A program made the position numbers and the translations under genes. This document shows, piece after piece, positions 1 to 64,000 of a stretch of 64,000 bases of DNA. The DNA is taken from positions 9,715 through 73,714 of IMG/VR virus record IMGVR_UViG_3300006990_000020; one strand, written 5' to 3'. The DNA is from a virus. Numbering within the stretch: position 1 is the stretch's first letter; each line of letters opens with the position of its first letter. Below the pieces are notes generated by a model. That model was not told where the DNA came from. It did no database searches and saw only the letters and a program-made list of their open reading frames with translations.

Positions 1-701
1 AAAAGACAAGTTGAATTATCGTTTGTTTTTAATAAATCTAAAGGTCCTTCAACAATTGTTAGAGGCCTATTCCAGTCAATATTAATTTCATTAAATATAA
101 TGTTTTTCTTTTTAACATCAGCATTTTTATATTTAAAGGGACTATTTCCAGGTTCATCGATTTTTCTAGAAGTATAAAAATTTATCTCACCGTTAGCATC
201 TAATGAAGGTAAAATAAGTGATCTTCTAAACTCTTGATCAAGTGAGTATCCCAATCTTAGAAACCATATTTTATGTTTAGATACTCCTCTTTTTAGTGCG
301 TATTTAAACACGTCTCTAACATCTGGGTTTATAGATCCAAATGCATTTGCTAAGAGCTTGAAACCTCTAGGTGTTTCAACTAATTCAATTTCTTCAATGT
401 CTTCTTCATCTTCAAATAATGATTTTTTTCTCAAAGACTTTTGAAAATAAATACTAGAAGAATCTACTTTAGAGCTGTTAAGTTTTGATATTACATAAGA
501 TATATTACTACCTTTTTTGCTGCAAATCCAACAATGATAAAGATTTTTTTCTAAATGAATTACTAGTTTTAATTTTTTCTTGTTTGGGTGTTTACAAAAT
601 GGACACCAAATAGATGCATTGACACCGTCCTTTGATAGATTAACGTTAAGGAATGATTCGAGAAAACTAAATTTCTCTTCAATTGATTTTTGTCTTGTCA
701 T
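1..701 (-). CDS. DNA primase (Zn-binding + TOPRIM), partial, runs off the window start
   Basis: Not in the ORF track. Manual translation from ATG at 701 gives MTRQKSIEEK...IWCPFCKH...YHCWICSKKG (Zn finger), ...LILPSLDANGEINFYTSR... and LTIVEGPLD (TOPRIM Glu). Confidence 0.9.
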   Translation of the reverse strand, partial: MTRQKSIEEKFSFLESFLNVNLSKDGVNASIWCPFCKHPNKKKLKLVIHLEKNLYHCWICSKKGSNISYVISKLNSSKVDSSSIYFQKSLRKKSLFEDEEDIEEIELVETPRGFKLLANAFGSINPDVRDVFKYALKRGVSKHKIWFLRLGYSLDQEFRRSLILPSLDANGEINFYTSRKIDEPGNSPFKYKNADVKKKNIIFNEINIDWNRPLTIVEGPLDLLKTNDNSTCL

Positions 702-1248
702 ATAAATAAGCCTTACATATTACATATGCGTCAGACATATCATAACAACATTCGTCATATTTTACAAGTCCTTTATTTGGTCCACTTTTAAGCACCTTCT
801 CAGGCCAAATAAAATTTTCTCTTTCTCTAACCCATTCAAATACTTGCTCTTTTGTAGACTTGTCTAAAGTTTTATCAATTTTTATTTGTAAATTCTTCCT
901 AGCTGTGTTTACACTAATATATACAGGTTTACTACCAAGCTCAGTATATGCTAAATAAGATACTATCCCATTAAACCTAGTTAATTTAGATAGAGTTTTA
1001 GCAGAAGACAATCCTCTCTTAAAAGACTGAAGTGCTTCTTCTATAGAAATTTCTACTTTATTATTTATATCGTATCTATTTTTAAGTTCATTAAAGTAAT
1101 TTTGTACCTCTAAAGATTTGTCAAATATACACTTTATTTTCTTTAAATTAATATTTTCTAAATTTATTAATTTTTCTTTGTAATCTAACAAACAAACTCC
1201 AATAATAGATGTAGAAATATCTAGTCCTATATAACATACTTTTTGCAT
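679..1248 (-). CDS. RuvC-like Holliday junction resolvase (RNase H fold)
   Basis: IGLDISTSIIG, ISIEE, L.RFNGIV and DMSDAYVI supply the acidic catalytic set typical of phage RuvC-like resolvases. Confidence 0.8.
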   Translation of the reverse strand: MQKVCYIGLDISTSIIGVCLLDYKEKLINLENINLKKIKCIFDKSLEVQNYFNELKNRYDINNKVEISIEEALQSFKRGLSSAKTLSKLTRFNGIVSYLAYTELGSKPVYISVNTARKNLQIKIDKTLDKSTKEQVFEWVRERENFIWPEKVLKSGPNKGLVKYDECCYDMSDAYVICKAYLYDKTKIN

Positions 1249-4200
1249 TAATAATCCATTTTAACTCTAAATAAGACATTGTCGCTATCCTTTTTAGCAA
1301 ATGGTTGTGCTAGTTTAACTGATGCGACTACATTTAGATTTTCATCATGAAGATCTATATCTGTAATATAAACAAAACTTTCATCAGAGTTAAATGCAGA
1401 CGCATCTAGTTTCAAAAAATCTGTTTTAGACTTATTTTTAGTTTGATTTGTTTCACCACTTTGCGCCGGCAAATTTAACTCAAATATATTTGTGTTAGTT
1501 TTAGATTTTGCTTTTATCGAGATATTTGTCTTACCTAAACACCAAACTGATGGGTGATGGAGCATCGATATTCCCTCATTGTAGATTATACCTCCACTTG
1601 TACACCATTCAGCATGCTTTGTCAAACAATCAGCTCTATATAATGTCCCGAGTCTAGTATCTTTAAAGGTAAGTTGTATACCAGAAGAAAGAGGTAAATC
1701 CACATCTTTTATTTCAAATGTCTCTCTTTTAATAGAATTGTTAAAAACCTGAGTAGAGATGCAATGAATCGTTGATATGTTCTCATAGTTATTTAATTCT
1801 ATAGAGTCTAAAGGACTGTTTATTTTCTTATAAACTATACTTTCGCTATTACTGATACTTTTTGTGTCATAAACTTCATTTTCTGATATTGCATTTTCAT
1901 AGCTAGAATAGAAAGATCTTTGCGCAGGATTAGAAAAACTGCCAAAAAAACCTTGTCTTTCGTTTAAGTTTGGAGTCATTACAGATCCGTTATATTGTCC
2001 ATTACTATAGCTTTGTCTATAACTACTAATTGATTTGACTGTTGCAATATCTTCATTTAAAACGTAAAGTGAGAGAGGAACACTATTGTCATTGTGGTAG
2101 TTTGATAGAGAAATATTTAGTAATTTATCACTATTTTCTTTAAATCTAGGTATTGTATCTAATCTAAACTGAGGTCCGACAAATGAGGCACCTGCTGATA
2201 AAAGCCTGCCAACTTTAGAAGCTATATCATAATATCTCTCCTCAGTATTGTTTGTTAATATATTACGTCTTTGAGACCTAGACTTAAAAACACTAAATCT
2301 CTTATCACTTTTTTCTAAATTAACTATATCTAGACGTGTATTATCAAATCTATCTGTATGAATTTGATATAGCTCATTTCTGTCGTAGTCAAAGTTATCC
2401 TTGTTATAGTATTGTTCTTGCATCCCATTATCATTTGGGAGAATCATGTAATTTCTATAGATGATATTATTAGTTTGATGATTGTAGTTACTTAAATTAG
2501 CAATTTCATCACTATTTAAGATTGAACTATCAAAAACCTTAAAAAGAAGATCATCAGCAGTCCCACCTCTTTTTACGACCTTGTTTAGATTGTAGTTATT
2601 TAGAATATTGTCTGGGGACAGTAAAAAGCAATCTGCATATCTATCTTGATCTATGTTATTACCAATAACTATGTTAGGCTGAGTTTTTGAAACAAACTCC
2701 CTACAAAAGTGTTCAACAGAAACATCAGTACCACCAGTAAAAGAATAAAAAACAGGATTAATTGGGTAGTTGTACGATATGTTTTCTAGTTTTACTTTGA
2801 AGTCAGTTAACTGTGGTATCCTATCACTTGATATATCTTGGTTTTCACTGTTTAAATATGGTCCTCTGAGACTGTTTGGTGCAGTGCCAATAATAGGACT
2901 GCCAAATAAACCACCGTCACCTATAGGGGAAAAAGCTTTATAGGGAGCCGAGAGATTTACTAGGCCTTTCTTTTTTACGTCTTGTGAGTAGTAATAAAAA
3001 GGAACATAAAAAATTAAATCATGCGTCGAGCTTTCTTTTTCAATAGAAGATACTCCTTTTCTAGATATCTCTAAACATTTGTCTATATCTAGAAATTGTT
3101 TGTAAACCCTAACATCAGCTATCTCGGCAGAAAGTGCTTTACTAGTAGACAATGAAATATAATCAGAATTTTGTTCGCTTAAACTATTTTCAAGATCATA
3201 TGTATTGCTGGTGTTATGAATATCACTTAAAACAGAATCAATCTGCGACCCTAGATTGATATGTTTATTGACGTAAGGTCCTTTGTTATCATCTTGATTT
3301 GTTAAGCTTCTTGAAAAGCACTTATTTACAAAATCACTTATGTCGTTCTTTACAACGTTATGCTTGTTTCCTATTTCAATATAACTATTATTGATAGTAT
3401 TTTGATCAATATTACCTGACTGACCATGTTTTTCGCCAACAATTTTACCGTCAACACAAAGTGTAAAATCATATGTATTGTTGTTTTTCTTATAACACAG
3501 GTTAACTAAATGCCAATTATTATATTTCAGTAAATTATCAGAAGTTAAGTAATCTAGATTATTGTTTTGACTATTAATATCTGTAATATCGAAATCATTA
3601 TTTTCTAGATTATTAAAAGTACTGTTTCCGAACTGCGTGTACAATCTAAAACAATTAGTTAAACCCTTTTCATCTACGCCAGTTCCTTTTACTAGAAAAA
3701 CAGATATCACACCTGGGATATTAATTATACAACCCGGATTAAAGTGTTTTCCACTATTGTTTTTATATTTAGGATTAATATAGAATGATACTGTAAAGTC
3801 TTCTAACTCTTTAAAATTATACTGTTGTTTCAAATTACTATCATAAGCTAAATTAGGATATACTAAGCAATTTTCATGAGTGATACTGTCACTAAAGTGT
3901 GAGTTTGTTTTTGATCCAATATTGAAAAAGTTTAAACTATTATAATTCTTAAAACCCCAAGTAGACTCGTAAAAATTATTATAATCAATACGTTTAGCGT
4001 AGAAATTTCTTATATTTTTTATTGAAGACTTCTTAAAATAATTTATATCATCAATAATATAACCACATTTGACTCTTTCAATATTAAACTTATAGCTGTC
4101 ACTAGATACTTTAACTCGCTGGAGACCTGCTGCAGATAAAGCATTTTTTTTTACGCTAGCACCCGCTGAAGCTTTTAATAACGTCAGTGATAGATGTTCT

Positions 4201-4562
4201 TCCGAAGTAAAATTATCCCTTACTTGCTGTGATATATTAGTGTCGAAAAAGTTATTTGAGATCGAAAAAGCATTTTCTTCTGCAGACTTAGACTTTTCAA
4301 TAACGCCTAAAGGATTAGCATCTTGATCGTCTAGTGAGCCCTTAAAAGATTTGTAGATTGTTGCATTGACGTTGAAAACTTTTTCTTTACCTAACGATCC
4401 TAGACTAATAGCTTTAGAGTTTCTAAATCCGTGCTCTCCAATACTATCTATTTCAAGTCTATCAAGAAAACTATCGTTTGATGCTGAAACGTAGTTGATT
4501 TCCGGTTCAAGTTCAACTTTTGTATGAACTTTCATGTTTCTATTGATAATATTAAGAGTCAT
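1248..4562 (-). CDS. Large virion/baseplate-associated protein with a LamG (ConA-like) domain and a tail-collar-like C-terminus
   Basis: LamG motifs FTVSFYINP, NNWHLV, LCVDGK, EIADVRVY. The C-terminal YITDIDLHDENLNVVASVKLAQPFAK is shared with the neighbouring gene. Confidence 0.65.
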   Translation of the reverse strand: MTLNIINRNMKVHTKVELEPEINYVSASNDSFLDRLEIDSIGEHGFRNSKAISLGSLGKEKVFNVNATIYKSFKGSLDDQDANPLGVIEKSKSAEENAFSISNNFFDTNISQQVRDNFTSEEHLSLTLLKASAGASVKKNALSAAGLQRVKVSSDSYKFNIERVKCGYIIDDINYFKKSSIKNIRNFYAKRIDYNNFYESTWGFKNYNSLNFFNIGSKTNSHFSDSITHENCLVYPNLAYDSNLKQQYNFKELEDFTVSFYINPKYKNNSGKHFNPGCIINIPGVISVFLVKGTGVDEKGLTNCFRLYTQFGNSTFNNLENNDFDITDINSQNNNLDYLTSDNLLKYNNWHLVNLCYKKNNNTYDFTLCVDGKIVGEKHGQSGNIDQNTINNSYIEIGNKHNVVKNDISDFVNKCFSRSLTNQDDNKGPYVNKHINLGSQIDSVLSDIHNTSNTYDLENSLSEQNSDYISLSTSKALSAEIADVRVYKQFLDIDKCLEISRKGVSSIEKESSTHDLIFYVPFYYYSQDVKKKGLVNLSAPYKAFSPIGDGGLFGSPIIGTAPNSLRGPYLNSENQDISSDRIPQLTDFKVKLENISYNYPINPVFYSFTGGTDVSVEHFCREFVSKTQPNIVIGNNIDQDRYADCFLLSPDNILNNYNLNKVVKRGGTADDLLFKVFDSSILNSDEIANLSNYNHQTNNIIYRNYMILPNDNGMQEQYYNKDNFDYDRNELYQIHTDRFDNTRLDIVNLEKSDKRFSVFKSRSQRRNILTNNTEERYYDIASKVGRLLSAGASFVGPQFRLDTIPRFKENSDKLLNISLSNYHNDNSVPLSLYVLNEDIATVKSISSYRQSYSNGQYNGSVMTPNLNERQGFFGSFSNPAQRSFYSSYENAISENEVYDTKSISNSESIVYKKINSPLDSIELNNYENISTIHCISTQVFNNSIKRETFEIKDVDLPLSSGIQLTFKDTRLGTLYRADCLTKHAEWCTSGGIIYNEGISMLHHPSVWCLGKTNISIKAKSKTNTNIFELNLPAQSGETNQTKNKSKTDFLKLDASAFNSDESFVYITDIDLHDENLNVVASVKLAQPFAKKDSDNVLFRVKMDY

Positions 4563-4574
4563 TTTTTTTCCAAG

Positions 4575-5921
4575 CTAGTAATCTATTCTTACACTAACTG
4601 ATAAATCAGTCTCAGTATTTTTCTCAATGGGTCTAGATGTCTTAGCCACAGCTAATAAGTTATTGTTTGAATCATAAAGACCTACTGTAGTAATATAAGC
4701 GAAAGGATTGCTCCCGCCTAGATCATCTGGGTCTTCTATAAATCTAAGTGTACCATCGTCTTTTCTGTAAGACGGGTTTCTAGAATAATTTGCTTGGCTC
4801 GGTGCTACTCTGCAAATGTAAACAGAAGAGTTAATGAATGTATGATTTAAAAATCCAGCAGCAGTTGCATTTGTTCTTCCAAATCTTGTAGTACAGACGT
4901 GATCTACGATATCATCAATTGAGCCAGAAACCCAGAAGTTAGGAATAAAACTACCACTAAATGTAAGTGTCCCGGAATTAAAAGAATCAGCAATAGTCGT
5001 AGAGTCGGTATTTGAAGATACAGCAGAAATAGATCCGGAAATGTTTTGATCAACGTCAAATATCTTTTTTGCGTCTAATACAATTACACCTTTTTCGTAG
5101 AAAATTAATCCTACATTTCCATCATCGCCTGACGAACCTGACCTTTTAAGCGTACCAATACTCCCACCAGAACCTGTTACTCTAAGTGCAGTACTAGCCC
5201 CACTATCAGATAATAATAACGCTGTTGCATCATTTGTATTGATTCCTATGTTTGGCCCCGTGGATGTGTCATTTGCATGTTCGAATAACTTTATTACAAA
5301 CTCATCTTTTACAATCGCGTCTCGTGTAAAGAGTCTTTTAATATTAACAAACAATGCTTCGTCAATTCTCTCATCATAAGACAAATTACTAGTACCAGAC
5401 TCTACATCTACAAAAGAAGACTCATACGGCGCCGTAAAGTAATTTTCTGAATCTCCGAGAAGATACTGCGCATATTGTTTATATACGTTGATCTTCTCTC
5501 TCATCATCAATACGCTATTTTTGAATATTTTCTTTCCATGTGCATCGATTCCTGTTGGATTGCCATTTTCATCTTCTAGACCCTTCGTTAAGTCTAAAGC
5601 ATTTGTAACTGCTGTACTTTCTGAAAAGCAACCAATCGTAATGTCTAGAAGTTCGTTAGCAGTTTGTGTCTCATGATCTTGATCAAAAACTGTTTGAAAA
5701 AGAGAGCTAGTAACTGCTGAAGTATTTGGATCAAGTCCTCCTGTTACAAAGACTTCATATTTTTTTCTTGTCTTTGTATCTGTCTGAGGAGTTTGAGAAG
5801 ATTCTCCTGATACACTAGCTATGTCTACTTGTAGTATGTCTACTAATTGCTTAACTCTAGACGTATTTCTAACAACATCTTGATCTCTAATTGGGAATAT
5901 TGCGTTTTGTAAATCACTCAT
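4575..5921 (-). CDS. Virion structural protein (baseplate/tail-fibre attachment type)
   Basis: C-terminal YITTVGLYDSNNNLLAVAKTSRPIEK motif, typical of large-phage baseplate-associated proteins; lies in the baseplate operon. Confidence 0.6.
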   Translation of the reverse strand: MSDLQNAIFPIRDQDVVRNTSRVKQLVDILQVDIASVSGESSQTPQTDTKTRKKYEVFVTGGLDPNTSAVTSSLFQTVFDQDHETQTANELLDITIGCFSESTAVTNALDLTKGLEDENGNPTGIDAHGKKIFKNSVLMMREKINVYKQYAQYLLGDSENYFTAPYESSFVDVESGTSNLSYDERIDEALFVNIKRLFTRDAIVKDEFVIKLFEHANDTSTGPNIGINTNDATALLLSDSGASTALRVTGSGGSIGTLKRSGSSGDDGNVGLIFYEKGVIVLDAKKIFDVDQNISGSISAVSSNTDSTTIADSFNSGTLTFSGSFIPNFWVSGSIDDIVDHVCTTRFGRTNATAAGFLNHTFINSSVYICRVAPSQANYSRNPSYRKDDGTLRFIEDPDDLGGSNPFAYITTVGLYDSNNNLLAVAKTSRPIEKNTETDLSVSVRIDY

Positions 5922-5938
5922 TAATTGATTACCTTATA

Positions 5939-6682
5939 TTAAGTTAGTTTATTGCTGGAAATTGTCACAGGAACAATAAGCGTTGCATTAGTTCTATTAC
6001 CAATAATTTCTACTTGTGTTCTTATTGTTGTCCTGTCAGCTTCTAAAGAATAGTATTTAAAACTAGAGTCTGTAGTGACGTCAATTGACGATATAACAAT
6101 TTCAGCTGAAACTTGGCCGTTAAACTCATTACTTGAAGTTTTAGACAACCCAACGTTGTATGTTGCAATATCATTTTTAATTGAAGTTAAACCTTTAGCA
6201 TTATTAACTGATAATAGCTTATTAAAGACTCTTACTTTAAAGAAATCGTCAACAATTTTAGCATTATTGAGATCAAAATCTTCATCTTGATTGATTGTTG
6301 TTTTGACTCTAATTGTTACCCTTTTAAATGCTTCAGAAGAAGAAGATAAAGATGAAAGCTGCACAGGAGACGTAGTACCATCCAAAACAACATCAGGATA
6401 TGCTAATACTCGGGTTGTATCATTTGAAAGTGTGATTAGTGGATACTTGATTGCAAGATTCTCATTTGTAATAGCTTCAAAAATAGGTGTATTCTTCTCT
6501 ATTTTTTCTTTGCCTAGAGCAATACCGTACTGCTCGATAATCGAGTAATCGACTTCGTCGTCTCCTAATTTAAATTTTGTAATGTTGAAAGATCCGTCAT
6601 TTCTTGAAAGTAACTCACGACCCTTATCAGTTAAAACTGCATCAATAATAATATTGTTAGTCGCATGATTTAAAAAACCCAT
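5939..6682 (-). CDS. Virion structural protein (baseplate-associated)
   Basis: N-terminal IDAVLTDKGRELLS...ITKFKLGDDEVDY...PIFEA motif; strong AAGGAG RBS; paralogous to 16557..17564. Confidence 0.6.
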   Translation of the reverse strand: MGFLNHATNNIIIDAVLTDKGRELLSRNDGSFNITKFKLGDDEVDYSIIEQYGIALGKEKIEKNTPIFEAITNENLAIKYPLITLSNDTTRVLAYPDVVLDGTTSPVQLSSLSSSSEAFKRVTIRVKTTINQDEDFDLNNAKIVDDFFKVRVFNKLLSVNNAKGLTSIKNDIATYNVGLSKTSSNEFNGQVSAEIVISSIDVTTDSSFKYYSLEADRTTIRTQVEIIGNRTNATLIVPVTISSNKLT

Positions 6683-6701
6683 TTAGCTTTCTCCTTTTAT
6701 T

Positions 6702-6715
6702 TAATTATATTTATA
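6702..6715 (-). promoter_or_regulatory. Putative late promoter (TATAAATA overlapping ATAATTA)
   Basis: Minus strand reads TATAAATATAATTA about 20 nt upstream of the 6682 start. It contains both the T4 late consensus and the motif recurring in this window. Confidence 0.5.
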
Positions 6716-6727
6716 TAGTGATAAAGT

Positions 6728-8374
6728 TTAACCAAAATTACTAATAGTAAATTTATCACTTCGATAAACTAAGCTATTTAGATTACTAAAAGTAAACTGG
6801 TACTCTACATTTTTTTCTTGTGGGAATAGTTTTTCATCTTCGCTACTTGACAAAACTGAACCATAATCAGGTGTTATGTATACACTTATTTTTTTAGGAT
6901 TTTTAACAATAGGCATATTGTCTACAACATCAACTTTGTTTTCAAAAAACATAGACTTATTTCTAATAGTTTCGTTAGGATAACCTACTCTTGCACCATG
7001 AGATGCAACAGAGTCAACTATGAGTTCATCTCTAAGAAAATCATAATATATAGCTATTTGTTCACTGTAATTTGATACCATGCCATGTGCATCAATAGAT
7101 CTAACTGTATAGATACAAAGTATGTTTTTATTGTACGTTTTATCTTCGAAGAAGTCTGGTATATATCCAGGTGTTTTGTCTATATTGTTAGCAGAGACCA
7201 ATTCTATTAATTCATACGCATCTGTTTGAAGGTGACCTTCAAGCTGGCGTGTTAATACAAAAGGCTCTTCAAGGCTTTTCCTTTTTAATATTTGGTATCC
7301 TTTGACATCATTCTCATAGTCTGTAGGATGACGCCATTTTAAAAAAAGCTTGTCGACGAGCTTATCATATTCAGCTGAGATGCCTGTTGGAGGAGGAGGC
7401 GGATTAAATTCCTTACAAATTAAATCATTACTGATATATGGTTCGGTGCATAATAGAAAATGATCTAACATAAATCTGTTTTCTTCACTTAAACACATAA
7501 AATGATAGACGTAGTGACAAACATATCTATACGTCTCCCCGTATTTAATAGCTTCGTCTTCTAAAGTTTCATTGAAAATACTTTTAGACTTACTATCTCT
7601 TGGTACAAACTTAGCACACTTAAAATTATAAATGTCATCTTCTTTACAAAACTTTTCAACATACAAACCACAAAAAACTGCATTTTTGTCAATATAATCT
7701 TGTACATCACCAAAATTAATAGACTTAGAAATAGGTTTTAAATTAGGAAGTAATACTCCAGACTTAAATTTTTCAACAGAGTCTTTTTTGTTTTTTCTTG
7801 CGTTATAAACTTCTTCACTGTTGATAAGTTGTTGGTAATTTTTTATGTTTTCTGAGTTGAAAACTTCAACATACTCTTTATTTCCATACGCAGTCTCATA
7901 TAGCATATCCATTTCAAAACTTACTTTTTTAGACTTATCTAAACCTCTAAAGTCATTTTCGTCAAAGTCTGAGTTTTTTCCTGAATATATCTTGAAAAAA
8001 GATTTTAAGTCATTTATTTTATGATCCTGTATTAAAGATATTTTCGAAGGAGAAAGCATATCGATTCTATTAAAAAAACTTCTATCTTCTTCATATAAAT
8101 TTCTATTAGATAAATCAGACAAAAAAGAAGCAAATATCTCTTCAAAGATATTTGCTTCTGAAGTGATTCCTATACTTTTAGGATGTTCTAAATTAATTCT
8201 TATGAATCTGTTTTTACTGTAGTTTGTTTCTCTGTTAGTTATAATGTTATCATCTATTATAGATTCTTTGTCATCATAACTGTTGTATATGAAATCAAAC
8301 TTGCACTCTATCTCCCTAGAATCAAACTTGTCTGCTATTGATACAATGACGTCACTTACATTATCTAAAATCAT
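6728..8374 (-). CDS. Hypothetical structural protein with a fibronectin type III-like domain
   Basis: PPPPTGISAEY...LFLKW...VKGYQILKR...YTVRSIDAHGMVSNYSEQ is FN3-like. Start moved to ATG 8374 because GAGGT lies upstream. Confidence 0.55.
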   Translation of the reverse strand: MILDNVSDVIVSIADKFDSREIECKFDFIYNSYDDKESIIDDNIITNRETNYSKNRFIRINLEHPKSIGITSEANIFEEIFASFLSDLSNRNLYEEDRSFFNRIDMLSPSKISLIQDHKINDLKSFFKIYSGKNSDFDENDFRGLDKSKKVSFEMDMLYETAYGNKEYVEVFNSENIKNYQQLINSEEVYNARKNKKDSVEKFKSGVLLPNLKPISKSINFGDVQDYIDKNAVFCGLYVEKFCKEDDIYNFKCAKFVPRDSKSKSIFNETLEDEAIKYGETYRYVCHYVYHFMCLSEENRFMLDHFLLCTEPYISNDLICKEFNPPPPPTGISAEYDKLVDKLFLKWRHPTDYENDVKGYQILKRKSLEEPFVLTRQLEGHLQTDAYELIELVSANNIDKTPGYIPDFFEDKTYNKNILCIYTVRSIDAHGMVSNYSEQIAIYYDFLRDELIVDSVASHGARVGYPNETIRNKSMFFENKVDVVDNMPIVKNPKKISVYITPDYGSVLSSSEDEKLFPQEKNVEYQFTFSNLNSLVYRSDKFTISNFG

Positions 8375-8375
8375 A

Positions 8376-11300
8376 TTAAAGTACCTCAAAGCTTATGTAA
8401 TAACTTATGCACAGGCTTTTATTAAGAGATCCAACGGGACTATTAAAAGAACCTAGTCCCATATCGATTATTTCGTTGCTGCTCGATCCTGTGTCTATAC
8501 TAATTAGGTCTCTGTTAACTACTATGTTAAAAACATCATATATGTTGTTTGGTATCATAGCTAAAATAAGATCTTGTTGTGACATGTCTCTGTCTAAGTC
8601 TTTTATAAACTTATGATAAAATTCATTATTTTTTAAAACTTTACTATTTCCTAGCGTTTGAGTGTATTCTTTGTCATTTTCAACAAAGTCATCACTTAAA
8701 ATATTTTCATCAATTTTTCCTATAGCATTTTTCAAGCTTTCAATATCAACTGAATTTAATAAGCTGATTGTTTCTTTATTTATTAAATTGTCTAATTTTT
8801 CTCCGTTTAATTTAATGTTCTCGTTTAAAGGAGACTGTGTGATAAAGTCTAGATGGCTTATAGCAGAAGAAATAATATTGTCATCATAAACACTTGAAGA
8901 TAACAAGCTAGTATTTGCGTTTAAAACTACTCGACCCTCTTCAGCGGCTAGACTAAAAATATCACTTAAAAGATTTTTAACTTCTGATATTGCGATATCC
9001 TTAGACACAACATTATACCTCTCAGATATTTTTTGTGTATCATTGTATATTCCGCAAAAGTCAAAAAAGTTACTAGATAAACTAGACATAAAATTACTTG
9101 TCAATCCTGTTAACATTGGAGTATAATACTTTGAGATAGACTTGTATTCAATTTCAGGATATTTTAAATTAACAGGTTGAATATTTATCTTCAAAAAACC
9201 TCTTGTACCGATTTTGTTTGCAATTTTAAAATCTATTGGTATTTTTAATATGTCTAGTAAACTATTCACTTCACTACTTGAATAATTTCCTATTAAGTTT
9301 AAACTTTGAAGTCCTCTGTTGTAGCTATTATTATAAAAAAGCTTTCTATGATTAAACATGTTTTCGTTTTCATATTTTTGTCTATTACTATTATAAAGGT
9401 TGTTTCTTATAAACGTTTCGTTAAAAATATTTTTATAAAACATTATTTCTTGAATATCCTTAGATAACTTGTTCTGATAGAACTCGTCAAATATATGGTC
9501 TTGTATATTAATTGAGCTTATTCCTTGAATACTATTTATTGTTTTGCTAATTTCTTCTATGTTTTTTTCGAGCTCTTTTTTGTTTTCTATCTCTAGAATT
9601 TTATTCGACTCTAGATTTGCAAAATAACCATGTATAATATCCAAACACAAAGATTCAGATATATCGCTGTTTTGCAGTATTTTATTTACTACTTGTAATT
9701 CAAAGAATCTTTTTGTGTGTATAACATCCCTATTGATAACCGCAGGAGAGTTTTGTAAAATAATATCGCTAGTTTGATATTCTGGATTTTCCAACTGTTC
9801 AGAATTTTGACTAAGTATTGACTTTATATCACTAACTACAAAAGAACGATTTTCTATGCTAGAATTCAAAATATTGTAGTCTTTAACAAAAAACCTGAAC
9901 TCGTCAATAGACATGTCTTTATTTATAGACTCTAGTCTTATTTTTTCTTCTGTATACGTATTGTAACTTTCAAAACTTTGTAAGTATATGATAGAAAAAA
10001 CTTCAAGAATATCTTGAGTTATTCTTGTCAAATAAGTATTGTTATCTATGAATTTAAATACTTCTTCAACGTTGTTTATATTGTCATATTTTATATCAAA
10101 AACAGATAACAAGTCTGTACAGATATCTGTTATTTTTCTAGAAAAGGTATTTCTTTTTGTTGAAAGATAAAAATAACTCATAGGTATATAGACAAATGAG
10201 TTGCGGTATGGGACTACAAGCTTTCCTAAGCCATCATTGTTCAAACCTCTAATATCACTTTTTAATACTCTTTTAAACAAATTATACGTTATTTTTAAAT
10301 CAATGCCTTTGTTTATTTCATCTTTTGCAAAGTTAAAGCCTTTTTTTGAGTAAGATGAGTCTTCTTCGCTTTTTTCGTAAAAAACAGTACCTGTTTCTTC
10401 TTCATTGATAAAAACATCGTAGTTGTATGACATGTTAGAACTAGCCTGGTACAGGTTTTCTCTTAACTCTCTTTTTTTATTGTTTATGTTGGCTTGACTA
10501 CTAAAGAAGTTGTCATTTATAGTCGAAGATTTTCTTATAGCACTGCCAGACACAGATTTAATTGCATCTTCTTTTTTTCCAAATTCTTTGACTACATAAT
10601 GTCCAGGAAAAACTAACTCACACATATTTCCGTCTACATAATCTAGACTTAAACCATTAATAGCATCTACAGAAGTTAAATTAAAAGATTTAATATTATT
10701 CATACTGTTAGTATGAACTGATCTGATGATCTTGTTGTTCATGCTGTAAATGTTTTCTTTATTGAATATCACGTTAACAAAGTTGTTAATAATTTCTTCA
10801 CCAAAAATTTTTCTTAAATCATCACTAATGTCTTTGTTTAATGTTTTACTACTTGATTTTCCTCCAAAACGAGAAGATGGCAATTTATATACAGACTTTA
10901 TTTGACTATCTATTCCACATGATTTAATGATTGAATTAGCTAGTATAATCTTACAAACATCTTTAACTTCGTTTGCATTGTTTCTATTTATACCAGAGAG
11001 TGATTTTGCTAATAAAACATCAAATCCAAAATAATTAGATATGTTTGAAAAGCTACGAGGATAATCGCTTTCTAATTCAAACATATCAATATTGTCGCTT
11101 AATATCCTGTTTAATAAAGTTGATTTACTTCTAACAAAAGACTTTGTATAAATTTTGGACAAATATTTTCTAAACTCTTTTGAAGTAAAAAGCTTATTGT
11201 CTTCAATGTCATTGTCTTTGTCAATAACTAACTTTGTCGTATTTTTATTTTCTGAGTTAAATTCTTCAACGAAGTTGTTCTTATAAAATCCTTTACTTGT

Positions 11301-14006
11301 TATAAAAGGGCTTTCTTCAAAAGTATCAATACAATTTTCTTTAAATGTATCATAAAGAAGAGTAAAGTTGTCTTGTTGAACTATTTTAGATTTTACCTTG
11401 TCAAATATAGATTGAAATATCTTATTGTCTGAACGTTTTTTTCTTATTAAATTAATAACGTTTGATATTTTTAAAGTTAAATGTGCAACATTATTTTTTT
11501 CACTAAAGACACTTAAAACATTATCAGTTGTGTTTCTTTTGTTCAAAAATCTTTCGTCAGCATCCTTTATTGATTTTATTTTGATATCATTTAAACCTAA
11601 GTCTTTTATTTTTTTATTACTGTAGTTAGACAAAATGACATCTTTAATTTCTTTTGAATTTAAAAAGCTGTTGCTTGTACTAAAAACAAAACAGTCGTTT
11701 TTTATTTTTTCAATATCACTTTCATATATGTTACCTCTGTCTTTTAAAGACGTATTAAACAAAGAAGAAATATTGTCAACATCATCATCACTATCTCGAA
11801 TATTTTGTAATTTTGTGGCGAAGTCGCTAAAAGTTGTTATGCTTATGTTGTCTTTTGTTCTTATAACATAGTCATCCAAATAGCTTTCAAAAGATGTTGA
11901 CGAACTAGTGCTTGTAATTTTTACTGTGTTATTTAAAGTATTTTCTCCTCCATTTATAAATTTAGAGTATTTTACTTTTAAAAAATCAAGAAAAGAATCC
12001 ACAGCGTTTATATAAGATAACCCAAAACTGCTATTATTTAATAATGACCCAACATCATTACCACCAGTGTTAACATCTTCAGAAAAGTTATAAGGACCGC
12101 TAAACAGACTTTCTTTTATTTTATCCTTAATTTCACTTTCACTGTCAATACTGCTCCGATTATTATGTGATGATAAGTCTGCTATCGATCTATTAGTCAG
12201 TGTAACATCATTTCCTTCCTCTAGTCTTTCAATAGAATTAGGTGATGTGTTTTTTGTAAAATATCTCGTAGGTAGCTTTAAAAAACAAGGTAATAAATAC
12301 GCATTACTAGAATTATATTTAGTATCGACGTCCAAATATATTTTCTCAAATAAAAACTCATTGCTGCTAAAGCTCTGATCTCCTGTCACTCTATTTGGAT
12401 CTTTATCTACTGCTTTAATAGAAAATATATTATTGTCTATTTCATTTTGATTGGAACGATTAACACTTTTTTTACCAGCCAAGCTTTTTCTGTTTTTATA
12501 ACTTGTCCCTCTTGTATTAGTATCTTCGCCTTCGTTATATTTTTCACCAGTATCAATAATATCACTTCCAGAAAAAAACAAAAGAGAGTTAATAACAGTT
12601 AAAGGCTCATAGTTTTCGTTTACTAACGTCTCATCAATATTTTTCAATACTTTGTCAATATTTAAAGTATTGCCTGTAACTGCTAAAAACTCTAGTTTTT
12701 TATTGCTAAATATCCTAGAGTTAATATTTAAATCTTTAAACTGTATTATTGGGTACTTGTTAAAAGCATCACCATTTATTTTTTTTCTTATACTTGAACT
12801 GTAATAATTTAAGTTTAACACATCATCAGAATTTGGGTAAATGCTGTTTTGACCAACAGCATAATTTACCATAAATTGTCCTACAAGTCTATCAGTATTA
12901 ACAATTTTAAAGTTTGACACACTATTACTAAATCTAACGTCTTTTTCTTTGTAGTCAAATCCTGAGATATTTTTGTAGAATATTTCTAAATTTTCCTTGC
13001 TTAATATAGACTTTGAAGACTTATGCTGTAAGTCTAAAAGTACTTCGTCATCTCCTCCAGTTAGTTTTTTGTAGTTGTTACTATTTAAAAGTATTTGATT
13101 TGATATTTTTCCAATAAAATCACTTTTTCCTTCTTTTATGAAGTTTTCAATTATATTTCCGTAATTAATTTCGTTTTCTAGTCTATTACTTAATTTTGAA
13201 GTTTTATTGATTTTATTTACAAGTCTTATCGATTTATTGTAACTTTCTTGAATTAATTCGTTATGTTTGAAGTCGTCAACGTATAAAAACAGTCTGTCAG
13301 AATGTGACTCTTTAATTTCTATTTCACTGTTTTTCAAATTAAGTAGTGTTGAGTTTTCTTGACTTCTAAAGTCCAAGAAAAGCAAATTTGTATCAAATTC
13401 CCCAGATGACAGTTTGTTTATCTTGAATATTTCATGCGAAAGAACTTTGATATTTGTATTTTGCATGCTCTTTCTTGATCTTTCGATCAACTTTCCTAAA
13501 CTAGTAAAAGAAAACTCATCAATACTGAAGTCACCTTCAACAAAATCCCCTTCAGTAAAATCTAACAAAAAAGTATCATCTGGCAATAAATCCACAACCT
13601 CAACGAGTTGACTTATTCTTGTATCATCAATGCTGTCTTGACTCGTTGAGGTTATTCTATTTCCCGAAAAAGATGACGTTAGTCTATCAACCACAGTGTT
13701 AGGATTTTGTATTTCATTTGTTTGTTGATTGTCAACATTACTCACAGCGTTTTCTAAGTCACTAAAGTCTTCTATTTCTAAACTTGATTTTGTGAATGTT
13801 CTTAATACTCGATTTTGCTGACTCAGTATTTTAGACTCTAAGTTTTTTTTAAAAATAATAGGGTCTAGTTTAATTTGATACTCTTTTTCTTTTTGACTGT
13901 TAAGATCATTAATAGGACTATCATTAACAGACTTAAGTCCTGAGCTTTTACCAGAAGAACGAACTAATATACTTGAAGACCCTGTGCTTTGTTTGATTAC
14001 TGGCAT
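8376..14006 (-). CDS. Very large hypothetical protein (1876 aa, N/S/K/I-rich), probably virion-associated
   Basis: Uninterrupted ORF inside the baseplate module; no motif recognised. Confidence 0.5.
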   Translation of the reverse strand: MPVIKQSTGSSSILVRSSGKSSGLKSVNDSPINDLNSQKEKEYQIKLDPIIFKKNLESKILSQQNRVLRTFTKSSLEIEDFSDLENAVSNVDNQQTNEIQNPNTVVDRLTSSFSGNRITSTSQDSIDDTRISQLVEVVDLLPDDTFLLDFTEGDFVEGDFSIDEFSFTSLGKLIERSRKSMQNTNIKVLSHEIFKINKLSSGEFDTNLLFLDFRSQENSTLLNLKNSEIEIKESHSDRLFLYVDDFKHNELIQESYNKSIRLVNKINKTSKLSNRLENEINYGNIIENFIKEGKSDFIGKISNQILLNSNNYKKLTGGDDEVLLDLQHKSSKSILSKENLEIFYKNISGFDYKEKDVRFSNSVSNFKIVNTDRLVGQFMVNYAVGQNSIYPNSDDVLNLNYYSSSIRKKINGDAFNKYPIIQFKDLNINSRIFSNKKLEFLAVTGNTLNIDKVLKNIDETLVNENYEPLTVINSLLFFSGSDIIDTGEKYNEGEDTNTRGTSYKNRKSLAGKKSVNRSNQNEIDNNIFSIKAVDKDPNRVTGDQSFSSNEFLFEKIYLDVDTKYNSSNAYLLPCFLKLPTRYFTKNTSPNSIERLEEGNDVTLTNRSIADLSSHNNRSSIDSESEIKDKIKESLFSGPYNFSEDVNTGGNDVGSLLNNSSFGLSYINAVDSFLDFLKVKYSKFINGGENTLNNTVKITSTSSSTSFESYLDDYVIRTKDNISITTFSDFATKLQNIRDSDDDVDNISSLFNTSLKDRGNIYESDIEKIKNDCFVFSTSNSFLNSKEIKDVILSNYSNKKIKDLGLNDIKIKSIKDADERFLNKRNTTDNVLSVFSEKNNVAHLTLKISNVINLIRKKRSDNKIFQSIFDKVKSKIVQQDNFTLLYDTFKENCIDTFEESPFITSKGFYKNNFVEEFNSENKNTTKLVIDKDNDIEDNKLFTSKEFRKYLSKIYTKSFVRSKSTLLNRILSDNIDMFELESDYPRSFSNISNYFGFDVLLAKSLSGINRNNANEVKDVCKIILANSIIKSCGIDSQIKSVYKLPSSRFGGKSSSKTLNKDISDDLRKIFGEEIINNFVNVIFNKENIYSMNNKIIRSVHTNSMNNIKSFNLTSVDAINGLSLDYVDGNMCELVFPGHYVVKEFGKKEDAIKSVSGSAIRKSSTINDNFFSSQANINNKKRELRENLYQASSNMSYNYDVFINEEETGTVFYEKSEEDSSYSKKGFNFAKDEINKGIDLKITYNLFKRVLKSDIRGLNNDGLGKLVVPYRNSFVYIPMSYFYLSTKRNTFSRKITDICTDLLSVFDIKYDNINNVEEVFKFIDNNTYLTRITQDILEVFSIIYLQSFESYNTYTEEKIRLESINKDMSIDEFRFFVKDYNILNSSIENRSFVVSDIKSILSQNSEQLENPEYQTSDIILQNSPAVINRDVIHTKRFFELQVVNKILQNSDISESLCLDIIHGYFANLESNKILEIENKKELEKNIEEISKTINSIQGISSINIQDHIFDEFYQNKLSKDIQEIMFYKNIFNETFIRNNLYNSNRQKYENENMFNHRKLFYNNSYNRGLQSLNLIGNYSSSEVNSLLDILKIPIDFKIANKIGTRGFLKINIQPVNLKYPEIEYKSISKYYTPMLTGLTSNFMSSLSSNFFDFCGIYNDTQKISERYNVVSKDIAISEVKNLLSDIFSLAAEEGRVVLNANTSLLSSSVYDDNIISSAISHLDFITQSPLNENIKLNGEKLDNLINKETISLLNSVDIESLKNAIGKIDENILSDDFVENDKEYTQTLGNSKVLKNNEFYHKFIKDLDRDMSQQDLILAMIPNNIYDVFNIVVNRDLISIDTGSSSNEIIDMGLGSFNSPVGSLNKSLCISYYISFEVL

Positions 14007-14091
14007 TTGTTTTTACAACTTTCCTTATAGATTATTAAGTCTCTTTGAAAGTAATCGCAGACTTAAAACTGATTATTCATAAACTATAATG

Positions 14092-14100
14092 CTAAGTATT
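14092..14100 (-). promoter_or_regulatory. Putative late promoter motif AATACTTAG
   Basis: Copy of the recurrent ATA[ACT]TTAG motif in the 114-bp gap upstream of the 1876-aa gene. Confidence 0.45.
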
Positions 14101-14120
14101 ATTATAACCAAGCATTCCTA

Positions 14121-16553
14121 TTATAGTAAATCTTCTTTTGTAATTGATATCTCTTGCAAAATTTTTCCTTGACTATTAGAAAGATTAGTTATACCAAAAA
14201 CTTTTCTAACAAAATCTTCTCTGTTTGAATTGAAAGTCTTTTTATATCCTAGATTGAAAACGTCTGTTAGCTCAGAAGTGCTATAGTTAGGATTTAAATT
14301 AGAAATTATTTCTACTATCTTACTTTTACTTTCATTTATCTCTTCCGAACTCTTGTTCTTTGGAGAGCCTAGACACTTTGTAACTTTTTGACTAAGTAAT
14401 ATAGGTTCTAATGTTGTTCGAAAACTACAATTAAAATCTCTAGATAAACCATTAAAGTTTCTTTCTTTTACAAACAATAAGTCTCTTTTGATTGTAGCTT
14501 CTACATCAAGAATATTTAAATTTACCAGATTAGCAGTTTTGCTTTGATTTTTTATGTTATAATCTGTCTTCGAATCAGTACTTATAGAAGGTATGTCACT
14601 TAAAAAACAATAATGTTGTATGCTGAAAAGCGTCATGTTATTGTTAACAGATAAGGTTTTTTCTATTTTTACAAGTATAGATCCTAAAACTTCTCTCCTA
14701 CTATCGACAGAGCTCAAAGGATTAACAAGCGTATTTAAAATCATATCAGGAAAAAAGTCTAATTTTTGAATACTTGGCAAGTTATCATTAATAAAATCCT
14801 TCAACATGAACTCAAATGTCTGATCAATTGATTCTCCACTAATTAAAGTTAAAAGATCGTCCACGTTTGTCGTGTTTTTTTGTGAAACTATTTGAATTTT
14901 TTCTTTCATCTTATTTTCTAAAAATCTAAACGAACTTATACTCTGCCTAAATTCACTTGTAATAATTTCCCCTTCTGCTTTGAAAGGCCCAACCCTTATC
15001 ACGTTTGGACTTGCACTTGTTGAAGGCTGGAGAGTGTTATAAAAATTAACAAAAACTTCTTTAATATTATCTAGATTAAAATACAAATTAATATTATTAC
15101 TATCATTATAACTTTCTATTTTATTGTTAGAATTAATTAGAACTGAGTTTTCTTCTGAGAGGCTTTTGTCAAAATAAAACTCTTCAACAGACACATTTCT
15201 TTGTCCAGTAGTTTCTGTATCGTCATAAACGACGAAGTCGAAGCTTATTGCGTTTTTAAAAACTTTTTGTTTTTTATGCAAAGAATTGTTAAAAGACAAA
15301 GTTAATTTGTTTAAGAAACTACTCTCATTATTGTTGTCTTTTAATATGCTTAAAACAAAAACTTTCTTGTCTTTGATGTCATTACTAAAATTGAATCTTT
15401 GAATATCTTCAAATGCTTGAGTTAAATTTTCTTTACTAAAGCTTTCTTCTTTTATTAACGTCATGTCTTCAATTTTAATACTATTAAACAACGTACTTGA
15501 TGCACTAAGCACTACTTTGTAATACACTTTTATTTTGCTCAAGTTTTCATTAATTGATCTGTTGTATAACTTTGTTATTACGTCTTTGTAGTCTTGATTT
15601 TTTAAGCAATTAAGTTTAAAATTTCTTTTTAATATGCTTATAAGTGATATATCTTCTTCTAGAAAATCTGATATTCTTGATGTGTCAACAGAAATTAATT
15701 TCAATTCTGACGGCCTAGGGGTGTCTAAATTGTCTACTAAATAAAAGCTCAAATTTACTAGCAAACCTCCAGATTCTTCGCTATTGACAATTTCTTGAAT
15801 AGCTTGTTCGTTAACCATAATCTCAGTACCGGTATCTTCTACAAATACTATATTTTCATTGCTAGACGAACTACTAAAACTAAACTTACTAAGTCTTAAT
15901 CTAAAACCATCTAAGACTTCGTTAAGTCGACTAGATAAAACATTTAATTTTATTTTTTGACTTAACTCAGACTCACTTTCAATGTAATTTTGAATATTAC
16001 GTGATCTAGTCTCAATATTGTCTACAACTTCGTTTTTTTCGTTTAACGCATATACTCTAATGAAAAAGTCATTAAATTCTTCTTTAATGTTTGTTATTTG
16101 ATCTGTACCAGGCTTAAATTTACCGCTTGTTATTATAGTTGCGTCAACAATATCTTGTAAATCAGTAGAAGTGACAACTTCAAACATATCCACGTCAGCG
16201 GCAGGAATATTAACATTAAAAATATTTCCTTTAAAACTAACTTGATCTTTTGAATTAACGATATTTTTTGCGTAAATACTTTTATAAATATTGCTATTTT
16301 TTTCATCTACAACATCATTGATTTTGTAAGACTTTTTGTTGTCTGAATTGTTCTTTATATGATAAGGTTTTTTAACTGTGTTTGTAAAAGAAACAGGTGT
16401 AAAAGTAACCAGTATTTTTTTTACATTAAAAAAACTAGAGCTATTTTTCGACATCTCTATTGGTATATAAAACTTACCATCCGCTGATGCAGAAAATGAG
16501 CTGTTTAATTTTATTTTTTTTAAAACCTGACCTGTTTTTGACTTTGCTAGCAT
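14121..16553 (-). CDS. Hypothetical protein (810 aa)
   Basis: Long ORF in the structural module; no recognisable motif. Confidence 0.5.
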   Translation of the reverse strand: MLAKSKTGQVLKKIKLNSSFSASADGKFYIPIEMSKNSSSFFNVKKILVTFTPVSFTNTVKKPYHIKNNSDNKKSYKINDVVDEKNSNIYKSIYAKNIVNSKDQVSFKGNIFNVNIPAADVDMFEVVTSTDLQDIVDATIITSGKFKPGTDQITNIKEEFNDFFIRVYALNEKNEVVDNIETRSRNIQNYIESESELSQKIKLNVLSSRLNEVLDGFRLRLSKFSFSSSSSNENIVFVEDTGTEIMVNEQAIQEIVNSEESGGLLVNLSFYLVDNLDTPRPSELKLISVDTSRISDFLEEDISLISILKRNFKLNCLKNQDYKDVITKLYNRSINENLSKIKVYYKVVLSASSTLFNSIKIEDMTLIKEESFSKENLTQAFEDIQRFNFSNDIKDKKVFVLSILKDNNNESSFLNKLTLSFNNSLHKKQKVFKNAISFDFVVYDDTETTGQRNVSVEEFYFDKSLSEENSVLINSNNKIESYNDSNNINLYFNLDNIKEVFVNFYNTLQPSTSASPNVIRVGPFKAEGEIITSEFRQSISSFRFLENKMKEKIQIVSQKNTTNVDDLLTLISGESIDQTFEFMLKDFINDNLPSIQKLDFFPDMILNTLVNPLSSVDSRREVLGSILVKIEKTLSVNNNMTLFSIQHYCFLSDIPSISTDSKTDYNIKNQSKTANLVNLNILDVEATIKRDLLFVKERNFNGLSRDFNCSFRTTLEPILLSQKVTKCLGSPKNKSSEEINESKSKIVEIISNLNPNYSTSELTDVFNLGYKKTFNSNREDFVRKVFGITNLSNSQGKILQEISITKEDLL

Positions 16554-16556
16554 TGA

Positions 16557-17564
16557 CTACTCTACTACAACTGTAAACATATTTACAAATTTATAATTAA
16601 CTATACTTTTTCTTCCGCCTGTCCTGTTTTCAATATTAAACTTTTCTTCAATATTTTTATCGACAATAAACTTGCCTACAAGAAAAACGTTAATAAATCG
16701 ATTTCTATTTTTATCAAAAACTTTTCCTAGATTAATAAACGGAAGTTTTCTTAGACTGCCAGAAACAACTTCATGCATTTCAAAGTGAAAAACATCATCA
16801 GACTTCAACGTAGAAGAATCTAGTTTATATCTTAAATAGTGAAACTTTGTCGAACTTTCTTTTTCGAGTATTGAAATTGTTTTTGAAATTACTTCTGATC
16901 TAGAATCTGTTTCTAATATTTTATTTTTGATGTCGAATGTCTTGAATATTGAAGTTTTATTACCTTCTAAATCAATACTATTTTCGATTAAAGGTAATCC
17001 GTCTTGATTGATCGGCATCATTTTTTTAAACTTTAATATTTCATTAAATCTCTTGTCATCTTTAATTTCTGCTATGTTTTCTATGTTTTCATTTAAAACT
17101 TTAACTGTTGGATACTTTCTAGAAATAATGCTGTCATAAAAATCAAAGTTAGTGCTTATTGTTATTTCATCAAATATAAAACTAGTTTCGAAAATACCTT
17201 TTGAGTTTGTTAAAGTTTTGTTAATTAAAAACTTTCTAGATGCAAGATTTTCGACTGTTAGATTTTGAGCCTGAGTCACAGAAAAAAAACTATTAACTGG
17301 ATTATCATATGTGAGCTTGCTTGACAAAAAATACTCAGGATTGGTTTGAAGTCCTGGATCAGTAGTAGTCTCAAAAGGAAGATAATAAATCTCAGAATCA
17401 GATACTCTTTGACCATCAACAGCAGTCTTGCTCTGGTACACAATTGATCTATCAGAAAAAGTGTAATACTTAAACCTTATGTCCCCTGACGCTAGTTGAT
17501 TTCTACCATTTTCAGTGAGTTTGTAGTCTAAAATCCTACTTTTTTTATTTAAAAAACCTGACAT
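16557..17564 (-). CDS. Baseplate-associated protein, paralog of 5939..6682
   Basis: MSGFLNKKSRILDYKLTENGRNQLASG..F..Y.FSD..I.Y...LPFE aligns with the N-terminus of the 247-aa protein. Confidence 0.55.
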   Translation of the reverse strand: MSGFLNKKSRILDYKLTENGRNQLASGDIRFKYYTFSDRSIVYQSKTAVDGQRVSDSEIYYLPFETTTDPGLQTNPEYFLSSKLTYDNPVNSFFSVTQAQNLTVENLASRKFLINKTLTNSKGIFETSFIFDEITISTNFDFYDSIISRKYPTVKVLNENIENIAEIKDDKRFNEILKFKKMMPINQDGLPLIENSIDLEGNKTSIFKTFDIKNKILETDSRSEVISKTISILEKESSTKFHYLRYKLDSSTLKSDDVFHFEMHEVVSGSLRKLPFINLGKVFDKNRNRFINVFLVGKFIVDKNIEEKFNIENRTGGRKSIVNYKFVNMFTVVVE

Positions 17565-17596
17565 TTATCTTCCTTTACTTTTCTTAAACAACGATG

Positions 17597-17605
17597 CTAA
17601 TTATT
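17597..17605 (-). promoter_or_regulatory. Putative late promoter motif AATAATTAG
   Basis: Overlaps the stop codon of 17601..19823 and lies about 33 nt upstream of the 17564 start. Confidence 0.45.
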
Positions 17606-19823
17606 CGACAAAAGGATTTGGGTAGTCAATTGTTGAGTTTCGTGTCGGATTTTGAGTAATTGTAGAAGTCTTTTTAGTCAAGAAGTTAGTCATAAATAGT
17701 TTTTTGACTAAAAAGACTTTATTTTTGTCTTTCCTGTAAGCTGATGATTTAAAATAATAAAGTTTGTCTTTTGGTTGACCAAACTTTAAATAGCTTAGAT
17801 AGCTGCTGTTGTAAAAAACAGCACCACCAACTGAAGATGGGTCGTTGTCTACAAGTTTTTCGTTGCTATTTTTAACTTTCAAATAATTGTTGAAAGATTT
17901 GCTATTAGAGTTAAAAAGTGAGCCAGAGTCAATATTAGGTATACTTAAAGCACCACCAATAGGCAGCGGTAAAGACACATATACATTTGCATCATAATAT
18001 GCACCTTTATTAAGATAAATGTTACTCATACCAACACTGTCAACAATATTGTCTGTATTTCCTAGAACGTTAACAGTTCCTTTAAGACTATAATTCTGTC
18101 TATTATTAGAAAAGTATTTTGAGTTTCTCATGTATCTACCTACTAGCTCGATAGATACTTTGTCATGTAATATTGAAATGTCTTTTCCTAATTTTGAAGT
18201 ATTGAGATGACTTATATTTTTGTTTGTATCAAAAGAAAATCCTAAAATTAAGTTGTCGCTAGGATGTAAAACATATCCATTTTCTTTTTTGGACTCACTT
18301 CCAAACGACAAAGTAACATTATTATCATCTGTAGATGTCTTTAGGTTTTTTTGAGGCTCAAATACTGTGCTTAATGATCTTTCTGACCTATAAATGCAAC
18401 CCGACCTAGTCTCAAATTTAGAAGAAGGATATATCTGGAATTGACTAATTGTTTCTAATCTATCATTATATACAGGCATTGCCACAGTGCCATATGATTC
18501 AATACTTTTTCTAACAAAATCAATTTCAGCAAAATTAGAAGACAAAGAAGGCTGCTGTATTGTCTCGCTATAATAGTTTGCATCACTTTTAATTTTTTGT
18601 TTATCTATTACACTATCAGTATTAATAGAGCTTGAGTAGTTAACAAAATTAGTGTAGGCAACTAATTCTCTTTGAGAAGACTGTTTTTCTGGATAAGTTA
18701 TGCTTTCTTGATCTATAGATCCAGTAATTACTTGAGTTGATTCACTTACAGTACCTGTATTTGTCATTACTGTGTATGTATTATATGTCGAAGGAGAAAC
18801 ACCACCAATTTCATGATTTATAAGTTTCGTGCTAATTTGACTTGTATTATAATACTCAATTGTCTTAGTGTTGTCTTCTAAGTTTTCAAATGATATTCCA
18901 TTTAAGTTTGACCTTTGATTAATAACAAAAAAAGTAAGTGAATTTAGAATTGAAGAATTGTCTGTGGTAGTTGACTCTGCCTTTAATGTATTGCATATAT
19001 TAACTCTAATACCTTCTAAAACAAAGACGTCTGTTATGTGATGTTTGAGTGGAAAAAAGTGCCTTTTCATGCCTTGAAATCTTTTTTCGTAAGGAAATCC
19101 AAAAGTGTTGATTGGTGTTGCATTACTTGATTGCAAAATTTTATTCTGCTTATTTGATTCTAAGCTGTTAAAGGCAATCGGCGCTTTTAGAAATTCATCA
19201 ATGTTTTCAAAATAGTTTTTATCAACATCTAGCACGTATTCCCAGTTTTTATCTTCAAAATTAAAAAACACAACGTTTCCGTTGTGAGTATTGTAGTTTT
19301 CACCTAATAATGAAACTTGACTAGGATCGCTAGATTTCTTATTGAAGGAGAGTCGACAGTCACTAGAAAACTCTAAGTCAATAGGAATTACATGTGAAGA
19401 CGTTGTTTCCTGATCTGTTCTTTTATTTTTATTATCAACAAAAGGAGTCGAGTATGTGTCTAGATCTTCATGATTTTCCAAGATAAAATTACTACAGATA
19501 CCTCTTGTAACTAATTTACTGACTGTGTCTATAGTGTTAAATTCGTTAGGAGAATGCAGGACTTTGTTGTTTGACTTAAATCTGTCATTTACACAAAAGA
19601 CTGGATTAACATTGTCATATACAAAATTTATTGTATTATTGTCGTTATAAGGATTGATATTTACTTTTTTAGATACACTTGAAAAATTGTAGTCTGGAAG
19701 CGTAAATCTATCATAAGACTTTTCTTTCTTTACTATGTTCTTTAAAGATCTAGTTAAGATACCCGACTTTTTCCTGTATGAACCGTTTGAAAATAAATTA
19801 GGCTTATTTCTTATTTTTGGCAT
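17601..19823 (-). CDS. Hypothetical structural-module protein (740 aa)
   Basis: Long ORF with several P[FY]x[DE] motifs; function inferred from context only. Confidence 0.5.
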   Translation of the reverse strand: MPKIRNKPNLFSNGSYRKKSGILTRSLKNIVKKEKSYDRFTLPDYNFSSVSKKVNINPYNDNNTINFVYDNVNPVFCVNDRFKSNNKVLHSPNEFNTIDTVSKLVTRGICSNFILENHEDLDTYSTPFVDNKNKRTDQETTSSHVIPIDLEFSSDCRLSFNKKSSDPSQVSLLGENYNTHNGNVVFFNFEDKNWEYVLDVDKNYFENIDEFLKAPIAFNSLESNKQNKILQSSNATPINTFGFPYEKRFQGMKRHFFPLKHHITDVFVLEGIRVNICNTLKAESTTTDNSSILNSLTFFVINQRSNLNGISFENLEDNTKTIEYYNTSQISTKLINHEIGGVSPSTYNTYTVMTNTGTVSESTQVITGSIDQESITYPEKQSSQRELVAYTNFVNYSSSINTDSVIDKQKIKSDANYYSETIQQPSLSSNFAEIDFVRKSIESYGTVAMPVYNDRLETISQFQIYPSSKFETRSGCIYRSERSLSTVFEPQKNLKTSTDDNNVTLSFGSESKKENGYVLHPSDNLILGFSFDTNKNISHLNTSKLGKDISILHDKVSIELVGRYMRNSKYFSNNRQNYSLKGTVNVLGNTDNIVDSVGMSNIYLNKGAYYDANVYVSLPLPIGGALSIPNIDSGSLFNSNSKSFNNYLKVKNSNEKLVDNDPSSVGGAVFYNSSYLSYLKFGQPKDKLYYFKSSAYRKDKNKVFLVKKLFMTNFLTKKTSTITQNPTRNSTIDYPNPFVE

Positions 19824-19824
19824 A

Positions 19825-20877
19825 TCAATCTATACTTTCATAGTAAAATAAAGAATCATGTCCGTTATTAAGAGAGTAGTCAATTGATCTTCCTCTAGCT
19901 GCATAAATTCTTTCTTCTTCTATTACATTATAATATTTTTTGTTCTGCATTAAAATGTCATTCATACTACCATCTGAAAGCTTGTCGTAAAATATATGAG
20001 GGTCATTCTTTATTTTTGGGTTGTTTTTTTGATTGTCGATGTCATTATACGGTTTTATTTTTTGTGATTCAAACTTAACAAATCTTGGTTCATTACTTAT
20101 TTTTGTTGTATTTTTAAATTTTGCTACAACATTAGACGTAGTTTTTGTAATCGGGTTATAATCATAGTTGATACTCTCAAGAACAACTTTTTTTGATCTA
20201 TTGTACAAAATACCTGGCAATAAATTGTCTTCAAATGGAAAAGATTGTTTTTCTTCCTTAGTAAAATAATCTTGTATAGAAACATTTTCTTCTAAAGAGT
20301 TAGTACCATTTTTTGTTGCAAACCCTCTTAAACCTCTTATTTTGTCGACTCCTATACTAGTAAACTTAATATTGCTTAATATATTGAAATGATCAATATT
20401 ATTTCCTCTTTTATGAATATTAGTCCTATTAAACTGTATTGGATATATAAATCGTTGAATGTCACTTTCGTCAAGTGATACAAAATCAACCATATTCAGC
20501 CTAGGTCTATCCTGATATGCTACGCTATCAAGTTCAAGAAACAACTCGTTTTTACTAGCTTCACCATATCTTTTTCTATAAACCTCTTGAAAAGGCTTAA
20601 GTTGAACTTGTCCTTCTTTTTCTTCCTTGAAAGGTTTAATTTTATAGCTTTGATCTTCTCTTGTTACTTCTTTATATCTTTGATCAAGAATATTTTTCTG
20701 TATTCTTTCATTTTCTTCTCTAACGTCAAAGCCTATTTTAATCCTCTTATTTGTATCTTCCTTGAAACTTGATTTGCTTTTATTGAAGTGTCTTTCAATA
20801 TTGCTATAGTTGACAATGTATCCAAAACCTTCTTTGAAAAGATGACTTTCAAAACCCTTAATATTAATTACTTTCAA
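19825..20877 (-). CDS. Hypothetical protein (350 aa, TTG start)
   Basis: GAGG RBS before the TTG; repeated KP[FY]x[DE] motif. Confidence 0.5.
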   Translation of the reverse strand: MKVINIKGFESHLFKEGFGYIVNYSNIERHFNKSKSSFKEDTNKRIKIGFDVREENERIQKNILDQRYKEVTREDQSYKIKPFKEEKEGQVQLKPFQEVYRKRYGEASKNELFLELDSVAYQDRPRLNMVDFVSLDESDIQRFIYPIQFNRTNIHKRGNNIDHFNILSNIKFTSIGVDKIRGLRGFATKNGTNSLEENVSIQDYFTKEEKQSFPFEDNLLPGILYNRSKKVVLESINYDYNPITKTTSNVVAKFKNTTKISNEPRFVKFESQKIKPYNDIDNQKNNPKIKNDPHIFYDKLSDGSMNDILMQNKKYYNVIEEERIYAARGRSIDYSLNNGHDSLFYYESID

Positions 20878-20886
20878 TTTTAAACC

Positions 20887-23800
20887 TCATTTGTTCCTTG
20901 AAAAAACTCTGACTGCATTGTCTCTATTAAACATGTTAGAAGAGCCCACAAAGATATCTTCTCTAATATCAGAATTATCCCAGTAAGTCGTATTAAGATA
21001 TCTTGTATCATATCTAGAATAATCTAAGTTTCTATCGACAACAGAAAATCTACTGTCGCTGTTTTTGTAAGTATATTTAGGTCTTTCAGCTATATGAGAT
21101 TCATATACAAAGTTAAACCCATTATAGTGAACCTTACTTGGTATTGCATCATCAAGAATTCCTTCAAGTATGTTGTCAAAGTATTTATAGATTTGGTAAA
21201 GTTGTCTTATGTTTATTTCGCTTTCAAGTTTGTTAAAAAATACTGATTTTAACTCTTCTAAACTTTGATATCTGTCTTCATAAAGAGAAGAACGGTTACT
21301 TAAAGTTTTTGTAAAAAAGTCATTGACTTGAATCATTTTTGACATTTCGTTGTTAATAAAGTTACTTATTGAAAAGTCAATTGTAAATCTTACATCTTCG
21401 AAATCCACAAACCTGCTCTCAGTAGAAAAATCCGGACTTTTGTTAACAATACCATGTTCAGTTATTAATTCTTCTGATTCAAATGAATTAATATTAACTC
21501 TAGAATAGTTTTCTGGAAAATCAACGCTACTAGCTTGTCTCAGATTGACATAGTCAAAACTATTTATTGGACTAGAATTTTGTAAATCGTCAGGTATGTG
21601 GAGATATAGCACGTTATTGTCTTTATTGATTTTAGATGTGTCATTAATCAATGTTATTTTATCACCATTAACAATCTCGGGCAAATTATTGATTACTGTG
21701 TTAAATCTTTCTTTTAAATTAATATTATATAACAAGTCGTTATTGGAATTAAAAGGACTTGGGTTCATGTTGTCGTTTTTTAAACCATAACAAAAAAGAT
21801 CAGTTTTGTGAATTTTAATATCTTGATCTGAAAGATGTTTTTTCCAGACCCTAACTCCCGCAAGATGACAAGCGTTTTCAACTACATAACTCATATTGGC
21901 ATATTGATTCGCAGATATAGGATATATACTTTGCTGCCCTATTTTTAGCTTAATAACATTTAGTGAACTCGATGGCACCTTGTTAGGAATATTTACTACT
22001 AAACTCTTTTTTTGAGACTCACAGTTTTTAGACCCGAAGTCCATCCCAGATATAATAAGATCGTAAACAGAGTAGTTGTCTGTTTTTTTCTTTTTGTTAA
22101 CACATATATATACCAGTTTTCCAGTTAAAATATCAACGTCATTTAATTCTAGTACTTTTATTTGACTATTGATATTTGTTTCGTTAACATATAACGAAAG
22201 CTTTCCTTTTGGTGAGTTGCTATTATTTGTATTTTTCTTAAAAACTAGATTAATAAGTGGATGAACATCAACAGTCGACTCATCTCCTGCGTCTAGTCTA
22301 AATAAAGACTGTTCATTAGGTAACGAAGAAATATCGTCCTTGTTAAACTTTAAAAAAGCTTCTATAGAAAAATCTTTATCGAATGCTCCTAAGTCTGTAG
22401 GCTGAAAGTTTATTCTGTTAGAATTCAGCAAAACTCTATTTATTGGAAGGCCGGTGTCGTCATACGTAGCAATTAAATTAGAAATATAAGCATCAAAGAA
22501 GTTTACAAACTTGACATTTTCAACGCTTCTCACGAAACCTTCTGATATGTTTAACTTGTTTTGAGAATTAAATTCTCTAAATCTGATGAAAGTATCAGAT
22601 TCAAGTCCGAAAGAATTAAACACAGACTTTAGACCCTTTATAGTTCCTTTGCTTCTAACAAAGTCTTGTGAGTTAATTAAAAATCTTTTCCATAAATTAT
22701 TTTGAATCTGCCTTATAGACGTAGGACTAAACATTTTGTCATAAGTAAGATTTTTATTGTCTAGTTTTTCAATTATCGGACTTGGAAATATCTCCTTAAA
22801 ATCTATACCGATCTGCTTAAGGGCATAAGGTAATATGACGCCAGCATGATTCGAGTTCTCATTAAGATCATCATAGTCAATTTTAAGTATTTTAACAATA
22901 TGATCAACATAACACTTAAGCCCATCAAAAAACCTAGACCATATTGAAAGTAAATTAAAAATTGTTGAATTGTTAGGCTTTGTTATTCCCATTAATTCAA
23001 TTTCATTTCCTTTGATTTGAATTGACTCTTTTGATGCATATATGTCTGGTAAACCATCAAAGTCTGACCCATCAACAAATATATATTTTGGAAATAATTT
23101 GAAGAATGAGTTTGGGTTTTCTTTGTCATATTCTTCAGCTGCTAATAGTATTTGATTTTGTTGATCTTTAATAGAAGAATAATTTAAAAATATCACAGGT
23201 GCATAGTCTTCTTTTTCATAAATGACAGGGGTTTTGATCTCTATATTGTTATAAGAAAATTTTGTTCTAAAACTACTTGACACAGAAGATTCTGGGTAAA
23301 GACTGTTATCAGAGTTTTTTCTTATAAGTCCATGTACTCTATTTCCACTGCTATCGAGTGTTATATGATTATTTGTAAAAGCACCACTTGGTTCATTAAA
23401 CTTGTAATATACTTGAAGACTTCCTCTTGCATGTATTTCTTTTTGACTTTCGTCATAGATGTCATTTATTGTTCTATTTCCTATGAAAAATCTAAATTCG
23501 TCTAAGGCACCCTTGAGCCCAGAAGTTTTACCCGTATCAAGCGTTCCACCTGCGGCGTATAAATGACTAGCTCCATTTCCTATATTAACATTAGACGTCA
23601 AGACAGACTGTTCGAACTTTGAGTTACTTGATATTGACCCTTCGCTTGTAGCTTGAACCTTTAAACCATTTTTATATATTCTAATGAGTCTCTTGCCTTT
23701 TAACGACAAAACTGAAGTGTTTATGTGAACAAACTCATTAACAGGTATCGTTGCATAACATTTTTGATATTCGTTTTCATGGTTAATTAAAATGTTTAAT

Positions 23801-24465
23801 TGACATGTATTAGTTGTATCATTAAAGTTATTTAGAAATATTGTGATTCCTTTGTTTTCACTCTTTTTTTGAAAAACTATTTGCACAGCGTTTTCTGTAG
23901 TATCAGTATCAACCCATAGCCAAAAATCAAACGAGAACTTTCTTTTATTAAAGTCGAAAAGCCCTTGTTTCTTTTGCCCTTTAAAGTCATCTAAAATATT
24001 TCCAGTCTTGTCTATTACAAAAACTTCGTTATCACCATTAAATCTAAGGTAATTTAAAGATTTCGGCACTTTATTGTCAAGAATATATTTCGTAAATCCA
24101 TCTAATGATTTGTAATACTGGAAGAATTCATATTCAGACTTGTCATAAGGAAACTCATTGAAGATCTTTTCATATGCATAATGAACTTTGCTTACTGCAG
24201 AGTCAAAAAATACATGGTTTTCAAACTTTGAAAAGTCTAGGTCTTCAAGTTGCTGTGTTGAGAAAAAGCCATCATAGCCGTCTAGTCTTCCAAAAAATTC
24301 ATTAATATTTTGTGAATTAACTTCGTCGCTAGTTTTTACAGTATGCTTTGACTTTCTATTTCTTTCAACAGAACTGTTTTGAATTGTTCTGTTGTACGAG
24401 GTTTTTTTAAGTTTTGCATCGTTTCTTAAAACTTTTTCAAGGGATGCTGATCCAGGTGGTGCCAT
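20887..24465 (-). CDS. Baseplate wedge-type protein with two LamG domains
   Basis: LamG motifs FSFDFWLWV...GALDEFRFF and FSIEAFLKF...GVRVWKK. RSKGTIKGLKSVFNSFG resembles the KGT motif of the P2 gpI/T4 gp7 wedge family. Confidence 0.65.
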   Translation of the reverse strand: MAPPGSASLEKVLRNDAKLKKTSYNRTIQNSSVERNRKSKHTVKTSDEVNSQNINEFFGRLDGYDGFFSTQQLEDLDFSKFENHVFFDSAVSKVHYAYEKIFNEFPYDKSEYEFFQYYKSLDGFTKYILDNKVPKSLNYLRFNGDNEVFVIDKTGNILDDFKGQKKQGLFDFNKRKFSFDFWLWVDTDTTENAVQIVFQKKSENKGITIFLNNFNDTTNTCQLNILINHENEYQKCYATIPVNEFVHINTSVLSLKGKRLIRIYKNGLKVQATSEGSISSNSKFEQSVLTSNVNIGNGASHLYAAGGTLDTGKTSGLKGALDEFRFFIGNRTINDIYDESQKEIHARGSLQVYYKFNEPSGAFTNNHITLDSSGNRVHGLIRKNSDNSLYPESSVSSSFRTKFSYNNIEIKTPVIYEKEDYAPVIFLNYSSIKDQQNQILLAAEEYDKENPNSFFKLFPKYIFVDGSDFDGLPDIYASKESIQIKGNEIELMGITKPNNSTIFNLLSIWSRFFDGLKCYVDHIVKILKIDYDDLNENSNHAGVILPYALKQIGIDFKEIFPSPIIEKLDNKNLTYDKMFSPTSIRQIQNNLWKRFLINSQDFVRSKGTIKGLKSVFNSFGLESDTFIRFREFNSQNKLNISEGFVRSVENVKFVNFFDAYISNLIATYDDTGLPINRVLLNSNRINFQPTDLGAFDKDFSIEAFLKFNKDDISSLPNEQSLFRLDAGDESTVDVHPLINLVFKKNTNNSNSPKGKLSLYVNETNINSQIKVLELNDVDILTGKLVYICVNKKKKTDNYSVYDLIISGMDFGSKNCESQKKSLVVNIPNKVPSSSLNVIKLKIGQQSIYPISANQYANMSYVVENACHLAGVRVWKKHLSDQDIKIHKTDLFCYGLKNDNMNPSPFNSNNDLLYNINLKERFNTVINNLPEIVNGDKITLINDTSKINKDNNVLYLHIPDDLQNSSPINSFDYVNLRQASSVDFPENYSRVNINSFESEELITEHGIVNKSPDFSTESRFVDFEDVRFTIDFSISNFINNEMSKMIQVNDFFTKTLSNRSSLYEDRYQSLEELKSVFFNKLESEINIRQLYQIYKYFDNILEGILDDAIPSKVHYNGFNFVYESHIAERPKYTYKNSDSRFSVVDRNLDYSRYDTRYLNTTYWDNSDIREDIFVGSSNMFNRDNAVRVFSRNK

Positions 24466-26642
24466 TATTTAAACCTCACAATCAACTTTCTATCTTCGAT
24501 TTTCTTTTTAAGGCCTGTTAAGGGATCTGTATACTCAAATACAAATCCTACACGGAGTCCTTTATATATTTTTGATGCATGTAAGTTCGCTATATAAAAT
24601 TTACCATTAAAAAACATTGAAGTATCGTCAAAAGATGCATCGTTTTCTAATAAAGTTTTTCCTGTATCGACATCATACATTTTATAACTTATCATACCCA
24701 AATCTTCAGATACTAAGTCAAAAGGTACCTTGATAGATTTGTATTGTCTTGCCATGTCAATAAAACTAAACTTTAAAGTTTTTATAGCATCATCAGCACT
24801 AATTTCTTTTTGCTGTGTATCTAAAACAACCCTGAGCTTCTTAAACAAGTCCTCTTCTGAAGTTTCAGGCAAATGAAAATCTACTTTTTCATTTTTAAGA
24901 AGATATTTTTTTCCACCATTTGCAACATAGTATTTAAAGTCGATTTCAACTTTACTATTTTTCTCTAAATCACTTTGAAACTTACTGCTGCTATTAAATC
25001 TACTTATTGTAGACAATGTGGCACCGTTTGGACCAGGAACAGTAAATTTCTTAATTCCTGATAGTGTGCTTCCCTTATAGTCACTTACTGTAGTTGATGA
25101 TATTGTTGCAGCAAAAATATTAAAATTGGTCTTGTTTTCTTTTAAAATAATTGAGTTGTTGGCATCAACATTTTTAACTACAAAACTTTCCTGTGTTAAA
25201 GTCGGTTCAGAATGTGATATTTTAATCTCTTTTTTAATGTTATCAACACTTGAGTTAACGTTAAAGTCAGCAGTTGAAATTAGTGTAGAAAGACTGTCAA
25301 GTGATGTTGTTCCTGAAGTTAGCGTAAAACTAGAAATATTGACAACTCTCGCTGCGTCAACTACATTGTCGATTGTCGATCCGTTAGTGTTAAATCCAAA
25401 TGTTGTTAGTGTACCTGAAGTGTTAGTGATTGATAAGTAATCACCTGCTGCAGGTGTTCTTAGAAGTCTCAAAACCGTTTCACTTATTGTTTCGTCCTCG
25501 TATCTCATCTGCAGATGAGTATCCTCTCCAGGAAAAGAAGTCAACTTTTTATTAATAAGATTTGTTACGTAAAAGTCTTCTTTGACATCTAAGAACCTTT
25601 TTTTGTTATCAAAATTAACAATTTCAAAATTTTCATCTTTTGTCTTAACTTGAAGTTTTGGTCTGTTAAACATATAAGACAGATTTCTGCTTCCTAGTCT
25701 TTTTAAGAAATAAGTGTTTTCATCAAACAAATTGTCATAAGCTATTTCTATGACAAATGTTTGTGTCTTATTTTCTGGAGCTGGCGCGGATAAGAAGTGT
25801 TCGACATAACTTGTTATATCAAAAACTACATCTTCATTACCTTTAACTACTGTGAATGTAGACTCATATGTGGACCCAGCATACACTTCAGCGTCTGTTA
25901 CAAACCCCGGAACACTCCAGTTTTTGCTTTTGTTAATTGTCTCAAAGCTAGCGCCTCCTTTGTCTGAAAAGTGCAGGGTGTCCCTGCCAATGCCTTCGTC
26001 AAAGTCATAATTAAGAGGTCTAATTCTTAAAGTATAGTCTTTGCTCGAAGTTGCAGCTGCACCGACATCTGATAGTGTAATAAAAGTTTTATATTGATCG
26101 GTATTAAATATAGATTCTTCTTTGTCCGAAATGTGATCGTCTAGTATACTTGCTAAATCAAAATTAATCAAAACTGCTGAATGTTCAAACCTTTTAAAAC
26201 TCTTTATACTAATCGATGCTTGTCCTTCTGGAACAGTGATTATAGTGTCGCCAGAAGCTCCAGGATTGTCCTGTATTAATAAGATTTCTGTACTGCTTAG
26301 TTTATATGCGCTAATAGCAAAGCCAACAACGTTGTTTATTTCTGTGATCAAACTATCAAAAGAAATAAATCTTGTATTTTGGCCATTAAAGTCTGCCTGT
26401 AGACCAGTATCATATTCAAATGTTTTAGAAACTCCTAGTGAATCAATAATTGTCACAGTATTTCCGTCTGTAAGATTACTCACTATGAGTAGTGCTCTAG
26501 ACTTTACATTTTTGTTTTCTTGATATATCTTAAAAAGATCAAGTGTCGATGCTTGACCAAAGTTTGCTGAAACGCCTTGATTTAATGACGTTGAAAGATC
26601 TGTTATAAACGTGTCTTTTTTTGCAATTTTAGTAATAATCAT
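24465..26642 (-). CDS. Baseplate-associated protein with a DNRLRE-like N-terminal domain
   Basis: KDTFIT...ANFG...LDL...SRALL/SAVLINFDL...FDITSYV...RPKLQV pattern; adjacent to the wedge gene. Confidence 0.5.
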   Translation of the reverse strand: MIITKIAKKDTFITDLSTSLNQGVSANFGQASTLDLFKIYQENKNVKSRALLIVSNLTDGNTVTIIDSLGVSKTFEYDTGLQADFNGQNTRFISFDSLITEINNVVGFAISAYKLSSTEILLIQDNPGASGDTIITVPEGQASISIKSFKRFEHSAVLINFDLASILDDHISDKEESIFNTDQYKTFITLSDVGAAATSSKDYTLRIRPLNYDFDEGIGRDTLHFSDKGGASFETINKSKNWSVPGFVTDAEVYAGSTYESTFTVVKGNEDVVFDITSYVEHFLSAPAPENKTQTFVIEIAYDNLFDENTYFLKRLGSRNLSYMFNRPKLQVKTKDENFEIVNFDNKKRFLDVKEDFYVTNLINKKLTSFPGEDTHLQMRYEDETISETVLRLLRTPAAGDYLSITNTSGTLTTFGFNTNGSTIDNVVDAARVVNISSFTLTSGTTSLDSLSTLISTADFNVNSSVDNIKKEIKISHSEPTLTQESFVVKNVDANNSIILKENKTNFNIFAATISSTTVSDYKGSTLSGIKKFTVPGPNGATLSTISRFNSSSKFQSDLEKNSKVEIDFKYYVANGGKKYLLKNEKVDFHLPETSEEDLFKKLRVVLDTQQKEISADDAIKTLKFSFIDMARQYKSIKVPFDLVSEDLGMISYKMYDVDTGKTLLENDASFDDTSMFFNGKFYIANLHASKIYKGLRVGFVFEYTDPLTGLKKKIEDRKLIVRFK

Positions 26643-26646
26643 TTAA

Positions 26647-28521
26647 TCATCCGTTCCTAACAACAATGTCAAAGTCTAAATGTTTAAGTTCAAATATTCC
26701 ACCTCTATTGGGAAATATAAATCCGTCTTGAAACTGTTGTTGTGGAGAAAAAGAGTTTCTTGCATATTCAATATCAATTTCTTCTTCATCATCAAAAAAG
26801 TCGTCTTGAAAATTCTTAGACGTTATAAAATTTTCAGGCAAAGTAACAATACTAGAAACCCCAGGAGTATTCAGTACTATATTAACAATATCATTGACAT
26901 TAATTGCCTCGTTTATCTGGAGTATTTCAAATCTCATATTTTGTACTATTCTAGAAATTACATTGTCAAGTACTTCTTCGACAGTATAGTTTGACTTGAT
27001 TTTCAATGTTAAGTCAATACCAAAGTTAAAAATTGGTGCATCTATAATATTGAAACTATCACCTAAAACTCTATGTTCATCAATGTAATTTTTCAAGTTA
27101 ATCTTTAATGCATCGTTTGCATAGACATATTGTCCTTCTTGGTTTCGACATATGACAAAAATATCTTTAGCAAGGTTTGTATACTCATTATTTAAGACAG
27201 CAACTTTGTGAACTTTTCCAAAGTCCGAAGGCATTGTATAAATTCTTGATATTAAATCTTTCTGGTTGACAATTCTGTTTTGCATCGTAATTGCATTTGG
27301 GATTTGATTTCTCATCTCTTCTAAAGATAAACTATTAGATCCACCCACAGCTTCTTCTTCATTTAATGCATCTAAAGACTCTAAGATTTGATCTGTAATT
27401 TCTTCCAAAGACTGTCCTGATGGCGGACTCTCTATGTTATAATAAGGAAAAACTATTATAGGCCTGACAATAGTTTCTATAGATTCTTCTGGAACATTAT
27501 GATTAACACCACCACCATGAACATACTTTACTGTGACGGTTTTGCCTGCAGGTGAAACGCCTAGAGAGTTAGAAGTTAAAAGTGCGCCTGGATCAATTGA
27601 AATACTGTTGTCATAATCTCTATGTTTTAAAGGCAAAATAAAATCTTCAGGATTCGTTAGTAAGTTATCTTCTATAGTTTTACCTCTACCATTTCCAAAT
27701 CTAATTGCTGAGGTGTTGTTTAAAAAGTTTCTTTCAACCGTATATCTGAATGGTGCAACAGTTGGATAGAAATATTTTTCTTTGGCATTTTCAACTTTTA
27801 AATAAACTGTGCTCTGGCTCAAAAAGTCTACTTCATAGTATTCATTTAAGTCGTTGTCTAATATGCTAGTAATTTTTTGTATATTAGGGTTTTGTAAATT
27901 ATAGCTTAAAAACAAATCTTGATCGTCTGATGGGAAAGACACAGTCTCAGTTGCAAAGTCTCCGCTTGTACAAAGGCCCTTCTTTTTAAGGATTAATGTT
28001 TGAGGGGAACCATCATCATCAACTTCTGCAACCTCCTTTTCGTATCCAAAACCAAAATCAACATCTTCAGCGAGAATAAAGTTTATTCCACTAACTGATG
28101 TCAAGACCGTGCCAGCTTTAACAATAGGCAGTTGATATTCTAAAGGTTGCAAAGCGTTAAGTGGAGCTGCGTCGTCAATATCAACTTCAACAAAAAAGCT
28201 AACATTGACACTTGACGCTGTTGCGCCACCACCTTTTATTCCAGCACGTCTCAAGTGACTAATTATATTCTCAGAATTAACTGAGTTTTCATAGTTTAAT
28301 TCGTTCATTTGCTGGTCAACGTAATAAGTTAAAGAGTCACCAACAATTGAAGCAAAATCAAGAAGCATTCCACCTAAAGAACTTTCAGAAAAGTCCTGTA
28401 TTTGATTTGAAAAGTTTGAGCGAGCATAATTTAATAACTCACCTCTAAACTCATCAAAGGTTTTATTGATATATTGATCTTTTCTTTGGTTTTTAAGCTT
28501 TTTTGTTATATTAGCTGACAT
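26647..28521 (-). CDS. Baseplate wedge subunit (T4 gp6/baseplate J-like)
   Basis: KTFDEFRGELLNY...QDFSESSLGGMLLDFASIVGDSLTYYVDQQMNE, IRFGNG, Y..GGG..HNV, AVGG, QNRIVNQKD. Confidence 0.9.
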   Translation of the reverse strand: MSANITKKLKNQRKDQYINKTFDEFRGELLNYARSNFSNQIQDFSESSLGGMLLDFASIVGDSLTYYVDQQMNELNYENSVNSENIISHLRRAGIKGGGATASSVNVSFFVEVDIDDAAPLNALQPLEYQLPIVKAGTVLTSVSGINFILAEDVDFGFGYEKEVAEVDDDGSPQTLILKKKGLCTSGDFATETVSFPSDDQDLFLSYNLQNPNIQKITSILDNDLNEYYEVDFLSQSTVYLKVENAKEKYFYPTVAPFRYTVERNFLNNTSAIRFGNGRGKTIEDNLLTNPEDFILPLKHRDYDNSISIDPGALLTSNSLGVSPAGKTVTVKYVHGGGVNHNVPEESIETIVRPIIVFPYYNIESPPSGQSLEEITDQILESLDALNEEEAVGGSNSLSLEEMRNQIPNAITMQNRIVNQKDLISRIYTMPSDFGKVHKVAVLNNEYTNLAKDIFVICRNQEGQYVYANDALKINLKNYIDEHRVLGDSFNIIDAPIFNFGIDLTLKIKSNYTVEEVLDNVISRIVQNMRFEILQINEAINVNDIVNIVLNTPGVSSIVTLPENFITSKNFQDDFFDDEEEIDIEYARNSFSPQQQFQDGFIFPNRGGIFELKHLDFDIVVRNG

Positions 28522-29015
28522 TAAGCGGACCTCCTAATTGTCAATTCTATGCTATTAGTTTCATTTTCAAAGCCTTCTATTGAATATCTTATAACTACTT
28601 TGAAAAAGTCAGCACTGTCTTCTTCGTTGTTTGTTATGTTTTTGCTTTCAAAATCTAATAGTTGTATGAAAGGAAAATATTTCCTTACACTGATACTTAC
28701 TTCTTCCATAACTATGCTTTCAATTTGTTCGACAGTCAAATCAGTTCTATTATAAATAGAAGATATACTTGTTCCAAAATCAGGCTTGCATAAAAGTTCT
28801 CCTTTTTTTGTTAATAAAAAAGTTTTGAAATTATTTGAAACTTGACTCTTAATGTTTTTATTCATTTTAAACAAAGTCTCGTTCGGAGAAAAGCTTTTCT
28901 CTAAAGGCATACGTATTCCAAGCGGAAGATCTTCTGAAGAATTGCTTTGTTCAATATTCTTCTTAATACTTTCTACTTCTTGAATGCTTTTGCCTGTATT
29001 TTTAAAAATAGTCAT
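28521..29015 (-). CDS. Baseplate gp25/GpW-like protein
   Basis: QVSNNFKTFLLTKKGELLCKPDFGTSI motif, immediately upstream of the gp6-like gene. Confidence 0.85.
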   Translation of the reverse strand: MTIFKNTGKSIQEVESIKKNIEQSNSSEDLPLGIRMPLEKSFSPNETLFKMNKNIKSQVSNNFKTFLLTKKGELLCKPDFGTSISSIYNRTDLTVEQIESIVMEEVSISVRKYFPFIQLLDFESKNITNNEEDSADFFKVVIRYSIEGFENETNSIELTIRRSA

Positions 29016-29028
29016 AAATACCTCAATG

Positions 29029-29038
29029 CTAATTATTT
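29029..29038 (-). promoter_or_regulatory. Putative late promoter motif AAATAATTAG
   Basis: Motif copy directly upstream of the GAGGT RBS of the gp25-like gene. Confidence 0.5.
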
Positions 29039-29053
29039 AATGAAGTATATTGC

Positions 29054-30958
29054 TTAGGATGTTTTGCTTATTTTACTTAAAATTTTATCAATATTGTCTT
29101 CTATTTTTGACAGTCTTTGTGATAAATCTTGTTCTCTTTTCATTTGCGCTTGACTAATACTTCTCTCCAGTTCAGTCGTCGCAGATATGCTTTTAACTTC
29201 TATGTTTTTGACTGCTGTAGTTAGACTTAGATTCAAAGAAGTTAATAGTTCAATAATAATGCCGATACTAACTGCAGCAGTCCCAGCTCCTGCGATAGCT
29301 GCTGGACTCTGTGACGTTATTTTGCTTGAAATACTCGATAGCGCTAAAGTAAACTCATTTGAAATTGATTTGTTTATGTCTTTTCTAGTCGACAAGACGC
29401 TTTCTAGTAAAGTTTTAGTTACATGCATATCTTCCCTAGAAACGTCTAATATTTCTTGCAAATAAGATTTAAGTTGCTCACCCAAGACAAGAGATTGCAT
29501 TTCTTCGCTTTCACCTAATCTTATAAGCGATCCTTTGCCGTTTTTAAAAGTTCCTTTGCTTTTTTCTAAGTCGGAACTTCCGATAAATATCCTATTTCCG
29601 TCTATTAATATATCGCCGTCTCTATTAATCCTAATTGCTGAAATGGTGTCTTTATTAGATTCTTTGTCATTATACTCTTTGATTATTCCAATTTCTCCAT
29701 CGCTTTTTCTACAAAGCAAAGAAATACTGCTTGATGTCATGTTGATATTTGGAATATCTTTATTAAGATTTTGATCTTCAACTATTTTTGAAAACTTTCC
29801 TAAATTAAATTTTTTCTGGTCATCTTTTAAGCTACTACTCACCTCAGTCTCTTCTAAGTCATGACTGTAAGCTGTAAGATTTAATTTTTTGTCCAGAAAT
29901 TGGTTTGCATCATCATAAAAGTCATATGACTCTGTCAAAGTGAGTCGAGATGCATCCTCTATTACACTAGTAGCACCCTCAGAAAAGCTACTTTTATAAT
30001 CTTTATCCTGTGTGCTATAGAATTCTGGGTGCTTTAATCTTTCTTCTTTATTGTCATATGCAACTACATTAGGTAATTTTTTACTCTTGAACTGCTTAAC
30101 AATAAACTCCTTACCAACATGTTCTAAGCCTTTTTTGTCTATTAGCGTTCCTTTGATTTCTCTAAAATCATTTTTAACAAACTTACCAATACCAGCTGAT
30201 ATTGTTACTTCACCTTGATTACTAACATTGCTATATTGACTATTACTAGAGTTAACAGAAGACAGTCTGATTAAAGTATTGTTTGATCCTTGTATAATCG
30301 TATCCCCAGGTAGCTTAGTCACATGCGGGACAAATCTGTGTCTTCTGTTGTTTATGTAATTGTTTATATAAGAAAGTTCAATATCGTCTAACTCAAAAGT
30401 TTTTTCTGCAAAGGAAGTATAAGGCATAACCATTTTTGTTTCTAAAAACTCATTATGGCTTTTTTGATTTCTTTTTTTGTTTGCGCCTTTTACGTTTTTA
30501 TTTTGTCTTTCCAGATCTTTTGAAAGTGTACTATTGATTATTCCAATCAAGCTATCTCTGTCGCCGTATGTATAATTAACATCTTCAGATGTTGAAAATG
30601 CATGAATTCTGCTTACCCAATAAGAGTTAATATCAAAACTAGAGTTAAAAAGGGTTGGGTCTTTTTCGTACTTATAAATCCACACATACTCACCAACTTT
30701 TAGAGGCATTTTAAAGTGTGAAGAAAAGAATGGAAGGGATATAAAGTAGCTAGAGCTTTCTCCGTCTCTATGAACAATAGATTTAGAAAAAACAGTTTGA
30801 TCTGGTAATATGCTTAAAAAGTCAACTAAGTTTTTAGACTTTTTACTGTCGTTAAAGAACTTAGTAGTTAGATCTAGCTTTGACAACTCGCTATATACAG
30901 CATTACCATTACTTTTTTCACTATTTATAATATATAAACATCTTGACTTTATAAACAT
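29054..30958 (-). CDS. Putative baseplate hub/spike (gp5/gpV-like) protein
   Basis: OB-fold-like LPFFSSHFKMPLKVGEYVWI, beta-helix-like PGDTIIQGSNNTLIRL and C-terminal LVLGEQL...ILSKISKT; lies just upstream of the gp25-like gene. Confidence 0.5.
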   Translation of the reverse strand: MFIKSRCLYIINSEKSNGNAVYSELSKLDLTTKFFNDSKKSKNLVDFLSILPDQTVFSKSIVHRDGESSSYFISLPFFSSHFKMPLKVGEYVWIYKYEKDPTLFNSSFDINSYWVSRIHAFSTSEDVNYTYGDRDSLIGIINSTLSKDLERQNKNVKGANKKRNQKSHNEFLETKMVMPYTSFAEKTFELDDIELSYINNYINNRRHRFVPHVTKLPGDTIIQGSNNTLIRLSSVNSSNSQYSNVSNQGEVTISAGIGKFVKNDFREIKGTLIDKKGLEHVGKEFIVKQFKSKKLPNVVAYDNKEERLKHPEFYSTQDKDYKSSFSEGATSVIEDASRLTLTESYDFYDDANQFLDKKLNLTAYSHDLEETEVSSSLKDDQKKFNLGKFSKIVEDQNLNKDIPNINMTSSSISLLCRKSDGEIGIIKEYNDKESNKDTISAIRINRDGDILIDGNRIFIGSSDLEKSKGTFKNGKGSLIRLGESEEMQSLVLGEQLKSYLQEILDVSREDMHVTKTLLESVLSTRKDINKSISNEFTLALSSISSKITSQSPAAIAGAGTAAVSIGIIIELLTSLNLSLTTAVKNIEVKSISATTELERSISQAQMKREQDLSQRLSKIEDNIDKILSKISKTS

Positions 30959-30979
30959 ATAGACATCACTTAATCTAAC

Positions 30980-31348
30980 TTAAACGTTAATTTTGTTAAA
31001 GATATCATCATCTGATATCTGTTCTGTTTTTTCTTCTTCTTTTGCAATCAGCTCAGCTAACTTAAGTATTTGATCGTTTGATTTGCTCATTCTCTCAATA
31101 TACTTTGACATAATCGCACCAATATTCATGTGTTCGTTAATCCCACCTTGCATAGAAATATATGCATCATTGAACATCATTTTTGACTTTTCTCTGTCCT
31201 CTAAAGCATTTTCATATATCTCTTTCCAGAGCATCTTTTTCTTGTCTTCTAGCGAGTCAATATTGTCAAGAATATCAGAAAAATTCTTTATTTGATTTTC
31301 TTTTTCATCATTTTTATCAATATTTTTTGATATTTTTTCAACATTCAT
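30980..31348 (-). CDS. Conserved-looking helical hypothetical protein (122 aa)
   Basis: Start moved to ATG 31348 (AAGGA RBS), which removes the overlap with the sigma gene; LWKEIYENALEDR...KYIERMSKSNDQILKLAELI. Confidence 0.6.
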   Translation of the reverse strand: MNVEKISKNIDKNDEKENQIKNFSDILDNIDSLEDKKKMLWKEIYENALEDREKSKMMFNDAYISMQGGINEHMNIGAIMSKYIERMSKSNDQILKLAELIAKEEEKTEQISDDDIFNKINV

Positions 31349-31358
31349 TTTCTTGTCC

Positions 31359-32093
31359 TTAAAATAAATAAAAGTCTGTATTAGGCCCAGACATTTTCTT
31401 AAAGTGTTTTCTAATATTAGACAAACTAGCACTAAGTTCTGTGCTGTTTAGACCTGATATTTCTCTGAGATAGACAAATATTGCACGTTTATTTAAGAAG
31501 TCTAAGTCGTCAACATTATTAAATATTTGCTGTATTGCATCAACGCAATTCAAGTCTCTTTGATCCTTAAGCTTGTGACGTATTCTGTTTGTCATCTCCA
31601 TAAGCATAGGTACTAAGATTTCTTGATCAATATTATTTTCATAAGCTTTGGCAACATCTGGTTCTATTCTATTAAGCTGGTGCTTTTCGTAAGAAGTAAA
31701 GTCATCTTTACAGTCTATGTTGACGCTTCTTCGTGCGTGCTTATAATGACGTCTTGCATGGATTGTGAGCCAGTTTTTTGCAACAACATTAAAATAAGAA
31801 AAGGCTTTTGTACCATTATCAGGTTTCCACTTTGGTATTGTTTCATATAGAAATGTTACACAGTCATGCTTCAAGTGATTAATATCCTCAATAGCTGACT
31901 TAAATTGATATACTGAAACCAGACTATTAACTAATTCCTCAAAAGCCGGCTGAATGTGCTCAGAATATGTTTGATCTTTTTTTCTCTTGTGATCTAATTT
32001 CTGGTATTCGGCAATTTTTTGTTGTGTTAATGCTGTGAAATAGTAATTTTTCTTTTTCTTTTTCTTATTAGTTAAAGCTATCGTTTCACTCAT
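31359..32093 (-). CDS. Phage RNA polymerase sigma factor (sigma70 region 2-like; probable late sigma)
   Basis: YFT, ETIPKWKPDNGTKAFSYFNVVAKNWL (region 2-like) and a C-terminal HTH-like NKRAIFVYLREISGLNSTELSASL. Confidence 0.7.
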   Translation of the reverse strand: MSETIALTNKKKKKKNYYFTALTQQKIAEYQKLDHKRKKDQTYSEHIQPAFEELVNSLVSVYQFKSAIEDINHLKHDCVTFLYETIPKWKPDNGTKAFSYFNVVAKNWLTIHARRHYKHARRSVNIDCKDDFTSYEKHQLNRIEPDVAKAYENNIDQEILVPMLMEMTNRIRHKLKDQRDLNCVDAIQQIFNNVDDLDFLNKRAIFVYLREISGLNSTELSASLSNIRKHFKKMSGPNTDFYLF

Positions 32094-32110
32094 TTTGGTT
32101 GACTTTCCAT

Positions 32111-32425
32111 TTATTTCACTTCTTCTGTCTCTTCTGACTCTTCTTCTATTTTTTCTTTTATCTCTACAGAATTAGAAAGTCTTTCTGCGACATACAAAAT
32201 AGATAGTCTGACTTCATAAATTTCTTCTACTATTCTCTTAATCTCAGGACTATCAAAAAAAACAGGTATCTTAAGGATTTCACTGAGGCTTTGATATTTC
32301 TGATCTATTGCGTCCAAAGAATCTTCTATAGCTTCTTGAACTCTTAAGACTGCTATAGCAAACTTAAAGCAGAAGTAACCAAAGAAGACTGTTGTGAAAG
32401 CCAATATTATTTCTAAAATACTCAT
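32111..32425 (-). CDS. Small membrane-anchored hypothetical protein
   Basis: N-terminal hydrophobic helix ILEIILAFTTVFFGYFCF followed by a coiled segment; ATG at 32425 is the likely start. Confidence 0.6.
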   Translation of the reverse strand: MSILEIILAFTTVFFGYFCFKFAIAVLRVQEAIEDSLDAIDQKYQSLSEILKIPVFFDSPEIKRIVEEIYEVRLSILYVAERLSNSVEIKEKIEEESEETEEVK

Positions 32426-32426
32426 C

Positions 32427-33596
32427 TTATAAATCACTCTTAAAAAATTTTTTATAATTATCTATTATATTCTCAATAGAATAATTTTGTTTAATAAAAT
32501 TTTTCCGATAGTTAGCTACTTTCCTGTACTTTTCTTCGTTTTCAAAGAAATCTTCAAGGCATTTCATCATACTTTCTCCTTTAAACTCTGCCCACTTAGG
32601 CGTAGAATCTAAATCAACAAATCTGCTATCATGATCAAAATCTATTAAGTCATAGTCAATCTTTACAAAGTCATCATGCATAAATTCTTTATAAGCTGAA
32701 TAGTTTGTTGCAATGACAGGGAGACCACAAGCAGCTGCTTCTAATATAGGCAAACCAAAACCTTCAGCTCTTGTCCCAGACAGTATGCAAGATATTTTAC
32801 TTGATTTGTATATTTTAACTAAATCTTTAATAGAAGCACTTCCAAAAAGCATAGTAATTTTGCTTAACTTATCTATACCGAACTCATCTTCCAAAAGCAA
32901 TTTTATACTCTTTAGATCACTTTTTGTATGCTTTCCGTAGTTGATTTTTAAAACAACACCAATATCTTTGTCTTCTACAAAGTCCAAAGCACACTTAATG
33001 GTTTTAATAATGTTTTTTCTGTCTGACCTACTGTCATTGCTTGTAACTTGTGATATCACATATATGTTTTTGTTATATTTTAGCTTGTGCAATACGTCAG
33101 TCTTAAAATCTTCATGATTGTCAATGTAACCGAAGTAGGCTTCGTTTATTACTTTGATCTTCGTGTATAGTTTTTTACCTGTTTTCTTAGAAGTTTTAAC
33201 GAAAGCTGCTTTTGTAAACTCAGAAGGAACAATTATTTTGCTCATCTTGTTTGCTTCGTCAATCCACGATGATTTTACTATGTCTGCTTCAAATCCTGCA
33301 GTAATTCCAATATTTTTCTTTGCTAAGTTTTTCCATTCATCGGGTAACAAAACTTGAAAAGATTCATCAAAATTAACATTACTCGTAGGTTTTTTTGCAT
33401 ATGCCAAAATATCTTTAACAATACCACAGTTATATTCTTGATTTAATACCCAAGAAGTATTTCCCCAATTTGTCGGTATTATATAAAGGTCTATGTTTGG
33501 TCTTTTTAACAAAGCTTTGAACACCTGCCTGCAATGTTCACCATATCCTGAAACTGTTAAAATTGGTCCTTTTAATAAAACTTTTTTCTTAATCAA
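32427..33596 (-). CDS. Glycosyltransferase, GT-B fold, family 4-like
   Basis: SGYG, IIVPSEF, DRKN, EGFGLPILEAAACGLPVIAT (EX7E motif). Confidence 0.9.
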   Translation of the reverse strand: MIKKKVLLKGPILTVSGYGEHCRQVFKALLKRPNIDLYIIPTNWGNTSWVLNQEYNCGIVKDILAYAKKPTSNVNFDESFQVLLPDEWKNLAKKNIGITAGFEADIVKSSWIDEANKMSKIIVPSEFTKAAFVKTSKKTGKKLYTKIKVINEAYFGYIDNHEDFKTDVLHKLKYNKNIYVISQVTSNDSRSDRKNIIKTIKCALDFVEDKDIGVVLKINYGKHTKSDLKSIKLLLEDEFGIDKLSKITMLFGSASIKDLVKIYKSSKISCILSGTRAEGFGLPILEAAACGLPVIATNYSAYKEFMHDDFVKIDYDLIDFDHDSRFVDLDSTPKWAEFKGESMMKCLEDFFENEEKYRKVANYRKNFIKQNYSIENIIDNYKKFFKSDL

Positions 33597-34833
33597 AGTT
33601 TACTATCTCCAATCCAAATTCTTTTTTAATGTTATGTTTTTGAATAGTGTTGTGAATTGACTCATGCCAAAGATCAATTGTTGTGTCATAATCAAAAGCT
33701 TTTTTGGCGTATTGTTCAACTTTTTTACTCAATACAGACATGTTTTCTGGACTAATCTTAAACAAAGAAAAAATAGCTTTTGCTACGTCGTGACAGTCAA
33801 CATAATCTTCATATATGTAAGGAATACTTTGGCTTCCAGCAATTGACTTAACTTTTGGTTCAAGAGCAACTCCATTTTCTGAGTTGTCTTCAAAATCAAC
33901 AACTTGTCTATATAAGCCTCCAGTTTTGGTAGCTATAATTGGGTTTCCAACTTGCATAGACTGTAATGTTGTTAGTCCAAAGCCTTCGTTATAACTGATG
34001 TTAATACACACGTCAGAAATATTATGAATTGTATTGATCAACTCATCACTTAACTTCTCAGCAGACAATGCTAAAGTATCAGTTATATCTAACATTTCAG
34101 CAACTGCAATGAGATTTTGTCCTGCTTTATCGTTCGGATTTGTATGTAACAAAAGAGTCACTCTGTCTCTTTCTACGTCACTTAACATGTCAACAAAATA
34201 CTTCCAGGAAAGAAGAACATCAGCTGGTCGCTTTCTTTTACAATTTCTATTCATCCATAAACAAACAAAGTTGTCTTTTCTTTTCTCCCCTAGAATTCTT
34301 TCTTTTTCTGCTTGAATTTTATCAATAGACATTCTAAAAAACTCGTCTTGAGGAAATGCATGAGGAATAAATCTTGTTTTCTCTGGATATTTTTTGCTAC
34401 AAAGTTTATATGTCAAATAAGAGTGACAATTAATTGCGTCAGTTGCATCATATAAGGCGTCATTAAAGTTTGGATATGGTTCATTGTCCCAAACATGCCA
34501 CCACAAAATAGGACACACTTGTTTAATCTCATCTTCAATCTCAAATAACCACTCAAAAAATCTAGGATCAGAAAAAATAATTAAAGCATCAGGCTTTTCA
34601 TTTAAAAGAACAGATCTTAACAGCGTTTTGTTACCAAAACCATCTATTGGTTTAATTAAAAAGTTATCACATACCTTAACAGTATCATAGTTGCTATGCT
34701 TAATAGCAGCCCCTAGTTGTATAAAAGTCATGTCTTTCTTTCCAAGAAGACCTTTAACTAAATAGTTTGTTTGAACACCTACACCGCTAGGTGATTGAGC
34801 ATGGTCTGAAATTATTAGTATTTTCTTTTTCAT
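33589..34833 (-). CDS. Glycosyltransferase, GT-B fold, family 4-like
   Basis: KILIISDH...SGVG, NRNCKRKR, EGFGLTTLQSMQVGNPIIATKTGG. Confidence 0.9.
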   Translation of the reverse strand: MKKKILIISDHAQSPSGVGVQTNYLVKGLLGKKDMTFIQLGAAIKHSNYDTVKVCDNFLIKPIDGFGNKTLLRSVLLNEKPDALIIFSDPRFFEWLFEIEDEIKQVCPILWWHVWDNEPYPNFNDALYDATDAINCHSYLTYKLCSKKYPEKTRFIPHAFPQDEFFRMSIDKIQAEKERILGEKRKDNFVCLWMNRNCKRKRPADVLLSWKYFVDMLSDVERDRVTLLLHTNPNDKAGQNLIAVAEMLDITDTLALSAEKLSDELINTIHNISDVCINISYNEGFGLTTLQSMQVGNPIIATKTGGLYRQVVDFEDNSENGVALEPKVKSIAGSQSIPYIYEDYVDCHDVAKAIFSLFKISPENMSVLSKKVEQYAKKAFDYDTTIDLWHESIHNTIQKHNIKKEFGLEIVNFD

Positions 34834-34839
34834 GTTTCC

Positions 34840-35679
34840 TTACGTACAATGGTCAGTTTCAGGTTTATTGAATTCGCAAAACATACAAGAATTTTTATTC
34901 TTGAGATACATTCCTTTTTCAACAGTTTTAATCATACTTCTTACAAGTTTGTTACTTTTATCTAAAGTTTTAGGGCCACTAGAAACTTTTATTAACTGAC
35001 ATGATTTTCCGACTTTTTTTACTTTTTTAAGTAAAACAAAACCACACTGTATTTTTTTCATATCAATATGATTTTTTGTTCCCCAGAAATATTTATATAG
35101 TACGACTTGAGCGTGGGTCAAAAAGTCTCTTTGTTTGTCTAAAGACCAACCTCTTCCATTTGAAGTCTTCCAGTCAATAACCCAGTACTTATAGTCGCCT
35201 GCATGTGGAACTTTGATAATACAGTCGATAAAGCCTTTAAACTTTGTTGTTAAACCTGGAATATTTTCATACAAATCTTCCTCAGCACTTACAAACTCCC
35301 ATCCAGGAAATGTTGTGTCTAAAAAGTCAGGTAAAGATAATAAACTAGCTTCAGACCAATCAGTCCAGTCTTTTTGTTTGTTATGCTTGTACTTCCATCC
35401 TTGAAGTTCAGCTCTTATCTTTTGTAATTGTATAAAATCTTCAGAGTCAAATCCATGTTCTTCCCAAGCAAGACGAATTTTTTCTTTAGTTTCATCTATT
35501 TTTAATTCTTTTGTTTTTAAGAAATGCTCGCATGCGTCATGAATAATCGTTCCATAATGCAAATGAGGAGATTCCTCAAAAGTTTTTAGCTTATCAACAT
35601 ATAAGAGCTTGTGGCGCCATCCACATTCTTTCCACTGTCGTACTTCTGAATATGAGATATGTTCTTTTAAAATAGTCAT
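34840..35679 (-). CDS. PD-(D/E)XK nuclease, Cas4/AddB-like with an Fe-S staple
   Basis: ISYS..ECGW, GTIIH, GFIDC, VIDWKT, Q..LY and C-terminal CMFC...HC. Start ATG 35679 follows GAGGT. Confidence 0.85.
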   Translation of the reverse strand: MTILKEHISYSEVRQWKECGWRHKLLYVDKLKTFEESPHLHYGTIIHDACEHFLKTKELKIDETKEKIRLAWEEHGFDSEDFIQLQKIRAELQGWKYKHNKQKDWTDWSEASLLSLPDFLDTTFPGWEFVSAEEDLYENIPGLTTKFKGFIDCIIKVPHAGDYKYWVIDWKTSNGRGWSLDKQRDFLTHAQVVLYKYFWGTKNHIDMKKIQCGFVLLKKVKKVGKSCQLIKVSSGPKTLDKSNKLVRSMIKTVEKGMYLKNKNSCMFCEFNKPETDHCT

Positions 35680-35741
35680 TATAGACCTCGCTTTCAAATA
35701 ATATTGTATGATGCCAACGAATATTTTAAAAACTTAATATG

Positions 35742-35780
35742 AATACTTAGTAAATGCTTAGCTTGTTTAATATTTAGTAT
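35742..35780 (+). promoter_or_regulatory. Tandem putative late promoter motifs (AATACTTAG, AATATTTAG)
   Basis: Two motif copies (35742, 35769) in the divergent gap upstream of the 35841 gene. Confidence 0.5.
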
Positions 35781-35840
35781 GTACAGCTTTATATATATTT
35801 AATCGATTAAAATTCATATTCTTAAGAAAGGAATTACAAT

Positions 35841-37349
35841 ATGGCAACATATACAGATCAACTGGTTGTGTACAGTGCAGGATCGTTAAAGAAGATGGGA
35901 GACAGTGAAACGATCGAAATTCACGGAATTACAGTTCCCGATGGTGGTCTAACACTTGCATCTACTGTAGTAACTTCAACTGCAGATGAACTTAACTTTC
36001 TTGACGGCGCGACTTCTGCTAACAATACAGCAGACAAAGCTGCTATTCTAGGAACGAGTGGTAATCTAGATATTACTGGCAATCTAGATATTACTGGCAA
36101 TTTAACAGTAAACGGTACTACTACGACTGTTAATTCAACAACTTTGACAGTCGATGATAAAAACCTTGAGCTTGGAAGTGTTGACACCCCAACAGACACC
36201 ACCGCTGATGGTGGGGGTATTACGCTAAAAGGTGCAACAGACAAAACATTATCTTGGGTCAACTCAACAGACTCATGGACTTCTTCTGAGCACCTTGATC
36301 TTGCTAGTGGTAAAGATTTTAAAATTGCAAACAGTTCAGTTCTGAGTGCTACAACATTAGGCTCAGCTGTAGTTTCTTCTTCGCTAACTAGTGTTGGTAC
36401 ACTTACATCACTTGCTGTTGATAACATTAGAGTTGATGGTACTACAATTGGTCATGTTGATGATATTGATCTTATTACATTAACAGATGGACTCGTTACA
36501 GTTGCAGGAGAAATAAGTGTAACTACTCTTGATATTGGTGGGACAAATGTTACGTCAACAGCAGCAGATTTAAACATTTTAGATGGCGTAACAGCAACTG
36601 CAGCAGAACTCAACACCCTTGATGGTGGCACAAGCGCAAGTTCTATTACAGTTGTTGATGGAGATAGAGTTGTCATGAATGACAATGGGACGATGCTGCA
36701 AGTTGCAGCTTCAACACTTAAATCCTATTTCCAGACAAATGTAACAGCTTCATCAATCGCCGCTGATGATATTGGTGCAGGTGATGCCGCGGTCGAGATC
36801 ACAACTACTTCGGGTAACATATTGATTGATGCGCCATCTGGTCAAAGCATTGATCTTCAAGTTAATAATAGTAACGTTGTAGAGATTGCAAGTGATGAAG
36901 TAACTATAAGTCAAAAACTTGTTCTTGATGCTAGCGCAGGAATCACACTACCTGTTAGTCCTGCAAACTCAGCGATCTCTTCAGGCGATATTATTTCTCT
37001 TTCGATTGGCGGCGGAGCGTCTGCGGGAGCTGACTTGGCAGATGCAGACGCTGGTGCAGAGACTGTGCAAATACCGGCTGGGGTTGCACTAGATGCTGTT
37101 AGTGGTGCATCAGGCGGCACTTTAGACTGTCATACAATTTCCGGATCAAAAATTACTGTTAATTTAGCATCTGCTGAAACAATTGATCTAGGTATGCCTG
37201 TTTATCTTTCGACTACAGCAGGAAAAGCCACAGGGACAGTCCCGACTTCAGGATATGTTTACGAGCTTGGAATCTCACTAGCTGTAGTGAGCTCTGCATC
37301 TACAGCATCAATTCTCTGGAGGCCGCAATTTATTGCTGATCTTGGTTAA
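35841..37349 (+). CDS. Fibre/decoration-type virion structural protein
   Basis: TVNGTTTTVNSTTLTVDDKNLELG and ADGGGITLKGATDK fibre motifs, three VTxTAxxLNxLDG repeats, and a C-terminal GMPVYLS..AG...G domain; T/S/G/A-rich. Confidence 0.7.
   Translation: MATYTDQLVVYSAGSLKKMGDSETIEIHGITVPDGGLTLASTVVTSTADELNFLDGATSANNTADKAAILGTSGNLDITGNLDITGNLTVNGTTTTVNSTTLTVDDKNLELGSVDTPTDTTADGGGITLKGATDKTLSWVNSTDSWTSSEHLDLASGKDFKIANSSVLSATTLGSAVVSSSLTSVGTLTSLAVDNIRVDGTTIGHVDDIDLITLTDGLVTVAGEISVTTLDIGGTNVTSTAADLNILDGVTATAAELNTLDGGTSASSITVVDGDRVVMNDNGTMLQVAASTLKSYFQTNVTASSIAADDIGAGDAAVEITTTSGNILIDAPSGQSIDLQVNNSNVVEIASDEVTISQKLVLDASAGITLPVSPANSAISSGDIISLSIGGGASAGADLADADAGAETVQIPAGVALDAVSGASGGTLDCHTISGSKITVNLASAETIDLGMPVYLSTTAGKATGTVPTSGYVYELGISLAVVSSASTASILWRPQFIADLG
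36063..36098 (+). repeat. Perfect in-frame 18-bp tandem duplication (aatctagatattactggc x2)
   Basis: Seen directly; encodes GNLDIT-GNLDIT-GNLT. Confidence 0.95.
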
Positions 37350-37356
37350 TTAAGGT

Positions 37357-37427
37357 AAATAATTAGCAACACAAGTGTCTAATCATTTAAACTCTTAGTC
37401 TATTAACAGATATAATTAATATTTAGT
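37357..37427 (+). promoter_or_regulatory. Putative late promoter motifs (AAATAATTAG at 37357, AATATTTAG at 37418)
   Basis: Motif copies upstream of the AGGAG RBS of 37446. Confidence 0.45.
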
Positions 37428-37445
37428 TAATAAACAGGAGTTTTT

Positions 37446-37790
37446 ATGTATAACAAAGAAGTAAAAATTGGCTTAGGTGAAGCTGTTTCTAGACTTCTCA
37501 AGCTTGAACTGACTAGAATTAATGGTCTTTACAAGATGCCTGAGCTAGCAGTTAAAGAAAGAGACATGCTTTTTGAAGCGCTAAATGAGATTAAAATTAA
37601 TTTAGGCTTCGATTGTGACGGTGATGGCGTACCAGACACAGTTGAGATATTTGAACAAAGTGCTAGCACATCATGCTGTAGAATATCAAGCCTATCAGAA
37701 ACGTCTGCTGAAAAGGTGGAAGTTAAGCCTGTTGAGGTTCCTAAGAAGTCTGCCCGCGGCAGACGCAAAAAATCAAAGAAGCAATCATAG
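37446..37790 (+). CDS. Hypothetical protein with a DxDxDG Ca-binding-like motif and a basic tail
   Basis: AGGAG RBS; DCDGDGVPD; C-terminus KKSARGRRKKSKK. Confidence 0.7.
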   Translation: MYNKEVKIGLGEAVSRLLKLELTRINGLYKMPELAVKERDMLFEALNEIKINLGFDCDGDGVPDTVEIFEQSASTSCCRISSLSETSAEKVEVKPVEVPKKSARGRRKKSKKQS

Positions 37791-37802
37791 GAGTAACCAG
37801 AA

Positions 37803-38078
37803 ATGACACTGTTTGAACTTTTGGCTTGTTATGGCCTAACCTTTGGATTGATGAATAAAACATTGTGGCTTCAAAACAGATCACAATTTGCTTCATCTTT
37901 ATTGAACTGCTCTTACTGTACAGGATTTCACAGTGGATGGATCATATATTTAATATCATATCTCAACAAACTAGACGTCAAAGACAGTAGCAACTTAAAA
38001 AATTTAATACTGTACTCTTTTGCTAGCGCATGCTTCTGTTATGTTCTAGATGTCTTTGTACAAAAAATAGAAGAATAG
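37803..38078 (+). CDS. DUF1360-like small membrane protein
   Basis: LLNCSYCTGFHSGW motif and hydrophobic segments; AGGAG RBS. Confidence 0.6.
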   Translation: MTLFELLACYGLTFGLMNKTLWLQNRSQFASSLLNCSYCTGFHSGWIIYLISYLNKLDVKDSSNLKNLILYSFASACFCYVLDVFVQKIEE

Positions 38079-38085
38079 AGAACAA

Positions 38086-38607
38086 TCAAGACCAAATGTC
38101 ATCTTCATCTAACTCAATGTCATTTGCAACCTCATAATTCTGATAGAATGTTTCAACTTCTGGCAGCGCTTTATTGTCTAAATCAATAGTTATACTATGC
38201 TCTTCGTTTGTGCTTAAAACATTAATTGTTTTAGTTGAAATATTGTTTTTTGCAACAACGTTGTTTGTATATGAATAAGACAAATTGTTGTCTACAGTCA
38301 AAGTACTTTCATTTCCTATGAAAGAATCAGAAAGCTGCCTTTGAGAACTTGAAGAGGAAACGTTAGCGAATGCGAAACCTAGGTTGACATAGCTAACAGC
38401 AGGATGAGATAAGTTTTGAATAACATTGATTGATATAGAACTGTTTGTTCGAATCAGACTTTTACTGTTTGTATAAGATAGAGTTGGAGTATACTCAACA
38501 TTACTATACGCAGAAGAATATTCGCTACTGTTAGCCATTCCTCTTTTCTCATTGTCAACAAAAATCGATGCTGAGTTTTTAGCTCTACTTATACCTGTAA
38601 GACTCAT
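38086..38607 (-). CDS. Hypothetical protein (S/N-rich)
   Basis: ORF with AAGGA RBS at the end of the fibre operon. Confidence 0.55.
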   Translation of the reverse strand: MSLTGISRAKNSASIFVDNEKRGMANSSEYSSAYSNVEYTPTLSYTNSKSLIRTNSSISINVIQNLSHPAVSYVNLGFAFANVSSSSSQRQLSDSFIGNESTLTVDNNLSYSYTNNVVAKNNISTKTINVLSTNEEHSITIDLDNKALPEVETFYQNYEVANDIELDEDDIWS

Positions 38608-38621
38608 ATCTATAATCCTTC

Positions 38622-40574
38622 TTAAAGACTGAATGCTGCTGATATTGATATTGGACCGGGACCACTCACAGTAATAGGAACGTTTGTATCAGTTGTAGTT
38701 GTTGTTGTTACTGTGATTGAAGTAGAACTGTTACTTGTAAACTGTGCATTGGCGCCGTCAATTTTAAGTTGTACGCTTTTTGCGATCCTAGCACTGCTAC
38801 TATCATATGCATTAACATTTACAGACGTCGAGATGTTTGAACCTGAGTAAGTTAGGGATGTATTTGCAAAGTCTATTGTAACTGTGCTCGGTAAAGCGTC
38901 TGCTATTAAGTGCACTTTATGATCGATGACAGCAAAAGTACTATCAATAGAATTTGATACTGCTGTAGTGTTGTCTGCTTTTGAAGAAAGCCCTATTATT
39001 CTTCCACTACTATCCTGTGTAACTCCTACAAAGTCTCCAGGCTCAGAAGCTGTCTCAGACCAGCCGTTATTCCATGTATAAATCTTTAATTCACCAGAAG
39101 TCACAACTGCTATTTTGTTTCTGTCTGTATTCAAGTGAACAAAATCAAATGCATTCACTTGGATTGAGCTATGAAAAGTTAAACTTGAAAAGTCTGTGCT
39201 ATCAATTTGATATGATACCATATTTTTCGCAGTAGCGCTTTGACGTGCGACTCCTGCTGGAGAGCTGTATGATGGCAAATAATGTAGATAATAACTGCCA
39301 CTAACTTCTGTAATGAAAAGATTAGAACGCGTCATCGCTCCCAAATTATCGCTAGAAGTTAGTGGATAAGTTAAATAGTCTGTAACTGAGCCTGATGGGT
39401 ATACCATAGAGCAGTTATTTGCTGTTAATGATCCTGCATTAGAATTTGATGATTTATCCCACTGTAGATAGAGAAAGCTGATTTCAAAAGATTCATTAGC
39501 TACTGGATAGTAAGCATAACAAATATCAGTTTCACCGCTAATAGGCGAATCTATAAACTGTGAAGCTCTTGCTCTAAGCATAACCTTTACAGCTGCTGAT
39601 GCTGTGGTAATATTAGACTTTGTTATTGTTGCAACAGTGTTTATTGTTCCACTTGAAACGTCATAAGATTCTGCAGTGAATATATTATCTACTCTATTTT
39701 CAAACGTAGCATTTTGTTGAGCGTAACTATTTGAGTTTTCATGAGTTTCTAGAAACATTAGAGTGTTGTCGTTATTTTTACCGCAATAGTAAAAATTATT
39801 TGGCTCAAAATCGTCGTAAGCGCCGCCAATACTCGAGGCACCTTGATTAGGACTTAATATTGTAGTTTGATCATTTAAAACCAAACTCCCGTCATCTTCT
39901 ACAGTCTCATAAGAAGCTCTAGAAACGTGATTAGCTAGTGTTTTGAAATAATAAGAACTGTGAGAATCATATCGCGCGTGATAAGAAATAAAGTATATAT
40001 ACTTGTTTGCTGTATCAACATAAACAGGATATTTGTGACCGTGGAAATTTTGGCTTTGAATAGTTGACAAGCCAGTAGCAACGGCATCTGGGTTGGAAAA
40101 ATCATTTCCTTCTACAAAGAAATATGTTTGTGCATAAGGCATATAAGTTTGAACACCGTAAGGCAGCATAATCAAATGAAAGTTTTTTCCACCTGTAGAA
40201 GTAAAACTAAAAACGTTTGAAGACATATTCAGAGTTTGATCTGATTCTAAATTATGATCTCTGCTACCCATACTGCTATAGAAACTTATTGGGCCACCTA
40301 GAGAGTTTCCTGTATTTTGACCTGTTTGCAAGCTAGGCGCTTTAGCAATAAGAGCTGAGGCAATAAATCCATTGACTAATTCTTCTTTAACTTTGTTATT
40401 TAAAAGCGCTGTGCATGGTTTTTCAAATAATGGATAGAGTGTATTAGCATCGTATGGACGACTGTCTATCCATAACGTGCTGTCACTTGGGTTAATAACT
40501 ACACCCGTATTAGTTTCTCCTGCTGAATATCTGTTGCCTTTTTTTGTTACATTAAATTTTTTAAATATTGCCAT
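38622..40574 (-). CDS. Putative virion structural/adhesin protein (beta-rich, Ig-like C-terminus)
   Basis: 650 aa and S/T-rich; C-terminal VNVNAYD...RIAKSVQLKIDG...TVTT...VPITV looks Ig-like; fibre cluster context. Confidence 0.5.
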   Translation of the reverse strand: MAIFKKFNVTKKGNRYSAGETNTGVVINPSDSTLWIDSRPYDANTLYPLFEKPCTALLNNKVKEELVNGFIASALIAKAPSLQTGQNTGNSLGGPISFYSSMGSRDHNLESDQTLNMSSNVFSFTSTGGKNFHLIMLPYGVQTYMPYAQTYFFVEGNDFSNPDAVATGLSTIQSQNFHGHKYPVYVDTANKYIYFISYHARYDSHSSYYFKTLANHVSRASYETVEDDGSLVLNDQTTILSPNQGASSIGGAYDDFEPNNFYYCGKNNDNTLMFLETHENSNSYAQQNATFENRVDNIFTAESYDVSSGTINTVATITKSNITTASAAVKVMLRARASQFIDSPISGETDICYAYYPVANESFEISFLYLQWDKSSNSNAGSLTANNCSMVYPSGSVTDYLTYPLTSSDNLGAMTRSNLFITEVSGSYYLHYLPSYSSPAGVARQSATAKNMVSYQIDSTDFSSLTFHSSIQVNAFDFVHLNTDRNKIAVVTSGELKIYTWNNGWSETASEPGDFVGVTQDSSGRIIGLSSKADNTTAVSNSIDSTFAVIDHKVHLIADALPSTVTIDFANTSLTYSGSNISTSVNVNAYDSSSARIAKSVQLKIDGANAQFTSNSSTSITVTTTTTTDTNVPITVSGPGPISISAAFSL

Positions 40575-40822
40575 TATTCTTCTTCTCCCAAAGGTGACTC
40601 AGTGTCAATTCTTCTAGCAAGACTATTTGTTAAAAACCAACTGTAAGCTTCATTAATATTAGCAAAAGGCGCATTTCTAGGTGATCCGGGAATAGAAGGA
40701 TTACCAATAGTCTTTTTAATGAGAATACCATTGTGATCTTTGATCAAGAGGTCACCGCTAATTATTTCTAGATTTACATAAATAGGTAAGCCGTTTTCAT
40801 CGACATTTATTTGATGTTTCAT
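40574..40822 (-). CDS. Hypothetical protein (82 aa), possible fibre accessory
   Basis: Coupled to the 650-aa gene; PF..INEAYSW motif. Confidence 0.5.
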   Translation of the reverse strand: MKHQINVDENGLPIYVNLEIISGDLLIKDHNGILIKKTIGNPSIPGSPRNAPFANINEAYSWFLTNSLARRIDTESPLGEEE

Positions 40823-40848
40823 AATATTTAAATACTCACTTTCTATCT

Positions 40849-41229
40849 TTAAGAATTTTTATAGAGAAAGCTAATTATTGCTTCTCCACCAGGGTCGCTT
40901 GATGTTGTAGATACGACACTATATGTTACTTCGTCACCTGCACTAATAGGAAAAGAAAAAACTGCGTTCGTTTCTTGACTCACATCATTTGCAGCAAAAA
41001 CAGCATCAAAAATAATAGCTTGACTTGAAGAGCCAATGTTTTTATAAAATCTTAAAATAGTACTTCCCGTTCCCGTTGCATTATCTTTCAATTCACAAAC
41101 GATCTTGTTTAAAACAATATCGATTTTAGGCACCCAAGGAGTACTACTATTACCGACATTAAACTTCTTTTTAATATAAAGATCTTTTTGAAACGTTTCT
41201 TTATATTGAATTTGTTGTATATAAGTCAT
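40849..41229 (-). CDS. Small fibre-tip-like beta-sandwich protein
   Basis: ISAGDEVTYSVVS...PGGEAIISF resembles the C-terminal domain of 44783..45883 (SGDVITFAIT...AQGLRANL). Confidence 0.5.
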   Translation of the reverse strand: MTYIQQIQYKETFQKDLYIKKKFNVGNSSTPWVPKIDIVLNKIVCELKDNATGTGSTILRFYKNIGSSSQAIIFDAVFAANDVSQETNAVFSFPISAGDEVTYSVVSTTSSDPGGEAIISFLYKNS

Positions 41230-41264
41230 TATATTTAATTAATACCTTTCCTCTTCAACCTAAC

Positions 41265-44129
41265 TTAAATAATGTACCAGTCTTTACCAGAACTTCCACC
41301 AGAAACGATCGTATAACTATCGTATTGACTCATCGTAATACTTGTTTGACCGTCAATAAGATCATCAGTTCCACCCAAGGAGCCTCTTTGCTCTGCGTTT
41401 ATAGTTACTTGACCAGAACCAATATTTTTAATATTATATTTAAATCCTGCAGAGATTGAATTGTTTGCTATGTTTGGAACTGTCCAAGCTAAAGCATTTG
41501 TACTATCAAAAACATAGATTTTTTCTATTTCTCCTGAGGTTGGTGCTGCTAATGTACCTGTAGCTGCTGAAGTGGATGTTAAACTTGGTAAAGATGATGA
41601 CGATGAACCACCAGAAACAGTTGACCAGTATAAATTAACTTCATCTACAGGCGAACCACTATTTCCACCGTCTGTTGTTAAAATTTGACCTGCAGTTCCT
41701 GCGTCTGTTGGGAGTTTATATTCAGTTGTAGCACTAAGCTTACCGGGAGTTGACAAAGAAATATAGTTTTTGTTTTGTCCTACAGGGTTAGATGAGCCAT
41801 CGCCTCCGTCGTAAAGTCTTAAAGAGCTATTGTAAACGTTCGAACCACTATTGTCTTGTGGTATAACTGACAAGGCACCAAGATCAGGCATCACAGAAAT
41901 AAGATGATCTGACTGTAAAATTGTAGATTCCTGGCCGCTTAGTCCAACACCATAGTTTGCATAAAAGTCACTGTCAAATACTGCGTGCACAAGTCTTTTA
42001 GTTGAACCACCCAATCTAAACTGTGAGCATGTAATAGTTCCAGTTAAATTTAGACTTTGACTATCAACCCATTCAGCGCTTGTGTTGCTGTATGTTAACA
42101 CAGCGTTGTCTGTTGGTAAAGCAACATTAACGTCAGAGAGATCGCCTATTTCATTAGGTGTAACGGGAGGAATATATCCTCTGTTGTAAAAAAAGTTTGG
42201 ATGTGTATAATCATTGTCATAAACTTCTATTTCAATGAAACCTGATGACTTATTTAGTGTGACAGAAGTTGCCCCGGGGTGGGCTGTACTTCCTGCGCCA
42301 GCTGAGTATATGTATGTGTCTTTAGTTGATGCGTTCCAATCGTGTGGTCTAATTATTATGGTATGATTATTTTGATCTATAAAAGTAGATGCAATTTTTA
42401 TTTTTTGGCCGGCCTTTAATCGAGAAGAACCCGTTGCAGTAACGTCAGGAAGAGTAAATGTATAAGTACCAATTGAGGAAGCAGTAATTCCGGACGGCCA
42501 AAATATTCTGCTGTTATCAAAGTCTGCTACAGTTATGACTCTCTCATGTGTTGAATAAATACTATTACCAAATGCGTAAGTATTTCTACCGGTGGAAGTT
42601 ATTGACCTTGAGTTTAGGTTTCCAGATAACCATTTACTACTAGATTCATCGTAATAAAGTGCATCATAATTTTCCGGAGAAGATGTTGTCACATCTGTTA
42701 GTGCTGAAAGTGTGCTAGCTCCTCCAGAACTTTGATCGACCCATGATAGCGCACCGCTACCATTAGTTTTAAGTATTTGGTCTGCATTTCCGTCTGTATT
42801 TGGAAGTGTAAGTGTATAATTAGCTCCCGCGCTGTGGGGTGGGCCTTTAAGTGTAATACCATGACTGTTGTTCTCACAGTTTAGAACAATTCGACCGCTA
42901 CCGCTAGTAGTATTGCCTCGAATCTTAAATGAACCCGAGCCATCAGGTGCGACCTCAATATTGCCATTAGAAACCGAGCTTATAAGATTTCCGTTGACAT
43001 CCAAGTTTCCACCAAGCTGTGGTGTGGTGTCTTCAACAATATTTGAAAGGCTGCCAGCGCCAAGGCCTGCAACAAAATTAGCACGTGTCATTTTCTTAAT
43101 TGCAGAAGCTGAACTGTCATAAATCAAAATTTCGTCTGCATCTTGTACCGATGTTTCAACTGTTTGACCGTTAATATCGACGTTTAGTGTATTACCTGTT
43201 TTTGTTAAAGCATCTCCTGCTGAGATTTGTCCTGCACTTGAAAATTTTACAAACTCAACGTCAGACGTACCAACTGTTACGATACTATCAGTAGACAGAA
43301 CAAATCCTGCGTCTGCATTGTTATTCCCCTCTTCAACAAAGAAAAAAGCACCTGAGTTAAACTCAGCTGGCACATCCATATCAGAACTTCTTGTTAAAGT
43401 TAACGTGCTTCCAGACTTATCACCTACTGTATATATGCCATTCCATCTATTTGAAACGCCAGAGCTGTTTGAATCAACACCGTCTTTAATTAAGACTCTA
43501 TCCCCATCGTCTAAATTAATACCGTCAACTTCATATGAGTTCGTCGATGAATCAAATCCTCCTTCACCATTTACTAGAGTTAATGTTGTACTACTAGCAG
43601 TCGAAGACATTGTAAAAGAAGTAGTTGTTGCTGCTCTAACAGAGTCATATATGTCAAGACCTGATGCTACGGAGTCTACATAACTTTTTGTTGCAGCATG
43701 CTGGTCAGCAGTAGGAACATTATTAATTAATAAAGTGTCAGTTACAATATTGCCAAAAGTAACTGTGTCACTTGTTGATAAACCGAGAGTAGATCTAACT
43801 GTTGAAGGATCTTCATATCCAAATGCACCCTGTGCTGTTGAAACTATAAATTTATCTGCAGCATCAACTTCTGATAATTGATTTAGATCCTCTAACGTGC
43901 CAGTGATTGGGCTAGACTGCGATGAGATTGTATATTGACTACCTGCAGTTGTTGTCTTAGTTATAGTAATGTTGTTACCTGCTGCAATTAAGTCACTGCC
44001 TTCAGTGTTAACTAATTCATCAAAAGATCCGGAAACAGCATTGATTTCTTTCCACGTAAGATTACTACTACCTTTTATACCTATTTTTCCTTCGCCATCT
44101 GCGCGAGGAACTAAATTTTTTGTCGTCAT
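41265..44129 (-). CDS. Tail fibre protein (mosaic)
   Basis: AATKSYVD, SVRAATT..DG..L..GDRVLIKD..NGIY..LTR..D, IVEDTTPQLGGNLDVNG, TLPNTDGNADQILKTNGSGALSW and LxDLxDV repeats. Confidence 0.8.
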   Translation of the reverse strand: MTTKNLVPRADGEGKIGIKGSSNLTWKEINAVSGSFDELVNTEGSDLIAAGNNITITKTTTAGSQYTISSQSSPITGTLEDLNQLSEVDAADKFIVSTAQGAFGYEDPSTVRSTLGLSTSDTVTFGNIVTDTLLINNVPTADQHAATKSYVDSVASGLDIYDSVRAATTTSFTMSSTASSTTLTLVNGEGGFDSSTNSYEVDGINLDDGDRVLIKDGVDSNSSGVSNRWNGIYTVGDKSGSTLTLTRSSDMDVPAEFNSGAFFFVEEGNNNADAGFVLSTDSIVTVGTSDVEFVKFSSAGQISAGDALTKTGNTLNVDINGQTVETSVQDADEILIYDSSASAIKKMTRANFVAGLGAGSLSNIVEDTTPQLGGNLDVNGNLISSVSNGNIEVAPDGSGSFKIRGNTTSGSGRIVLNCENNSHGITLKGPPHSAGANYTLTLPNTDGNADQILKTNGSGALSWVDQSSGGASTLSALTDVTTSSPENYDALYYDESSSKWLSGNLNSRSITSTGRNTYAFGNSIYSTHERVITVADFDNSRIFWPSGITASSIGTYTFTLPDVTATGSSRLKAGQKIKIASTFIDQNNHTIIIRPHDWNASTKDTYIYSAGAGSTAHPGATSVTLNKSSGFIEIEVYDNDYTHPNFFYNRGYIPPVTPNEIGDLSDVNVALPTDNAVLTYSNTSAEWVDSQSLNLTGTITCSQFRLGGSTKRLVHAVFDSDFYANYGVGLSGQESTILQSDHLISVMPDLGALSVIPQDNSGSNVYNSSLRLYDGGDGSSNPVGQNKNYISLSTPGKLSATTEYKLPTDAGTAGQILTTDGGNSGSPVDEVNLYWSTVSGGSSSSSLPSLTSTSAATGTLAAPTSGEIEKIYVFDSTNALAWTVPNIANNSISAGFKYNIKNIGSGQVTINAEQRGSLGGTDDLIDGQTSITMSQYDSYTIVSGGSSGKDWYII

Positions 44130-44156
44130 ATTGTATTTGCTCCAGTTTATTTAATA

Positions 44157-44165
44157 CTAATTATT
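44157..44165 (-). promoter_or_regulatory. Putative late promoter motif AATAATTAG
   Basis: Motif copy upstream of the GGAG RBS of the tail fibre gene. Confidence 0.5.
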
Positions 44166-44194
44166 AACACAAATATGTTTATGCTTTATATCTG

Positions 44195-44776
44195 TTAACT
44201 ATTTAAATTATACCCGTTATTTGCATAAGGATTATGAAAATAAAATCCAGTGCCATCACGACCTGTATTAGATAACTCTGCGGACTGTAATGATCCTGTT
44301 GGGCCGCTAAAGTCTATTCTAAATGCATCTCCTCCACCTCTGTCACCCACCATTGCTTTAATAGCATAAAAGACTCCTGCAGTAAGCGTAACAGACCCGT
44401 CGCTATTAATTTCGCCATGCGCACCACCAGCATCACAAAGTGCATTGTTTTTATTTAAGTTCCATTCTAATGGCTCTGCGTTTGAACCAACCCATAAATA
44501 ACCTGCATCATCACATCTTATTCTAAAGTGCCATGTCCCAGAGACATCAGGTCTAAATAAACCACAGATCACATGAGTATCAAGGTCTGAAATTGTTCCT
44601 GATCTGTTGACTTGCGCTAGCACGCCTTCGTCAACCCAAGACTCGTCTAAATATCCTTCTAATCTACTAGGATCGTCATTTGTACCTTCATGATCACCAG
44701 AATTGTCTGTGTTTATATAACGATCGAACTTCCTTATATACAAACCACTTACTAATTTCTTTCTAAACACAATCAT
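44195..44776 (-). CDS. Stand-alone PA14/GLEYA-like carbohydrate-binding protein
   Basis: GLFRPDVSGTWHFRIRCDDAGYLWVG...LTAGVFYAI...DRGGGD, including the adjacent DD pair of PA14 lectins. Confidence 0.75.
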   Translation of the reverse strand: MIVFRKKLVSGLYIRKFDRYINTDNSGDHEGTNDDPSRLEGYLDESWVDEGVLAQVNRSGTISDLDTHVICGLFRPDVSGTWHFRIRCDDAGYLWVGSNAEPLEWNLNKNNALCDAGGAHGEINSDGSVTLTAGVFYAIKAMVGDRGGGDAFRIDFSGPTGSLQSAELSNTGRDGTGFYFHNPYANNGYNLNS

Positions 44777-44782
44777 TCTGGA

Positions 44783-45883
44783 TTAAGTCCTCACTAAGTG
44801 CAAGTTAGCTCTTAAACCTTGCGCGTTTGCAGGAGTTGTTGTTATTGCAAATGTAATTACGTCACCACTGTCACAGACTGCATTAGTAACAGTGGTTGTG
44901 GTTGCAGAAGTGTTTGTTCCTGATAGTGATAAACTTATCATAGAATTACTATCTGTTGTATTTGTAACAGTTATAGTTACATTTCCGCTCGTCGTGTGTT
45001 GATCTAGATAAAGGTCTAATCCTGTAACTGTCAACCCATATGGACAGTTAAATCTAAAAGCGTTTGTATCTGTTTGAACATCTAAACCTGGAATACTAAG
45101 TTCTGTCACAATAGACTCAGGTAAACTACTAAAACTTACCACGCCTAATCCATCTGTCGATAAAAATTGACCGCTACTGCCATCAGATGTTGGAAGCGTA
45201 TAGGGACTAGCACTAGATTGATCATTGACATCGCCTATAAAAAAGTATCCTTGATCCAGATTAGGCGTTGCATTTGTTCTACCTGCTCCCCCTACAATCA
45301 ATTCACCATTGCTGCTGTGTGATTTTATTATTTTCCCTATATTTTGTATTAGACTACTGCCTGCTGGCGGTGTGTTAACAAAACCACCTGGAGTTAAATC
45401 ACTTACATAAAGAGTGTCACCTTCACTATAAGATGTATTTGTGTCTATTCCTTTAAAAAGACCACTGTAGACAACATAACCCTCTTGCTCAGCTGCAATG
45501 TCATGCTGTACAAATCCAAATGCAGGCATTGTTGCGGATGAGCTTGAAGAAGCCAAAGAAACTTCAGGCTTATTTCCACTATGACCTGTAATACACACAA
45601 TTTGTCCTTTCAAAAGCGTAGTTGTTGATGACGGGTTCTTAACAGGAAAAGAAAGTGCTTTAGGTAAAGAATCACCTTGAAGAAGAGCGATATCTCCATC
45701 TTCGTCTGGGAAAGTAATTGTTCTATCACTTGTTGGGTCTGTGATTGCTATCTCAAGCTCAAAATTATTATCTGTTGAACCTTCAAAAGCTAAGCCGCCG
45801 CTACTAATAACCATCCTATCTGTAGGCTTGATTACTTTTGTTCTTCCGTTATCATAGTAGCTAAATTTACTAATGTCCGTCAT
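44783..45883 (-). CDS. Fibre-type structural protein
   Basis: FEGSTDNNFE..I..TDPTSDRTITFPD, GDTLYVS..PGGF...P and LPTSDGSSGQFLSTDG modules. Confidence 0.65.
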   Translation of the reverse strand: MTDISKFSYYDNGRTKVIKPTDRMVISSGGLAFEGSTDNNFELEIAITDPTSDRTITFPDEDGDIALLQGDSLPKALSFPVKNPSSTTTLLKGQIVCITGHSGNKPEVSLASSSSSATMPAFGFVQHDIAAEQEGYVVYSGLFKGIDTNTSYSEGDTLYVSDLTPGGFVNTPPAGSSLIQNIGKIIKSHSSNGELIVGGAGRTNATPNLDQGYFFIGDVNDQSSASPYTLPTSDGSSGQFLSTDGLGVVSFSSLPESIVTELSIPGLDVQTDTNAFRFNCPYGLTVTGLDLYLDQHTTSGNVTITVTNTTDSNSMISLSLSGTNTSATTTTVTNAVCDSGDVITFAITTTPANAQGLRANLHLVRT

Positions 45884-45888
45884 TTAAA

Positions 45889-46722
45889 TTACTCCTTTGT
45901 TGTTATGTTTCCGTTGTCATCAAACTCAAAATACAAGTCTCTAGCATCGTTTCTTTTAGTAGTAACGTATTTTATTGTATTTATTATGTTGTCGTTATCT
46001 AGCGTCATATTGAAGTCAAGAGAAAATAGTCCGGTGTCACCGTCCAAAATTTTAGTTGCTCTTAAATTGTCACTATTAGCCGGGTCTGGCTCCCAAAGAG
46101 AACTTAGTGATGAATTACTTGTTTCGTTAGACTTTTTTCCAATATAAATAAAAGCTTCAATATAGTCAGGATCAGCGCTGTTTGTACCTTCTCCTGGGTT
46201 TTGTTGAAAGAATACACCGTTGAAATAATCAAAATACCAGTATCTTTCATCTGTGACTGTTATTAATTCTCCACTACCTTTCGTAGTAGCATCTCCGCCA
46301 ATATAAGCTTTAACCTCATATACTACACCAAAAGAGGGTGGAACTATTTGAACATCTCCTGCAGATGAATGAATTGCTTTGTTACTTATAAAGTTGCCTT
46401 CTCCTGACTTATCGCTTGTTGACGAAGATGAGTAGTTCGCAGGAAGACTAGAAAAGTAACCATGATATAGAGGCCCAGGTTGCACAGCTTCTGGAGCAAA
46501 GGAAAGAGGAAGCCTTACATATTCAACAATGTCGTCAGTTACGTCATAAAGATTTTCATTTAATGGGTTGGCAGGTATTACTTCACCAAAAACAGTCTGA
46601 GCACTAATTGTAATACCTGTAGTTTTAGGTTCGTTAAAAACTTCAGCTTGATTTTTTGTATGTGCTTTCCCAGAAAGCTTTTTTAAGGAAATTTGTTGTC
46701 GAGTGTCACTTGTAAAACTCAT
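45889..46722 (-). CDS. Hypothetical structural protein
   Basis: KKLSGKAHT...WYFDYFNGVFFQQ...AFIYIG; in the fibre cluster. Confidence 0.5.
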   Translation of the reverse strand: MSFTSDTRQQISLKKLSGKAHTKNQAEVFNEPKTTGITISAQTVFGEVIPANPLNENLYDVTDDIVEYVRLPLSFAPEAVQPGPLYHGYFSSLPANYSSSSTSDKSGEGNFISNKAIHSSAGDVQIVPPSFGVVYEVKAYIGGDATTKGSGELITVTDERYWYFDYFNGVFFQQNPGEGTNSADPDYIEAFIYIGKKSNETSNSSLSSLWEPDPANSDNLRATKILDGDTGLFSLDFNMTLDNDNIINTIKYVTTKRNDARDLYFEFDDNGNITTKE

Positions 46723-46725
46723 TTT

Positions 46726-49700
46726 TTAGCTCCAGACTAATTCTATTCTGTTTATATCACCAGACCAATTTTGTCCAGCTACGATTTTAACGATAACTTC
46801 GTCTCCCGGAAAAACATAAACAGTACCAAAAGTTACGTTATTTGTTATACCTAAACCAGAATTTCCTACAGTAGAAGTCAAACTTCCACTTAAACAGCCG
46901 TCGTTGTCTTGAAACTGTGCAGTTGCAAAAGGTATTGCTAAATCTAGAAAACCAGTACTTTGACTGTTTGTAGTAGTAGGTAATTTAATAAATACATTAA
47001 TATTATTTCCTGTTAAAGAAACAGTGTTGTCAACTATAGATGCATTATTTCCTTTGATTTTTAAACTAAAACCGAATTTTGATGCACCTGAGTTGTTTTC
47101 AAATTTTCTATAAAAAGTTCTATTGCCTGATGTTATAGAGTAATTAGGGTTTGCAGTAGGTCCAACTAGTGATGCACTATTACTAAAGTTTGATGTTGGG
47201 TAAATCAATTTATTATCAAAAAACTGCAATCCTGTATTAAAGTTTGCATTTAAACCTGTCAAGCTTTCTAATGAAGACCAAGAACCATTACTAATGTCTG
47301 TTTGACCGTTGTATACGTCGTCTTTGAGTCTATAAGTCTCTGCAGAAAAATCTTCAACCAAAGCAGTCTCAGTATCGTTAACTGTGTAAATCAAAGGACT
47401 TGCAGACTGTACACTATTGCTTGTAAAAGATACACTCAAAGGATGTCTAACACGACAAGACACTTCAGCATTCAACAAGCTCCCAGGGATTGATTTAACA
47501 ATATCAAAATCAATTAATGCATTAATATTTATGTCTTCGTCGTAAGCAGAAGAAACATTTACGTCCAAATCAGGTAACACACTTGATGATGCATTATAAA
47601 TACTGTTGACAATGCCTGTTCCATTTACATCGATTGATGTAACCGTAGAATTACTTGTGATTGGAAAAGAAATAGCCGTGCTTGAGCTGTCATAAATATT
47701 TTTATAAGCATTAGATACTGTTGTTTGACAAGTTGCTCGAGCTGAAGAGAAGTAATTTACTCCTGATAGATAGTTGGGTGGTGTAGTTCCTTGCACAAAA
47801 GTATTTGTAGGAATTGCAAGCGGGGTAAATGACATAGATGAATATTCGCTATTTACCCATTCAACATAGTTTGTTTCAAATACATTTGTTCCTCCATCAA
47901 GATCGTGAATTACTCTTGCATAATTCCATCCGTATCTCTGATCTGAAGTGTTGATTTGATAACTTCCTGTTCTGTAAAAGTATCGATAATCAGGCAAGTT
48001 ATTATTGTCTCTACCTACAAGTGCTTCTGTTATATTAAGGAAACCTGTGTTGTTTGAGTTTAAAGAGTTACCGCTGGAAAACGTAAATAAGTTAACTGTA
48101 CATTGGGGGATGATTGTTCCGTTGACTTCAAGCTTTAACTCTCCAACATTTGCTTTTCCGCCTCCCCAAGCGTTTGCTGGGTAGTTATTTCCTTGTGACG
48201 ACGTTGTTTCATTTATTTCCCCGTTTATCGATACAGATCCATCAAATATGCCTCTTCTAAGATTATTAGAAAATGACGTCATCCTATATTCATCATTAGC
48301 ATTAACTTGGTTTGAGCTACCTAAACTTCCAACATTTTGGTATGAGCTTTTAGCAAGGTTTGCACCAAAGCTTAGATTTCCTGTAACACCTGAGTTATTA
48401 GAATCTATATTGGTTGTGTCAGGAGACGGCAAAACAGAACCAACAGCTCCAAAGTTAACATTCAAGTAATCTATTTCTCCAAGCCAAGTCTTGTTAGACT
48501 CTACTTTGACAAGAATCGATTCATTGTTACCAATTGCAGATGTTCCAAACGTTAAGTAGTTATTTGGGTTTTGTGATATATTGTTAGTAAAAGATCCAAT
48601 CTTACCACCACTACCATCTGGATTTATTGTGTTATAAGAAAAGTCTGTTGCTGTGTCTAACCAAGATGAAGACCCTGGGAGTTTAAAATAAAGCTTAAAG
48701 TTGTTATTGTTACTTCCTAAACTAGTAGAATGAGAAAGTATTTGACCTACACCACTAATATTATAGCGAATGTCTCTGACTTCACTTCCCGTAGTATTTG
48801 TATATTTTCTTATATATCTTTTAGTGCCAGCGTTTATATTCCCGTTAGAATAATCTGGATTACCTGATGGTCCGTTTAACAAAGTAGAAAAATTTCCACT
48901 ATTTATAATGTTTGTATTTTTCGTAGACATGAGTTTGTCATTATAGACAAGAAGACCGTCGTCATATCCAGAATTACCGGATGTTATTCGTTGTGTTGAG
49001 GACCATTGATTTGATGTGTTGCTGATATCAGATTGATTGTTAAATGTTGTACTAATTAGTCTGTGACTTTCATCTCTAAACTCCTCACTAGTATTGTTAC
49101 TAAAGCTTGATGAATTGTCAATTAAAATTTCTGACTGGCTTGACAAAGTTAAACTCTGGTTAATCGATTTGTATGGGTGAAAAACACTACAGCCTACTTC
49201 AATACCTGGGTTTGCTTCAGTAATAATTCTACCTGAACTTGGTAGACTTATTGTTCCTGTGCTTTGTACATTCAAGTTTTTAGTATGATCTTCAGTTGCT
49301 ATATTAATTTGACTAATACTAGAATCAGGAAACAAAATAGAAGATCCGCTAGGCATGGAAGAAGCATCAATGCTAGACGCAATTGTGCTGTAAGTATATT
49401 TATAGAAATTAGATATACTTGCAGAGTAATCTGCAGTACCGCCAGTAAAATATTCTACTCCGCTTAGATGTTTACTACCTGCTAGATTTAAAGTTAATCC
49501 AGAAGATAAAACAGATAAATTTTCGTTATTGTCGTCATTTACCCACTGCGCAAACCCAGTTATTTTATCGACCTGACCAGGTATTACATGTTTAACTTGT
49601 ACATAGTTAAAACCATTGACTTGATCTGCATGATGAATAATCCAGTTGCCAGTTCTATGAGTAAAAGTAGAAAATTCTTGTTCAGATGCAAACTTTCCTG

Positions 49701-50631
49701 GAGATGATTCACTTAAGTTTTTGAAACCGCTACCGTTAGAGTTTAAATGGTTTCCTGTTCCCGATCCTGGGGCACCTAGTCCTACAGAAGTCGTTAAATC
49801 AATAGAATGGATTTCATTACCATTTAGAAAAAGCTTGAGCTCTCCTTCATTTGCTGAAGAAAAGGAGTTCTCAGGATAGTTTACAATATTATTTGTATAA
49901 ACATCACTGCTCTGTAGGTCGTTCAGTACTCCTTCAATATTTGTTGTTTTTCGAAAAACACCGAGCTTGTAATGAAGTTTATCATTAGTTGTTTGTGAAT
50001 TTTCTGCCTGATACAAACCATTGACATCAACGACTGGGTATCCTTCGAGCGCAATAACAGAAGTATATCCAGGTGATTGATCATTATTTAGCCCAAAAGA
50101 TAAATAAGAGCTTAGTGCAGGTGGTGACGGATCTTCGACTGTGAAGTCTTGGAGTTCCGGAGCTTGTCTTGGTGCTAAGCCTTTTAAAACTTCATTAAAT
50201 CTGTCGACTACAGTCCCAACAGAAGTATTGTCTGTAAAGTCTGTAAAGAGTCCGTCTAAATAACTACCGTCTTCTGCTGTCCCTATATTTATTCCTCCAG
50301 AATGTATAATAGAACCAGAAACTGATAGAGAGCCTGTTGAAACAGCATCTACTTCAACGACATGATTTTCAGTATATAAAGTTCCACTTACTACTACATC
50401 GCCGCCAAACAAAGTTACAGACTTATCTGAGTTATTTTCTTTGCCATCTATTGCTCCACTGACAAATAGGAAAACATCAGATCCAACGTTAGATAAAAGT
50501 CCTGACGGGACTGATCCTTCATTGTCAGGTGCATCTGTGTCTGCATAAACTGTTATTTTAGGATTCGGTGCGGATCCTGAGCCAATTAAGGCTTTGGTTC
50601 TAATCTGATCACTTAAAAAGTCTTTTGCCAT
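46726..50631 (-). CDS. Large structural protein built from two tandem ~570-aa homologous modules
   Basis: Paired motifs ANEGELKL/ANVGELKL, GPSGNPDYS/GPTANPNYS, LTFGT/VTFGT and WLGEID/WSGDIN; N-terminal LFGGDVVVSGTL fibre-like motif. Confidence 0.65.
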   Translation of the reverse strand: MAKDFLSDQIRTKALIGSGSAPNPKITVYADTDAPDNEGSVPSGLLSNVGSDVFLFVSGAIDGKENNSDKSVTLFGGDVVVSGTLYTENHVVEVDAVSTGSLSVSGSIIHSGGINIGTAEDGSYLDGLFTDFTDNTSVGTVVDRFNEVLKGLAPRQAPELQDFTVEDPSPPALSSYLSFGLNNDQSPGYTSVIALEGYPVVDVNGLYQAENSQTTNDKLHYKLGVFRKTTNIEGVLNDLQSSDVYTNNIVNYPENSFSSANEGELKLFLNGNEIHSIDLTTSVGLGAPGSGTGNHLNSNGSGFKNLSESSPGKFASEQEFSTFTHRTGNWIIHHADQVNGFNYVQVKHVIPGQVDKITGFAQWVNDDNNENLSVLSSGLTLNLAGSKHLSGVEYFTGGTADYSASISNFYKYTYSTIASSIDASSMPSGSSILFPDSSISQINIATEDHTKNLNVQSTGTISLPSSGRIITEANPGIEVGCSVFHPYKSINQSLTLSSQSEILIDNSSSFSNNTSEEFRDESHRLISTTFNNQSDISNTSNQWSSTQRITSGNSGYDDGLLVYNDKLMSTKNTNIINSGNFSTLLNGPSGNPDYSNGNINAGTKRYIRKYTNTTGSEVRDIRYNISGVGQILSHSTSLGSNNNNFKLYFKLPGSSSWLDTATDFSYNTINPDGSGGKIGSFTNNISQNPNNYLTFGTSAIGNNESILVKVESNKTWLGEIDYLNVNFGAVGSVLPSPDTTNIDSNNSGVTGNLSFGANLAKSSYQNVGSLGSSNQVNANDEYRMTSFSNNLRRGIFDGSVSINGEINETTSSQGNNYPANAWGGGKANVGELKLEVNGTIIPQCTVNLFTFSSGNSLNSNNTGFLNITEALVGRDNNNLPDYRYFYRTGSYQINTSDQRYGWNYARVIHDLDGGTNVFETNYVEWVNSEYSSMSFTPLAIPTNTFVQGTTPPNYLSGVNYFSSARATCQTTVSNAYKNIYDSSSTAISFPITSNSTVTSIDVNGTGIVNSIYNASSSVLPDLDVNVSSAYDEDININALIDFDIVKSIPGSLLNAEVSCRVRHPLSVSFTSNSVQSASPLIYTVNDTETALVEDFSAETYRLKDDVYNGQTDISNGSWSSLESLTGLNANFNTGLQFFDNKLIYPTSNFSNSASLVGPTANPNYSITSGNRTFYRKFENNSGASKFGFSLKIKGNNASIVDNTVSLTGNNINVFIKLPTTTNSQSTGFLDLAIPFATAQFQDNDGCLSGSLTSTVGNSGLGITNNVTFGTVYVFPGDEVIVKIVAGQNWSGDINRIELVWS

Positions 50632-50849
50632 TACGATTCGCTTTCTATTGCAATATAGTTAACAGTTAATTCTAAATCATTGTTTTTCTGTACAACAAAA
50701 AAACTATTTTGAACGTCTGCTAAATATAAGCTTGTATTGTTATTAGGTGTTAGTTTAATTACAGGTAAGCTTGCAAACGCTTCTTCGAAAGTAACAGTTT
50801 TTTCTCTTTCTCCAGCAGAAAAGCTTATTATTCCTCTAGCAAAGCTCAT
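50631..50849 (-). CDS. Small H-type-lectin/gp53-like fold protein
   Basis: G.I.F...VTFEEAFASLPVIKLTP...F.V...VNYIAI pattern. Confidence 0.5.
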   Translation of the reverse strand: MSFARGIISFSAGEREKTVTFEEAFASLPVIKLTPNNNTSLYLADVQNSFFVVQKNNDLELTVNYIAIESES

Positions 50850-50850
50850 A

Positions 50851-51171
50851 TCAGTTTTCCTCGTTTATAAACACTTGAACGTGGACTTTGCCTGTAAAGT
50901 TTGATGAAGACTCTATTGTTACTGTTGTACTTGTCAATGACGTGATGAAAACATTAACATTGTCATCTGCAGGCGTAGCAGCAATAACAGGAATTTGAGT
51001 GTACGTTTCAGTAAAAGTGTACGTTTCTTCATGAGAGTTATTAAAGTCTAGTATAGTAACTTCTGACGCACCCTGACCAAGCATGTTTATCTCATCATAG
51101 ATAGGCCTAGTTCTAATCAAAGGATACACCTTTTTGTATCTGTTTAAATCATATTTGCTTTTAATAAACAT
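50851..51171 (-). CDS. Small H-type-lectin-like protein, paralog of 50631..50849
   Basis: YTFTETYTQIPVIAATP...NVFITSLTSTTVTI...VHVQV. Confidence 0.5.
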   Translation of the reverse strand: MFIKSKYDLNRYKKVYPLIRTRPIYDEINMLGQGASEVTILDFNNSHEETYTFTETYTQIPVIAATPADDNVNVFITSLTSTTVTIESSSNFTGKVHVQVFINEEN

Positions 51172-51186
51172 GTATCATCCTATTAG

Positions 51187-52545
51187 TTAAAGAAGTTTTG
51201 CTGCAACGTTTGCCAATTCTGATCTGTATCCTTTTTCAAAGTTAACGTGACCAGTGACAATTTCATTCTTAAGTTTCTCTATGATAATTGTTAAACCATT
51301 TGAGTCTTTATCTATATATGGCAAATCAACTTGCTCTATATCTCCAAGCAAAACTATTTTAGAGTTTTTGCCTGTCCTCGTAATTACAGTTTTAAGTTCA
51401 TGAACTGTTGCATTTTGTGCTTCGTCTACAATGATGACTGCATCATTAAAGCTTCGACCTCTTATATACGAGAGAGGTGCAATATCAATAGTTCCTTTTT
51501 CCATCATGATGTCGAAGTAAGATAAGTCACCAAATTGATTTCTAAAATTATCAACAATAGGTGCTAACCAAGGTGACATTTTTTCGTTTAATGTTCCTGG
51601 GAGAAAACCTATATCTTTACCAACAGTCTGGATTGGTCTAGTAAAAATAATTCTGTTCTTTTGTTCTCTTTCTATTTTTTTAAGTGCAGACATGAGTGTC
51701 AAATAGGTTTTGCCACTTCCAGGCACACCAGTCAACGTAACCAGTGGAATATTGTCATCTTCTAAAAGATTTAATGCAAATATCTGCTCTTTGTTTTTCG
51801 CTTCAATTCCTAACTTGCTATAAAGTTCAGACTTAGACTTAATTAACTCTAAAGCGTTACCACGTTTGGCGCAAAGCGCTGATCCTGAATTGTTGTCAAT
51901 TGATTTTAACACTACAAATTCATTTTGCGATATTGTTAAAGGATCAATACCTACTGTCTTAACAAGTGTACTCATTGCCAAAGACTTATGACTATATAGA
52001 GAATTAATTACGCCGGCATCTACGTGAATTTCTTTGTATCCTTTGAAAATGCCATCATTGTCTTTCTTGTTCTTAATAAAAGAATAATCAGCATAGTAGT
52101 CATTAGCATCGAGACCAGCTGCATCAGCTTTAACTCTTAGGTTTATATCTTTAGTAACTATTATTACCTTTTGATTAGACAAACCGTTTTGATTTCGTTT
52201 TACATAGTTTGCATTAGACAAGATCATGTTGTCATTATTAGTTTTGTCTAGAGTATCAATACCTTCCCAACATTGGTCTGTTATGACTTTAATAAGAGTT
52301 TTGCTGTCTTTAATCTCTGATGGGTATATGCCTTCATTTAGGCTTCCTTCGCTTCTTATTTCATCAAGAAATCTATTGAAGTATCTTGAGTTTTCTCCTA
52401 AAATTCCTTCTCTGCTTTTAAACCTATCTAGTTCTTCTAAGACTGTCATAGGAATGTATATATCGTTATCTTTTAAATTAAAGATACAGTTCCTGTCATA
52501 AAGCAGCACGCTAGTATCAATAACAAATATTTTTCGATCAGACAT
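51187..52545 (-). CDS. phoH: PIN-PhoH protein (PhoH2/YlaK-like)
   Basis: PIN: FVIDTSVLL, VLEELD, NDNMIL, TKDINLR. PhoH: GVPGSGKT, IGFLPG, RGRSF, DEAQN, GD..Q.D. Confidence 0.92.
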   Translation of the reverse strand: MSDRKIFVIDTSVLLYDRNCIFNLKDNDIYIPMTVLEELDRFKSREGILGENSRYFNRFLDEIRSEGSLNEGIYPSEIKDSKTLIKVITDQCWEGIDTLDKTNNDNMILSNANYVKRNQNGLSNQKVIIVTKDINLRVKADAAGLDANDYYADYSFIKNKKDNDGIFKGYKEIHVDAGVINSLYSHKSLAMSTLVKTVGIDPLTISQNEFVVLKSIDNNSGSALCAKRGNALELIKSKSELYSKLGIEAKNKEQIFALNLLEDDNIPLVTLTGVPGSGKTYLTLMSALKKIEREQKNRIIFTRPIQTVGKDIGFLPGTLNEKMSPWLAPIVDNFRNQFGDLSYFDIMMEKGTIDIAPLSYIRGRSFNDAVIIVDEAQNATVHELKTVITRTGKNSKIVLLGDIEQVDLPYIDKDSNGLTIIIEKLKNEIVTGHVNFEKGYRSELANVAAKLL

Positions 52546-52580
52546 TTATAAAACCTTTCCAAAAGTTATAAACTATAATA

Positions 52581-52589
52581 GTAAATATT
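52581..52589 (-). promoter_or_regulatory. Putative late promoter motif AATATTTAC
   Basis: Variant of the motif upstream of PIN-PhoH and the downstream fibre operon. Confidence 0.35.
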
Positions 52590-52616
52590 TTAGTAATAAG
52601 AAAGGTTTATATTATT

Positions 52617-52895
52617 ATGAGTATTAAAGATACAACATGCTTTACAGCACACAAACAAAAAAACAAGTCGTGCCAGAATAAAAAATGTAGATTCTGGCAC
52701 GACTTGTCTGATTCAAATGACTGTATGATCAATAAAGTTAATCAAACAGAAGATATTACCCTACAAGAAGTAGGAAATTTTTTTGGCATTACAAGAATGA
52801 GAGTTTGTCAGATTGAAAAAGCTTCTTTAGATAAGCTAAGAAAAAAGTCTTACTTGTCTGATGATAAGGTAAACTTAACAAAGTCTCCGGAATAG
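52617..52895 (+). CDS. Stand-alone sigma-70 region 4 HTH protein with a Cys-rich N-terminus
   Basis: TLQEVGNFFGITRMRVCQIEKASLDKLR matches RpoD 4.2 (TLEEVG..F.VTRERIRQIE.KALRKLR); four Cys lie upstream. Confidence 0.85.
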   Translation: MSIKDTTCFTAHKQKNKSCQNKKCRFWHDLSDSNDCMINKVNQTEDITLQEVGNFFGITRMRVCQIEKASLDKLRKKSYLSDDKVNLTKSPE

Positions 52896-53086
52896 TTCTT
52901 TAAAAGTCGCAAGCTTTTCCTAAGTCTTGTTCCTGCAGCCTTGTTTCCACCGGAGTTTTTTAGCATATCTGTCTCCATAGACTCTAGCAAAACCTTAAGC
53001 CTAGAATAATGCTCTGTGACAGAAGCTGGATCAATCGTGGTATCGTTATCTAATGAGTCAATTTGGTCGTCAACATGATCTGACAT
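52850..53086 (-). CDS. Histone H1-like Hc1-family protein
   Basis: LKVLLESMETDMLK...GNKAAGTRLRKSL matches the GNKAA.xRxR signature of the Hc1 N-terminal family. Confidence 0.75.
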   Translation of the reverse strand: MSDHVDDQIDSLDNDTTIDPASVTEHYSRLKVLLESMETDMLKNSGGNKAAGTRLRKSLRLLKNYSGDFVKFTLSSDK

Positions 53087-53115
53087 TTTTTGTTCCTTTC
53101 AATATTTTAGTAGTG

Positions 53116-53340
53116 TTATAGTATCAAAGATTCTTTTTTTTGTAAATCAGAATTTTGGCCTGGTTTCACAATAGACGTTATTTCTCTCATCATATCAGCA
53201 TTTTCTAGCTCTAAAGCTAGAAACTCAATAATTTTAACAATCTCTTGCTCGTTAACACCAAAACTAATAATTTCTTGATGGATATCTCTACATTTTTGAA
53301 TTGACTTAAAGTCTGTTAATTCATTTGGATTTAAATTCAT
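53116..53340 (-). CDS. Hypothetical protein (74 aa)
   Basis: Coupled ORF with a GAGGT RBS; CRDIHQEIISFGV...LALELEN. Confidence 0.65.
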   Translation of the reverse strand: MNLNPNELTDFKSIQKCRDIHQEIISFGVNEQEIVKIIEFLALELENADMMREITSIVKPGQNSDLQKKESLIL

Positions 53341-53828
53341 TATAAGTACCTCTGGAGTATTTCTTTTTTAAGTTTAAAACTATTGTCTTCGTCTATATTC
53401 AAAGCTTTTAAAATAACGTTATTATCAGACTCTTTTCTTTCTAAAACAACACTGCCTGAAATGTTGTTTTCTAATATGTGCTCTATCATTTCCCAGTCTG
53501 ATACGTCTAGACTGGACTTTTCTAGAAGCGATACAATTTTTTCAAAGCCTTGAGCTTCTAAGTTAAATTTTATATCGTCTTTTGACGTAATTAAACTTTT
53601 TACGTCTTCTTGTCCCCATTTAACCTCACTTTTAAATACCTCATAGACTCTATGAATAATACCACAGTTATTACACGCCACATACTTTTCTTTAATATCA
53701 CCGTTTTCATCTACTTGAGAGAAAACAGGTATTTTATGATAAATAGGTTTGGACTTGTTTTTAAAAATAGATAAGACACATTGGCATTCTATTAGATGTT
53801 TAACATGATCAGACATTTTTTTCTTCAC
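53340..53828 (-). CDS. Putative Zn-binding hypothetical protein
   Basis: HLIECQC and VACNNCGIIH motifs. Confidence 0.65.
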   Translation of the reverse strand: MKKKMSDHVKHLIECQCVLSIFKNKSKPIYHKIPVFSQVDENGDIKEKYVACNNCGIIHRVYEVFKSEVKWGQEDVKSLITSKDDIKFNLEAQGFEKIVSLLEKSSLDVSDWEMIEHILENNISGSVVLERKESDNNVILKALNIDEDNSFKLKKEILQRYL

Positions 53829-55017
53829 TTTTTATTTTGACAACACAACCTATTTGGTTTATACTGTTAACTATAGAATCAGTCATTTGATTAATGTAAT
53901 CAAAAGATTTTTTTGGATAATGAACATTATCATGCTTGATTACTCCTCCTGTTGCTATTTGATTATAAAGTCTAACAGCAGACTTCATGTCTTGTATTAA
54001 TTTTATTTCTTTTTCTGGAATAGAAATTTTTGTAATGTTTGGAGAAAGCCTGTTTTTTCTCTTTATTAAATATTGCTGCAAGCTGGGGTCGTAGCTTTTA
54101 GATATTTTTTCTGTTATTTTATTAACTGCACTTACTGGTTTATCATAAAACTCAATAAAGTCTTTGCTTAGTTTTAATTTGACAATATTCGACTTTTTTA
54201 ACAAGTCTTTATAGAAAACATCTCCAGCTTCTGCGGAAACTTTTTCTACGTTAAGCGCTGAGCATATGTCATCAAGAAGAAAAGGATCATCATTATCAAA
54301 TTTGACGATATAAGGATAAACATATATGCTGTTTTTAAGAATTATTTCTTTTAAATTCCTTTTAAAGTTTTCTGACATTCCTCTACAAAAAACAACAATT
54401 GGTAAATTTTCTTTTTTAGCATGCTCTAAAAGAGTCATGATTTCAGACTCTCTTTCAAGATAAGCATCCATAGCTATAGAAATAAAAGCTTTTGATGTTT
54501 CATCGATGTTACGAAAATACACGTCTGTAAAGCTTTCATCGAGACTTGTGTAAATCCTAGGGCTGCAAGTCTTAGTTACAGCGACGATATCATTCTTGCT
54601 TGGTTTACAGTATATAGAACCATTTGGTCCGGCAAAAGAAAGACAGTTTAAAATAATATCTTTATTTTTGTCATCAAAAATAAAATCATCAATAATGTTA
54701 GTCAAAGATTCTTTGTTAACAACTTCTTTGTTAAATTCTGGAACATATTTTCTATTTGAAATAATTTTTTTACAAAACATGTCTGCTGCTATTAAAGAAC
54801 CACCTGGCATACATCTTTCAGACGTCTTTAGAAAATTAAGAATAATATTCCTGTAAGGACTGTTATTAATTTCTTCTGATACGAGTATGTTGTTAAAAAA
54901 TAAAAATCTGCTTTGATAGATATTTTTATTATAGTAGTGTCTTAGTTTTTTACGCTTACACATTGATATTAAACTAGAGAGTTCGTTATGTATTTTTATT
55001 AAGTCTTTATTAATCAT
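53809..55017 (-). CDS. Degenerate chaperonin (GroEL/Cpn60-like)
   Basis: Apical-domain match EIMTLLEHAKKENLPIVVFCRG...LLDDICSAL....VSAEAG, and YLIKRKNRLSPNITKISI vs GroEL LQERVAKLAGGVAVIKV; no GDGTTT motif. Confidence 0.65.
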   Translation of the reverse strand: MINKDLIKIHNELSSLISMCKRKKLRHYYNKNIYQSRFLFFNNILVSEEINNSPYRNIILNFLKTSERCMPGGSLIAADMFCKKIISNRKYVPEFNKEVVNKESLTNIIDDFIFDDKNKDIILNCLSFAGPNGSIYCKPSKNDIVAVTKTCSPRIYTSLDESFTDVYFRNIDETSKAFISIAMDAYLERESEIMTLLEHAKKENLPIVVFCRGMSENFKRNLKEIILKNSIYVYPYIVKFDNDDPFLLDDICSALNVEKVSAEAGDVFYKDLLKKSNIVKLKLSKDFIEFYDKPVSAVNKITEKISKSYDPSLQQYLIKRKNRLSPNITKISIPEKEIKLIQDMKSAVRLYNQIATGGVIKHDNVHYPKKSFDYINQMTDSIVNSINQIGCVVKIKSEEKNV

Positions 55018-55052
55018 ATATAAATTATATTATACATTTTCCTCTCGTATAA
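55018..55052 (-). promoter_or_regulatory. sigma70-type promoter, probably leaderless
   Basis: TTATAC-17 bp-TATAAT-ttatat-ATG(55017). Confidence 0.5.
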
Positions 55053-55512
55053 AATTATCGTAATACGTAAACACTTCTTTTAAGTAGTCAGGTGTTTTAT
55101 TGAGAATGTTTTTTAAACTTAAAAATCTAAAACCTTTATGCTCTATAATTTTCGTCTTAGGATTAGGCTTTATAAAAATAGACTTATTTAAGAGGACTTC
55201 TACTTTTAAATTACCAAGAAAAGTCACCATTGATTGTCCAAAATGAGCATAATGATCGCTTATTTTAGTAAAGTCTGTGTACTCAAGACCAGATTCTTCG
55301 TAAGTCTCTCTGATTGCGCAGTTTAAAAATGTCTCACCTTCGTCTATTGTTCCTTTAGGAATATCATAAAGATTTTCATAGTCAATTAAACATAAAAATA
55401 ATATGTCACTTTCTAATTCATTAACAGAACTATTTCTATTGTCATAATAACATACAATACCAGACCCAGTAACGTTTTTTTCAAAACTCATAATATCTTC
55501 TTTCTCAATCAA
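55030..55512 (-). CDS. Nudix hydrolase
   Basis: Complete Nudix box GTIDEGETFLNCAIRETYEESGL, preceded by IPK. Confidence 0.92.
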   Translation of the reverse strand: MIEKEDIMSFEKNVTGSGIVCYYDNRNSSVNELESDILFLCLIDYENLYDIPKGTIDEGETFLNCAIRETYEESGLEYTDFTKISDHYAHFGQSMVTFLGNLKVEVLLNKSIFIKPNPKTKIIEHKGFRFLSLKNILNKTPDYLKEVFTYYDNFIREENV

Positions 55513-57140
55513 CTGTTGACTTCTTTATAACTATCATAGAAGTCATCCGGGAGTAGATTTCTAATTCGCGACTTTAACCTATTCCAGTCATTGTCAAGTA
55601 TATAAGTCACAGCAACGTCATCTTCAGATCTTATACTGCGACCTACACTTTGTATGATGGTTCTTACTGTTTGGGTGTTATACCACCAATCCCACTTGTT
55701 CATTTTCTTTTTTACGACTTTGTCACCTAAGTACGGGAAAGGAATTTTACATATGACCTGAAATCTTGAAAGGTCTCCTTTTAGGTCGACACCTTCAGAC
55801 ATTGAAGGCGACACAAGTATTGTTGGCTTATTAGAATTAATATGTTTTTTGAGCATTTCATCTCTATTATCTCCATAAGCAACAATGAACCTTTTTCTGT
55901 ATTTACTAGGAACGCTGTTGACAATTGCTTTAGCTATTTTAACGCTATGAGTATGTATAATGCCTTTATCATCTTTGTGATGGTCACATATCGATTCAAT
56001 CATCTTTGCCATAACAGGTAACGTTTGATCGATATTTTTAAAAGACATGCTTCCTGCAGGACAGAATATAATTGGTCTATTTTTTGCTGGGAAAGGTGAA
56101 GGTTCTTTTATTGAAACAATTTTATCATGTGGAAGTCCCATAGTTAAAGAAAAGCCTTCATGAGATATTATCGTTGCAGACATGAATATTACATAATCTG
56201 CATATTGCAATATATTTTCTTTAGCATATTTCGAAACGTCAATTGGTTTAAAGATGAATTTTTTATACTTTTTGTCTGTTTGTTCAATGTCAAAGACCCA
56301 GTTGTCGCTAGAGTAAAGAGATAAAAACTTCTTTATTTTTTCTTGATGTGAATTAAGCATATCATAGTGTTTTGTTATCTTTTGAAACTCACCTAGCTTT
56401 TGTGTCGATATTCCAAACTTTTCAAGTTGAACTTTTATAAAATTGCATTTACTTGTAACTGCAGCTAGATATTCATCTTTAATCCACTTAAATACTTGTC
56501 CTTGTGTGTTTAATGTCTGCGGAACTTTTTTCTTTAATATTTTCTCTGAAAAGAAGGTAGAAACACTAATCTCAATAAACCTTGTTAGTTCGTTTTCTAA
56601 GTTATGTGCCTCATCAATAACAAGAACTTTTTTATTAGGAACTTTTTGACTATAATTCTTTTCAGTTAAAAAATAACTAAAGTTTGTAATACCCAGGTCT
56701 TTTTCAATAAATGCTTTCTTTTTTATTTTATACTTACACTGGTATCCGCAACAATCAAACTTTTTAGGTAAACTTTTTGCCCTTAAAGCAGTTTGTACTT
56801 CTTTGCACGAAGTACTTTTATCAACAGAACAACTATAGTTACTCGAAGAATATAATGATACTAAGCCTGATTTAGAAGAAAAATCTTTTTCATATTGCTC
56901 CTGGAGAACTTTTTGTGTAGTTAAAAAGTAAGAACCATTGTCATATTGACCTGGGTATTCTGAGGAGTTGTTAATTGCTCGGGCGATTGTCAAACCTATA
57001 GCAGACTTTCCTACGCCCGTACCACAGTCAACAATAGCATATCTTTTACCGTTTTTAAACTCTTCAAGCACTTTATTGATAACGTTTGATTGAGCTTCTC
57101 TAGGAGATTCAAATGGGAAATAATTATTCCATGTATTCAT
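55509..57140 (-). CDS. DinG/XPD-family SF2 helicase
   Basis: Q-motif FPFESPREAQ, GTGVGKS, Cys cluster, DEAH, SAT, EGVDL, QSVGRSIRSEDD. Confidence 0.92.
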   Translation of the reverse strand: MNTWNNYFPFESPREAQSNVINKVLEEFKNGKRYAIVDCGTGVGKSAIGLTIARAINNSSEYPGQYDNGSYFLTTQKVLQEQYEKDFSSKSGLVSLYSSSNYSCSVDKSTSCKEVQTALRAKSLPKKFDCCGYQCKYKIKKKAFIEKDLGITNFSYFLTEKNYSQKVPNKKVLVIDEAHNLENELTRFIEISVSTFFSEKILKKKVPQTLNTQGQVFKWIKDEYLAAVTSKCNFIKVQLEKFGISTQKLGEFQKITKHYDMLNSHQEKIKKFLSLYSSDNWVFDIEQTDKKYKKFIFKPIDVSKYAKENILQYADYVIFMSATIISHEGFSLTMGLPHDKIVSIKEPSPFPAKNRPIIFCPAGSMSFKNIDQTLPVMAKMIESICDHHKDDKGIIHTHSVKIAKAIVNSVPSKYRKRFIVAYGDNRDEMLKKHINSNKPTILVSPSMSEGVDLKGDLSRFQVICKIPFPYLGDKVVKKKMNKWDWWYNTQTVRTIIQSVGRSIRSEDDVAVTYILDNDWNRLKSRIRNLLPDDFYDSYKEVNS

Positions 57141-57175
57141 ATAATTAGTATCGTTCTATTTTAAGGTTGTAACAA
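57141..57175 (-). promoter_or_regulatory. sigma70-type promoter, probably leaderless, overlapping a plus-strand ATAATTAG motif
   Basis: TTGTTA-17 bp-GATACT-aattat-ATG(57140); no SD upstream of the helicase. Confidence 0.55.
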
Positions 57176-57426
57176 TGATAAATGAAGAAATGTCAAAAAA
57201 AGAATTTAGCAAAGTAAAAAGAGAAATAAAAAAAGAGATTGAAAAGCAAAGAAAAAAAGACTTTGACAAAGACGTTAAAAAAATATTAGATAAAGAACTA
57301 AAGTCTTTTCAAAAAGAGAACGAAAAAGAAATTGAAGATATTGCTATCAATGTAATCCAAAAACTGGTTAATATGTTATATAGAGAAAAGAACTCTTGGC
57401 AAAGCAAAGTTAAAAAACACAAGTAA
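57175..57426 (+). CDS. Small charged helical hypothetical protein
   Basis: AAGG RBS; begins MINEE; K/E-rich. Confidence 0.6.
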   Translation: MINEEMSKKEFSKVKREIKKEIEKQRKKDFDKDVKKILDKELKSFQKENEKEIEDIAINVIQKLVNMLYREKNSWQSKVKKHK

Positions 57427-57432
57427 TATTCT

Positions 57433-57942
57433 TTAAAGATTCTGGACGTAGAGATTTAACTCAGCTTCAGTCTTAAAAGTGGTTGTAATTGTCTTGTTGT
57501 TTTCTAGTTCAATATAAAGGACATGACTGCCTGTGTAAGGATCAATTGTATTATCAATAGAAACTATTCCTTCATTTCCTCTAATTAGTACATCATCTTT
57601 TTGAATATTACCATATCCTCTCTTGAAAACAGATTGCCTATTTCTAGGGCCTACAGTTTCATTTATAATTTTTTTTTTATGAGACTTTATGATATTTTTT
57701 GCAACCTCATTGACATGATTTTCTCTAAAGTATCTGACGTCAGTTTTTTCCAAAAAGCTTAGAAGGATATTTTCAATTAAAGAAATTTCGCTTTTAACAA
57801 ACTTTATACTGTTTTCTTTTAACATTTTATTTAAGAAGACTTTTTCAATTGAGTCTAATTTTATTTGACATCTATCATAGTATAAATGATTGACATATGA
57901 ATTATTATTTATTTTCAATTTATTTTTTGCCCTTCTTGTCAT
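57433..57942 (-). CDS. Hypothetical protein
   Basis: Start moved to ATG 57942 (MTRRAK); several (I/L)xE motifs. Confidence 0.55.
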   Translation of the reverse strand: MTRRAKNKLKINNNSYVNHLYYDRCQIKLDSIEKVFLNKMLKENSIKFVKSEISLIENILLSFLEKTDVRYFRENHVNEVAKNIIKSHKKKIINETVGPRNRQSVFKRGYGNIQKDDVLIRGNEGIVSIDNTIDPYTGSHVLYIELENNKTITTTFKTEAELNLYVQNL

Positions 57943-58180
57943 CTCTATCAAGGATTTCAACAGCAGCACCGATATATTTGTCTAGGGCGGTTTGTCCTAG
58001 TATATATCCTATTTGAACAACACCCGAAGTCAGAATTACAGTTATTAAAAATGTCAATTCTTCAGGATCGAGCTTGCTTTGCAAGTGCATAAGCATATAA
58101 AAAATTACTGCCTTCCATCCAAGATCAGCAATTACATACGCAATAAATTTTTTACTTTTAATTGGCAACTTATCAGTCAT
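57920..58180 (-). CDS. Holin-like small 2-TM protein
   Basis: IKSKKFIAYV N-terminus, two hydrophobic helices, YILGQTALD and a basic C-terminal tail. Confidence 0.5.
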   Translation of the reverse strand: MTDKLPIKSKKFIAYVIADLGWKAVIFYMLMHLQSKLDPEELTFLITVILTSGVVQIGYILGQTALDKYIGAAVEILDRDDKKGKK

Positions 58181-58208
58181 AGAACTTCTCTCTTTGTTTA
58201 ACTAACAT

Positions 58209-58218
58209 AATAATTATT
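58209..58218. promoter_or_regulatory. Palindromic AATAATTATT, presenting the late-type core on both strands
   Basis: Perfect 10-bp palindrome midway between the divergent 58180(-) and 58246(+) starts. Confidence 0.45.
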
Positions 58219-58245
58219 TAATAGACAAACATTAATTAAAGAAAA

Positions 58246-59109
58246 GTGGTAAAAATGAGTGAGATGCCAGAAAACACGATTGAGTCTAATATTGCAGTTG
58301 TATTGACAGACATTATAAGCTCAACTAAATTTGTACAAAAGAATGGAGCCATTACAGCTGCTAAGTGGTTTGGTGTACATGATAAAGCTGTTATGAACTT
58401 TATTGCTAGACACAATGGCAGACTAGTAGATGCTAGTGACGGTCATCTTATGTATTTTGCTTCTGTTAGTGATGCTATAGCTTTTTCTTTTGACTATAAA
58501 AAATTTCTTAGAATTAAAAAATTTCCTTTTAAATCTAGAGTTGGAATTCATTGGGATAAAATGCTAATCATAAAGTCCCCTGAACATGTTGTAAGGGCCG
58601 GAGGTAAAAGAATAAACTTAGAAGGTATAGGAAAAAACATAGCAGCAAGAACTATGTCAATATGTGAAGAAAATCAGATACTGTTAAGTCACTCTGCTTA
58701 TATACAATATAAATCCAGAACAACGAGTAACAGGTTTATCCCAAAGGACGCTAAAATAGCTTTTGTAGGTCTGTACTCATTTAAAGGTGTAACAAAACCT
58801 GCGAGGGTTTATGCTGCAGGTGTAATGGAGTCGGACATACAGCCTCCTTCATCTAGTGAAAAAGCAAAAAGATTAGGTGGCAAAAAAAAAGTTAAAGTTA
58901 GACTTAGAAATAAAAAACTTAAAGAAATATTATGGTGGCTAATATACAAAATTTTTTGGATTAATCTAACGTATATAATCTTACTGTCTTGGAATTTTTT
59001 GTCAAATAGAGATGCTAAAATCTTGTGGGATGTAGACATGTATATATTAAGAGTATTTGAAGTGCTAGATTATATTTATAGATTCATAGAGAAGGTTGTG
59101 TTGAAATGA
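58246..59109 (+). CDS. Class III nucleotide (adenylate/guanylate) cyclase-family protein with a C-terminal membrane segment
   Basis: VLTDIISST, DASDG, RVGIH, GIGKNIAAR, QILLS, FKG; hydrophobic ILWWLIYKIFWINLTYIILLSW. Confidence 0.85.
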   Translation: MVKMSEMPENTIESNIAVVLTDIISSTKFVQKNGAITAAKWFGVHDKAVMNFIARHNGRLVDASDGHLMYFASVSDAIAFSFDYKKFLRIKKFPFKSRVGIHWDKMLIIKSPEHVVRAGGKRINLEGIGKNIAARTMSICEENQILLSHSAYIQYKSRTTSNRFIPKDAKIAFVGLYSFKGVTKPARVYAAGVMESDIQPPSSSEKAKRLGGKKKVKVRLRNKKLKEILWWLIYKIFWINLTYIILLSWNFLSNRDAKILWDVDMYILRVFEVLDYIYRFIEKVVLK

Positions 59110-60383
59110 CAAGTAATGAGAAAATTTTTATAGAACATAGTAATTTAATAAAAGAGTTTAAAGGTGTTATTATAGAAAATCAATTTTACGATGATTTTTT
59201 TATAGACGACTACAGATTAAATGAAGGAAAAGCCACAGAAGCTATTGTAGCAGCAGCGCTATTTTCAACAATTGCTTTGATTGGTTACTCTGGGAAAGAT
59301 ATGTCAAATTATGTTTCAAATAAATTTAAAGACACACTAACTAGTAGTCAAATCAATAAGTTAGAAAATGACATAGAAGAGTATAAAAAAAGAAGTGCAG
59401 ATGATGTTTTGATTTCTTTGTCAAAGGAAGTTGATAATCAGAAAGATGACATGGTTCTTAAAATTCTACAGAAAAGCAAAAGACTTGCTTTGAAATTTAA
59501 AGAAGTTCAAGAAAACGAGTATTTAAAGTCTGTTTTTGTATCTGAGCTTTTTCACTCGTCGCCAGGGTTAAAAAGAACAATAAGTAGTCATTCTAGAACT
59601 GCAAGGATCAATAATAAACAAAGGTGGATATTGTTTTATACACATGTTGTGAACAAATCTCCAAAAGATATAGAGAAAGGACTTAGCAGGGAAGAAAAAA
59701 AGGAGTGTACGAATCATAGTAAATGGAAGATATATTCAAAAATGATAACAAACATAAAAAGAAATTCGGACGGCACTCCTTTTTTTGTTTTAGAAGCTAG
59801 TCTTGCTAGACAAATTAAAAGAAAAAACGAGCTTGATATTAAAATTTTAGGCGAAAACAAAACTAGTTGGTGCACAGCGACGCTTGGTTATTTAGTAAGC
59901 GACTTTCTAGCTTTTGACAAAAAAGACCTAGAGTCAGGAAAGTCTACTGGATCGTCTTTTGGCAGTACACAAAAAATGTACAATAATTTTAAAAATAGTG
60001 AAGATTTAGTGTATAGCTATGAAAAGGCTATGAGTGCTAACTTAACCAACGATCAAAAATTTAAAAACATAAATTCTGTCATTAAAGTTGGAAGTTTAAT
60101 TACTTTGAAAGGGGCTAGTAATAAAGTCTTTGGTGGTCATGGCGCTTTTGTTATAAAGGTTAATAATGATAATACTTTTGAAACTGTGGAGGGTAACACT
60201 GGGGATAGATCTGTAGATGGTAGAGTTGCTGTTAAGACTAGAACTTTTGAAGAAATTAGAATGATTATAAATTTAAAAGAAATGTTTGGTCCCGCACCAA
60301 GTGCGATTAAAATAACAACATTACAAAATATTGATTTTGACATTGAAGATGCAAAAGGTCTACAAAGTGATGACAAAAAATAA
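59106..60383 (+). CDS. CHAP-domain amidase/peptidase with an N-terminal hydrophobic segment
   Basis: SWCTA...GHGAFV...FETVEGNT catalytic Cys/His pattern; ATGA overlap with the cyclase gene. Confidence 0.7.
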   Translation: MTSNEKIFIEHSNLIKEFKGVIIENQFYDDFFIDDYRLNEGKATEAIVAAALFSTIALIGYSGKDMSNYVSNKFKDTLTSSQINKLENDIEEYKKRSADDVLISLSKEVDNQKDDMVLKILQKSKRLALKFKEVQENEYLKSVFVSELFHSSPGLKRTISSHSRTARINNKQRWILFYTHVVNKSPKDIEKGLSREEKKECTNHSKWKIYSKMITNIKRNSDGTPFFVLEASLARQIKRKNELDIKILGENKTSWCTATLGYLVSDFLAFDKKDLESGKSTGSSFGSTQKMYNNFKNSEDLVYSYEKAMSANLTNDQKFKNINSVIKVGSLITLKGASNKVFGGHGAFVIKVNNDNTFETVEGNTGDRSVDGRVAVKTRTFEEIRMIINLKEMFGPAPSAIKITTLQNIDFDIEDAKGLQSDDKK

Positions 60384-60840
60384 ACAACTTACACAAATAG
60401 AAAAAGCAAAAAGAGGCTGGTGGGCATCAGTTGTCTTTATGCTGCTTATTGTAGCACTCATAATATTTTTAACTTACGTTAAAATCCAAGAAGAAAATCG
60501 TGACATCCTAATTGGTATTATTGGAATGTTAACAGGATCTATTTCGAGCATGTTGTCAATTGCTGCAGGAAAAGACCCCGCTGAAATTGATGAGTTAAAA
60601 GACAAGTTATCAACAGCAAACGCAGATCGAGCGTCCCTTATTGCTAGATTAAGAGACGCTCAAATACAAATCCAATTAAAGACAGATCAGTTGAGCGACA
60701 TCCAGACAGCTTTAATTGAAAAAATGCCTATTTGGAATGGTAAAAAAGTAGTAAAACATAGGTCCGAAGCTGATGTTGTGTTAAATAAACATGTTGAGGA
60801 TTGGCTTCCTGATGTAGACAGAGAAGATAAAATAGATTAA
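60370..60840 (+). CDS. 2-TM membrane protein with a C-terminal coiled coil
   Basis: WWASVVFMLLIVALIIFLTYV and DILIGIIGMLTGSISSMLSI helices followed by a heptad-rich segment; ATG 60370 overlaps the end of the CHAP gene. Confidence 0.65.
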   Translation: MTKNKQLTQIEKAKRGWWASVVFMLLIVALIIFLTYVKIQEENRDILIGIIGMLTGSISSMLSIAAGKDPAEIDELKDKLSTANADRASLIARLRDAQIQIQLKTDQLSDIQTALIEKMPIWNGKKVVKHRSEADVVLNKHVEDWLPDVDREDKID

Positions 60841-60877
60841 TAAAAAATTTTTTACCTTCTCTTGTTTATTGAATTTT

Positions 60878-61561
60878 TTACTTTGGAAGAAAAACTCTAG
60901 CAGTTGATCCTCCATAATGATGAGTCATTTGACTGGTTATATGGTCGCTTGCTTCTTGTCCATTACCCAATGAGACTGAAATGTGGCCACTAACACTACT
61001 CCCTTTTCCCCATACAACTACAGCACCAACAGGTAATCTATTGATCTCTCTATCCCATACTTCAAAGAAATGAAAAGAGCTAGATAATTGGTCTGCTGCC
61101 TGGTAAGCATGTGATCCCCAAAGAAAAGGCCCAGTAACACTTTCAACTGCATCAGCTACAGCATTATAACACCAGCCAACTGTTCCTCTTCTTGATGCTT
61201 CAAGATAAGCAGCATTAGATATTCTTCGACCTTTATCTGAATCATAGATGTTAGATGTGTTACCTGGAGATAAATCACTTTCTTGATAACTAAAATTATC
61301 GTTAGTCTGTGTTGATTCTTCTAGTAAACATGAAGAGTATATGTTGCCTTCTTCTACACAATGACATCCTTCACCATCACAATAATGAGTAAGGCTTTGT
61401 GCACCGGAGTTTACTGCCCAAGCACTCCAAATACAACCATCAGAACACTGTCGACCTAAAAGAGAATATCCATTCTTCTCTTGTATATTGTTTTCGCCAT
61501 AATATTCAGTATCTGAACATCCGAAAATAAAAATCAGTCCAATAAAAAAAATATTCTTCAT
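60878..61561 (-). CDS. Lipoprotein with a C-terminal papain-like (CHAP/NlpC-type) domain
   Basis: Lipobox IFIFG-C, Cys-rich N-domain, GWCYNAV...LPVGAVVVW...SGHISV...ASDH. Confidence 0.65.
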   Translation of the reverse strand: MKNIFFIGLIFIFGCSDTEYYGENNIQEKNGYSLLGRQCSDGCIWSAWAVNSGAQSLTHYCDGEGCHCVEEGNIYSSCLLEESTQTNDNFSYQESDLSPGNTSNIYDSDKGRRISNAAYLEASRRGTVGWCYNAVADAVESVTGPFLWGSHAYQAADQLSSSFHFFEVWDREINRLPVGAVVVWGKGSSVSGHISVSLGNGQEASDHITSQMTHHYGGSTARVFLPK

Positions 61562-61583
61562 TTTCAATAGCCTTTCTAGCTTT

Positions 61584-61892
61584 TTAGTTATTTTCCCACC
61601 ACAAATCTAAAGCACCATAATCAATTAGTTCATATAAGTCATCTGGTAAATTTCCTATACAACTATAATCAAACCACTCACCTTCAAGCCTAAATTCTTT
61701 TAACCTTTCATGAAGAAATCCTTCTCGCCATCCTTGGCCCTCAAAAGACTTGATCAATCTAAGTTTATTTGGATTACCAGTTTGAAGCTGTTTTAATCTT
61801 TTTTGTGGATGCCTTGATCTACCTATCTTTATCATTCCAGTTAAATCTGACTGTATTAGGTATAATTTGTCATTATCTTTTTTCTGTCCCAT
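61584..61892 (-). CDS. GIY-YIG superfamily protein (T5orf172/MUG113-like)
   Basis: LYLIQ...IKIGRS..PQKRLKQLQTGNP...E..LH...GEWF; start ATG 61892 after AGGA. Confidence 0.85.
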   Translation of the reverse strand: MGQKKDNDKLYLIQSDLTGMIKIGRSRHPQKRLKQLQTGNPNKLRLIKSFEGQGWREGFLHERLKEFRLEGEWFDYSCIGNLPDDLYELIDYGALDLWWENN

Positions 61893-61943
61893 AATATTCC
61901 TATAATTAGTCTTTGAATATATTATATACTGAAAGGATAAAAC

Positions 61944-62711
61944 ATGCAAAGACTTCTTTATATATTTTTTACAACTCTTTTGACAACATCAATTTTTCAA
62001 ATAAAAAAAGTTAACTCTCAAGTCAATATTGAAGATATGCGAAACAAAAATAACTCTGAGATAAGTTTCGGTGCAAATCTAAATATTGGTAATAATAATG
62101 TAACAACTGTTGACATATCGACATTAGTCTTAAGAAGGTTATATAAAAGAAATTTTCTTATATTAAAAGCTAATTACAATAAAGGATTCAAAGACAGTAA
62201 AGACTTTATTGATAATTATTTTGGTCATATAAGATTAACATCGATGGTAACAAAAAGAATTGGTTTTGAGCTGTTTTCACAAGCTGAAGGTGATGATTTT
62301 AAGGCTCTTTATTTAAGACAGTTAAATGGAATCGGTATAAGGCTAGAAGTTTACCAGAAAAAAACGCTTAACATTAACCTAGGTCTAGGAATAATGTCTG
62401 ATTATGAAAAAGTCAGAGCCAGAAATTCTTTGTCTAATTTAGTAGTTATTAGAAGTACTTCTTATCTAAGCTTTATGAAAAGATTTAAAGACAGTAAAAA
62501 TAAAATAGTTTTAACATCATATGTTCAGCCGACTGTAATAAACCCATCTGATATAAGACTAACTGTAGAATTCTTAATAAGATTAAGGATCAGTGATGAT
62601 TTTAGTATATATATAGACAATTCAGCTAGTTATCGGTATGATTCTAGACCACCTATAGATATTGGTTTGAATGATTTCATTACAAAAAGTGTTTTAACGT
62701 ATGAATGGTAG
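61944..62711 (+). CDS. DUF481-like outer-membrane beta-barrel protein
   Basis: Signal peptide then QVNIE, amphipathic beta-strands, YRYDSRPP and a terminal LTYEW beta-signal; TATAATTAG motif at 61901. Confidence 0.7.
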   Translation: MQRLLYIFFTTLLTTSIFQIKKVNSQVNIEDMRNKNNSEISFGANLNIGNNNVTTVDISTLVLRRLYKRNFLILKANYNKGFKDSKDFIDNYFGHIRLTSMVTKRIGFELFSQAEGDDFKALYLRQLNGIGIRLEVYQKKTLNINLGLGIMSDYEKVRARNSLSNLVVIRSTSYLSFMKRFKDSKNKIVLTSYVQPTVINPSDIRLTVEFLIRLRISDDFSIYIDNSASYRYDSRPPIDIGLNDFITKSVLTYEW

Positions 62712-62727
62712 AATACTTTAAACTGTT

Positions 62728-62991
62728 TTACATTTTTATTAAATAATCGACTAGTTGATCACAAGATCTTATGTTATCTCTAACAAACACAACAGTTTCT
62801 TCAGAACAGTTTTGACCTAAATAGTCTAACGCTCCTTCATGTATATCTAGACACATTTCAAGTCGATCGATAATGTCACTACAGTTAGATATTTGAATGT
62901 AGTCTGGTATAATATCATTAGGATTAAACATCTCCTCTTTACATGATATCAAAACTAAAATAAATAAAAATAAAAAAATTAAATATCTCAT
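62728..62991 (-). CDS. Small Cys-rich lipoprotein
   Basis: MRYLIFLFLFILVLIS-C lipobox plus four further Cys; start ATG 62991. Confidence 0.65.
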   Translation of the reverse strand: MRYLIFLFLFILVLISCKEEMFNPNDIIPDYIQISNCSDIIDRLEMCLDIHEGALDYLGQNCSEETVVFVRDNIRSCDQLVDYLIKM

Positions 62992-63025
62992 TGTAAATCT
63001 CAACTTTTTATATAATAATCTATAT
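62991..63025 (+). promoter_or_regulatory. sigma70-type promoter, probably leaderless
   Basis: TTGTAA-17 bp-AATAAT-ctatat-ATG(63026); a TATAAT overlaps at 63011. Confidence 0.45.
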
Positions 63026-63214
63026 ATGAATGAAATAGAGAACAACAAGATATACTATAAAATCAATCCAACAGAATTAACATGTATTAATATTCTTATT
63101 AGACTTGCGCAAGAGTCTATTAATAGAGGAACTTTTAGTGATTTAGAGACTGAACAAATTTATAAAACTATTGAGCAATTAACTAGTGCTCAATATCATC
63201 CTCAGGATCCATGA
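63026..63214 (+). CDS. Small hypothetical protein (62 aa)
   Basis: Fills the gap, has an upstream promoter-like element and plausible helical composition. Confidence 0.5.
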   Translation: MNEIENNKIYYKINPTELTCINILIRLAQESINRGTFSDLETEQIYKTIEQLTSAQYHPQDP

Positions 63215-63515
63215 CTTCATCACCATATCTGTCAAAGTGATTACCCTCCAGATCACCTTCAACTGCCTGGTCTTCTAAGAAACCCTCTAATGCGTCTCTG
63301 TCAATTCCCATCCGCTTACAGAATTCATCTAACAAAGATTCTTTATCTCTGTCACCAAAATCATCGCCATCCATGTCAAAATCATCAGGTGATTCTGGAG
63401 AGTTTAAATAATCATCCTCAAGACTAGCAGATAGATCTGGTGGACCTGTCATGTCATCTTCGTTAATTTGCTTTCTCCAGCTTTCACATAAAACCTTAAA
63501 ACTTTTTCTATCCAT
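63183..63515 (-). CDS. Acidic hypothetical protein, possible internal head protein
   Basis: N-terminal KVLCESWRKQINE then a D/E-rich body; AATATTTAA motif at 63540-63548 and AGGGA RBS. Confidence 0.65.
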   Translation of the reverse strand: MDRKSFKVLCESWRKQINEDDMTGPPDLSASLEDDYLNSPESPDDFDMDGDDFGDRDKESLLDEFCKRMGIDRDALEGFLEDQAVEGDLEGNHFDRYGDEVMDPEDDIEH

Positions 63516-63562
63516 TCTAAATTCCCTTTGCTGAATGTGTTAAATATTATTATAACTATATG

Positions 63563-64000
63563 TTAGTTTTGTATTTGTCTAATATTTCCAGCTGCTCTTG
63601 TATAATTACTCTTTACCATTTCACAATTACTTTTTATGCTTTCACAAAAGTCTTGTTTGAAATCAGAGTCTTCTCCGATTTTTTGTGCTAGCTTAGAAAC
63701 ATCATTTTTCCACCACTTAAGACAAGGATGCGTAACTGAAAGACTTTTAAAATTATCTTCACATCCAGCTGAAAGGCTATTGCATATCCTGTTAACTTCT
63801 TCTCTAGTTAAAAATCCAAATCTAATTGCATCAACAAGTGTTTGAAAAAAACCAGTGCTGGCACTCATAAGTTTAACAGCATCACTTTGTGATATATCAC
63901 CACTCCTCATAGCTTCCTTTGGTAAGGTTTCCACACCAAATCTTTTATCATCTCCACTTGACATATATCTCGTCTTTAACATAGTACTACTGCCTATGTC
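63563..64000 (-). CDS. Hypothetical protein, probably 5'-truncated by the window edge
   Basis: The frame stays open upstream of ATG 63982 (GAC ATA GGC AGT AGT ACT) to the window end. Confidence 0.55.
   Translation of the reverse strand, partial: DIGSSTMLKTRYMSSGDDKRFGVETLPKEAMRSGDISQSDAVKLMSASTGFFQTLVDAIRFGFLTREEVNRICNSLSAGCEDNFKSLSVTHPCLKWWKNDVSKLAQKIGEDSDFKQDFCESIKSNCEMVKSNYTRAAGNIRQIQN

Follow-up and report, generated by a model that had tools for sequence, protein, structure and literature searches.

What a phage might gain from a nucleotide cyclase of its own, and with which other proteins such an enzyme might work, are the questions raised by a short locus of an uncultured marine phage of the jumbo type. 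Within the 64,000-nucleotide stretch of its DNA that was analysed (the window), an earlier note had read three overlapping plus-strand genes as a membrane-anchored cyclase coupled to a CHAP hydrolase and to a coiled-coil protein with two transmembrane (TM) segments, hereafter called the partner. Indeed, the three genes are there, and both overlaps can be read directly off the sequence: the cyclase and CHAP genes share the ATGA at 59106-59109, and the CHAP gene and that of the partner share 14 bp (60370-60383). The locus comprises the following features:

57920-58180, minus strand: small 2-TM membrane protein of 86 aa, holin-like in shape, with a charged C-terminal tail
58181-58245: divergent intergenic region of 65 bp between the 86-aa gene and the cyclase gene
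58246-59109, plus strand: ORF of the class III cyclase, 287 aa
59106-60383, plus strand: ORF of the CHAP-like gene, 425 aa
60331/60370-60840, plus strand: ORF of the 2-TM/coiled-coil partner, 169 or 156 aa according to the start

The cyclase and its active site

The cyclase is made up of a class III cyclase-homology domain (CHD; residues ~11-200), a basic linker (QPP..SEKAKRLGGKKK), one TM helix (~228-250) and, at the C-terminus, a tail of only some 35 residues. Its best family match is the N-terminal domain of TIGR04510, the 'putative peptide modification system cyclase' (E 3.1e-31, profile positions 7-204). The resemblance to this family pointed out in the earlier note is real, but membership is ruled out: the score of 108.7 bits lies far below the 400-bit family cut-off, and some 600 C-terminal residues of the full profile (~814 aa) are missing. 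The two other families that the note proposed to compare match less well. The match to PF00211 stays under the gathering cut-off of 21.9 (E 0.096, 12.7 bits), the domain being too divergent for this Pfam model, and the similarity to the PADLOC PycC models is marginal (E 0.0027-0.011, 13-15 bits).

All the top Foldseek matches of the AlphaFold (AF2) model (pLDDT 77, with the loop 113-128 below 50) are class III cyclases, and 186 matches were obtained at E <= 0.001. The same fold is found in the mycobacterial adenylyl cyclases Ma1120 (PDB 4WP9, 5D0E) and Rv1900c/LipJ (1YBT, 1YBU), which match the model at E 2e-12 with a TM-score on target of 0.82-0.84 and the sequence at E 5e-8 to 6e-6 with 20-24% identity. 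Together with the C-terminal TM helix, this fold match upholds the assignment of the protein as a membrane-anchored class III cyclase. Unlike the two mycobacterial enzymes, it is tail-anchored by a single TM helix, is encoded by a phage and always comes with a 2-TM partner.

Canonical class III cyclases select their base with a Lys/Asp pair for ATP and a Glu/Cys pair for GTP. The residue register of the phage enzyme was taken from an HMM alignment to Ma1120 and Rv1900c, in which the metal-binding Asp pair and the Arg of the solved enzymes are aligned with D22, D65 and R135. D62 falls at the site occupied by Lys in Ma1120 and Asn in Rv1900c, which requires a one-residue deletion before the second metal Asp, and N124 falls at the site of the Rv1900c Asp. 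The earlier reading of the active site, with the metal Asp and the Asn...Arg intact and the base-selecting sites non-canonical, is therefore borne out, register included: Asp62 and Asn124 stand where the canonical base-selecting pair would be. Rv1900c, too, is without the canonical Lys at the first of these sites. Seven residues (D22, D62, D65, K121, K130, R135 and the phosphate-binding K180) do not vary among 76 distinct viral homologues, some of which share as little as 25% identity with the window cyclase; N131, the transition-state Asn, is kept in 72 of them. Purifying selection maintains the catalytic residues across these sequences. The base-selecting position 124 differs by subfamily, being N, E, S or A.

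The cyclase domain also has plentiful bacterial homologues, at about 33% identity. In the wider bacterial clade to which it belongs, N-terminal cyclase domains are fused to STAND/TPR regions, or to a TM helix followed by a periplasmic domain, and the succession of cyclase domain and TM helix seen in the phage protein thus also occurs in bacterial members. The motifs held in common with TIGR04510 and this clade are D(I/L)xxST, (I/V)Dxx(S/T)DG, GIH, GAK..E.EG, AAR.MS, KG(V/I) and PP..SEKA(K/R)R. Nevertheless, the viral cyclases form a clade of their own, a single one with short CHD-TM representatives (tree support 0.985). The phage protein lacks the long C-terminal part and has no RiPP-type genes nearby; in the window, no peptide-modification genes of this type were found near the cyclase among the annotated neighbours. 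It also keeps Asn131, whereas the sampled bacterial members mostly differ at this position and most often have Pro.

In one relative (G006), an in-frame TAA lies within the cyclase gene and the partner gene is on the opposite strand.

The conserved pair, its inserts and its distribution

In the partner (156 aa), a long helix follows two hydrophobic segments. Behind a basic N-terminus come a hydrophobic TM1, a conserved loop (ENRD) and a Gly/Ser-rich TM2 with invariant Gly at positions 49, 52 and 56; in the C-terminal part, a helix of some 50 residues is strongly conserved (DR..LI.RLRD.QIQ.QL) and is followed by a W.P tail. The AF2 model is of low confidence (pLDDT 65, pTM 0.27) and too poor for a fold search.

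The adjacency that the earlier note proposed to test holds well beyond the window, since a cyclase gene adjoins that of the partner for 70 of 70 distinct partner genes in IMG/VR. Among the 57 partners with enough flanking sequence, the cyclase lies directly upstream on the same strand in 50, and inserts separate the two genes in 7. The junctions in relatives are start/stop overlaps or short gaps, which suggests that cyclase and partner are co-translated. The pair persists across differing gene neighbourhoods and in genomes of 137-376 kb, and the cyclase, the partner and the 86-aa protein are conserved about as well as the neighbouring helicase (55-75% identity). The conserved unit is a two-gene cassette, cyclase plus 2-TM/coiled-coil partner, of about 1.3 kb without inserts, and not a cyclase-CHAP-2TM unit.

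The CHAP gene was nevertheless considered as a core member. One can imagine that the three proteins cooperate, the nucleotide timing wall hydrolysis by the CHAP enzyme: the three genes overlap in the window and are probably co-transcribed, in the nearest relative the CHAP gene again follows the cyclase directly, with a 4-bp overlap, and the hydrophobic segment near the N-terminus of the CHAP protein (43-61) abounds in Ala, Ser and Gly. The gene would encode a CHAP-like cysteine peptidase or amidase anchored in the membrane; it matches PF05257 at E 2.2e-4 and 22.1 bits, below the 26-bit cut-off and over the C-terminal half of the profile only; Cys256, His345, Glu362 and Asn364 are invariant in the four CHAP sequences at hand (window and three relatives). 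However, only 4 clusters of this protein exist in all among 5.8 billion proteins, the gene is absent from five related genomes (2 complete, 3 partial), and it was not found at any IMG/VR locus of the cassette. In the relative L193, the CHAP gene does follow the cyclase, but two minus-strand genes intervene before the 2-TM gene. Moreover, unrelated ORFs occupy the same site between cyclase and partner in seven other lineages, and no Pfam families were recognized in the inserts of other phages. These observations led us to reject the CHAP protein as a core member, and with it the idea that it belongs to a conserved system; a working unit of three proteins is very improbable. The CHAP gene is rather a recent, lineage-specific insertion, carried by this phage and its closest relatives at an insertion hot spot between cyclase and partner, cargo and not a core part.

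The minus-strand gene upstream of the cyclase had gone unmentioned in the previous account of the locus. Its 86-aa product has TM segments at 12-30 and 42-62, and the family alignment shows invariant P6, S9, K10, K11, F12 ... G58, L61 and G62; neither a Pfam or PHROG family nor a holin family matched it. The gene is divergent from the cyclase here, and it has a homologue in 31 cyclase-anchored loci, in varying orientation. It is linked to the cyclase pair across relatives and often adjacent to it: for 35 of the 57 distinct partners, no more than 6 kb separates it from the pair, and in the four long contigs in which it is not adjacent, the pair is found elsewhere in the same genome in every case.

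Grouped at 90% identity, the partner sequences make up at least 1608 clusters, and the Atlas clusters nearest to the partner are 100% viral. Peptide patterns of the partner occur in 319 viral contigs, whereas the 185,579 species genomes scanned contain none; for the patterns of the cassette as a whole, the count is 31-319 viral contigs, again with no species genome. These patterns are short, family-specific and near-identical, so the absence holds for close, not distant, relatives. On this sequence evidence, the cassette appears to be restricted to viruses. No homologue of the cyclase, the partner or the 86-aa gene was detected among the phages of GenBank (50,697 records), and hence no cultured model was found. 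A search of the literature on phage-encoded adenylate or nucleotide cyclases and on TIGR04510 yielded nothing beyond one report of a pelagiphage cyclase (PMC9599517; see below), and no description of the cassette was found in it.

A putative signal at the host membrane and its alternatives

Our best guess for the function of the cassette is a membrane or lysis-timing signal. We give a probability of about one half to the following reading, in which a phage-only, two-protein signalling cassette of the inner membrane would set the time of lysis or block superinfection. The tail-anchored class III cyclase, probably an active homodimer whose catalytic domain faces the cytoplasm, would make a cyclic mononucleotide at the membrane during infection. 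The obligate 2-TM/coiled-coil partner, presumably translated from the next gene, would receive this signal through its conserved cytoplasmic helix or, alternatively, would control the cyclase. The output would be an altered permeability or integrity of the membrane, and thereby the timing of lysis or the block to superinfection. The holin-like 86-aa protein occurs in the same genomes. In favour of this reading are the fold and the catalytic residues of the cyclase, the linkage and conservation of the pair, its viral distribution, the co-occurrence of the 86-aa protein and the invariant Gly of TM2. Against it speak the absence of a recognisable nucleotide-binding domain from the partner, the PF00211 score under the cut-off, the variation at position 124, the arrangement in G006, the missing match to any holin family and, in the window's own clade, the lack of a muralytic gene consistently close to the module.

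The layout of the cassette also recalls systems of phage-bacterium conflict. As in Pycsar (PycC with PycTM or PycTIR), a class III-type cyclase with non-purine-like base-selecting residues stands beside a small TM protein, and, as in Panoptes and in CBASS systems with 2-TM/SLATT effectors, a nucleotide synthase goes together with a membrane effector of two helices; in Panoptes (mCpol with a 2TM-beta effector), the nucleotide keeps the effector off (PMC12657218, PMC12657230). The cassette could thus be a phage-borne conflict system that excludes competitors: on sensing a competing phage or a counter-measure of the host, the 2-TM effector would kill or arrest the cell. The weak PycC matches (E 0.003) go in this direction, as do the weak matches that 12 of the 24 partner homologues give to SLATT_fungal (PF18142; best E 0.0046). 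We nevertheless hold this reading to be quite unlikely. The cassette is not Pycsar, because its partner has no cNMP-binding domain: neither PF00027 nor any other nucleotide-binding family was found in the partner or in 24 homologues, and SAVED and CARF domains are likewise missing from the partner. The Pycsar analogy drawn at the outset thus loses the domain that defines the effector. Furthermore, the cassette is phage-encoded, its cyclase is itself membrane-anchored, and, unlike Pycsar, it did not turn up in the scan of cellular genomes. The synthases of Panoptes and CBASS are Palm or CD-NTase enzymes, whereas this one belongs to class III, and the partner carries a coiled coil instead of a beta-rich or SAVED sensor. 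Its similarity to SLATT effectors reaches only E 0.005-0.03 (0.026 for NF033635), far below threshold in the case of PF18142. Since these matches lie on the TM segments, and since the unrelated AbrB family matches more of the homologues (16 of 24), a composition bias of the TM segments is their likely cause; against PADLOC, the partner gave no matches. Finally, the pair is conserved in large phages in the manner of the neighbouring helicase, in contrast to the usual shuffled defence cargo.

A plainer interpretation is an AMG-like reprogramming of the host, in which the cyclase raises cAMP or cGMP and the 2-TM protein serves only as a membrane regulator or a dimerisation scaffold, without affecting permeability or lysis. 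Among solved structures, the nearest relatives are adenylyl cyclases, and in canonical membrane cyclases the TM region and a coiled coil regulate the catalytic domain. There is also a precedent in uncultured marine phages: an adenylate cyclase, a putative regulator, has been reported from the curli (T8SS) clusters of pelagiphages, with genes for CsgG, CsgF, FecR and a histidine kinase, and groups with alphaproteobacterial versions (PMC9599517). No CsgG was found in the IMGVR record or in five related genomes; the context therefore differs from the published one, and a curli/T8SS setting was rejected. The adenine-selecting Lys/Asp pair is absent as well, and an obligate, phage-only partner with a Gly-zipper-like TM2 exceeds what a plain anchor would need. 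On balance, we regard such reprogramming as unlikely. One could also imagine that the cyclase-homology domain has lost its activity and works as a pseudo-enzyme, or senses nucleotides, as part of a structural complex in the membrane. This would accord with the Pro, His, Ala or Ser that usually replaces the transition-state Asn in the wider bacterial clade, with the score under the PF00211 cut-off and with the poorly modelled loop. The retention in the viral clade of the metal Asp pair, Arg135, Lys180 and, nearly always, Asn131, at identities as low as those given above, argues the other way and leaves a dead scaffold only a very small chance.

An active signalling cassette at the membrane can be set against what has been described so far. 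To our knowledge, cyclic nucleotides have figured in phage-bacterium conflict as a weapon of the host (CBASS, Pycsar, type III CRISPR, Panoptes), and phages were known only to degrade or sponge such signals. The very abundant phage-restricted pair suggests that phages may produce a second messenger of their own at the membrane. More tentatively, it is possible that large lytic marine phages make their own cNMP messenger at the host inner membrane, the partner being a new helical receptor and the pair a clock or switch for permeabilisation, which would set the time of lysis or inhibit lysis upon superinfection. If so, viruses would encode a cNMP pathway with a type of receptor not known before, perhaps a new cNMP receptor fold, and possibly with a non-purine or otherwise unusual, even new, nucleotide as its product. 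Should the pair control lysis or superinfection, it would fill a gap for uncultured marine jumbo-type phages, as regards both their holins and their lysis clocks. The cassette is small and could be tested directly in E. coli.

Holin/antiholin systems (T4 T, RI and RIII; pinholins) are likewise made of small, phage-only membrane proteins, and the 86-aa protein resembles them in its two TM segments and charged C-terminus. It differs from them by the lack of a family match, and adjacency to an SLT gene is absent in the window's clade. We know of no lysis system that includes a nucleotide cyclase. In one clade, a gene for an SLT lytic transglycosylase follows the 86-aa gene 0.45-2 kb downstream at four distinct loci (one in a complete genome). 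Within the clade of the window, SLT-like genes are distant or were not found, and no muralytic gene is consistently near the module; endolysin adjacency was thus rejected as a general feature, since it holds for one clade only. The partner was also considered as a spanin and this was dismissed, since only 3 of 71 distinct loci have a lipobox ORF in the 1.5 kb downstream of it.

Scans for promoters were uninformative: sigma-70-like sites occur at chance level, and the 65-bp divergent region contains no exact copy of the candidate late motif AATAHTTAG. It does contain a one-mismatch copy (AATAATTAT). An Atlas search with the 178-aa neighbour (57433-57969) returned no matches. The other neighbours of the module in the window are genes for a helicase, a Nudix protein, small membrane proteins, T5orf172 and DUF481. 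An NlpC/P60-like gene also flanks the module here and, like the CHAP gene, is lineage-specific.

Locus and genome setting

The IMG/VR virus record, most of which is covered by the window, is 73.7 kb long with a G+C content of ~30%, and its completeness is estimated by CheckV at 29%. Its long minus-strand genes include those encoding PhoH, a baseplate wedge subunit and tail-fibre-like proteins. Since the nearest, distant relatives of a 1301-aa protein and of the helicase encoded at 55509-57140 are found in jumbo or huge phages (phage G, XacN1 and LR756500-508), the source is taken to be an uncultured marine large phage. The cyclase locus lies at a flip of gene orientation, near the right end of the record, and contains the following genes:

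57433-57969 (-): 178-aa ORF, overlapping the 3' end of the 86-aa gene by ~50 bp
57920-58180 (-): 86-aa small membrane protein
58246-59109 (+): class III cyclase-homology protein with a C-terminal TM segment
59106-60383 (+): CHAP gene
60370-60840 (+): partner of the cyclase, a 2-TM/coiled-coil protein
60878-61567 (-): predicted lipoprotein of 229 aa (lipobox IFGC, Cys17), convergent with the partner gene
61584-61949 (-): T5orf172/MUG113-domain protein (E 4e-11), just downstream of the cassette formed by cyclase and partner
61944-62711 (+): DUF481 outer-membrane beta-barrel-type protein (E 3e-17), divergent from the T5orf172/MUG113 gene

The three overlapping plus-strand ORFs reported in the earlier note are present in the sequence where it had placed them: the cyclase and CHAP frames share gttgaaATGAcaagt at 59106-59109, and ATG 60370 precedes by 14 bp the TAA ending at 60383. 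This ATG is most likely the start of the partner, as the resulting 156 aa fits the length of the homologues.

Some relatives show weak conservation of the 178-aa ORF (27-38% identity), for which Pfam, PHROG and Atlas gave no match. The N-terminal half of the 229-aa lipoprotein is rich in Cys, and its C-terminal half resembles NlpC/P60 or CHAP proteins (GWC133YNA ... SGH195ISV), its sole family match being a weak one to TIGR02594 (E 0.022); at one related locus (L012), a homologue adjoins the 86-aa gene. In 8-11 related loci, the T5orf172/MUG113 and DUF481 genes both turn up again close to the cassette.

Fold, residues and origin of the cyclase domain

An AlphaFold model of the cyclase, obtained with 17 homologues as input (pLDDT 77), shows a cyclase-homology fold at residues 11-198 and a long helix at 213-247 holding the hydrophobic segment 228-247. 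Foldseek retrieved only class III cyclases with this model, Ma1120 and Rv1900c first (E 2e-12). The protein is likened to class III cyclases, but the Pfam threshold is not reached (PF00211, E 0.096 in the family scan) and the canonical base-selecting pair is absent. The resemblance to TIGR04510 put forward in the earlier note was correct, the first 200 profile positions matching the cyclase with an E-value of 3.1e-31; the two have a domain clade in common, but the phage protein, with 108.7 of the required 400 bits, is not a member of that family. The PycC profile matches with an E-value of 0.003.

Profile alignment to the Ma1120 and Rv1900c chains upheld every residue call made previously. The metal ligands are D22 and D65, and the transition-state pair consists of N131, a position occupied by His in Rv1900c, and R135. 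The base-selecting sites are non-canonical: D62 aligns, beside a one-residue deletion, with the site that is Lys in Ma1120 and Asn in Rv1900c, and N124 aligns with the Asp site of Rv1900c. Among 76 distinct viral homologues, with identities to the window cyclase down to 25%, D22, D62, D65, K121, K130, R135 and K180 are invariant and 72 retain N131. At position 124, N occurs in 25 sequences, E in 46, S in 3 and A in 2, a split that, as read from the alignment, defines cyclase subfamilies. The conservation pattern would fit an active enzyme with an unusual, perhaps subfamily-specific, substrate pocket, and does not prove that the protein is active.

Searching 1.84 billion representatives in full with HMMER yielded 1349 relatives of the domain, of which 613 have E-values below 1e-10. 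The relatives are mostly the N-terminal domains of bacterial proteins of 800-1400 aa, or consist of a cyclase domain, then a TM helix and, after it, a periplasmic domain of ~200 aa. The bacterial relatives also carry the motifs that define the N-terminus of TIGR04510, among them the terminal PP..SEKA(K/R)R; in most of those sampled, the Asn131 position has another residue, most often Pro, and position 124 has Glu. A FastTree phylogeny of the domain groups the 76 viral sequences and only 11 other representatives in one clade (support 0.985 under midpoint rooting), with the long bacterial forms outside. These 11 non-IMG/VR members are all short (197-291 aa), and a hydrophobic tail ends most of the full-length ones.

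Linkage of cyclase and partner

A cyclase-anchored search recovered 31 IMG/VR loci, with the 2-TM gene in 30 and the 86-aa gene in 31. An independent search anchored on the partner matched 319 viral contigs, 80 of which were fetched, giving 70 distinct partners after removal of duplicates; the cyclase is present in the locus of 70/70, which bears out the proposed linkage of the two genes. It lies directly upstream, on the same strand, for 50 of the 57 partners with at least 4.5 kb upstream, the remaining 7 having inserts of 1.35-3.9 kb in between. Of the 31 cyclase-anchored loci, 20 have the pair beside the helicase, and the rest have it in other neighbourhoods. Genomes bearing the pair are 137-376 kb in size, some of them complete and furnished with terminal repeats, and the cyclase, the partner and the 86-aa protein are conserved between relatives to about the same degree as the helicase next to them. 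Clustered at 90% identity, the partner family has at least 1608 clusters, and the nearest Atlas clusters of the partner are 100% viral. No homologue of the cyclase, partner or 86-aa gene was found in 50,697 GenBank phage records; peptide patterns with 31 (cyclase) and 319 (partner) viral-contig matches found zero relatives in 185,579 species-representative genomes, a scan that rules out no more than close relatives in cellular genomes. It is very likely that we are dealing with a tail-anchored class III domain with conserved catalytic residues, an obligate adjacent, phage-only 2-TM partner, accompanied in the same genomes by a third, small membrane protein.

The sole exception to the same-strand rule is the 316-kb contig behind L143 (G006, 114143-116370), where a single TAA interrupts the cyclase frame and the 2-TM gene is ~1 kb off on the opposite strand; this cyclase may be decaying, contain a sequencing error or be recoded. 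At least 27 of 98 distinct relatives (loci L010-L012, L015, L017, L018, L020, L021, L024, L002, L013 and others) encode, immediately upstream of the cyclase, a Cys-rich mini-protein of ~60-90 aa (C.LC..C.C..C.C..C.WP..C.C..C..C.C), which has no copy in the window (hmmsearch, E <= 10).

The CHAP gene, which the earlier note had made part of the unit, is not conserved with it: it was found neither in five related genomes nor in IMG/VR, none of the 31 cyclase-anchored loci having a homologue, and the protein has only three relatives (~75% identity) among 5.8 billion proteins. On L193, the only related metagenome contig recovered, CHAP likewise comes right after the cyclase, which it overlaps by 4 bp, and two minus-strand paralogous genes (193 and 206 aa) separate it from the 2-TM gene. 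Other lineages have unrelated ORFs at this junction, often on the opposite strand and without Pfam families. Inserts occur in the window (59109-60370) and at L005, L006, L007, L008/9, L021, L023, L024 and L193. Because CHAP is so restricted and unrelated ORFs occupy the same site, comparison of the loci marks the gap as a hot spot of insertion and CHAP as lineage-specific cargo, nonetheless built into the operon here through overlaps on both sides. The CHAP protein consists of a hydrophobic segment (43-61), a helical region and a CHAP-like C-terminal half (PF05257, 22.1 bits, under the cut-off); Cys256, His345, Glu362 and Asn364 are invariant in it and its relatives. About 40 N-terminal residues (window 59106-59300) precede the Ala/Ser/Gly-rich hydrophobic segment; a signal-anchor or SAR-like element is one possible reading of this region, and a processed virion protein another.

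Membrane proteins and possible output

The partner has a basic N-terminus, a very hydrophobic TM1, an invariant NRD loop and a Gly/Ser-rich TM2 (G49, G52 and G56 invariant), followed by a DP.E turn, a ~50-residue helix with many invariant Arg, Asp and Gln, and a C-terminal tail carrying W145 and P147. The positive-inside rule would place both termini in the cytoplasm. Neither the window protein nor 24 members of its family match a nucleotide-binding family; weak matches to AbrB (16/24 members) and SLATT_fungal (12/24, best E 0.0046) are probably driven by composition. The 86-aa protein, with two TM segments and a charged tail, is holin-like and has no family match. Its gene is at most 6 kb from the pair for 35 of 57 partners, in three arrangements (divergent upstream, as in the window, same-strand upstream, or downstream); on four long contigs it is detached from the pair, which lies at a distance of 10-160 kb in the same genome.

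A dimer of the cyclase would make a cyclic mononucleotide at the membrane, and the partner would either sense it or regulate the cyclase, and the output would concern membrane integrity, through lysis timing or exclusion. We give a lysis or permeability output roughly one chance in three. The genes of one clade (L026, L028, L029, L030) follow one another as cyclase, partner, a few small ORFs, 86-aa gene, 70-aa ORF and SLT lytic transglycosylase (E 2.6e-13), L028 belonging to a complete genome of 161.8 kb (G003); in the window's own clade, SLT-like genes are distant or not found. In Panoptes, a constitutive nucleotide is reported to keep a 2-TM effector off (PMC12657218, PMC12657230), a logic that would give a simple lysis clock and is an analogy, not evidence.

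The main alternatives are that the cassette reprograms the host by cAMP or that it serves inter-phage conflict. In the literature searched, the only published phage adenylate cyclase is that of pelagiphage curli clusters (PMC9599517), whose curli context is absent at the window cassette, and the cassette itself is not described. As for conflict systems, the Pycsar architecture invoked in the earlier note was rejected because the partner has no cNMP-binding domain, the cassette is not bacterial and the similarity to PycC is only marginal. That note's observation is confirmed and its interpretation partly supported: this phage-encoded pair of nucleotide cyclase and membrane partner is abundant and testable.

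A spanin reading of the partner was also rejected, a lipoprotein ORF following it in only 3/71 loci. One of these, and not a general spanin-like partner, is a 73-aa predicted lipoprotein (AAFGC lipobox) encoded directly after the 2-TM gene at L028 (9384-9605, +), the locus from the complete 161.8-kb genome.
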